Part shown: one piece after another, positions 1-7,586 of the stretch
Layout of the letters: each line of letters opens with the position of its first letter
Numbering within the stretch: position 1 is the first letter of the stretch
Virus genome (UHGV): UHGV-1434521
DNA: 7,586 bases
Source of the DNA: a virus
Reading direction: 5' to 3' (one strand)
Made by a program: the position numbers and the translations under genes
The notes under the pieces: generated by a model
What the model was told of the DNA's origin: nothing
Database searches by the model: none
The model's input: the letters and a program-made list of their open reading frames with translations, nothing else

Positions 1-8
1 CGGTGCCG

Positions 9-242
9 TCATTGGTCACAGACCGTAATCCACTGGCCCAGGACGTCTTTCAGGCAATGTTGGCATAAATCCAGTTTTAAGCGATTACTGTCACCAAAAA
101 TTGAACCGTATCCAGCTAAGTGATTAACAGACAGAAACTCATTGAACTCAATGTCATCTACCACCGTCTTCGCATGGCGACCACAGCGATCGCAGGTCTT
201 CGCACATAACATTACAGTATCGCTGGATGTGAAAAATTGCAT
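9..242 (-). CDS. Hypothetical small protein (77 aa) with two Cys-x2-Cys pairs, zinc-ribbon-like
   Basis: Complete ORF with stop at 9-11. ATG at 242-240 is preceded on the minus strand by GAGGAG (revcomp of 248-253) with a 5-nt spacer. Translation has C17-x2-C20 and C60-x2-C63, about 39 residues apart. No family recognised by eye. Confidence 0.55.
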   Translation of the reverse strand: MQFFTSSDTVMLCAKTCDRCGRHAKTVVDDIEFNEFLSVNHLAGYGSIFGDSNRLKLDLCQHCLKDVLGQWITVCDQ

Positions 243-313
243 TTTATCTCCTCGTAATGCTGCCGCGCCGAATCAGCAATAACGCTAAAAAAACAGAATT
301 GTTCGGCTTGGCC

Positions 314-358
314 AACCCCTGACACTAACAAAAGCAAGTTTTGTTATTGTCCGGGGTT
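314..358. other. Imperfect inverted repeat / hairpin (20-bp arms, 2 mismatches, 5-nt loop gcaag) immediately 3' of the 102-aa ORF
   Basis: aacccctgacactaacaaaa (314-333) pairs with ttttgttattgtccggggtt (339-358), 18/20 complementary. It sits directly after the stop codon at 360-362. The T-run on the transcribed strand is about 20 nt away rather than adjacent, so it is not a textbook intrinsic terminator. Confidence 0.4.
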
Positions 359-359
359 A

Positions 360-668
360 TCATATAAACCAATAGACCGTCCTTACGCCATTCTGGTTAT
401 CAATAACATAGCCGCATTGTTTCCTTAAAAATTCTTCTGCTAAATCAATGGCTTTTACAGAAATCTCATAAGAAGGAAGTAAAGTGTATCCTTTCCCTTC
501 ACTGGCAGCTGCTTTGATCGCATCCAGAGTATTATCAATCAGTAACAGAGCAAGTGATGCTTCATTTACCTGAGCCGAAGAACTTCTGGCTGCAAGTGTC
601 ATTGTTTTTGCTTCTTCCGCTGTAATCGTTCGTTCTGCCAGAGCAGATAAAATCCCATAAGAATCCAT
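360..668 (-). CDS. Hypothetical protein (102 aa), unknown function, accessory gene downstream of gIV
   Basis: Complete ORF co-directional with the phage genes. ATG at 668-666 with a weak SD-like GGGG 6 nt upstream. Predicted mostly helical with a C-terminal hydrophobic strand (VRTVYWFI). No family recognised by eye. Confidence 0.5.
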   Translation of the reverse strand: MDSYGILSALAERTITAEEAKTMTLAARSSSAQVNEASLALLLIDNTLDAIKAAASEGKGYTLLPSYEISVKAIDLAEEFLRKQCGYVIDNQNGVRTVYWFI

Positions 669-690
669 TAGTTACCCCAATCAATAATGT

Positions 691-746
691 CCATTTGATG
701 GATAGCGAGCAGGGCTCACGCACCTACCCGCTATCCATCAAAGTGG
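691..746 (-). other. Long hairpin overlapping the gIV stop codon; candidate gIV terminator and/or packaging-signal-like hairpin
   Basis: ccatttgatggatagcg (691-707) pairs with cgctatccatcaaagtgg (729-746): 14 bp perfect plus 3 bp with a 1-nt bulge, 21-nt loop. In Ff phages the first hairpin after gIV is both the gIV terminator and the packaging signal; the position here is equivalent. Confidence 0.45.
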
Positions 747-2003
747 ACGAATGATATGTGCTGTAAGCAAAATATACATAATACGCTGTTCATTGCTGTC
801 TGCCTTGCTACTGAAAATCCAGCCTATAAGAGGAATTTTACTTATAACTGGAACTGAACGCTCGGCATTGCTAAACGATGAATCGATAAGCCCCCCCAAT
901 AACAACGTCTGACCATCCTTAATCTGGACTGTCGTCTGAATCTGGCGCTGATTAGTAATAATATCGGATGCCTGATCATCATTGCTGATTGAATCAGCGC
1001 GAGTGTCGATAGTCAGAACTAGTTGCCCGTTACCCATGACAACAGGCGTTACCTTGAGAGAAACGCCAACATCATGACGCTCGATAGTCTGAAACGGATT
1101 ATTTACCCCGGCAGATTCGCCCGTTACCTTTCCGGTGATAAACGGCACATTCTTACCTACGGAAATGTAACCAGTCTGACCAGACTGAGTAAGAATACGC
1201 GGCGTTGAAATCACCTTAGAGCGTGAATTACTCTGGACAGCACGCAGAGACAGCGCCAACACGTTACCATCAAAAATACCAAAAGAACCGCCCGCCGTAG
1301 AAAGAGCACTACCCAGTGCAGAAGTATTAAAGCCCCCCGCAACCTTATGACCGGATGCAGAACCTGCCGCAAACGATAAATCAACGCCATCAGACAAGCT
1401 GGTTTCAAACATCAGCGACTGAATGAGAACCTGATCGCGGGCAACATCCACAGAATTGATAAAATCGGACAGAACCGGCAGCAGCTCGTCAGGCGCAGAA
1501 ACAATCAGCGAGTTATTGCCTGGATAATCCACGACATTACCACCACCATTAGAATCAAGATAAATTTTAATCAGTTGCTGAACATCGGACGATCTAACTT
1601 TTGTCAGCTTAAAATTTCTGACCGTAAGCGCCACAGGTACTGGCTGGTAAGATGGCTCAGAAGGAAAAGTATCATAAGACTGGTTATCAGAATCATCGGA
1701 ATCCGAAACCATCTGTGAAGGTAATTTAGACGGCAAAGAGACTACCGCAGGATTGCCAGAAAGCATGACAAAACCGTTAGCATTCAGAACAGACTTAAAG
1801 AAATCATCAATATTTGCTGGATTAACATCAGCATTAAATACGGTTACGTTTCCTTTAATATCAGGATTAACAATAACAGGCTTGCCAGTTTTTGAAGAAT
1901 ACCACTGAACAAATGAGCGAACAGATGAATTATTTAAATTAACAGTTTCAGCAGAAACGCAGAATGAATAGGCAAATAAAAAAGCAACAATAACAGAGCG
2001 CAT
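738..2003 (-). CDS. IV: Filamentous phage secretin pIV (outer-membrane export channel), 421 aa precursor
   Basis: Translation reads along M13 pIV by eye for most of its length (e.g. NVPFITGKVTGESAGVNNPFQTIER, LLLGGL, SKIPLIG). The start was moved from the track's 2096 to the ATG at 2003, which gives the signal peptide MRSVIVAFLFAYSFCVSA and has AGGAG upstream. Stop TGA at 740-738. Confidence 0.93.
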   Translation of the reverse strand: MRSVIVAFLFAYSFCVSAETVNLNNSSVRSFVQWYSSKTGKPVIVNPDIKGNVTVFNADVNPANIDDFFKSVLNANGFVMLSGNPAVVSLPSKLPSQMVSDSDDSDNQSYDTFPSEPSYQPVPVALTVRNFKLTKVRSSDVQQLIKIYLDSNGGGNVVDYPGNNSLIVSAPDELLPVLSDFINSVDVARDQVLIQSLMFETSLSDGVDLSFAAGSASGHKVAGGFNTSALGSALSTAGGSFGIFDGNVLALSLRAVQSNSRSKVISTPRILTQSGQTGYISVGKNVPFITGKVTGESAGVNNPFQTIERHDVGVSLKVTPVVMGNGQLVLTIDTRADSISNDDQASDIITNQRQIQTTVQIKDGQTLLLGGLIDSSFSNAERSVPVISKIPLIGWIFSSKADSNEQRIMYILLTAHIIRPL

Positions 2004-2010
2004 AATAATA

Positions 2011-2385
2011 TTACTCCTGACAGGTAACAGTCTGTAAATAACGGCCTTTTCTAATAACAACACGACAGGCATCTTTAATATCAACGGAATAACCATCTTT
2101 AATCAAATCAAAATACTGATATTTCATACCTTTTGCATCAACAAACGTAACGGAAACGTCAAAGCCAAGTTGTGAAAAAGAATTAATAGAAAGTCGGGGT
2201 AAGTCACTGGACGAATCAGGCGTTACCGCCCTCGCCTGTTCAGCATAAGCAGATTTAATAGCTGAGATTTCATCAACATTCTTTCCAGACTGGAGCCAGA
2301 AACCAAACGCAAGCCCCAGCGCCAAAAAAGAAAGCATTAATATAAGACGGTTCGATTTGCGAAAATAAATTTTAGTGAGGCGCAT
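2011..2385 (-). CDS. XI: pXI, in-frame internal-start product of gene I (C-terminal 124 aa)
   Basis: In-frame Met241 (MRLTKIYFRK) is at the same position as the M13 pXI start (MKLTKIYLKK). ATG at 2385-2383 with GAGGA about 13 nt upstream. Inferred by homology of position only. Confidence 0.55.
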   Translation of the reverse strand: MRLTKIYFRKSNRLILMLSFLALGLAFGFWLQSGKNVDEISAIKSAYAEQARAVTPDSSSDLPRLSINSFSQLGFDVSVTFVDAKGMKYQYFDLIKDGYSVDIKDACRVVIRKGRYLQTVTCQE

Positions 2386-3105
2386 ATAATAATTAAATCC
2401 TCTGTGAACAGAAAATTGACCGTGCGTGATAAATGGTGGCAAAAGCGAAAATGCGCCATGAGGATAATTATCTGTGAACGCTTGTTTGGTATTGTAAGCA
2501 GAATAAAGAGATTTTCCTGTATATATCCATTTATCAACAGTGATTGAATTAACATTATCACCATATTTGACAATGCCAAAGTGTACCTTTGGTAAAGAAA
2601 ATCTCGCCCCTGAAACCAAATTCATAATGGAGCCAACAAAAGGAATGTTTAATTTATCTGAACGGCGACAATAAACAACATGCTCAGCAAGTGCCAGACG
2701 AGCTTGCTTATCCATTATCGAAATATCCTGAATCAAAAATATAATATCCCAGCCTAATTTTCTGGCATGTAAAAACCAGTCAATAACAGGTTGTCTGTCT
2801 TTATCACCCCATGAGCGGGAATTAAACCAAGTACCACATTCATCAAGTACAAGGAGGCCATTACGGGATTCATCGTAAGATGCATTCCCAATACCAATAG
2901 CAAGTAAATCATTTAATGAAGGCTTGTCAGGAATGCGAATAACGCGCGTTTTTTTCGCATAACGCCCAACCATAGGCATATTATGCAATTTAAGATCAAG
3001 ATTAGTGGCAACAGGACAACCCTTAGCAAGTCTTTCCTGTATTCTGGAAACACTAACAAGTGTCTTGCCTGAGCCTAATTTGCCTGTTACTACATAAACC
3101 GCCAT
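2011..3105 (-). CDS. I: Filamentous phage assembly ATPase pI (Zot-like), 364 aa
   Basis: N-terminus MAVYVVTGKLGSGKTLVS carries Walker A GKLGSGKT. Further blocks match M13 pI as recalled (LLVLDECGTWFNSRSW, IDWFLHARKLGWDIIFL, AEHVVYCRR, YNTKQAF). ATG at 3105-3103 directly follows the gVI stop. Confidence 0.95.
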   Translation of the reverse strand: MAVYVVTGKLGSGKTLVSVSRIQERLAKGCPVATNLDLKLHNMPMVGRYAKKTRVIRIPDKPSLNDLLAIGIGNASYDESRNGLLVLDECGTWFNSRSWGDKDRQPVIDWFLHARKLGWDIIFLIQDISIMDKQARLALAEHVVYCRRSDKLNIPFVGSIMNLVSGARFSLPKVHFGIVKYGDNVNSITVDKWIYTGKSLYSAYNTKQAFTDNYPHGAFSLLPPFITHGQFSVHRGFNYYMRLTKIYFRKSNRLILMLSFLALGLAFGFWLQSGKNVDEISAIKSAYAEQARAVTPDSSSDLPRLSINSFSQLGFDVSVTFVDAKGMKYQYFDLIKDGYSVDIKDACRVVIRKGRYLQTVTCQE

Positions 3106-3447
3106 TTAAATCACCCTGTTTGCATAATCAAGAAATTTTTGTTTTAAATCGAAAACAAAAACACTGATACGAGTAACCATAATAACGTTAACACACGCCT
3201 GAAAATGGTCAGGCAATACAGACGCCATTAAATGGGAGAAATCAGCAGGTAAACCGTTATACATGACCTCAGCAAGGTACTGCATTAAAAGCGTAACAGT
3301 TGTTGTAATTAATGCGACCAATGCAAAGGCGATTAATCCTGTTCTGGTAGCAAGTCGAGCTAAAAAACTCGCCACATAGCCAATAAACAAAGGAACAAGA
3401 CCAATAAGAAAACGCAACAATGCAGGAATACCTAATAATAAAGGCAT
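3106..3447 (-). CDS. VI: Minor coat protein pVI, 113 aa
   Basis: [13 protein letters not shown]... parallels M13 pVI MPVLLGIPLLLRF, with a conserved C-terminal VFDLKQK-like block. ATG at 3447-3445 overlaps the gIII stop (TGATG). The track's GTG at 3450 adds one residue and is less likely. Confidence 0.9.
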   Translation of the reverse strand: MPLLLGIPALLRFLIGLVPLFIGYVASFLARLATRTGLIAFALVALITTTVTLLMQYLAEVMYNGLPADFSHLMASVLPDHFQACVNVIMVTRISVFVFDLKQKFLDYANRVI

Positions 3448-4712
3448 CACTCACCCCCTTTGCGAAGCAATGAAGTTAAAGAAGTAAAGACATACCAGAA
3501 CGTAAGGCAATAAAAAACCCATGAAAGAACATCTTTAATAGTCAGTAATTTATCGCAACCAATATCAATCTGATAAACCTCTCCGGGAAATATAATAAAA
3601 TCAGAGCAGCCGTTACCATTGGGTAAATTAGGCAGCATAGCACCTTTATTTAAAAATGCTTCCCATAAAGCACCGTGAGAATCCTTTTCAATTCCCAATT
3701 CAGAATCAGCTAAAGTAGAAGCGCCATCTAATTCAGAGTCGCCCTTTCCATAACGAGAATCACCACCTGAAGGGTCAGCAAAACGGCCAGCCCCCCGCGT
3801 AAGATTGTTAATGGAATCGTCAAGACGATTTATATTATTCCTGGTTTGTTCATCGGCATTTTTTTTATCATCTGATGAAGTGTCTTTCTCCGTTAATTTA
3901 TCATGAATATCGCTGGCTATTTTGGGTGAAGCACCTTCGATCGCAGACTGAATATCACCTTTAGAAAGACTGGAACCACTAGAGCCACCGCCAGAACTAC
4001 CGCCACCGGACTCACCACCGCCAGACTCACCACCACCGGACTCACCACCGCCAGACTCACCACCGCTGGACTCACCACCGCCAGACTCACCACCACCATT
4101 TTGGGGGGTTGAGGGTTTATCAGAGGGGTCAGCTACAGCACCTGTAGGCTTCCATGTTGCAGCGCAAACAGTACCATCACCCTGACAAACAATGACACCA
4201 GTAGCCTCATATTCACAGCCGTTATAGTAGATATAGCGACCACCATCATATGAATCAACATTATTAAATACACCTTCTTCTGGCGGCTTCGCTTCACAAA
4301 TTTCTTCTGGTGTCGGGTCAGTAGGTTTTTCATCAGGAACAGAACGCTGAATATTACCAACAATATAAGCCGTTAAAGACCAATATTTATCCTTCTGCCC
4401 TGGTGAATCGCTGTAAGTACAATCGCCAGTAAAAACAAGACGGAATTCAGAATCAGGCCAGATACCCTCATAAGTTGGTTTAATCCGAGTAAATACACTC
4501 TGAGCACTGGATTTAGCACCCTGACAAGCGGAGGCCTGCATAGCAGCATCAATATAGTAAACCGTTATCTTAGAGCCATCCTGATTGGTTATTTGCTTAC
4601 TTTCAGCGTAGGCAGAACTTTGATAAGTGGATTTAGTAATGCTTTCCCATGACTCAGCATGTGAAAAAGGAGAAATGAGGACAGCGGAAAGAATTAATAT
4701 TTTCCTTCTCAT
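3447..4712 (-). CDS. III: Minor coat / adsorption protein pIII, 421 aa precursor
   Basis: Start moved to ATG 4712-4710 ([19 protein letters not shown] signal peptide); the track's upstream extension overlaps gVIII. Contains a block resembling the Ff TolA-binding N1 domain ([23 protein letters not shown]), a (GGGES)n linker, and a C-terminal anchor (GCDKLL...[14 protein letters not shown]) like M13 pIII. Confidence 0.9.
3972..4097 (-). repeat. Tandem 15-bp repeats inside gIII encoding the Gly-rich (GGGES)n linker
   Basis: Units ggactcaccaccgcc / agactcaccaccacc are repeated about 8 times on the plus strand and translate on the minus strand to [40 protein letters not shown]. Confidence 0.9.
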
Positions 4713-4730
4713 AGTAACCCGCTTTAATAA

Positions 4731-4749
4731 AGGGGCAACGAGTGCCCCT
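4731..4749 (-). terminator. Candidate rho-independent terminator between gVIII and gIII
   Basis: GC-rich 7-bp stem (aggggca / tgcccct) with 5-nt loop, followed on the transcribed strand by UUAUUAAAG. Its position matches the strong terminator after gene VIII in Ff phages. Confidence 0.55.
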
Positions 4750-4758
4750 GAGTGAAAT

Positions 4759-5001
4759 TCAAACCGCTTTTGAAGAGAATTTTTTGAAAATACGAATGGC
4801 AAGCCCAGCGCCAACCACAGCAACAACAACAGGCCATACTTTACCAATGAGATCATTTGCCTGAGTCAACAAAGCATCCATTGCCTGACCTGCATAATCA
4901 GTACCACCTGTAGCGCCTTCAGCCGCAAAAGAACTTGCAGAAATAAAAAGCGCAGTTGAAGCCAGAGCAATTTTATATTTAACAGTAGACAGAATTTTCA
5001 T
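4759..5001 (-). CDS. VIII: Major coat protein pVIII precursor (80 aa; predicted mature 54 aa)
   Basis: Signal peptide ends SFA|AEG as in M13. It has an acidic N-terminus, a hydrophobic core, and the basic tail [10 protein letters not shown], which matches the IKe/M13 C-terminus ([10 protein letters not shown] / LFKKFTSKAS) as recalled. GGAG RBS 8 nt upstream of ATG 5001-4999. Confidence 0.95.
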
Positions 5002-5020
5002 AGGAATAACTCCATTAAGG

Positions 5021-5116
5021 TTACATTAATCGGTCAGAAAATGATTTAAATGAACCGACCGCATAGAAAAGGGCAAAACCAAAGGTATAAGCCCCGAAGA
5101 AATAAACGATATACAT
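5021..5116 (-). CDS. IX: Minor coat protein pIX (31 aa)
   Basis: MYIVYFFGAYTFGFALFYAVGSFKSFSDRLM is a small hydrophobic protein ending FSDRLM (compare M13 pIX ...FTRLM). Its start overlaps the gVII stop (TAATG). The track merged it into a 74-aa ORF. Confidence 0.8.
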   Translation of the reverse strand: MYIVYFFGAYTFGFALFYAVGSFKSFSDRLM

Positions 5117-5202
5117 TAACGAAAGACCCCCGCAGTAATCGCGCCGAGGCCAAAAGAAATAACGATGCCAGACGCTATCAAAATTTGAATAACATCGTCC
5201 AT
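5116..5202 (-). CDS. VII: Minor coat protein pVII (28 aa)
   Basis: Manual translation MDDVIQILIASGIVISFGLGAITAGVFR parallels M13 pVII (...IQISVVLCFALGIIAGGQR). AAGG RBS 7 nt upstream. Not in the supplied track because it is under 60 aa. Confidence 0.85.
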   Translation of the reverse strand: MDDVIQILIASGIVISFGLGAITAGVFR

Positions 5203-5204
5203 AT

Positions 5205-5522
5205 TTAACCTTTGATCTCTGCGATGCCACCATCGGAAGAAACATTATAAGTTACACCTTCCCTACCCTCCATTGACCACGCACGGACATAGACAGGAAT
5301 TTGAACTAATTTCCCAATGAAAGCATTCGCCTGGTTCATTAGACCTGCGTTAACGAGAGCCTGAGAAACTCGAATAATAATTTGATCCTGCTTTGTACCA
5401 CCAAAACCATCAGGTATTTCAAGGCCAATACCAATTTCATTATAATAGCCCTGACCATTAACTTTATTACGTTGGCGGGCTCCCAACATTTTACCCTTAA
5501 CGAAAAGACCATAATTAGACAT
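5205..5522 (-). CDS. Gene-V-position protein (105 aa); putative ssDNA-binding/replication-switch protein by synteny only
   Basis: Fills the gap between gII and gVII exactly, with a strong AAGGAA RBS 6 nt upstream. The sequence (Gly-rich, GFGG) does not resemble M13 gVp as I recall it, so the function is assigned by position, not homology. Confidence 0.6.
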   Translation of the reverse strand: MSNYGLFVKGKMLGARQRNKVNGQGYYNEIGIGLEIPDGFGGTKQDQIIIRVSQALVNAGLMNQANAFIGKLVQIPVYVRAWSMEGREGVTYNVSSDGGIAEIKG

Positions 5523-5533
5523 ATTACTTTCCT

Positions 5534-5848
5534 TTAATGCCAGCTACTGGCGTGCGAAATACGGTTGTAATCGAAAATAAAACCTTTCTCATAAATCCAT
5601 AAGGGGATTTCCGCTGGCTTGGCTTCCAGCGTTCTTATTAGCGGAACAACGTTATTAGAGTCTGGTGAATCACAATAGAAATTAATATCGATACCGAACG
5701 AAAGCAATTCTCTTCTATGGCGATAAAAAGTGTTATGAGGTAACATTTCTTTCATGTTAGCCCCTTGTTTCCAAAGTAAATAAGTTGACTGTATTTTTCT
5801 TGGCAGTTTCGTTATTTTTTCATCACTTAAAATAGCATTCTGATTCAT
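5534..5848 (-). CDS. X: pX, in-frame internal-start product of gene II (C-terminal 104 aa)
   Basis: In-frame ATG at 5848-5846 (MNQNAILSDE...) is preceded by GGGAG with a 7-nt spacer, and parallels the M13 pX start (MNIYDDSAVLD). The alternative in-frame ATG at 5896 lacks an SD. Confidence 0.5.
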   Translation of the reverse strand: MNQNAILSDEKITKLPRKIQSTYLLWKQGANMKEMLPHNTFYRHRRELLSFGIDINFYCDSPDSNNVVPLIRTLEAKPAEIPLWIYEKGFIFDYNRISHASSWH

Positions 5849-6628
5849 TTCTATTCTCCCTACATATTCAGAGAATAATTGACGTGGTGTTTTCATATTC
5901 CAGTTAGCGCCAAGCGTTAAATTTAAATCAATAAGCTCAGTTGTTCTTAATGTTAATTCAATACGTAATTTATCTTTCGTCCAGTCCAGTAACCCGGCTC
6001 GTACAAACTCTTCGGCTATCTGGTGCCCTTTTTTACCAGAAACGTGTTCATCATATTTTGAATAAAATTTCAGACTCCATCGACGGGAGTTTTTACCTAA
6101 ATAAACTGTACCGCCTTTCCCACATGCGCGACCATGGCGTGTTTTAGCTTTAAATTCGGCGGCATAAAGCCATGATCTGACATTTTCCAGCGTAGATAAT
6201 GAATACATGTAATTAATGTCAACACGTGAAATTTTATACTGACCTGCCATAACGGCTTTATAAGACGCTAAATCATGAGGAATATTCAATAAGGATAAAA
6301 TCCTGGCATAGACCGTCAACATGAGCCCTTGTATATCATCCGACCCAACAACAGAATGCCCCTGCAGAAACTTGGAAGGATTACCATCAATGTACAAATG
6401 TGTCGCTTTACCTTCGCCATTAGATCCTATCGATCGTACTTTCATCGTTGCTTCATGCGAACCGCGAACAGTCAGTCGCTTAACGGTTTCCCACTCAATT
6501 GCACCGTCAGCATCAACGCTGACAACACTCCCCGCCGGAAGCGGTTTGTGTGTGCAAGGGAAAATCCCGGTAAGCCAATCGATCACGAATAAATCCTCAA
6601 AATTGCAAAAATGACGACTTACTAACAC
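5534..6628 (-). CDS. II: Rolling-circle replication initiator pII (Phage_CRI / gene II family), 364 aa
   Basis: The C-terminal block NNVVPLIRTL matches M13 pII NNVVPLVRFI, and an internal block LQGHSVVGSDD matches LQGHNVFGTTD. It is first in the gene order. The apparent start is GTG at 6628-6626 with no obvious SD, so the start assignment is uncertain. Confidence 0.88.
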   Translation of the reverse strand: MLVSRHFCNFEDLFVIDWLTGIFPCTHKPLPAGSVVSVDADGAIEWETVKRLTVRGSHEATMKVRSIGSNGEGKATHLYIDGNPSKFLQGHSVVGSDDIQGLMLTVYARILSLLNIPHDLASYKAVMAGQYKISRVDINYMYSLSTLENVRSWLYAAEFKAKTRHGRACGKGGTVYLGKNSRRWSLKFYSKYDEHVSGKKGHQIAEEFVRAGLLDWTKDKLRIELTLRTTELIDLNLTLGANWNMKTPRQLFSEYVGRIEMNQNAILSDEKITKLPRKIQSTYLLWKQGANMKEMLPHNTFYRHRRELLSFGIDINFYCDSPDSNNVVPLIRTLEAKPAEIPLWIYEKGFIFDYNRISHASSWH

Positions 6629-6755
6629 ATGAGTTCAGTAGTTCATTAGTGTTTTAACATTACACCAGTGAGCTAGTGAGTTCAAGAGGCTTGGATGATA
6701 TGAGTTCATGAGCATGTATACTCACTTCAAATATTGCATTGAACGAGCGTAAAAA
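6629..6755. promoter_or_regulatory. Divergent intergenic control region between gII and the RHH gene, with direct repeats
   Basis: TGAGTTCA at 6630-6637, 6677-6684 and 6701-6708; AGTGAG at 6667-6672 and 6675-6680. Candidate leftward gII promoter: -35 TTGAAC (6685-6680), 17-nt spacer, -10 TAATGT (6662-6657). Candidate rightward -10 TATACT (6717-6722). Confidence 0.45.
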
Positions 6756-6938
6756 ATGGCAAAGCGCACGACTTATAACGTGACGGAAGAAAGAAAAATG
6801 AAACTAGAACGACTGGCTATAAATGCCAGTGTAAAACTAGGAAAAACAATTACATGGACAGAGATTTTAGGTTATCTGATTGATAACTACTCTAAAGATG
6901 CAGCAGAAGATCTCATGTCTGCCAAACAAAAGGATTAA
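6756..6938 (+). CDS. Small ribbon-helix-helix-like DNA-binding protein (60 aa); candidate repressor or antitoxin
   Basis: MAKRTTYNVTEERKMKLERLAINASVKLGKTITWTEILGYLIDNY fits a strand / helix / G-x-T turn / helix RHH pattern (CopG/Arc-like). It is divergently transcribed from gII. Weak RBS. Confidence 0.55.
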   Translation: MAKRTTYNVTEERKMKLERLAINASVKLGKTITWTEILGYLIDNYSKDAAEDLMSAKQKD

Positions 6939-6957
6939 GTACCACGAATGGTACAAA

Positions 6958-6995
6958 CGTGCAGTATTACCTACACTGCACGTTCTTTTCTGTGC
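6958..6995 (+). terminator. Candidate rho-independent terminator after the RHH gene
   Basis: 8-bp perfect stem cgtgcagt (6958-6965) / actgcacg (6975-6982) with 9-nt loop, followed by TTCTTTTCTGTG. It is preceded by a smaller hairpin gtacca-cgaa-tggtac (6939-6954). Confidence 0.6.
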
Positions 6996-7090
6996 AAATT
7001 ATAAGCAGCAAGGACGTTAACGAAAAGAAAACTAGTATCGACATTCGAAATGTTAACTATTATTAACAAATAGAGTAATGGAAGAATATA

Positions 7091-7586
7091 ATGATCACTA
7101 TAGAAGAAGCAACATCGGTCCATGAATATTTAACAAATTACTATCAAAACTCTGATGATCCTATCTCTCCTCCGGGAATAAAAAACATAGAGCTTTTAGA
7201 GTCTGCCATAGCAAGACCTTTTATGACCATGAACAGAAAGGATGTCTATCCAGATGATTTAGATAAAGCCGCAGCTCTATTTCATGGTGTCATATCCAAC
7301 CACTGTTTCCATAATGGTAATAAAAGAACAGCACTTCTACTAACCATGTGCTTTTTAGACCGAGCTGGATATTGGCTGGATAAGTGTGATGACCTGCAAC
7401 TCTTTGAATTTACAAGAGGTGTTGCGGCACATGAGATATGTGAAAATAGAATTGATGAAATAAAAACAATCAAGGCATTTTTCCGAAGTAATTCACGGAA
7501 GAAAAAAATCACAGATGAACAATTGAGTTTTATTGCATTAAGCAGGCATCTAACCAACGCAGGTTTCAATATAGAAGACGATGGTG
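7091..7586 (+). CDS. Doc/Fic-family (death-on-curing-like) toxin-domain protein, 3'-truncated by the window edge (at least 165 aa)
   Basis: Manual translation from ATG 7091: MITIEEATSVHEYLTNYYQNSDDPISPPGIKNIELLESAIARPFMTMNRKDVYPDDLDKAAALFHGVISNHCFHNGNKRTALLLTMCFLDRAGYWL... It contains HCFHNGNKR, matching the Doc-type motif HxFx(D/N)(G/A)NKR, and the N-terminal region parallels P1 Doc as recalled. No stop before the window end, which is why it is absent from the ORF track. Confidence 0.8.
   Translation, partial: MITIEEATSVHEYLTNYYQNSDDPISPPGIKNIELLESAIARPFMTMNRKDVYPDDLDKAAALFHGVISNHCFHNGNKRTALLLTMCFLDRAGYWLDKCDDLQLFEFTRGVAAHEICENRIDEIKTIKAFFRSNSRKKKITDEQLSFIALSRHLTNAGFNIEDDG

Follow-up and report, generated by a model that had tools for sequence, protein, structure and literature searches.

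Gene content and non-coding elements of the window

The window analysed here is a stretch of 7,586 nt (UHGV virus genome UHGV-1434521; all coordinates are window positions). Its minus strand encodes ten Ff-type genes, all intact, with gII/X, V, VII, IX, VIII, III, VI, I and IV in Ff order, and every gene listed in the initial annotation was recovered, with Pfam in support. Gene II (5534–6586) encodes the rolling-circle replication initiator (Pfam Phage_CRI and G2P_X_C), and it starts from the GTG at 6586 rather than at 6628. Gene X (5534–5848) begins at an in-frame internal start within gII, preceded by a GGGAG ribosome-binding sequence. Gene V (5205–5522) encodes an ssDNA-binding protein of the YpfΦ/I2-2 type (PF17426, 3e-51). 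The pII protein is 86% identical to that of YpfΦ/CUS-1, 56–57% to that of I2-2 and, in partial alignments, 24–28% to that of IKe. The pV protein is 94% identical to its YpfΦ counterpart and 40% to that of I2-2; its Pfam family differs from that of IKe pV, to which no match was detectable.

The remaining minus-strand core genes encode the coat and assembly proteins. Gene VII (5116–5202), annotated as 'tail virion protein G7P-2', encodes a minor coat protein 70% identical to pVII of both IKe and I2-2. The adjoining frame at 5021–5116, unannotated in RefSeq, encodes a 31-aa hydrophobic protein (MYIVYFFGAYTFGFALFYAVGSFKSFSDRLM) and is probably the minor coat gene IX, judging from a position that matches IKe and a TGATG overlap with gVII. 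Gene VIII (4759–5001) encodes the major coat protein (Phage_coatGP8; 60% to IKe). Gene III (3447–4712) encodes the attachment protein (G3P_pilus-bind and Phage_Coat_A) with Gly-rich GGGES repeats, 50% identical to IKe pIII and 55% to that of I2-2 across the N-terminal 195 residues; the longer frame reaching 4856 is an in-frame upstream extension. Gene VI (3106–3447; DUF5455) encodes a minor coat protein 52–53% identical to pVI of IKe and I2-2, and gene I (2011–3105) a Zot-family assembly ATPase (Zot, 5.8e-41; 66% IKe, 65% I2-2). Gene IV (738–2003, taken from the annotated start rather than from 2096) encodes the outer-membrane secretin for virion export (Secretin, N0 and Secretin_N), 72% identical to IKe and 73% to I2-2 pIV, but just 27% to that of YpfΦ. 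The description of the locus as a textbook Ff/IKe genome thus holds for gene order and the morphogenesis genes, and fails for pII and pV. Judged by sequence, the phage is a mosaic, with an IKe/I2-2-like morphogenesis module (50–73% amino acid identity) and gII/gV, origin and attP like those of I2-2/YpfΦ.

Beyond gIV lie two small minus-strand genes. ORF102 (360–668; 102 aa) belongs to phrog_4115 (2e-68), of unknown function, and matched no family in Pfam, NCBIfam or PADLOC. ORF77 (9–242; 77 aa) belongs to phrog_5435 (4.5e-46), also of unknown function; it is annotated as hypothetical (WP_001159442.1) and has a homologue, 79% identical, in a Phytobacter prophage. It had been called a zinc ribbon, which the spacing of its two CxxC pairs favours, but Pfam matches were only sub-threshold. 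Directly 3′ of gIV, a minus-strand hairpin (699–737; ssDNA fold −14.3 kcal/mol, z = −4.3) resembles the IKe morphogenetic-signal stem-loop (22–25 nt, 88–91%) and the annotated I2-2 morphogenetic signal (30 nt, 87%), and is a candidate packaging (morphogenetic) signal and terminator. Between the two small genes, a non-coding two-hairpin element (262–358, minus strand; ssDNA fold z = −4.1) is 81–87% conserved in YpfΦ and in K. spallanzanii, Brenneria and Phytobacter prophages despite differing flanking ORFs; its consensus fold keeps the stems, with one compensatory pair, and it is a candidate minus-strand (complementary-strand) origin.

On the other side of gII, and divergent from it, a 60-aa ORF (6756–6938, plus strand; phrog_2503, 3.6e-34) occupies the position of rstR in CTXφ and is a candidate regulator. 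The protein occurs on at least 1,000 contigs, exclusively from Enterobacterales. In an AF2 model, the N-terminus is extended and two helices are present. The ribbon-helix-helix (RHH) label given earlier finds no backing, as the protein has no Pfam domain and its model gave no significant fold match. The intervening promoter/operator region (6587–6755), in which no stable fold was found, contains three GAACTCA repeats and one GAACTA. These repeats accompany the 60-aa regulator wherever it is present (UM146, Brenneria, Phytobacter). CUS-1 and YpfΦ, whose regulator is of the helix-turn-helix (HTH) type, lack them, though their pII is 86% identical; the repeats are candidate operators of the 60-aa protein. 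Downstream of the regulator gene, an origin-like element on the minus strand (6939–6985) consists of a 12-bp-stem hairpin (6956–6984) followed by a small hairpin (6939–6954). The 33-mer at this site shows little or no variation among all loci that have this pII family, and non-integrating I2-2 has the element at 94% identity over 34 nt; the second hairpin shows two compensatory pairs between phages of the RHH-labelled and HTH types. The element may represent the plus-strand origin with its nick site, and also the boundary of a cargo cassette. The assignments of origin, packaging signal, minus origin and operators are candidates drawn from conservation, folding and analogy. The initial annotation held that the intergenic region had been replaced by accessory genes. 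Instead, its cis elements persist at separate places between the inserted genes: the post-gIV hairpin, the two-hairpin element, the origin-like hairpin and, in the 373 bp missing from the window, a CTX-type forked attP hairpin.

Integration at dif and identity of the element

Copies 99% identical to the window form head-to-tail tandem arrays at dif, beside hipBA, in E. coli. Outside the window, we found exact attL and dif junctions as well as a circular copy: the left prophage junction is attP (a hybrid attL site), and the right end is a regenerated, intact dif. The 373 bp just outside the window contain two inverted dif-like sites with spacers of 11 and 5 nt, which on the packaged (+) strand fold into a forked attP hairpin of ~100 nt (z = −5.6). 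The XerC arm matches dif exactly, as do the first 4 nt of the spacer, and the hairpin is 97% identical to the attP region of YpfΦ, for which this same inverted arrangement of XerC and XerD sites has been described along with tandem arrays (Derbise & Carniel, PMC4266046). Matches were detected in 62 of 5,426 E. coli genomes, near full length in 47, the median being two places per genome; IS1 or ISEcp1 has inserted into several of the E. coli copies. Five genera harbour copies at 98–99% identity, with identical phages found in separate genera, a pattern that implies recent horizontal spread.

Were the element a non-integrating Lineavirus of the classical IKe/I2-2 type, or a small plasmid with extra genes, the chromosomal copies would be irrelevant. 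A 7,938-bp circular copy in Salmonella is typed as a non-mobilizable plasmid, the morphogenesis genes are 50–73% identical to those of IKe/I2-2, and I2-2 has the same pII type and origin hairpin. However, of the 135 places matched in E. coli, 131 lie on the chromosome, the examined copies are located at dif and have exact attL/dif junctions, and I2-2 has no dif-like site; a circular copy is also the form expected of the replicative form of a temperate inovirus. We consider this reading very improbable.

Equally hard to sustain is identification with CUS-1/YpfΦ, the filamentous prophage that integrates at dif in E. coli O18:K1:H7 and Yersinia pestis. The two share with the window the integration site, the attP hairpin, pII and pV at the identities given above, the origin hairpin and the two-hairpin element, and the three cargo ORFs of CUS-1 also occur, at 95% nucleotide identity, in UPΦ copies such as UM146. 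Protein comparisons nevertheless refute membership: the morphogenesis block is unrelated (pIV 27%, the other proteins undetected), and CUS-1/YpfΦ carry a 148-aa HTH protein where the window has the 60-aa regulator. Identity between CUS-1 and YpfΦ also reaches 99% across 7.1 kb, and among the E. coli matches CUS-1 proper stands apart as a set of its own.

The published UPΦ viruses (UPφ901; Shapiro & Putonti, Virus Evolution 2020, PMC7307601) provide the match. They are ~7.5 kb long, lie in tandem at dif, have I2-2/IKe as nearest relatives, share gII and gV with YpfΦ at >85% identity and the remaining genes at much lower identity, and carry two novel genes past gIV and ORFs in reverse orientation after dif (PMC7307601). 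The window agrees with this description point by point, from gene order, IKe/I2-2-like structural genes and YpfΦ-like gII/gV to tandem dif integration, a host range that includes E. coli and Salmonella, and a pIII with variable GGGES repeats. The UPφ901-specific primers match its gene III at 4113–4132 (0 mismatches) and 4563–4582 (2 mismatches); the comparison with UPφ901 is based on the published description and primers. By position, ORF102 corresponds to UPΦ h1 and ORF77 to h2, the last gene before attP; the 60-aa ORF is presumably h3, and it is 100% identical in UPΦ copies bearing different cargo. The dif-side cargo differs, being h4/h5 in UPφ901 and a single Doc-family gene in the window. 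We are highly confident that the window is one genome unit, minus 373 bp, of a temperate, Lineavirus-like UPΦ filamentous phage of Enterobacterales. The suggestion of a temperate, cargo-carrying IKe relative with a CTXφ-like divergent regulator is borne out by the dif arrays and the circular copy. The element is not novel: it belongs to a known 7.5–8.4-kb phage type whose accessory ORFs h1–h5 are described (PMC7307601) and RefSeq-annotated, and only its cargo, an unusual Doc-type toxin gene, has been little described.

The Doc-type cargo

The Doc-family (Fic/Doc) gene occupies 7091–7586 on the plus strand, the window holding the first 165 of its 244 codons and the rest lying beyond the window end. 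The solitary 244-aa product fuses a Doc domain to a HicA-like domain. It differs from Phd/Doc of phage P1, a type II toxin–antitoxin system, in being twice as long and in its second, HicA-like domain. No antitoxin gene was found in the cassette, and no Phd-like gene there or beside any homologue examined. Without an identifiable antitoxin, a classical addiction role for the Doc-like protein is uncertain. Most likely the Doc-kinase/HicA-like protein halts translation, which would stabilise phage carriage or exclude other phages. The fusion is uncommon in E. coli, with 5 carriers among 5,426 genomes; it was also found in a P4-like satellite, and a Pectobacterium dif holds a phage-less attP+Doc mini-element. 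New in this analysis are the recognition of the cargo as a Doc/HicA-like fusion, its rarity and its carriers outside UPΦ.

Upstream of the gene, a cargo-specific leader (7000–7090, plus strand) contains the palindrome TTGTTAACTATTATTAACAA, and a sigma-70-like site (11/12) at 7063–7092 overlaps the ATG of the Doc gene. Homology with UPΦ copies lacking Doc stops at 7000–7011, and the crossover interval of the cargo exchange falls within the origin hairpin. The sequence comparisons identify the attP-to-origin segment as a swappable cargo slot; hybrid replication and ordinary homologous recombination at the conserved sequences of attP and origin would explain the swapping equally well.

Such cargo (the Doc-like protein, h1/h2) could be what keeps a domesticated or defective prophage that makes no infectious virions. 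UPφ901 virions were detected only via PCR of DNase-treated filtrates, with no new infection and no plaque; the filtrates infected none of the tested strains, the I2-2 host included, and a C. koseri lysogen released no phage (PMC7307601). The IS1/ISEcp1 insertions and the Pectobacterium mini-element point the same way. Against this stand the ten intact phage genes, the near-identity of copies across five genera with identical phages in different ones, the existence of a free circular form and the release of DNase-protected phage DNA by lysogens (PMC7307601), so that we regard a defective prophage as unlikely, though less so than the other two alternatives.

Proposed life cycle and comparison with known phages

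As a temperate UPΦ phage without an integrase, the element would use host XerCD, as CTXφ and YpfΦ do. [quoted passage not shown] The 60-aa protein would repress the divergent gII promoter through the GAACTCA repeats, like rstR in CTXφ. We infer that pII makes its nick in the conserved hairpin that follows the regulator gene and that rolling-circle synthesis proceeds through the genes up to the next origin in the array. The post-gIV hairpin would direct packaging, and priming of the complementary strand would fall to the two-hairpin element that lies between ORF102 and ORF77.

Among known phages, I2-2 (Lineavirus I22, NC_001332) has both module types of the window, with pI (65%), pIV (73%), pVI (53%) and pVII (70%) on one side and pII and pV on the other, and shares the origin hairpin and morphogenetic signal. 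Unlike the window phage, it has neither h1/h2 nor cargo, a search found no dif-like site, and it is described as non-integrating (PMC7307601). IKe (Lineavirus IKe, NC_002014) shares gene order, a partly conserved packaging hairpin and the structural proteins (pVII 70%, pVIII 60%, pIII 50%, pVI 52%, pI 66%, pIV 72%), but its replication module is unrelated, it lacks attP, regulator and cargo, and its origin sequence was not found in the element. YpfΦ/CUS-1 (Gonzalez 2002; Derbise 2007; reviewed in PMC4266046) are unrelated in the morphogenesis module, the regulator and the genes past gIV. They resemble the window phage in dif integration via inverted XerC/XerD sites, tandem arrays, a regulator divergent from gII, variable ORFs by attL, two small ORFs by attR, and in pII (86%), pV (94%) and attP (97%). 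CTXφ of Vibrio cholerae, a CTX-type IMEX, differs in its cargo, lacks its own secretin and has no sequence relationship except the Zot-family pI. Its organization is nonetheless similar: it has no integrase, a forked ssDNA attP hairpin with two inverted dif-like sites and unequal spacers, a small repressor divergent from the replication gene, cargo at the genome edge and tandem arrays that are probably needed for genome production.

Gene content and affiliation with the UPΦ viruses

The core inovirus genes II, X, V, VII, IX, VIII, III, VI, I and IV are all present in the window in the Ff order: gII (5534-6586; Pfam Phage_CRI and G2P_X_C) with gX nested in it (5534-5848), gV (5205-5522; Pfam PF17426), gVII (5116-5202), gIX (5021-5116; 31 aa, unannotated), gVIII (4759-5001), gIII (3447-4712), gVI (3106-3447), gI/Zot (2011-3105) and the gIV secretin (738-2003). 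All lie on the minus strand, and the Ff-type core recognized in the initial annotation was confirmed by Pfam as a complete set in canonical order. The starts of gII, gIII and gIV were taken from annotated homologues and not from the longest ORFs. Two small minus-strand ORFs follow gIV, ORF102 (360-668) and ORF77 (9-242), and neither belongs to a known family. Divergent from gII, the plus strand carries a 60-aa ORF (6756-6938) and, from 7091 to beyond the window end, a gene of the Fic/Doc family. Rfam detected no RNA family in the window, and no defence system could be called there, as PADLOC returned only partial Fic-domain matches to candidate systems such as PDC-S23.

This class of element is already known. 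UPφ901 and the 'UPΦ viruses' were described by Shapiro & Putonti (Virus Evolution 2020; PMC7307601), UPφ901 being a 7,560-bp prophage that forms tandem repeats at dif and has I2-2 and IKe as its closest relatives. [quoted passage not shown] Of the ORFs in reverse orientation beside dif, h3 was present in 221 of the 229 genomes and h4 and h5 were limited to 56-57, the genomes without h4/h5 having 'other ORFs in these positions'; variation lies mostly in the GGGES repeats of pIII, and the group was only tentatively proposed for the genus Lineavirus by its authors (PMC7307601). The window shows the UPΦ module pattern, with pII 86% and pV 94% identical to YpfΦ and structural proteins 50-73% identical to IKe/I2-2, while ORF102 and ORF77 match h1 and h2 by position and description only. 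The UPφ901-specific forward primer matches exactly at 4113-4132 in gIII and the reverse primer with two mismatches at 4563-4582, giving an amplicon of about 470 bp. Because both the description and the primers match the window, the UPΦ viruses are the known 7-9 kb phage with annotated accessory ORFs that the initial annotation had named as the case against its reading. Its picture of a temperate, cargo-carrying IKe relative was essentially right, given the tandem copies at dif and the Doc cargo, though published; the reasoning from raw sequence was sound and added no discovery. The residual novelty consists of the map of cis elements, the definition of the cargo slot and an orphan Doc/HicA-like cargo protein.

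Regarding the cis elements, the initial annotation had the intergenic region replaced by accessory genes. Its functions instead appear to be dispersed among the inserted genes, in four candidate elements with predicted roles, one of which, the repeats beside gII, is treated with the regulator. A 39-nt hairpin directly after gIV (699-737; z = -4.3) has 22-30 nt in common, at 87-91%, with the annotated IKe and I2-2 morphogenetic signals, and by this similarity it is likely the packaging signal. An IKe-type origin was considered and rejected, since the packaging hairpin is the only IKe intergenic sequence in the element. The gap between ORF102 and ORF77 (262-358) contains two hairpins (z = -4.1) and is 81-87% conserved in YpfΦ and in Klebsiella spallanzanii, Brenneria and Phytobacter prophages despite different flanking ORFs, making it a candidate complementary-strand origin. 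Just downstream of the 60-aa gene, the 33-mer GAACGTGCAGTGTAGGTAATACTGCACGTTTGT (6953-6985) is invariant or nearly so at every locus with the same pII family, and the non-integrating phage I2-2 has it at 94% identity. In a second, small hairpin next to it, two pairs are compensatory when the phage subtypes are compared. The 33-mer hairpin is the best candidate for the plus-strand origin, with the pII nick predicted within GT(A/T)GGTAATACTGC (6956-6984).

Integration at dif and distribution

Copies 99% identical to the window are present as tandem repeats at dif; the window itself contains no junction. An exact E. coli dif lies immediately to the right of the prophage in strain UM146. The left prophage junction is identical to attP, and the right junction is an intact dif. 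Both the circular form and every unit junction read ATTGGTGCGCATAA-TGTACGACTCG-TTATGTTGAAA, where the XerC arm is that of dif, the first four bases of the spacer are those of dif and the XerD arm is near-dif. The attP was read directly from the sequence, with a spacer of 11 nt. Two dif-like sites were found outside the window, within 2032-2130 of L001, a circular Salmonella record: attP1 (GGTGCGCATAA-TGTACGACTCG-TTATGTTGAAA) and, inverted ~60 nt downstream of it, attP2 (GGTTCGCACAA-TGACG-TTATGCTAAAG). As (+) ssDNA, the two sites fold into a forked hairpin of ~100 nt (-33.7 kcal/mol, z = -5.6). A search for the 28-nt dif, with up to three mismatches allowed, did not find it in the window, L001 or a second locus, L002. 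The 7,938-bp unit has 12 annotated genes, none of them for an integrase or recombinase. CTX-type IMEX likewise possess an inverted dif-like pair that forms a forked (+) ssDNA hairpin and encode no recombinase of their own. The mode of integration is that of CTXφ and YpfΦ, presumably with the same dependence on XerCD, and the junction sequences are consistent with XerC-side strand exchange. In YpfΦ, the same inverted XerC/XerD pair was described, with dif regenerated and arrays of two to four copies (Derbise & Carniel, PMC4266046).

A motif containing CCAGTTCC was also observed ~15-25 nt upstream of the XerC arm, in the forms aacgCCAGTTCCCgCC, acggCCAGTTCCCaCC and acggCCAGTTCCtgCg (L001 1996-2032; L002 5600-5660; and 6840-6880 and 5545-5575 in the Pectobacterium aroidearum locus L015). 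It is common to the phage end and the Pectobacterium dif/attL flanks and absent from the E. coli chromosomal flank.

By Megablast, 62 of 5,426 complete E. coli genomes match the window, 47 of the 62 over near its full length at 95-99.6% identity. Nearly all matching places are chromosomal (131 of 135), with a median of two per genome. The circular closure that the initial annotation had proposed to look for was found in a near-identical element, a 7,938-bp circular Salmonella enterica record 99.3% identical across the whole window, which corresponds to this circle minus 373 bp (L001 2004-2376). E. coli KFu015 has a head-to-tail array with a unit of 7,974 bp directly after hipBA, and UM146 has the same backbone with different cargo. 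Deposited phages (IKe and the Erwinia PEar phages) align to the window only over 190 bp within gIV, at 80%.

The E. coli EC5502 record (NZ_CP092647, 1-50000) begins with at least six UPΦ copies in tandem, with nearly all of their genes annotated as frameshifted, which probably reflects an error-rich long-read assembly and not real decay. A mixed UPΦ/CUS-1 tandem array in this strain (16 places) was rejected, as the array is homogeneous and the assembly error-rich. Insertion sequences interrupt some E. coli chromosomal copies, namely IS1A in gII of strain MB51 and, inside the prophages of AZ184 and 1434, ISEcp1, an element that often mobilises blaCTX-M genes. In UM146 (NC_017632), a run of N in hipA and just left of attL (4440-4670 of the extracted locus) would fit a prophage junction at which the assembly is collapsed or mixed. 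A 99% identical UPΦ prophage was also found in a 'Candidatus Nanosynbacter' MAG (JARKOR010000214) and an 86% identical pII in an 'Aerococcus' MAG; these are most likely enterobacterial contigs mis-binned into non-enterobacterial MAGs.

In Salmonella, the circular record is deposited as 'plasmid unnamed2' of PNUSAS210186. The Doc protein cluster consists mostly of Salmonella entries, with one member on 249 contigs. In the emergent outbreak lineage REPTDK01, a 2026 study of Salmonella Hadar reported a prophage of ~8 kb that is related to I2-2/IKe and has a Zot-like gene (PMC12868874), and this 'prophage 1' may be the Doc-carrying UPΦ variant. The present data map in finer detail a phage group now spreading in clinical E. 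coli, Salmonella, Klebsiella and Citrobacter, and they assign candidate positions to attP, the origins, the packaging signal and the operators.

The cargo slot and its Doc/HicA-like protein

Homology between the Doc-carrying and other UPΦ copies stops at 7000-7011 of the window and, on the other side, at the end of attP2; the cargo cassette is therefore exactly the attP-to-origin segment. The UPΦ prophage of UM146 and CUS-1 carry the same three cargo ORFs at 95% nucleotide identity. From the cargo through the origin-hairpin loop, UM146 has exactly the sequence of CUS-1, and from GGTAATACTGCACGTTTGT onward exactly that of the window, which places the crossover inside the origin. The loop nucleotide (A/T) was rejected as a cargo marker, as EC5502 and the 'Ca. 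Nanosynbacter' contig have 'A' with non-Doc cargo, and the crossover is therefore given as an interval only. If genomes were produced as in CTXφ, starting at one origin of a mixed tandem array and finishing at the next, the cassette would be swapped, and the UM146 crossover is only suggestive of such replication-based exchange. The pattern would be the same after ordinary homologous recombination in the conserved origin and attP sequences, and the array of EC5502, the only large one examined, is homogeneous. In the UPΦ study, hybridisation is considered in general terms only (PMC7307601).

The Doc variant was found in 5 of the 5,426 E. coli genomes, always inside a UPΦ prophage, as well as in Salmonella, Enterobacter and, at 86% identity, Y. 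enterocolitica. Its 244-aa protein has a Doc fold and the motif HCFHNGNKR, conforming to the Doc consensus HxFx(D/N)(A/G)NKR; it passes TIGR01550, has its own PHROG family and belongs to a family that is widespread and conserved over its full length. A second domain has the dsRBD-like alpha-beta-beta-beta-alpha fold of HicA, with no Pfam or NCBIfam match to HicA at the sequence level. As none of the His residues in the beta-sheet is conserved across 30 homologues, HicA nuclease activity of this C-terminal domain was rejected. The protein has one copy of the inhibitory motif of class III Fic type, SxxxE(G/N) (SSLTEN), and this candidate was also dropped because the family does not conserve it. 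The stretch 7049-7092 contains the palindrome TTGTTAACTATTATTAACAA, upstream of the Doc gene, and an 11/12 sigma-70-like promoter with its -10 box overlapping the Doc ATG. An operator may lie here, or the promoter may be a false call.

Phd/Doc type II systems have an adjacent, co-transcribed antitoxin gene. The cargo of the window differs in this respect, since no Phd-like antitoxin was detected and the attP-to-origin cassette holds the Doc gene alone. Its homologues in Pectobacterium, Klebsiella and Acinetobacter likewise occur alone. In Klebsiella (L017-L019, 5001-5729), a 242-aa homologue with 50% identity has the psu-int interval of a P4-like satellite to itself, a site of variable cargo in such satellites; the Acinetobacter homologue is located at a prophage edge. 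Pectobacterium aroidearum (CP084023, 5514-6850) has a phage-less element of ~1.3 kb at the chromosomal dif, made up only of the whole attP forked hairpin, a Doc/HicA-like gene of 71% identity and 460 bp ending at an intact dif, with no origin. To the left of its attL, the sequence found left of dif is repeated, a sign that stacked elements may have left remnants there.

The Doc/HicA-like fusion is thus an orphan cargo, shared with a satellite and a dif-located mini-element. We infer that its likeliest role is translation arrest, stabilising carriage or excluding competing phages. Pf inoviruses are known to carry toxin or kinase modules controlling phage production and defence. The psu-int position of P4-like satellites is reportedly a hotspot for anti-phage systems (Rousset et al. 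2022). A broader proposal, which we put forward tentatively and consider rather doubtful as a whole, is that the attP-to-origin segment is an exchangeable cassette shared by UPΦ, CUS-1/YpfΦ and the mini-elements and swapped by rolling-circle replication from one origin to its neighbour, and that the fusion is an antitoxin-free single-gene toxin serving anti-phage defence, superinfection exclusion or addiction. If true, it would account for the same Doc/HicA-like family at the psu-int cargo position of P4-like satellites, and a single-gene defence or addiction factor would help explain the persistence and the accessory-gene trading of small integrase-less phages.

The putative 60-aa regulator and comparison with related filamentous phages

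The gap between gII and the regulator gene has no stable structure and contains three GAACTCA repeats. Because these repeats occur only in genomes with the 60-aa regulator, being absent from CUS-1 and YpfΦ, they are probably its operators. By analogy with rstR/ig-2 of CTXφ, the regulator and its repeats probably form an exchangeable immunity module. The 60-aa protein is confined to Enterobacterales prophages (at least 1,000 contigs), does not vary between copies with different cargo (100% identity) and has no Pfam, NCBIfam or PADLOC match. Its AF2 monomer (pLDDT 81) shows an extended N-terminus and two helices, a model compatible with a ribbon-helix-helix fold. The best Foldseek E-value was 1.3, with the RHH antitoxins AtaR and FitA appearing only at E 3-8, and the 'RHH' label that the ORF initially received is unproven, as neither structure prediction nor Foldseek gave a significant match. 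A role as the Doc antitoxin was rejected, given that the protein is 100% identical in Doc-less copies and that the candidate operators face gII.

A homologue of this regulator is present, unannotated, in the 'non-coding' intergenic region of I2-2 (NC_001332, 2720-2918, minus strand), divergent from gII. It is split over two frames, with 43% identity over residues 4-38 and the C-terminal part in a second ORF; either it is a pseudogene or the 1992 sequence contains a frameshift error. This homologue suggests that the 60-aa regulator is ancestral to the pII-type replication module.

The hipBA/dif location had suggested identity with CUS-1/YpfΦ, which was rejected by gene-by-gene tblastn. No core of 7.1 kb at ~99% nucleotide identity was found, the alignment being limited to attP, gII/gV, the origin and one non-coding element. 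YpfΦ, whose unit in Y. pestis is 8,742 bp, and CUS-1 of E. coli SF-173 share with the window element pII (86%), pV (94%), the attP region (97% nucleotide identity), the origin-like hairpin and one non-coding element, whereas pIV is only 27% identical and no other structural protein is detectable. As regulator they have an HTH protein of 148 aa, in contrast to the 60-aa protein of the window element.

Among 50,697 phage records, the best structural-gene matches are IKe and I2-2 (genus Lineavirus), at 50-73% amino acid identity, and Megablast aligned 2% of the window to IKe at 80% identity. The initial description as a 'textbook Ff/IKe' genome is accurate for the gene order and the morphogenesis block and does not extend to the rest. 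IKe is 70% identical in pVII, 60% in pVIII, 50% in pIII, 52% in pVI, 66% in pI and 72% in pIV, while its pII reaches 24-28% over partial alignments and its pV has no match, because the window pV belongs to Pfam PF17426. From these comparisons, the element is a mosaic and not CUS-1/YpfΦ, and I2-2 is the phage that shares both modules with it, with pI at 65%, pIV at 73%, pII at 56-57% and pV at 40%.

What the first reader, a model, noticed from the sequence alone, without database searches (positions are those of the whole stretch)
9..668. Two-gene accessory cassette (102-aa unknown plus 77-aa Cys4 zinc-ribbon-like protein) inserted where Ff phages have origin hairpins
Both ORFs are co-directional with the phage operon and lie downstream of the gIV hairpin. 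The second has a strong SD (GAGGAG) and paired CxxC motifs. A 45-nt hairpin (314-358) lies between them. I recognise neither protein. Small protein pairs in this position could be a regulator pair, a toxin-antitoxin, or an anti-defence or host-modulating moron.
Basis: partly seen in the sequence, partly recalled or inferred. Interest (0 to 1): 0.65.

Follow-up and report, generated by a model that had tools for sequence, protein, structure and literature searches.

The report
Known accessory genes of UPΦ phage
The two small genes are real, but they are the already published, still uncharacterised "h1" and "h2" accessory genes of the UPΦ filamentous prophage of E. coli; they are two independent cargo genes, not a pair, and the second is a zinc-ribbon module that elsewhere forms part of antitoxin-like proteins.

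Summary
ORF102 (360-668) and ORF77 (9-242) lie on the minus strand downstream of gIV, with a strong SD before ORF77, two CxxC pairs and a 45-nt hairpin between them. Both are under purifying selection.

The window is a UPΦ-type dif-integrating inovirus (Shapiro & Putonti 2020). The ORFs are almost certainly that paper's h1 and h2, so the cassette is already described. Its function is still unknown.

New here:
1. The ORFs are not an obligate pair. A Salmonella relative keeps ORF102 but has unrelated sequence in place of ORF77. ORF77 homologues occur without ORF102 in other inoviruses and on plasmids.
2. The hairpin is part of a ~100-nt structured element (covariation-supported) that travels with the gII/gV-attP module and bounds a swappable cargo slot next to attP.
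3. ORF77 is not homologue-less. It belongs to a large unannotated Cys4 zinc-ribbon family (1,656 clusters). About 24% of sampled members are fused N-terminally to other domains, including antitoxin-type modules such as PF09722. Some sit inside TA operons.
4. ORF102 is a lineage-restricted orphan.

The most likely role is non-essential conflict or fitness cargo. This is low-confidence inference.

The parts
360..668 (-). ORF102 (probable UPΦ h1; WP_000378924.1). 102 aa, acidic (pI 4.7), soluble. Fast-evolving helical N-terminal 35 aa plus a conserved C-terminal alpha/beta domain. A lineage-restricted orphan.
   Evidence: phrog_4115, 2e-68; 7 hits among 1.84e9 representatives; dN/dS 0.14; C-terminal domain 0.08
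9..242 (-). ORF77 (probable UPΦ h2; WP_001159442.1). 77 aa, acidic (pI 5.4) Cys4 zinc-ribbon protein with signature CDRC..EFxEF..GYGSxFGDG..LDLCQHCxKxxLGxW. It occupies the swappable cargo slot next to attP/dif.
   Evidence: phrog_5435; 1,656 clusters; pLDDT 84.8
248..253 (-). Shine-Dalgarno GAGGAG, 5 nt upstream of the ORF77 ATG (242)
   Evidence: sequence
314..358 (-). Hairpin 1 of the conserved structured element. It starts 1 nt after the ORF102 stop codon.
   Evidence: dG -18, z -5.8; 18 pairs, 5 with compensatory double changes, 96% of cells paired, 0/500 shuffles reach the observed values
256..361 (-). Structured element of about 100 nt: hairpin 1 plus helix 2 (304-312 pairing with 262-270), which encloses a T-rich loop. 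Conserved at 74-85% identity in CUS-1/YpfΦ-type phages that share only gII/gV with this phage. It forms the upstream boundary of the variable slot.
   Evidence: (117 further E. coli genomes); no Rfam family above threshold; not an intrinsic terminator by the scan
693..743 (-). Hairpin overlapping the gIV stop codon, upstream of ORF102. Candidate packaging or structural signal; no T-run follows it.
   Evidence: dG -17.9, z -6.3; conserved in the Salmonella relative with one compensatory change; no terminator found
738..2003 (-). gIV secretin: the last morphogenesis gene and the upstream neighbour of the accessory region (context)

Best explanation
The window is a UPΦ-type filamentous prophage. 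It has IKe/I2-2-like morphogenesis genes and a YpfΦ-like gII/gV module, and it integrates at dif by XerCD. The finding is its accessory region, almost certainly the published genes h1 (ORF102) and h2 (ORF77). SHOWN: both are real, selected, cytoplasmic, acidic proteins encoded inside the phage circle in the order gIV - hairpin - ORF102 - structured element - ORF77 - attP. SHOWN: they are not one unit. There are two cargo positions separated by a conserved structured cis element of about 100 nt. That element travels with the gII/gV-attP block. ORF77 sits in a slot between the element and attP whose content is swapped among related phages: ORF77, an unrelated 65-aa ORF, or non-homologous sequence. 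SHOWN: ORF77 is a Cys4 zinc ribbon from a large, unannotated family found in inoviruses, tailed-phage contigs, small and large plasmids and chromosomal islands. In about a quarter of sampled members the same module is the N-terminal part of longer proteins. Some of their C-terminal parts are antitoxin-type modules (ParS/MbcA PF09722, DUF4926, a weak CcdA-like tail), and some members are appended to HigBA or VapBC-like operons. INFERRED (about 30%): stand-alone ORF77 is a small protein-binding zinc-ribbon module that acts in toxin-antitoxin or defence-type conflicts between mobile elements and the host. On this reading it gives the phage or lysogen a fitness benefit and is not needed for virion production. 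INFERRED (weak): ORF102 is an independent, lineage-specific accessory protein with a conserved C-terminal alpha/beta domain and a rapidly diverging N-terminal region. Its activity cannot be assigned.
For: Phage identity: core genes; IKe/PEar gIV similarity; gII 84%, gV 94% but gIV 27% identity to the UTI89-type (CUS/Ypf) prophage; GGGES repeats in g3p. These match the description in PMC7307601. Inside the phage: tandem copies and the 7,938-bp circle. Real genes. Separability: Salmonella relatives have a 60%-identity ORF102 and no ORF77. ORF77 homologues occur without ORF102 in a Klebsiella Rep_trans inovirus, in CUS/Ypf-type phages L027 and L115/L116, on Rep3 plasmids and on plasmid-like contigs. 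Slot structure: the alignment shows the element and the last ~55 nt before dif conserved while the ~290-nt ORF77 block is replaced. The UTI89 phage has unrelated 82-aa and 65-aa ORFs around the same element. A perfect dif lies 39 nt (UPΦ, L027) or 172-213 nt (Klebsiella type) after the ORF77 gene. Element. Family: 1,656 clusters; conserved Cys4; model pLDDT 84.8. 38 of 159 members have C-terminal extensions of 43-229 aa. PF09722 fusion E = 4e-14; DUF4926; weak CcdA and DUF433 hits. TA-operon contexts L093, L103, L036, L061, L068. SNase, PIN, HTH and PF09722 neighbours. The family core is acidic in 70% of members and basic in 3%, which favours protein binding over DNA binding. No transmembrane or signal segment.
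Confidence: 0.55

Rival explanations
1. ORF102 and ORF77 form a type II toxin-antitoxin pair (ORF102 antitoxin upstream, ORF77 toxin downstream) that stabilises the unstable episomal or prophage form by addiction.
For: The gene order and sizes fit. Both are small cytoplasmic proteins. ORF77-family members sit in the toxin position downstream of ParS-like antitoxins (L061, L068) or upstream of a HigA-like gene (L036), and are fused to antitoxin-type domains. Orphan antitoxins, as in the Salmonella relative, are tolerated. Related inoviruses are unstable episomes (PMC4266046).
Against: The pair is separable in both directions. ORF77 homologues stand alone, with no ORF102-like or other adjacent partner, in Klebsiella, Phytobacter and other inoviruses, which a toxin should not tolerate. 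The genes are 117 nt apart with a strong conserved structure between them and ORF77 has its own strong SD, unlike typical coupled TA genes. There is no hit to any toxin or antitoxin family for either whole protein.
Confidence: 0.12
2. The two proteins are an interacting regulator pair that controls UPΦ replication, lysogeny or superinfection immunity (the UPΦ authors' guess that h1 and h2 interact).
For: They co-occur in all 229 UPΦ genomes as defined in PMC7307601. They lie next to the replication/integration module. The ORF102 C-terminal domain weakly resembles winged-helix, Smr and R3H folds.
Against: UPΦ genomes were defined by containing every gene, so that co-occurrence is partly circular. 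A close relative with 89-94% identical core genes lacks ORF77. CUS/Ypf-type phages with the same gII/gV and element carry ORF77 without ORF102 or neither gene. Both proteins are acidic. The fold matches are weak and mixed.
Confidence: 0.15
3. ORF77 is a DNA-binding zinc-ribbon factor: an autoregulator, like the N-terminal domains of classical antitoxins, or an accessory factor for XerCD recombination at the adjacent attP (XafT-like).
For: In the fusions it occupies the position held by the DNA-binding domain in ParS/MbcA- and CcdA-type antitoxins. In two unrelated inovirus lineages it is the gene nearest dif.
Against: The family core is predominantly acidic (median pI 5.5). No dif-like site lies near roughly 150 other family members. 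On Rep3 plasmids the Xer-like site is 4 kb away. There is no HTH or DUF3653 hit. The Salmonella relative integrates at dif without ORF77.
Confidence: 0.08
4. The ORFs are host-directed virulence morons equivalent to ctxAB, which occupies the same position in CTXΦ.
For: They occupy the same genomic position as ctxAB (PMC4266046, PMC7307601). UPΦ is enriched in urinary isolates.
Against: There is no signal peptide or transmembrane segment (maximum 19-aa hydropathy 1.2 and 0.7) and no similarity to toxins or effectors. The ORF77 family is spread through environmental bacteria and phages with no link to animal hosts.
Confidence: 0.05

Closest known systems
UPΦ901 genes h1 and h2 (Shapiro & Putonti 2020, Virus Evolution; PMC7307601)
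   Same: A dif-integrating, tandemly repeated inovirus of E. coli, Salmonella, Klebsiella and Citrobacter with IKe/I2-2-like structural genes, YpfΦ-like gII/gV, a GGGES-repeat g3p, two forward ORFs of unknown function between gIV and dif, and reverse-oriented h3 (60 aa) plus variable cargo beyond dif. All of these were seen here.
   Different: The paper reports no homologues and suggests that the two proteins interact. Here h2 has a very large family and the two genes are separable. This window's variant carries a Fic/DOC gene instead of h4/h5. Identity to h1/h2 is inferred from the text, not from a sequence comparison with UPΦ901.
YPO2280a/YPO2281 of YpfΦ and their CUS-1 homologues (Derbise & Carniel 2014; PMC4266046)
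   Same: Two small ORFs of unknown function between the secretin gene and attR/dif of a dif-integrating inovirus. The same structured intergenic element and attP-proximal sequence are present in the CUS/Ypf-type prophage of UTI89.
   Different: The proteins are unrelated. The UTI89-type ORFs (82 aa and 65 aa) show no similarity to ORF102 or ORF77. I first equated the two sets and then corrected this.
ctxAB position in CTXΦ (cargo next to attP in an XerCD-integrating inovirus)
   Same: Accessory cargo downstream of the morphogenesis genes, adjacent to an attP that folds as a forked hairpin of two inverted dif-like sites in the packaged strand.
   Different: There are no secretion signals and no toxin homology; the proteins are small and cytoplasmic.
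Composite type II antitoxins with a C-terminal toxin-binding module (ParS/MbcA/Xre-RES antitoxins, PF09722; CcdA)
   Same: Relatives of ORF77 carry PF09722 (E = 4e-14), DUF4926 or a CcdA-like tail C-terminal to the zinc-ribbon module. Some lie in HigBA or VapBC-like operons.
   Different: ORF77 itself has no toxin-binding tail. No RES or CcdB gene was seen next to the fused forms. The N-terminal module is an acidic zinc ribbon, not an HTH or RHH.
MqsA N-terminal zinc-ribbon domain
   Same: A Cys4 zinc ribbon followed by a helix, in an antitoxin setting.

Membership tests
UPΦ viruses (h1/h2 accessory genes) | Inovirus with IKe/I2-2-like morphogenesis genes and gII/gV more than 85% identical to YpfΦ, with the rest unrelated to YpfΦ | tested here: met
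   gIV matches IKe/PEar phages at 80% nt identity. Against the CUS/Ypf-type prophage of UTI89: gII 84%, gV 94%, gIV 27%.
UPΦ viruses (h1/h2 accessory genes) | Integrated at dif, often in tandem, with two forward ORFs of unknown function between gIV and dif and reverse ORFs beyond dif | tested here: met
   Perfect dif 39 nt after ORF77; tandem copies; gene order.
UPΦ viruses (h1/h2 accessory genes) | Sequence identity to the UPΦ901 reference genome | not tested
   The UPΦ901 sequence is not in the searched collections (no INPHARED match). The assignment rests on the published description.
Type II toxin-antitoxin pair (ORF102 + ORF77) | The two genes are inherited together as a unit | tested here: not met
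   ORF102 occurs without ORF77; ORF77 homologues occur without ORF102.
Type II toxin-antitoxin pair (ORF102 + ORF77) | Tightly coupled or overlapping genes in one small operon | tested here: not met
   There is a 117-nt spacer containing a conserved two-helix structure, and ORF77 has its own SD.
Type II toxin-antitoxin pair (ORF102 + ORF77) | One partner belongs to a known toxin or antitoxin family | tested here: inconclusive
   No Pfam, NCBIfam or PADLOC hit for either protein, but the ORF77 module is fused to antitoxin-type domains in relatives.
Type II toxin-antitoxin pair (ORF102 + ORF77) | Toxicity of one protein and neutralisation by the other | not testable with these tools
   This needs expression assays.
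Cys4 zinc ribbon | Two CxxC knuckles conserved across the family | tested here: met
   C20, C60 and C63 are invariant and C17 is at least 90% conserved in 60 diverse sequences. One subgroup (P0018) has Ser at the first Cys.
Cys4 zinc ribbon | Beta-hairpin knuckle architecture in the 3D structure | tested here: inconclusive
Cys4 zinc ribbon | Binds zinc | not testable with these tools
   Needs metal analysis of purified protein.
MqsA-type antitoxin N-terminal domain | Profile or sequence similarity to the MqsA N-terminal domain | tested here: not met
   hhalign probability 0.7%.
Xer recombination accessory factor (XafT-like) | DUF3653-type HTH protein consistently encoded next to the element's dif-like site | tested here: not met
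   No such domain. dif adjacency is seen only in enterobacterial inoviruses, not in about 150 other family loci. A relative integrates at dif without ORF77.
Intrinsic (rho-independent) terminator (hairpin 314-358) | GC-rich stem immediately followed by a T-run | tested here: not met
   The terminator scan finds none in 1-900. The T7 run lies 21 nt after the stem, inside the loop of helix 2.
Ff-type origin or packaging hairpins | Cis-acting function in minus-strand priming or packaging of the plus strand | not testable with these tools
   Only indirect evidence: covariation and linkage to the gII/gV-attP block. No similarity to any Rfam family.
Known anti-phage defence or anti-defence proteins | Match to a curated defence-system model | tested here: not met
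   PADLOC gives no significant hit.

The most novel reading that the evidence does not exclude
The ORF77 (h2) zinc-ribbon module defines a widespread, so far unannotated building block of toxin-antitoxin and defence-type systems. It would be a new antitoxin or sensor domain, or possibly a miniature toxin, given its eight near-invariant polar residues and its occurrence in the 'toxin position' next to ParS- and HigA-like genes. Filamentous phages and small plasmids would carry a stand-alone copy as an anti-addiction or anti-defence device. Separately, the ~100-nt structured element next to it may be the unrecognised minus-strand origin or packaging signal of the UPΦ and CUS-1/YpfΦ phages.
Probability: 0.25. 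Interest if true: 0.6.

Novelty: already known. Interest (0 to 1): 0.3.

Why it matters
UPΦ and the related CUS-1/YpfΦ phages are common in extraintestinal E. coli, Salmonella, Klebsiella and Y. pestis. Their cargo next to attP occupies the position where CTXΦ carries cholera toxin, so these genes are the obvious candidates for any fitness effect of the prophage. The published view is that h1 and h2 have no homologues and probably interact. This analysis refines that view in four ways:
- h2 belongs to a very large mobile-element family that is linked by domain fusions to antitoxin modules.
- h1 is a true orphan.
- The two genes are independently exchangeable.
- The hairpin between them is part of a conserved structured element of the replication/integration module.

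This gives concrete experiments, but it does not reveal a new kind of system.

Tried and rejected
1. I first equated the ORFs with YPO2280a/YPO2281 of YpfΦ/CUS-1 on the basis of the 2014 review. I rejected this after finding the UPΦ paper and measuring per-gene identities. The CUS/Ypf-type small ORFs are unrelated.
2. Xer accessory factor idea: rejected, because dif adjacency is not a property of the family.
3. MqsA-like zinc-ribbon homology: rejected.
4. Plasmid leading-region or ssDNA-promoter idea, for ORF77 and for the hairpin element. The element occurs only in these inoviruses. Large-plasmid contexts are not leading regions. A plus-strand hairpin cannot serve as the template for sense ORF77 mRNA.
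5. Intrinsic terminator reading of the hairpins: not supported.
6. Known RNA family: only sub-threshold miRNA-model noise.
7. A recurrent G2P-ORF102 fusion suggested by the cluster listing turned out to be a clustering artefact caused by one chimeric sequence.
10. The CcdA-tail similarity of the 102-aa ORF77 relatives stays weak (Pfam E = 0.007, BLASTP E = 0.009), and no ccdB gene is adjacent.

Full report
OBSERVATION. All the phage genes in the window lie on the minus strand: gII 5534-6628, gV 5205-5522, gVIII 4759-5001, gIII, gVI 3106-3450, gI 2011-3105 and gIV 738-2003/2096. Each has a clear Pfam assignment (Phage_CRI/G2P, G5P, G3P pilus-binding, Zot, Secretin). ORF77 is preceded by GAGGAG, 5 nt from its ATG. 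It contains C17-x2-C20 and C60-x2-C63. The 45-nt hairpin at 314-358 folds at -18 kcal/mol (z -5.8). A second hairpin overlaps the gIV stop codon (-17.9 kcal/mol, z -6.3). Both ORFs are genuine genes. They match PHROG families of unknown function at 2e-68 and 4.5e-46. Against diverged homologues they show dN/dS of 0.14 (ORF102; 0.08 in its C-terminal two-thirds, 0.28 in the first 35 codons) and 0.06-0.11 (ORF77). Their exact sequences are on at least 1,000 contigs each, in about 20 Enterobacterales taxa, and are always called hypothetical.

WHAT THE ELEMENT IS. 62 of 5,426 complete E. coli genomes match the window, and 47 cover at least 80% of it at 99% identity or more. The prophage sits at dif next to hipBA. 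In strain KFu015 it is in tandem copies, and in UM146 a perfect 28-bp dif lies 39 nt beyond the ORF77 stop codon. A 7,938-bp circular "plasmid" of Salmonella is the replicative form. It gives the full order: gII...gIV, ORF102, ORF77, attP, then a Fic/DOC-family gene and a 60-aa ORF on the opposite strand. I first took the phage for CUS-1/YpfΦ and the ORFs for YPO2280a/YPO2281. That was wrong.

[quoted passage not shown] The window's gIV matches IKe at 80% nt identity. Compared with the prophage at dif of UTI89 (an O18:K1:H7 strain, the CUS-1 host clone), gII is 84% and gV 94% identical but gIV only 27%. The window is therefore a UPΦ virus, and ORF102 and ORF77 are almost certainly h1 and h2. 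[quoted passage not shown] The finding is thus already published as an observation, with its function open.

NOT A PAIR. A Salmonella relative (core proteins 80-94% identical, except g3p at 52%) has a 60%-identical ORF102 at the same place but no ORF77. An alignment of the interval from the ORF102 stop to dif is informative. The first ~100 nt (hairpin and T-run) and the last ~55 nt before dif are conserved. The ~290 nt holding ORF77 are replaced by unrelated sequence.

Conversely, ORF77 homologues occur without any ORF102 in several settings:
- As the last gene before dif in an unrelated Klebsiella inovirus with a Rep_trans initiator (56% identity).
- In CUS/Ypf-type phages of Phytobacter and others (79% and 64% identity).
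- On ~7-kb Rep3 plasmids of Proteus and Providencia.
- On plasmid-like contigs.

The UTI89-type phage has, at the equivalent two positions, an 82-aa and a 65-aa ORF unrelated to ORF102 and ORF77. So there are two cargo positions, each filled independently.

THE HAIRPIN BELONGS TO A CONSERVED CIS ELEMENT. The ORF102-ORF77 spacer (window 256-361) is found at about 85% identity in 117 further E. coli genomes that carry the CUS/Ypf-type phage. It is also found in every locus that has this clade's gII/gV, with or without ORF102 or ORF77, but not in the Klebsiella inovirus with a different Rep. In a nine-sequence alignment, hairpin 1 has 18 pairs. Five of them show compensatory double changes, 96% of cells are paired, and no shuffle out of 500 reaches the observed values. 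Sliding the partner columns collapses pairing to 33-51%. RNAalifold adds a second helix (304-312 with 262-270), also with compensatory changes, which encloses a T-rich loop.

The element is not an intrinsic terminator by the scan. It matches no Rfam family. It is absent from other plasmids and phage records. On the circular map, the element, the slot, attP, h3 and gII-gV are contiguous, so the element is part of the replication/integration module. Whether it acts as RNA (5' UTR of the slot gene) or as single-stranded DNA (minus-strand origin or packaging signal) cannot be decided here. One puzzle is that it also precedes the ORF77 homologue on plasmid-like contigs that lack gII. Just outside the window, attP folds in the packaged strand as a long bulged hairpin that pairs two inverted dif-like sites (-33.7 kcal/mol, z -5.9). 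This is the CTXΦ-type arrangement.

In 38 of 159 members in the fetched loci, the module is followed by a C-terminal extension of 43-229 aa, and the module is always N-terminal. Identified partners are:
- The ParS/MbcA toxin-binding domain PF09722 (E = 4e-14).
- DUF4926.
- Weak DUF433 and CcdA-tail matches.
- A tail I recognise from memory as VapB/DUF2281-like. This was not tested.

Stand-alone members are sometimes embedded in TA operons: HigB-HigA-ORF77-like, RHH-PIN-ORF77-like, ORF77-like overlapping a HigA-like gene, and ParS-like antitoxin followed by ORF77-like. Long fused forms are followed by an SNase-family nuclease gene. Over all 124 non-redundant close neighbours, however, no partner dominates, and most are ordinary phage accessory genes. 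Perfect dif sites follow the gene only in enterobacterial inoviruses. Large-plasmid contexts are not leading regions.

MECHANISM. What is shown is the anatomy: two independent cargo genes flanking a conserved structured element, in the attP-proximal accessory region of a UPΦ phage. What is inferred is the function. For ORF77, several things together favour a small protein-binding module that works in toxin-antitoxin or defence-type conflicts: its spread across mobile elements, its acidic zinc-ribbon core, its recurrent N-terminal fusion to antitoxin-type toxin-binding modules, and its occasional embedding in TA operons. I put this at about 30%. A dedicated TA pair with ORF102 (12%), an interacting regulator pair (15%), a DNA-binding or Xer factor (8%) and a host-directed virulence factor (5%) are less likely, for the reasons given under the rival explanations. 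For ORF102 no activity can be proposed beyond that of an independent, lineage-specific accessory protein.

VERDICT. The cassette is already known as UPΦ h1/h2, of unknown function. The added value is the large family and domain-fusion context of h2, the orphan status of h1, their independence from each other, and the conserved structured element between them. Interest is modest.

Noticed in passing
window 7106-7586 (+), running off the end; full gene at L024 2138-2872 (-): A 244-aa Fic/DOC-family gene (Pfam Fic, 4.6e-14), annotated in RefSeq as a death-on-curing toxin, with no obvious Phd-type partner. It is variable cargo on the far side of attP. The UM146 variant instead carries three other ORFs there, including an 'ECs_2282 family zinc-binding protein' with a weak hit to the Lar restriction-alleviation family (E = 9e-4).
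   Followed up: partly
just outside window position 1; L024 1996-2140 (+), L001 about 5870-5970: attP consists of two inverted dif-like sites flanking a GC hairpin. In the packaged strand they fold into a long bulged hairpin (dG -33.7, z -5.9), the CTXΦ-type attP. The tandem-copy junction carries an imperfect dif, and the outer junction carries a perfect dif.
   Followed up: partly
window about 693-743 (-): A near-perfect hairpin of more than 20 bp overlaps the gIV stop codon. It is conserved in the Salmonella relative with one compensatory A:T to C:G change, and no T-run follows it. It is a candidate packaging signal, by analogy with the Ff signal downstream of gIV.
   Followed up: partly
window 6756-6938 (+): A 60-aa ORF (phrog_2503; probably UPΦ h3), divergent from gII and conserved in nearly all copies. 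It is only 42% identical in the Salmonella relative. It is probably the phage repressor or regulator.
   Followed up: no
L187 5777-6419 (UTI89 chromosome, CUS-1/YpfΦ-type prophage): An 82-aa Arg-rich ORF and a 65-aa ORF flank the same structured element before dif. They are probably the YPO2280a/YPO2281 homologues, and neither matches any Pfam family.
   Followed up: partly
L003 about 8430-8700 and L116 about 4150-4450: The sequence that replaces ORF77 in the Salmonella UPΦ relative is homologous to a block lying downstream of an ORF77-CcdA-tail gene in another inovirus. This is a second exchangeable block of unknown nature, with no convincing ORF.
   Followed up: no
E. coli genomes (MB51; AZ184 and 1434; EC5502): Some prophage copies carry IS1 or ISEcp1 insertions. 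Strain EC5502 has 16 separate matching places.
   Followed up: no
P0005 (Citrobacter youngae, 3.5-kb contig): A single chimeric ORF joins residues 1-43 of G2P to residues 35-102 of ORF102. It is either a deletion derivative (miniphage-like) or a misassembly. It also caused G2P fragments to be clustered with ORF102 in the protein collection.
   Followed up: partly
L011, L025, L189 (Proteus/Providencia Rep3 plasmids): ORF77-like genes on ~7-kb plasmids lie beside a SIR2-family gene and a ParE/DUF6290 TA pair, about 1.7 kb upstream of rep, with no annotated gene in between.
   Followed up: no
window 3917-4099: A GC-rich (55%) run of GGGES repeats lies in the g3p linker. This is the hypervariable region noted in the UPΦ paper.
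   Followed up: no

Follow-up and report, generated by a model that had tools for sequence, protein, structure and literature searches.

Gene III and its neighbours

The window, that is, the whole stretch of 7,586 nt analysed here, carries phage genes that all lie on the minus strand and follow the canonical inovirus order. The order runs from gII (5534-6586) through gV (5205-5522), gVII (5116-5202), gIX (about 5021-5118) and gVIII (4759-5001) to gIII (3447-4712), gVI (3106-3447), gI (2011-3105) and gIV (738-2003), and two orphan ORFs (360-668 and 9-242, also on the minus strand) come after gIV. gIII encodes the attachment protein g3p, 421 aa plus the stop codon. gVIII, directly upstream of it, encodes the major coat protein, which is 63% identical to IKe pVIII and is so annotated in homologous prophages. 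The amino acid identity to IKe is 72% for pIV, 68% for pVII, 66% for pI, 55% for pIII and 53% for pVI; the replication proteins pII and pV are 26% and 18% identical to those of IKe, respectively, and pII is 57% identical to that of I2-2.

Neither orphan ORF gave a significant match in Pfam or NCBIfam. ORF 9-242 has a CxxC…CxxC spacing, and its zinc-finger match fell below threshold. ORFs 360-668 and 9-242 are probably h1 and h2 of the paper that described the UPΦ prophages. On the other side of the phage genes, beyond gene II, we observed a toxin gene of the Fic/DOC ('death-on-curing') family (7106-7586, plus strand; PF02661, E 1.8e-13), which is truncated at the right end of the window and preceded by a conserved 60-aa ORF (6756-6938, plus strand) that matched no family. 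The prophage of E. coli strain UM146 and other copies carry three other ORFs in place of the Fic/DOC region, and the window agrees with UM146-type copies only up to about 7000-7011. Because other copies have different ORFs there, we regard the region beyond gene II as a variable cargo slot.

The start of gene III was placed at the ATG at 4712 (MRRKILIL...), in agreement with the IKe alignment and with RefSeq annotation of homologous prophages, in which the same frame is labelled 'attachment protein'. A 469-aa ORF starting from the ATG at 4856 was rejected as the gene, as it overlaps gVIII. The 421-aa g3p aligned end to end with the g3p of IKe, I2-2 and the Erwinia phage PEar1 at 53-54% identity, with small indels in the linkers only. 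Among prophage copies its length varies from 414 to 430 aa.

Domain layout of the attachment protein

The g3p sequence is laid out, on the minus strand throughout, as a signal peptide (residues 1-19; 4656-4712), which aligns with the annotated 19-aa signal peptide of IKe, a first domain that we call N1 (residues 20-125, 106 aa; 4338-4655), a Pro-rich interdomain linker (residues 126-136, 11 aa; 4305-4337), which aligns with IKe PDEEPSEQTPE at 64% identity, an Ff-N1-like TolA-binding domain (residues 137-192, 56 aa; 4137-4304), a Gly/Ser/Glu-rich linker with GGGES repeats (residues 193-247; 3972-4136), and a C-terminal domain (residues 248-421; 3450-3971) with similarity to IKe, I2-2, PEar1 and fd. 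The C-terminal domain includes a hydrophobic anchor at about residues 395-416 (3465-3530). The GGGES repeats are encoded by a tandem array with a 15-nt unit present in 7.6 copies (3985-4098). No NCBIfam model matches g3p; the matches that define the domains come from Pfam and PDB.

N1 stands directly after the signal peptide. Residues 22-125 match PF21443 ("G3P, pilus binding domain") over profile positions 2-105 of 105 with an E value of 2.3e-25 and 89 bits (cut-off 27), and residues 20-128 align without gaps to the IKe "Attachment protein G3P" structure PDB 4EO0 (E 3.1e-26). The identity of N1 is 45% to IKe and I2-2, and 43-45% over IKe, I2-2 and PEar1. Ten positions are invariant in the family (W22, C63, A66, K67, F74, P86, C98, P104, K107 and W111), among them both cysteines, Cys63 and Cys98. 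Because N1 belongs to the same Pfam family, shows no indels and keeps both cysteines, it is, as judged from sequence, a plain homologue of the IKe pilus-binding domain and not a novel domain. An AlphaFold2 model of residues 20-195, built on a shallow alignment of close relatives only, reached a mean pLDDT of 57 (about 45-60 over N1) and was not used.

The TolA-binding domains of IKe and Ff, both with solved structures, are homologues of the second domain. PDB 4EO1 (IKe) matches residues 130-195 (E 3.6e-25), fd N1 structures (1G3P, 2G3P, 1TOL and 8B3O) match residues 137-224, 1FGP is a further fd N1 match, and PF05357 lies at residues 135-176. Its four cysteines (Cys139, 166, 176 and 183) align with the four of IKe and fd N1, and its identity is 77-79% to IKe and I2-2 and 52% to fd N1. 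By analogy with these domains, it would bind the C-terminal domain of TolA. After the Gly-rich linker comes the membrane-anchored C-terminal domain, homologous to those of IKe and Ff; residues 196-418 align with the fd C-terminal domain (fd g3p residues 207-403, 8B3O).

This arrangement agrees with the proposal of the first-pass annotation that the protein has the IKe-type order, with the pilus-binding domain first and the TolA-binding domain second: the alignment with IKe, I2-2 and PEar1 holds end to end, 4EO0 is followed by 4EO1, and PF21443 precedes PF05357. The 23-residue Ff N1-like block that the annotation had placed just before the Gly linker was found there, encoded at 4152-4220 on the minus strand, within the TolA-binding domain. 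The size that it had given for the preceding part, a domain of about 170 residues, has to be corrected. The span 4215-4655, whose translation starts at the beginning of the mature protein (ESWES...) and stops at the Cys in ...YYNGC, comprises 147 codons and is not one domain but the 106-aa N1, the 11-aa linker and 30 residues from the start of the TolA-binding domain; about 165 residues are reached only if the 19-aa signal peptide, upstream of that span, is counted. The annotation had also called the N-terminal domain divergent. It is so in that 45% identity to IKe and I2-2 is far from near-identity, but it is a homologue of IKe N1 and not something new.

The standard Ff order, with N1 followed by N2, was named by the annotation as an outcome that would overturn its reading, and the alignment does not show it. 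In g3p the Ff-N1-like domain begins only at residue 137, past an unrelated domain of 106 aa, instead of right after the signal peptide, and no F-pilus-binding N2 was seen. A BLASTP comparison of N1 with Ff N2 gave an E value of 1.1, and no part of g3p aligned with fd residues 88-206 (N2), full-length fd matching through its N1 and C-terminal parts only. The preceding domain thus shows no detectable similarity to Ff N2, and the annotation had likewise seen no resemblance to M13 N2. That lack alone could have meant a new domain, and nothing else speaks for such a domain or for the Ff order; with PF21443 and 4EO0 both matching within residues 20-128 at E values of about 1e-25, we give practically no credence to either an Ff order or a fold unlike any g3p domain.

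The similarity to IKe, I2-2 and PEar1 varies along the protein. It is 47-53% in the signal peptide, 64-73% in the Pro-rich linker, 71-79% in the TolA-binding domain and 47-53% in the Gly-rich linker. The C-terminal domain as a whole is 52-54% identical, with 42% in its first half and 66-70% in its last 76 residues. Against IKe, the divergence of N1 (45%) differs only slightly from that of pVI (53%) or of the first half of the C-terminal domain (42%).

Identity and spread of the prophage

A megablast search of 5,426 complete E. coli genomes with the window found the prophage in 62. One match alone spanned 80% or more of the window in 47 of the 62, and the best match reached an identity of 99% or more in 27. 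The matches in these genomes were nearly all chromosomal, often in tandem copies, and adjoined hipBA, a neighbourhood that we take to be the dif region. Strain KFu015 carries a prophage at least 99% identical to the window in tandem beside hipBA. No dif site was found within the 7,586 nt of the window itself; strain UM146 has a perfect dif 30-60 nt outside the position of the window's left end. A circular Salmonella "plasmid" of 7,938 bp (PNUSAS210186) is the same element as the window.

These features correspond to those of the UPΦ group described by Shapiro and Putonti in 2020, which comprises tandem prophages at dif with structural and assembly genes like those of IKe and I2-2 (PMC7307601). 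UPΦ phages have a replication module unlike that of IKe, two ORFs of no known function past gIV, and a g3p with GGGES repeats (PMC7307601), the number of which differs between UPΦ phages (PMC7307601). They have been reported in E. coli, Salmonella, Klebsiella, Citrobacter and Yersinia (PMC7307601). In our analysis, tandem integration at dif was seen through the prophages at least 99% identical to the window and the dif of UM146, the structural and assembly genes are related to those of IKe and I2-2, and the two orphan ORFs after gene IV and the GGGES repeat of g3p are both present. The window is a dif-integrated filamentous prophage of E. coli, on the minus strand, and, as compared with the published description, most likely belongs to the UPΦ group (PMC7307601). 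An identity with CUS-1/YpfΦ, which the dif-region location in UM146 had suggested, was dropped because the UPΦ paper limits what YpfΦ has in common with UPΦ to genes II and V, at more than 85% identity (PMC7307601).

Some copies depart from the usual setting. The chromosome of E. coli EC5502 (NZ_CP092647.1) gave 15-16 separate matches to the prophage, and in E. coli KE48 the prophage lies on a 385-kb plasmid (NZ_CP141085.1) and not on the chromosome. Another 'plasmid', pCREC572-6 of E. coli strain 572, a clinical urine isolate (NZ_CP183160.1, 14,488 bp), consists of two copies of an inovirus genome joined head to tail, with genes ordered as in IKe/I2-2 and with gene II frameshifted in one copy; it is presumably a replicative form.

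Taken together, the window holds gene III of a UPΦ-type, dif-integrating prophage of Enterobacteriaceae, encoding an IKe-type g3p whose mechanism would follow that of IKe by homology, a reading to which we assign a probability of about 0.85. For IKe, a published account assigns binding of the retracting pilus to the first domain of g3p and binding of TolA to the second (PMC6431161, citing Jakob et al. 2012). The pili whose tips IKe uses are those of the IncN and IncI2 groups. By the same scheme, five copies of g3p would sit at the virion tip, with N1 binding the tip of a retractile pilus as the primary receptor. Pilus retraction would draw the virion tip to the envelope, where the second domain could then bind the C-terminal domain of periplasmic TolA; the corresponding domain of IKe folds independently of N1 and is exposed at all times. 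The C-terminal domain would anchor g3p in the virion cap and serve in insertion, uncoating and entry.

N1 divergence, receptor specificity and known g3p systems

We asked how N1 is distributed and how it varies. A HMMER scan with N1 alone over 1.84 billion representative proteins was exhaustive and gave only 14 matches; the N1 family is small. Two of the 14 (P0022 and P0023) are repeat proteins of unrelated look. P0023 (1,140 aa) carries a unit of about 50 aa repeated 13 times in tandem (…TWKDIITSYNTAGVKTEAEYDNNDGSSVTDYYTPASADALNQQ…). The units show weak similarity to the N-terminal 65 residues of N1 (E 2.7e-6, 29% identity), which may reflect chance, compositional bias or distant homology. 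Word-indexed searches with N1 alone or with residues 1-195 returned only close UPΦ fragments, mostly truncated or frameshifted. A search of genome and viral contigs through the conserved TolA-domain motif yielded 35 loci, all with the same architecture. A contig binned as a 'Candidatus Nanosynbacter' MAG (L008, JARKOR010000214.1) encodes g3p residues 1-195 that are 100% identical to those of the window; this Saccharibacteria-binned contig is most likely a mis-binned enterobacterial contig.

Over the related g3p, the identity of N1 to that of the window is graded, while the TolA-binding domain stays at 54-100%. N1 is 94-100% and 81-84% identical in UPΦ alleles, 72-75% in Izhakiella and Rosenbergiella, 62% in a Salmonella fragment, 49% in Providencia, 45% in IKe and I2-2, 41-43% in PEar-like g3p, 40% in Arsenophonus, 32-33% in three further sequences (L035, L036 and P0021) and 18-39% in metagenomic contigs. 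For the ten distant relatives among 21 related g3p, the identity to the window is 18-45% in N1 and 54-77% in the TolA-binding domain. No fewer than eight N1 types, with 18-62% identity to that of the window, are found on conserved TolA-binding and anchor domains. In relatives with an N1 identity of 84% or less, the h1 candidate ranges from partly conserved (64% in L035) through weakly similar to undetected, and the h2 candidate was undetected.

Substitution rates were estimated by the Nei-Gojobori method, and seven comparisons, all but that with the distant IKe, were informative. In each of the seven, dN was higher in N1 than in the other two g3p domains, and in five it exceeded that of every other phage gene; in one (L028) gII was slightly higher. 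At N1 identities of 72-84%, dN/dS was 0.13-0.16 in N1 and 0.03-0.12 in the other g3p domains and phage genes. On these comparisons N1 is the fastest-evolving part of g3p. Positive selection on N1 was considered and rejected: dN/dS was 0.13-0.67 and never above 1, the highest values arising from very few substitutions. Because the gene III ORF is intact in the related loci compared, dN/dS lies well below 1 and UPΦ virions are released, we regard gene III as functional.

The most telling comparison is with the relative L035, in which identity to the window is 96% for pI and 93% for pIV but only 33% for N1. Similarity by blastn is absent over 4345-4694, which codes for N1 (L035:3320-3640), though present on both flanks; it is also absent over 3819-4140, corresponding to the Gly linker and the first part of the C-terminal domain. 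Annotated proteins with the L035-type N1 exist in E. coli, Salmonella, Y. enterocolitica, Enterobacter, Citrobacter and Franconibacter, and a search of the 5,426 complete E. coli genomes did not find this type. By sequence, then, two N1 types only 33% identical exist on backbones whose assembly proteins are 93-96% identical, in the same host species. The N1 of L035 may have arisen by recombination or by extreme local divergence, which are inseparable here because saturation of synonymous sites extends to the flanks (dS 1-2).

From this evolutionary pattern, which is specific to N1, we infer that N1 is probably the host-specificity module, as the annotation had proposed, with a receptor perhaps unlike that of IKe: N1 is 45% identical to its IKe counterpart, and its pilus may be other than the IncN and IncI2 pili. 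The authors of the UPΦ paper likewise considered that g3p variants might use different conjugative pili (PMC7307601). A broader proposal is that the PF21443 N1 is an exchangeable receptor-specificity cassette in Enterobacterales inoviruses and that the UPΦ receptor differs from IncN/IncI2 pili; we hold it tentatively, at somewhat less than even odds.

The divergence of N1 could also be drift under relaxed constraint, or escape from host or antibody pressure, in a phage that still shares its pili (IncI2, IncN) with IKe and I2-2. N1 dN/dS is below 1 in every comparison, so weaker constraint could explain the fast evolution instead of receptor switching, and core N1 positions are invariant across the family. 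Moreover, an IncI plasmid was present in four of four UPΦ-carrying isolates, and the authors suspect IncI pili (PMC7307601). This explanation has to contend with an N1 in which, at 45% identity, over half of the residues have changed, with PEar phages whose C-terminal domain is about 90% and whose N1 is 53% identical to IKe and which infect another host genus (Erwinia), and with the N1 types of 33% identity on assembly backbones 93-96% identical in the same species, which drift alone does not easily produce. We consider it unlikely, though worth keeping in view. It is still less probable that the receptor of N1 is a surface structure encoded on the chromosome, such as a type IV or chaperone-usher pilus, which would make the phage plasmid-independent. 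The breadth of hosts would suit such a receptor, with the prophage across E. coli, Salmonella, Klebsiella, Citrobacter and Yersinia and relatives in Izhakiella, Rosenbergiella, Providencia and Arsenophonus; the related dif-integrating phage YpfΦ has a broad host range with no pilus receptor identified, and PEar phages infect Erwinia amylovora with no plasmid requirement reported. However, IKe and I2-2, the sole characterised members of the domain family, depend on conjugative pili, and no direct evidence points to a chromosomal receptor.

If N1 is indeed an exchangeable cassette for receptor specificity, the receptor of UPΦ N1 would be the pilus of another conjugative group or a chromosomal pilus, and the two N1 types in the same host species would reflect receptor partitioning. 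The question matters because resistance plasmids are selected against by filamentous phages that need conjugative pili. About 1% of complete E. coli genomes carry UPΦ prophages, as do other clinical Enterobacteriaceae. Virions were released from infected cultures, and new hosts could not be infected (UPΦ901) (PMC7307601); the identity of the pilus bound by UPΦ N1 would explain both the spread of the prophage and these failed laboratory infections.

The architecture itself is already known: it is the IKe layout, it is represented in Pfam and PDB, and the phage group was described in 2020. The domain-resolved view, with N1 as the fastest-evolving domain present in several discrete types, was not found in the searchable literature and is an incremental addition. 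UPΦ phages have in common with the window the host range, the dif-linked tandem prophage, the IKe-like genes, the two ORFs past gene IV and the GGGES g3p; the UPΦ paper treats g3p variation mainly in the Gly repeat and does so without a domain-level analysis of N1 (PMC7307601).

The g3p of the Erwinia phages PEar1, 2, 4 and 6 has the same IKe-type architecture, and its N1 is 43% identical to that of the window. Compared with IKe, PEar1 is 84-95% identical in the signal peptide, TolA-binding domain, Gly linker and C-terminal domain and only 53% in N1, an N1-specific divergence sharper than that of the window, which goes with the switch of host genus to Erwinia (Erwinia amylovora). The g3p of the Ff phages (M13, fd and f1) has a TolA-binding domain (52% identical, with the four cysteines) and a C-terminal domain homologous to those of the window. 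In Ff, however, the protein begins with the TolA-binding domain and the F-pilus-binding N2 comes after it, whereas in the window the TolA-binding domain comes second, behind an unrelated fold of the pilus-binding type.

The closest correspondence is with IKe and I2-2 (Lineavirus), whose g3p has the same domain order, Pfam families and Cys pattern and is collinear with that of the window throughout, with a similar Pro-rich linker between the first and second domains, a Gly-rich linker after the TolA-binding domain and a homologous C-terminal anchor. The differences are that N1 of the window is only 45% identical to that of IKe and I2-2, which share 91% identity between themselves, that the linker repeat is GGGES in the window and GGGDT/GGGST in IKe/I2-2, and that the window phage integrates at dif and has a replication module unlike that of IKe.

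Follow-up and report, generated by a model that had tools for sequence, protein, structure and literature searches.

The stretch of DNA analyzed here, the whole 7,586 nucleotides of the UHGV virus genome UHGV-1434521 (referred to as the window), carries the gene set of a filamentous phage, all of it on the - strand. Two genes face the opposite way, a 60-aa ORF lying head to head with gene II and a Fic/Doc-family gene that begins at 7091. E. coli SCU-118 carries an identical copy of the window in its chromosome, located between ydeT and hipA. Beside this copy, at the end where ORF 9-242 lies, an intact E. coli dif site occupies positions 2705-2732 of locus L001, 70-97 nt left of window position 1, which identifies the window as a dif-integrated prophage. 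Its other end falls between the Doc gene and hipA, beyond the window. This dif-integrated filamentous prophage of E. coli belongs to the Ypf-phi/CUS-1 lineage (PMC4266046). In a near-identity search of a phage database, the sole result was a short match in gene IV to phages IKe and Erwinia PEar; there is accordingly no close annotated phage, and a search of the whole window against Rfam returned zero families. The Fic/Doc-family gene encodes 244 aa, occupies window positions 7091-7586 and runs on to about 7825 in L001. It has a strong promoter-like site of its own (TTAACA-18-TATAAT, 7063-7092, 11 of 12 matches) and no obvious antitoxin gene beside it.

The initial annotation had gene II starting with a GTG at 6628 and the first of three repeats abutting that codon. 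This proved to be wrong. The GTG at 6586 is the gene II start in the RefSeq annotation of an identical prophage, it is preceded at a distance of 7 nt by a ribosome-binding site on the - strand (GAGGA, 6594-6598), and position 1 of the Pfam Phage_CRI profile aligns with residue 1 of the protein that starts there. Consequently, the spacer between the two divergent genes spans 6587-6755, and the first repeat lies 44 nt upstream of the start codon. The features of this region are compiled in Table 1.

Table 1. Genes, predicted promoter elements and putative operators in the window.
Feature	Position	Strand	Sequence or description
Coat genes		-	
Zot-like gene I		-	
Secretin gene IV		-	
G5P-like gene	5205-5522	-	
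Gene II	5534-6586	-	rolling-circle replication initiator (pII), presumed regulated gene; Phage_CRI and G2P_X_C
Exchangeable regulatory ("immunity-type") cassette	6587-6938		divergent control region and 60-aa regulator gene
O1, putative operator	6622-6645		CTAACACA TGAGTTCA GTAGTTCA; core 6630-6637; about +5 to +28 of the predicted gene II transcript
Gene II -10, predicted	6657-6662	-	TAATGT, 17 nt from the -35
O2, putative operator	6669-6692		TGAGCTAG TGAGTTCA AGAGGCTT; core 6677-6684; over the predicted gene II -35 and spacer
Gene II -35, predicted	6680-6685	-	TTGAAC, in the O2 core; invariant in all relatives
O3, putative operator	6701-6716		TGAGTTCA TGAGCATG; core 6701-6708; fills the spacer of the regulator's predicted promoter
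Regulator -10, predicted	6717-6722	+	TATACT, from a consensus scan
60-aa regulator gene	6756-6938	+	predicted ribbon-helix-helix, ParG-like; phrog_2503 (function unknown)

All three copies of TGAGTTCA described for this spacer are present on the + strand with zero mismatches, at the core positions given in Table 1. When the 169-nt spacer was shuffled 50,000 times with its dinucleotide composition preserved, any 8-mer appeared three or more times on the same strand in only 50 cases (0.1%), and elsewhere in the real window the only stretches of 169 nt with a triple 8-mer lie in the Gly-rich repeat of gene III. The repeats are thus not a product of chance. The sole further exact copy in the window lies on the - strand at 143-150, where it reads TGAACTCA on the + strand. 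It falls in codons E-F-N-E-F of ORF 9-242 (phrog_5435), with a 2-mismatch copy 9 nt before it; we set it aside as an operator, as it is probably a coding coincidence. The two AGTGAG repeats that had been reported alongside TGAGTTCA are located correctly at 6667-6672 and 6675-6680, but they do not constitute a separate motif: both arise within O2 when AG, TGAGCTAG and TGAGTTCA are read through without a break, so that the pair marks the junction of two adjacent 8-bp units. A - strand copy of AGTGAG is found at 6721-6726.

Each exact repeat is the best box in a short tandem array of 8-bp units with the consensus TGARYTCA (TGA-R-Y-TCA), a near-palindrome that has GAGT/ACTC inside and can be read as T-GAGT-TCA or TGA-ACTC-A. 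The units were aligned across 11 distinct relatives by anchoring each sequence at the middle box and cutting it into 8-nt pieces; the resulting alignment is almost gap-free, and MAFFT returned the same conserved islands. Relative to the consensus, the cores carry on average 0.09 (O1), 0.00 (O2) and 0.27 (O3) mismatches among the 11 relatives, the flanking O1 and O2a units about 1.6-1.7, and the weak O2c and O3b units 3-4. The O2 core is invariant in 11 of 11 relatives, the unit upstream of it is degenerate, and AGAGG occurs in 9 of the 11; at L008, a locus from a metagenome-assembled Scandinavium genome, the O3 box is degenerate and reads AATGTTCA. O1 may reach as far as 6653 through a fourth, weaker unit, TTAGTGTT. 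The O2 and O3 cores are separated by 24 bp (three 8-bp units) in the window and in eight of the 11 relatives, and by 25 bp in two. Among all box-to-box distances, 8 bp (14 pairs) and 24 bp (9 pairs) are the most frequent, and further pairs occur at 16 bp. The orientation of the O1 and O3 cores flips among relatives between TGAGTTCA and its complement TGAACTCA, and one relative (L013) carries a perfect 24-bp palindrome, CTCTTGAACTCATGAGTTCAAGAG.

We next consider the arrays together with the promoters predicted in the spacer. The middle repeat had been said to overlap a candidate gene II -35 element, and this observation holds, as the predicted TTGAAC (6685-6680) coincides with the O2 core; part of the invariance of that core could reflect promoter conservation, since the hexamer overlaps it. 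At the 17-nt spacing, a -10 element of the form TAnnnT is present in nine of the 11 relatives and TTATAT in the other two. For the regulator gene, the relatives have TATACT, TATAAT, TAGAAT or TAAGAT at the place of the predicted -10, and the -35 is weak and unconserved; O3 occupies the 17 nt directly upstream of the TATACT. From these elements, transcription would begin near 6650 for gene II and near 6729 for the regulator gene. The placement of the boxes relative to the predicted promoters is conserved in every relative, and O1, O2 and O3 would all stand at classical repressing positions. In the promoter consensus scan, promoter-like sites were no more numerous than in shuffles. A search for a LexA box in the spacer found none.

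In agreement with the suggestion that related phages be scanned for the repeat, boxes reading TGAGTTCA or TGAACTCA are found in the same three clusters in 11 of 11 distinct relatives that carry a homologue of the 60-aa gene. These relatives come from E. coli, Salmonella, Brenneria, Phytobacter, Scandinavium, Providencia and metagenomes (a scan of genome contigs gave only 4 loci), and the spacer sequence between the box clusters diverges among them. Two other versions of the prophage exist in E. coli genomes, in which an unrelated spacer and an HTH regulator gene replace the cassette; the HTH_3 matches belong to these alternative cassettes. Between the window and the HTH-type E. coli prophages, sequence similarity breaks off where the gene II start codon lies and picks up again near 6938, and the 60-aa ORF is the sole gene within the swapped segment. 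The cassette itself is present in 48 E. coli genomes.

The exchange separates the boxes from pII in both directions. The HTH-type E. coli prophages at L002-L004 encode a pII 86-87% identical to that of the window, and their spacers contain zero boxes at up to one mismatch. Conversely, four relatives with boxes (L009, L011, L013 and L015) encode divergent Phage_CRI proteins of 371-381 aa that have no BLASTP similarity to the window pII, and at L008 (1504-2670) the RHH gene and TGAGTTCA boxes lie upstream of an initiator of the Rep_trans (RstA-type) family, an arrangement that shows cassette exchange across replication-protein families. The boxes therefore track the 60-aa gene across three unrelated replication-protein lineages and do not track pII, and the control region together with its regulator gene forms an exchangeable cassette that moves between filamentous phages.

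These observations bear directly on the proposal in the initial annotation that the repeats are either operators or iterons, bound by the RHH protein or by pII itself. The origin of Ff phages has short repeats beside the nick site to which pII binds, and the boxes described here do lie just upstream of gene II. The double dissociation, however, with similar pII proteins lacking boxes and boxes accompanying replication proteins that BLASTP cannot relate to the window pII (divergent Phage_CRI and Rep_trans), contradicts pII as the box binder, and we regard origin-binding sites for pII as an extremely improbable explanation of the repeats. Comparative evidence instead lends good support to the other half of the proposal, sites for the RHH protein.

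A better origin candidate was found outside the cassette. Immediately beyond the 3' end of the regulator gene are two hairpins, at 6939-6954 and 6956-6984 (L003 3700-3760). The first has the stem GTACCA..TGGTAC, with a compensatory change to GTCTCA..TGAGAC in HTH-type prophages, and the second, AACGTGCAGT-attacctac-ACTGCACGTT, with its loop around 6966-6974, is invariant across all cassette types. In E. coli O114:H49 90-9280 (L003 1907-6086), a 1831-bp unit that comprises the opening 39 codons of gene V together with gene II, the spacer and an HTH regulator is repeated head-to-tail at least three times beside a full prophage, an array reminiscent of CTX-phi RS1 satellite arrays or Ff miniphages. 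The novel joint of this array is situated within the second hairpin's loop, where 4 nt (ACCA) show microhomology to gene V, and is what aberrant rolling-circle initiation or termination would leave behind. Because the joint lies in this loop, the hairpin at 6956-6984 is a better origin candidate than the boxes, and we consider it a candidate pII nick site or plus-strand origin.

Another possibility is that the boxes are recognized by a host transcription factor common to Enterobacterales and that the 60-aa protein does something else. The hosts of all 11 relatives are indeed Enterobacterales, the link between the boxes and a phage protein comes from comparison, and in the related phage Ypf-phi the host regulator RovA binds the gene II promoter region (PMC4266046). 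On the other hand, HTH-type prophages that share both the species and the chromosomal site have no boxes, more distant homologues of the 60-aa protein come with repeats of other sequence arranged in a similar way, and the LexA box is absent. The motif matches no E. coli factor that we know of. A partial TrpR-like CTAG site was discarded since it is not conserved in the relatives. Taken together, these points make a host factor an unlikely binder, and we return to the 60-aa protein as the candidate.

Pfam analysis of the 60-aa protein returned zero families, HTH families included, and among 52 homologues the curated RHH families appeared only below threshold: ParG in five (best E 0.055), RHH_3 in one and VapB in one. 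The AlphaFold2 monomer model (pLDDT 94.5) has residues 1-10 extended, followed by helices at 11-28 and 34-59; the N-terminal strand, which forms only in a dimer, is absent from the monomer. In a test of structural similarity the model resembles solved RHH structures. The protein is thus predicted to adopt an RHH-like fold, and it has almost no tail beyond this DNA-binding fold. An exhaustive profile search collected 65 cluster representatives. Alignment of the resulting profile with the RHH domain of ParG by hhalign gave a probability of 79% (the ParG sequence used agrees with the fragment in the PDB hit), and the best PDB sequence match of the profile is likewise ParG, with an E value of 0.052. 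A PDB sequence search with a shallow alignment yielded one chance match, and hhalign comparisons with CopG (probability 5%) and omega were negative.

The likeness to ParG of plasmid TP228 extends to the DNA sites. The sites of ParG are degenerate ACTC/GAGT tetramer boxes, either direct or inverted, set apart by AT-rich spacers of 4 bp; each box takes one dimer, and the dimers bind cooperatively (PMC3130281, PMC3413123). The boxes in the window share with the O_F operator and parH centromere of TP228 the same ACTC/GAGT core and the same 8-bp period, and the strand KRVNVNFD of ParG resembles KRTTYNVT of the 60-aa protein. The two systems differ in that ParG, which carries a flexible tail of 30 residues, works with the partner ParF (a ParA) and coats 8-12 boxes, whereas the 60-aa protein has neither tail nor ParA, and its sites form three separate arrays of 2-3 units on two divergent predicted promoters, unlike the long ParG arrays. 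Homology between the two proteins is weak, and no Pfam ParG match reaches threshold.

Given this relationship, the arrays and the ParG-like protein might be mainly a centromere-like or copy-control site of the episomal replicative form and not a transcriptional switch. ParG, the nearest detectable relative, binds a centromere, and its operator also has centromere activity (PMC3130281). One member of the family (L025 1501-2473) lies outside any phage, directly upstream of a ParA-type ATPase gene (CbiA/MipZ), and is preceded by AAATAAGTTATT repeats at 24-bp spacing; the family therefore covers both partition-type and phage-type contexts. However, a ParA-type gene was seen neither in the window nor in the phage relatives examined, the 2-3 units here compare with about 8 for efficient ParG centromere activity (PMC3130281), and the boxes coincide with predicted promoter elements in every relative. 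We thus consider a primary role in segregation or copy control very unlikely, and operators of a transcriptional repressor remain the reading that we prefer.

Distant homologues of the 60-aa protein with other N-terminal strand residues are also encoded divergently from a replication gene and are accompanied by different repeats in a comparable layout: three copies of GCATAAC at L022, AACATGT with an 8-bp tandem pair at L024, and three copies of TTAAAATTTTAA spaced by 56 and 24 bp at L026. This pattern fits a site specificity that shifts along with the protein. The L025 protein has a nearly identical strand, KRNTYNIT, and its region has a different dominant repeat, with TGTTCA/AACTCA elements present only in degenerate form. 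The relation of strand residues to bases is therefore not simple.

A further explanation would make the 60-aa protein the antitoxin of the downstream Fic/Doc-family toxin and the boxes a toxin-antitoxin operator. The distribution of the two genes speaks against such a pairing: a query that includes the Doc gene is covered to at least 80% in only 4 E. coli genomes, compared with the 48 that have the cassette, and among the relatives listed from other genera none shows a Fic/Doc-family gene beside it. In addition, the Doc gene has the strong promoter-like site of its own described above, and the 60-aa protein has almost nothing beyond its DNA-binding fold. We give this explanation, like that of pII iterons, next to no weight.

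The evidence points to the three TGAGTTCA copies being the core boxes of operators O1, O2 and O3 for a 60-aa RHH repressor of gene II, a reading to which we assign a probability of roughly three in four. By analogy with ParG and MetJ, one dimer of the 60-aa protein would bind each 8-bp unit and neighboring dimers would bind cooperatively, with the core boxes as the high-affinity part of each operator. Judging from position, occupation of O2, over the -35 element and promoter spacer, and of O1, just past the start site, would block transcription of gene II. With gene II off, rolling-circle replication and the downstream phage genes would be off as well, and the dif-integrated prophage would stay quiet. 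Occupation of O3, in the spacer of the regulator's own predicted promoter, would result in negative autoregulation. The cassette as a whole would define immunity types, as rstR/ig-2 does in CTX-phi.

The closest parallel in layout is the RstR/ig-2/rstA module of the Vibrio cholerae phage CTX-phi. There, as here, a regulator gene is divergent from the replication gene and repeated sites lie in the spacer between them. CTX-phi has its operators between rstR and rstA, and repressor and spacer are exchanged among similar dif-integrated phages, just as 6587-6938 of the window is exchanged for two HTH types. The CTX-phi spacer also has a LexA site, whereas none was found in the spacer of the window. 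RstR is an HTH protein and is not homologous to the RHH-like 60-aa protein, and binding has been demonstrated for RstR, while the operator sites described here are predicted. The regulator of Ypf-phi, YPO2273, is an RstR-like HTH protein (PMC4266046, which also gives context for the CTX-phi module). The HTH-type E. coli loci (UTI89, NU14, NC101 and similar strains) look CUS-1-type, CUS-1 itself lying outside the comparison. They have the same phage backbone as the window and occupy the same place in the chromosome, beside hipA; dif was located in L001 only. Unlike the window, the Ypf-phi/CUS-1-type (HTH) spacer has no TGAGTTCA box. The window phage would represent a different immunity type of the Ypf-phi/CUS-1 lineage.

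Small RHH repressors that act in comparable ways are familiar from other systems. Arc and Mnt of phage P22 and the methionine repressor MetJ bind cooperatively to adjacent units, and Arc controls divergent phage promoters. These proteins have no detectable sequence relationship to the 60-aa protein and recognize other box sequences, and MetJ needs a corepressor. In plasmid pMV158, transcription of the gene for a rolling-circle replication initiator is controlled by the RHH repressor CopG; copG and repB share a transcript, whereas the 60-aa gene is divergent from gene II. MetJ recognizes tandem 8-bp near-palindromic met-boxes with one dimer per box, and the CopG element is pseudosymmetric and 13 bp long (PMC3413123).

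Temperate filamentous phages with a repressor-operator cassette at their replication gene and RHH repressors acting on tandem boxes are both already known, and a mechanism of this kind, an ordinary genetic switch, is in itself unsurprising. What is new is the 60-aa protein family (phrog_2503), its operator map and its link to ParG. The literature that we searched contains no description of an RHH repressor in filamentous phages of enterobacteria; for the Pseudomonas phage PMBT54, an omega-like RHH ORF has been annotated in one paper without further study. Pathogenic E. coli, Salmonella and Yersinia often harbor filamentous prophages at dif, and to our knowledge their silencing is understood for CTX-phi and Pf only. 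The RstR-like gene of Ypf-phi is untested (PMC4266046). Our analysis supplies a map of three putative operators, each with its core defined, together with a 60-residue candidate repressor and natural cassette swaps that predict heteroimmunity groups. It also places phrog_2503 in a ParG-like branch of RHH proteins, and a box with the same core and the same period could help work on the RHH recognition code.

In a broader and more speculative scenario, an RHH protein of the centromere-binding type, related to ParG, would have been recruited as a lysogeny and immunity repressor of enterobacterial filamentous phages. Together with its 8-bp box arrays it would travel as a portable cassette with at least three unrelated lineages of rolling-circle initiators, giving rise to heteroimmunity groups among dif-integrated prophages, and might have a second, ParG-like role in copy control or segregation of the replicative form. 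We regard this scenario in its entirety as doubtful.

Finally, a repeat finder detected an imperfect direct repeat of 23 nt with 78% identity, one copy of which lies in the 5' leader of gene II (6599-6621) and the other at the start of the regulator gene (6753-6775).

Follow-up and report, generated by a model that had tools for sequence, protein, structure and literature searches.

How does a filamentous phage come to carry a toxin of the Doc family without an antitoxin, and what might such a protein do? This question is raised by the last part of a 7,586-nucleotide viral sequence (UHGV virus genome UHGV-1434521; this whole stretch is the window), where a Doc-like gene follows a small gene of the phage and runs out of the window. 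The preliminary description of the locus, made from the sequence alone, proposed three options: pairing with the neighbouring small gene, which was taken for a ribbon-helix-helix (RHH) gene; pairing with a gene hidden downstream; or a solo Doc-domain effector, possibly for abortive infection or superinfection exclusion. The solo effector fits best, and the evidence is given below.

A Doc-family protein with a second domain

The Doc-like ORF starts with ATG at 7091 and is open for 165 codons up to the window end without a stop. Its features in the window are:

7091..7586, + strand: two-domain Doc-family gene, codons 1–165 of 244 (translation; Pfam Fic and TIGR01550 matches; full-length copies)
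7091..7471, + strand: Doc (Fic-fold) domain, residues 1–127
7301..7327, + strand: Doc-type active-site motif HCFHNGNKR, residues 71–79 (read directly from the sequence)
7472..7586, + strand: basic linker NSRKKK and start of the HicA-like domain, residues 128–165 (the domain runs on to residue 244 outside the window)

The missing part, 79 codons and the stop, lies just beyond the window. Full-length public copies have 244 aa and 99–100% identity (P0001, WP_020246301, WP_023893482), and the Salmonella allele is identical across all 165 window residues. The ORF could thus be completed from public copies to 244 codons, and it is longer than P1 Doc with its end outside the window, as had been noticed at first. 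Two profiles match it above their cut-offs, PF02661 Fic in Pfam (53.7 bits, cut-off 24, E = 3.9e-14) and TIGR01550 DOC_P1 in NCBIfam (54.3 bits, cut-off 38.65). By these profile scores, its assignment to the Doc subfamily of the Fic/Doc superfamily is far beyond chance. Consistently, the Doc-family reading first made from HCFHNGNKR is borne out, and the scenario of a motif without any Fic/Doc fold falls away.

The Doc domain has the all-helical Doc fold, and its motif is of the HxFx(D/N)(A/G)NKR type, with Lys-Arg where Fic has Gly-Arg. Residues H71, F73, N75, G76, N77, K78 and R79 are unchanged across 40 homologues, in which 47 columns in total are invariant, motif included, and the motif is nearly invariant also in 95 distant two-domain relatives. 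The catalytic histidine is H71 and not 'H73' as numbered before, residue 73 being Phe. This conservation of the motif suggests that the protein may be a kinase that modifies EF-Tu at Thr382 and arrests translation. The pN/pS ratio is about 0.08–0.27 in both halves of the gene; pN is 0.06–0.24 while synonymous sites are saturated, hence selection is given as pN and pS and not as dN/dS. These values point to strong purifying selection on both halves. Every copy from E. coli, Salmonella, Yersinia, Erwinia, Pectobacterium and Proteus encodes the full 244 aa without interruption, which speaks against the truncated pseudogene considered earlier.

Compared with P1 Doc (phd-doc; TIGR01550; PDB 3dd7, 3k33), the Doc-like protein is about 24% identical and twice as long. 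The gene has no phd, other partner or operon, and it encodes a fused 117-residue C-terminal module. The module is basic (pI 9.8), has invariant residues T206 and S213, and ends with a conserved helical tail terminating in -LAKI, the C-terminal helix being at 227–242; residues 128–165 include helix 147–156 and the first strand of the HicA-like domain. The Lys-rich stretch described before is present, but according to the AF2 model (pLDDT 89.5, pTM 0.74) and the alignment it is not a disordered tail; it is a linker into a conserved HicA-like domain. The structure prediction suggested for the extension thus returned a folded domain. The domain has the alpha-beta-beta-beta-alpha dsRBD-like fold of HicA, and its local Foldseek matches include phage 'HicA-like toxin' models.

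A profile of the C-terminal domain matched 312 proteins at E<1e-3 among 1.84e9 representatives. Throughout the matches listed from this search the domain is at the C-terminal position, and Pfam Fic was found in 87 of the 95 longer ones. One relative has an added S1 RNA-binding domain. Pfam HicA_toxin was reached by 2 of 95 distant relatives (best 1.6e-5), and a weak HicA match in P0222 is located within the C-terminal domain. The Pfam HicA model (PF07927) gave no match at E<=10 for the Doc-like protein or for the domain alone, and no HicA was found when the profile was searched against PDB sequences. The hhalign alignment with E. coli HicA is weak (E=0.052), and phmmer with E. coli HicA gave weak matches to proteins containing the domain, many in a consistent register with the domain start. 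In the weak hhalign register, the catalytic His23 of E. coli HicA is opposite Tyr167, a column that is variable across the Doc-like family.

The domain therefore differs from HicA of HicAB (PF07927; PDB 1whz, 6g26, 5yrz, 4p78, 6hpb): it has no Pfam HicA match and no HicB (no hicB-like neighbour gene was found at 14 loci), it is fused to a Doc domain, and it has the extra helical tail. For this protein the similarity to HicA is structural only, and judged from the aligned residues the HicA-like domain is catalytically degenerate. It probably binds rather than cleaves. Substrate targeting is just as conceivable a role for the dsRBD-like domain as sensing or inhibition. A weak CueR/MerR match (E ~0.01) and steroid-receptor matches of the domain profile among PDB sequences were taken as chance. 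No viral model in BFVD has both Doc and HicA-like domains. A split pair of Doc and C-terminal domain genes was also considered and rejected, because the seeming domain-only protein P0213 is a single ORF with an in-frame stop on short contigs. In the searchable literature, neither a description of a Doc–HicA-like fusion nor an experiment on any member of this two-domain Doc subfamily was found.

The cargo slot of a dif-integrating phage

The window is a nearly complete filamentous phage (inovirus) of the CUS-1/YpfPhi type, in which the inovirus gene set pII, G5P, pVIII, pIII, pVI, Zot/pI and secretin was found. It shows 99.3% identity with the UM146 prophage (CUS-1) across 7027 nt. Phages of this type exist as a circular form of 7938 bp in Salmonella and as prophages located at dif in E. 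coli, whose borders are dif and a hybrid site adjoining hipA. The attP folds as a hairpin (z=-4.8). The source phage is a dif-integrating inovirus with a dif-like attP, and the gene is phage-borne as first described. The features around the Doc-like gene are:

5534..6628, − strand: phage replication initiator pII (Pfam Phage_CRI 9.1e-70, G2P_X_C 2.5e-29), divergent to the 60-aa gene
6756..6938, + strand: gene for a 60-aa small basic protein, phage backbone (phrog_2503, E=3.6e-34; position of YpfPhi YPO2273)
6939..6992, + strand: double hairpin and T-tract, intrinsic-terminator-like (inverted repeat I6; RNA fold; conserved in Doc-less CUS-1)
7005..7090, + strand: cargo-specific upstream region of the Doc-like gene, absent from Doc-less phages, presumed promoter, with RBS GGAAG at 7080–7084
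7063–7092, + strand: promoter-like TTAACA-18-TATAAT (promoter scans), overlapping the ATG of the Doc-like gene

The terminator-like hairpin had been seen at first as separating the 60-aa and Doc genes. It consists of two stems (6939–6954 and 6956–6984) followed by CTTTTCT, with a folding energy of -20.8 kcal/mol (z=-3.95; none of 200 shuffles was equally stable). This element ends the transcript of the 60-aa gene, and of the conserved backbone elements it is the one closest to the cargo. Just past ~7000 the alignment with CUS-1 (UM146) ends, and megablast matches of Doc-less genomes end at window positions 7000–7011. The only strong promoter consensus match in the scan, TTAACA-18-TATAAT, is unable to serve the annotated start because it overlaps the ATG. 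At the other side, the Doc-like gene stops 10 nt ahead of the dif-like sites of attP, and in the circle it is followed by a backbone gene of convergent orientation; a hidden downstream partner, as had been proposed, is not supported.

Among about 60 E. coli genomes carrying the phage, five have the Doc-like gene. The others have a 3-gene cassette instead, while the backbone core proteins are identical. These results indicate that the Doc-like gene is a rare cargo allele (moron) in a swappable slot between the backbone terminator and attP. The two-domain architecture and the cargo status, taken by themselves, can be held with high confidence. The slot, beside the attachment site of a backbone that is otherwise conserved, is at the same position as the cargo slots of other dif-integrating phages, namely ctxAB in CTXphi, orf1/orf1a in CUS-1 and YPO2271/2272 in YpfPhi (PMC4266046). 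Those slots hold a secreted toxin or unknown ORFs, whereas the cargo here is a Doc-family enzyme.

The two-domain family recurs on mobile elements and in defence hotspots. Inoviruses of Yersinia, Proteus and Vibrio contain relatives, and P4-like satellites of E. coli and Klebsiella have them between psu and int. Others were found on 17 viral contigs of 4.9–57 kb in IMG/VR, in tailed prophages and at plain chromosomal sites. In Pectobacterium and Proteus the gene and attP are present alone beside dif. In contrast to P1 phd-doc, a plasmid-prophage addiction operon, the Doc-like gene is carried singly, as cargo of inoviruses and satellites. The psu-int locus is listed in Rousset 2022 (Table S1) as 'Fic WP_073464939'. 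At P4 defence loci, 6 of 8 randomly picked unknown genes gave phage protection (PMC13586616), and defence genes are enriched in variable loci of filamentous prophages (PMC11630473). In PADLOC, core-only Fic matches to the candidate systems PDC-S23, PDC-M59B, PDC-S05 and PDC-S04 were obtained, and no full-length model for the Doc-like protein. For some chromosomal contexts, such as those in Achromobacter and Acinetobacter, a defence island is not evident.

Partners, antidotes and other roles

The Doc-like gene has no antitoxin gene. No cognate gene of the kind that accompanies doc (Phd/YefM, AbrB, Xre, YhfG and others) is immediately upstream, and no conserved small ORF was found up- or downstream at 14 loci from 8 genera, so the earlier statement that a Phd-like upstream partner is missing holds.

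One alternative is a non-lethal kinase for lysogenic conversion, which would regulate host or phage by tuning translation or phage production and would not act in defence, comparable to Pf kinase modules and PfiAT. Filamentous phages carry regulatory TA/kinase modules that control virion production (PMC11341870, PMC13048266), CUS-1 and YpfPhi alter host fitness in vivo (PMC4266046), and a solo gene without an antidote would be most tolerable if weakly toxic. However, every catalytic motif residue of toxic Doc is kept, and a function tied to inovirus biology is unlikely because P4 satellites and tailed prophages have members of the family too, as have plain chromosomal sites. A purely regulatory role is considered unlikely.

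It is rather improbable that the gene serves addiction or stabilisation. In that case the fused protein, or a trans-acting factor of host or phage, would make a one-gene post-segregational killer, by which cells that lose the replicative form or prophage are penalised, in the way that phd-doc works for P1. Doc was first found as a plasmid-prophage addiction toxin. The phage is known as a 7.9-kb episome in Salmonella, and in Pectobacterium and Proteus the module of Doc-like gene and attP is maintained at dif by itself. YpfPhi-type phages are also reported to be unstable episomes (PMC4266046). Addiction, however, requires an unstable antidote supplied by the element itself, which encodes none; most phages of the same type lack the gene, and it also occurs in P4 hotspots of chromosomes, for which a stabilising role would be unusual.

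The 60-aa protein was examined as antitoxin and autoregulator of the Doc-like toxin in a non-canonical type II pair. The two genes are neighbours on one strand with 152 nt between them, the small protein is basic and its model may have a strand and two-helix layout, and in a Yersinia inovirus whose Doc-like gene is 85% identical, a related gene of 67 aa is at the same place. But the identical 60-aa protein (WP_001335098) occurs in Doc-less CUS-1-type prophages, and at least 1000 contigs have exactly this sequence, whereas the Doc cluster is on 28. The two genes are kept apart by a strong terminator and by the junction of backbone and cargo, the 63-aa gene at that place in a Proteus inovirus is unrelated, and the P4-satellite, Erwinia, Pectobacterium, Acinetobacter and Achromobacter copies are without such a neighbour. 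The RHH fold is unproven: Pfam and NCBIfam gave no match, the AF2 monomer (pLDDT 78.9) has coil at 1–10 and helices at 11–28 and 34–59, and Foldseek against PDB gave nothing at E<=0.001, with the RHH regulator Reg576 only at E=7. YPO2273, the positional counterpart in YpfPhi, was called RstR-like (PMC4266046). Such a pair is therefore very unlikely, and the 60-aa protein, first thought of as the Doc partner, is better regarded as a putative phage regulator than as a dedicated antitoxin.

That a small RNA or micro-ORF (type I/III-like) went unrecognised as the antidote has a slight chance at most. Such antidotes are easy to miss, an antisense 95-codon ORF at 7282–7569 overlaps the Doc-like gene, and the gap contains short ORFs. 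The gap from 6939 to 7090 had been said to hold ORFs of 7–18 codons only, but with GTG and TTG starts there are ORFs of 35 codons (6959–7066) and 46 codons (6880–7020). Neither is conserved at other loci of the family, and the 35-codon GTG ORF, which would be the candidate, begins within the terminator stem and spans the junction of backbone and cargo. No Rfam match above noise and no tandem repeats were found at the locus. Finally, a decaying or inactive remnant, as the ORF cut by the window, a Vibrio phage copy annotated as two ORFs and the in-frame stop in one metagenomic relative might suggest, is hardly conceivable given the intact copies in six genera, the low pN at saturated synonymous sites and the 47 invariant columns.

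A proposed self-contained Doc enzyme

The preferred reading is a single-polypeptide Doc enzyme of 244 residues, carried as solo cargo, which would be a self-restrained kinase for abortive infection or exclusion. Taken whole, it is held tentatively, at somewhat short of even chances. The C-terminal module would hold the Doc domain harmless in cis instead of a separate antitoxin, and the HicA-like domain may be the RNA/ribosome-binding or sensing part. Upon a trigger, for example infection by another phage, the Doc domain would phosphorylate a translation component, which by analogy with P1 Doc may be EF-Tu. Translation would then halt and the competing phage would be excluded. This would protect the lysogen and, with it, the resident filamentous phage.

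Because the protein is of the Doc family, has no antitoxin, is swappable cargo and occurs in defence hotspots, it is a good candidate for a one-gene anti-phage system. More speculatively, and possible rather than probable, it may represent an undescribed one-gene immune system, in which the C-terminal domain, derived from HicA and binding RNA or the ribosome, keeps the Doc kinase of the same protein inactive until infection makes the kinase fire and translation stop. Two toxin folds would then have been recombined into toxin and sensor, Xer-dependent filamentous phages, P4 satellites and prophages would have distributed the gene, and the protein would be for Doc what CapRel and other fused toxin-antitoxin sensors are for their toxins.

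Two known systems are close to this proposal. SoFic is likewise a one-gene protein of the Fic superfamily, for which a role in abortive infection has been proposed or shown, with EF-Tu as its reported target (bioRxiv 10.64898/2026.07.09.737422, PMC12249575). SoFic is an AMPylase as described there, whereas the Doc-like protein has the kinase-type NKR motif of Doc and different accessory domains; the SoFic model is absent among the PADLOC matches of the Doc-like protein, which is thus not classed as SoFic. In fused toxin-antitoxins of the CapRel(SJ46) type, a toxin and a restraining and sensing C-terminal domain are in one prophage-encoded polypeptide, and the toxin is released by a phage protein. 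The same logic is proposed for the Doc-like protein, in which cis-inhibition and triggering are hypothetical and the toxin and sensor folds are unrelated to those of CapRel.

In databases the proteins are called 'type II toxin-antitoxin system death-on-curing family toxin', a label that masks a distinct, widespread and strongly conserved two-domain architecture without antitoxin. The gene is short and easily cloned, therefore the hypothesis is directly testable. If the protein is a self-contained defence or exclusion factor, a Doc-kinase-based system would be added to the anti-phage repertoire, and it would be a clean model of how a toxin can be kept in check in cis through a domain taken over from a different toxin family. 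Small dif-integrating phages of E. coli, Salmonella, Yersinia and Proteus would then carry immunity cargo where CTXphi has cholera toxin, and inoviruses would be vehicles for abortive-infection genes in Enterobacteria.

The filamentous phage and its cargo slot

Every large ORF on the minus strand of the window is an inovirus gene, encoding the secretin pIV, Zot-like pI, pVI, pIII, pVIII, the G5P ssDNA-binding protein and the replication initiator pII. A circular Salmonella enterica "plasmid" of 7938 bp was 99.2–99.75% identical to the window, E. coli prophages at dif beside hipA were 99.3% identical, and the CUS-1-type prophage of E. coli UM146 matched the first 7000 nt of the window. CUS-1/YpfPhi phages have a conserved core and differing unknown ORFs at their attachment-site ends (PMC4266046). 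From these identities and this layout, the window is a small filamentous phage genome minus about 350 nt, and the Salmonella record is clearly its replicative form.

Several backbone features were also recorded. Two small genes at the other attP-proximal end (9–242 and 360–668, both minus) match phrog_5435 and phrog_4115 and occupy the position of the YpfPhi ORFs YPO2280a and YPO2281; the 77-aa protein of this pair has a CxxC...CxxC zinc-ribbon-like pattern and a weak zf-FPG_IleRS match (E=0.004). The attachment protein pIII (3447–4856, minus) contains a Gly/Ser-rich GGGES repeat linker at about 3917–4099, and because its annotated length varies by strain (406–434 aa), repeat-length polymorphism is suggested. 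For pII (5534–6628) the longest ORF has 364 aa from a GTG start, and for the secretin (738–2096) it has 452 aa, against RefSeq calls of 350 and 421 aa; each gene probably begins at a start codon further downstream. IS1 interrupts pII (region matching 5534–6628) in prophage copies of E. coli MB51 and PEC422, which are therefore presumably immobilised.

Features around the Doc-like gene (L-numbers are public loci compared)
6756–6938, plus strand: 60-aa gene
6939–6954 and 6956–6984, plus strand: double stem, then a T-tract (-20.8 kcal/mol, z=-3.95)
7005 onward: cargo slot, filled elsewhere by a three-gene cassette (L003 10528–11733; L084 5028–6233)
7091, plus strand: ATG of the Doc-like gene
Just beyond the window end (L002 11337–11430; also L001 2035–2130): attP pair of inverted dif-like sites

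Phages with and without the Doc-like gene cease to be similar just past the terminator, at ~7000–7011. Of 5426 complete E. coli genomes, about 60 carry the phage and only five of these have the Doc-like gene; in the remaining carriers the slot is filled by the three-gene cassette, and the pII and G5P proteins of the backbone are identical. This alternative cassette, found in most E. coli carriers, encodes a 140-aa protein, an ECs_2282-family zinc-binding protein and a 159-aa protein.

Relatives of the Doc-like gene fill the corresponding slot in a Yersinia enterocolitica inovirus, where one with 85% identity follows a related 67-aa gene, in a Proteus inovirus, whose replication protein is of a different (Rep_trans) type and whose 63-aa gene is unrelated, and in Tubulavirales phages of Vibrio cyclitrophicus (48% identity). 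P4-like satellites of Klebsiella and E. coli carry homologues of about 50% identity between psu and integrase, and 17 full-length relatives come from IMG/VR viral contigs of 4.9–57 kb. The P4 psu-int hotspot holds anti-phage systems, and the E. coli satellite copy is listed as an untested "Fic" locus in Table S1 (Rousset 2022). In a 2026 study, six of eight randomly chosen unknown genes of P4 defence loci protected against phages (PMC13586616), and in a Vibrio study the variable loci of filamentous prophages were enriched in defence genes (PMC11630473). The Doc-like gene is thus swappable cargo beside the attachment site of an inovirus, and its family recurs on phages, satellites and islands.

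In Pectobacterium (L034 5514–6838) and Proteus (L020 4477–5926), the gene and attP pair stand alone beside the chromosomal dif with no phage genes. A lone copy of this kind, roughly 1.3 kb long, may be a miniature dif-integrated element or all that is left of a filamentous prophage.

Domain architecture of the Doc-like protein

The frame opened by ATG 7091 runs for 165 codons to the window end. Public copies have 244 codons, and the Salmonella allele equals the window protein across all 165 residues, so the proposed extension past the length of P1 Doc was real. The assignment to the Doc family was borne out by matches to Pfam Fic/DOC (E=3.9e-14, over the gathering score) and NCBIfam TIGR01550 DOC_P1 (E=1.4e-14, over cut-off). 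The motif HCFHNGNKR spans residues 71–79, which places the catalytic histidine at H71, not at H73 as first described. By profile, motif and fold the protein is a Doc subfamily member, and its sequence predicts an enzyme domain with the catalytic motif complete.

The Lys-rich extension is more than a tail. Forty homologues of 236–251 aa, from Enterobacterales, Pasteurellaceae, Vibrionaceae, Acinetobacter, Achromobacter, Desulfovibrio and others, align along their full length with 47 invariant columns in both halves, including G184, G187, Y191, Y195, R200, T206, D212, S213, F216, Y217 and the C-terminal L241-A242. The AlphaFold2 model from this alignment (pLDDT 89.5, pTM 0.74) has Doc helices to about residue 134, an alpha-beta-beta-beta-alpha unit at 147–202 and three short helices, and the extension is a folded C-terminal domain (CTD). 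Its pI is 9.8 versus 5.2 for the Doc half.

No HicA signal was found at sequence level in the Doc-like protein. Searching 1.84 billion representative proteins with a profile built from the last 117 residues retrieved 312 at E<1e-3. Among the matches listed, the HicA-fold domain with its tail was C-terminal in every hit; of the 95 longer ones scanned, 87 carry Pfam Fic, with a nearly invariant HxFxxGNKR motif, and two reached Pfam HicA_toxin (best 1.6e-5). The weak HicA match in homologue P0222 falls within the CTD. Where E. coli HicA has its catalytic His, the aligned column varies, and therefore the CTD is, on its sequence, probably a binder rather than an RNase. We are highly confident of the architecture and of the cargo status.

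Some distant relatives differ in layout (P0301, P0205–P0340; L027–L030). Many of these Doc-CTD members have 100–170 unannotated N-terminal residues, giving a 340–410-aa class, and one carries an extra N-terminal S1 RNA-binding domain. In Vibrio phage 10N.286.55.E8_PE003 (L026 6616–7348) the annotation divides the homologue into two ORFs, and the match begins only at residue 35; a frameshift may split the N-terminus, or it may have been called wrongly. One metagenomic lineage has an in-frame stop exactly between the two halves on several contigs, which could reflect a pseudogene, recoding or an alternative genetic code. An apparent stand-alone CTD protein was rejected, being one ORF interrupted by an in-frame stop.

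Proposed function and the search for a partner gene

Our reading as a whole, function included, is tentative. The protein would be a self-restrained toxin, held in check in cis. By analogy with P1 Doc it may block translation by phosphorylation, with EF-Tu as the putative target, and the HicA-like module could inhibit the toxin in cis, act as a sensor or direct it to ribosomes or RNA. Biologically, the protein would exclude competing phages. The same domains could instead form a regulatory, non-lethal kinase, which we consider unlikely, and a one-gene addiction device appears less likely still.

A toxin-antitoxin pair with the 60-aa protein, proposed in the preliminary description, is very improbable. 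The 60-aa ORF and the intergenic hairpins were confirmed, and the suspected terminator folds stably. The gene is phage backbone: WP_001335098, identical to its product, occurs in Doc-less prophages, and at least 1000 contigs contain the exact sequence versus 28 for the Doc cluster. The product, a putative ribbon-helix-helix (RHH) protein, matched no Pfam or NCBIfam profile; its AF2 model is a 10-residue coil and two helices, with no significant match in a fold search.

A downstream partner had also been suspected. The Doc-like gene stops 10 nt before attP, whose sites are GGTTCGCACAATGACGTTATGCTAAAA (+) and GGTGCGCATAATGTACGACTCGTTATGTTGAAA (-); next comes chromosomal sequence (hipA) in prophages and a convergent backbone gene in the circular form; no gene is hidden there. 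The attP folds as an ssDNA hairpin (-22.5 kcal/mol, z=-4.8), as does CTXphi-type attP, and the other prophage end is an intact dif.

An unseen RNA or micro-ORF antidote is a shade less probable than pairing with the 60-aa protein. The upstream gap, described as holding only ORFs of 7–18 codons, has 35- and 46-codon ORFs if GTG/TTG starts are allowed; neither is conserved in other loci. No conserved small ORF accompanies the gene in 14 loci from eight genera, and neither an Rfam family nor a tandem repeat is present. The Doc-like gene is encoded without any antitoxin. That it is a dead remnant is scarcely credible; in both halves synonymous change is saturated and pN is only 0.06–0.24.

A sigma-70 promoter-like TTAACA-18 nt-TATAAT (7063–7092; 11/12 matches) has its -10 box over ATG 7091, so that transcription would begin 3' of the annotated, conserved start codon; the promoter search found none better in the cargo-specific upstream region.

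The gene differs from phd-doc type II systems, which are defined by a cognate antitoxin gene. The likeness of its second domain to HicA is at fold level, and by sequence it is not a HicA member. It is not SoFic: its motif is of the Doc type, and PADLOC gave no match to a SoFic model. No paper on the Doc and HicA-like architecture, or test of any member, was found in the searchable literature, and databases label these proteins simply as TA toxin. The Doc-like gene is a concrete candidate, inexpensive to test, for a new one-gene defence that filamentous phages carry.
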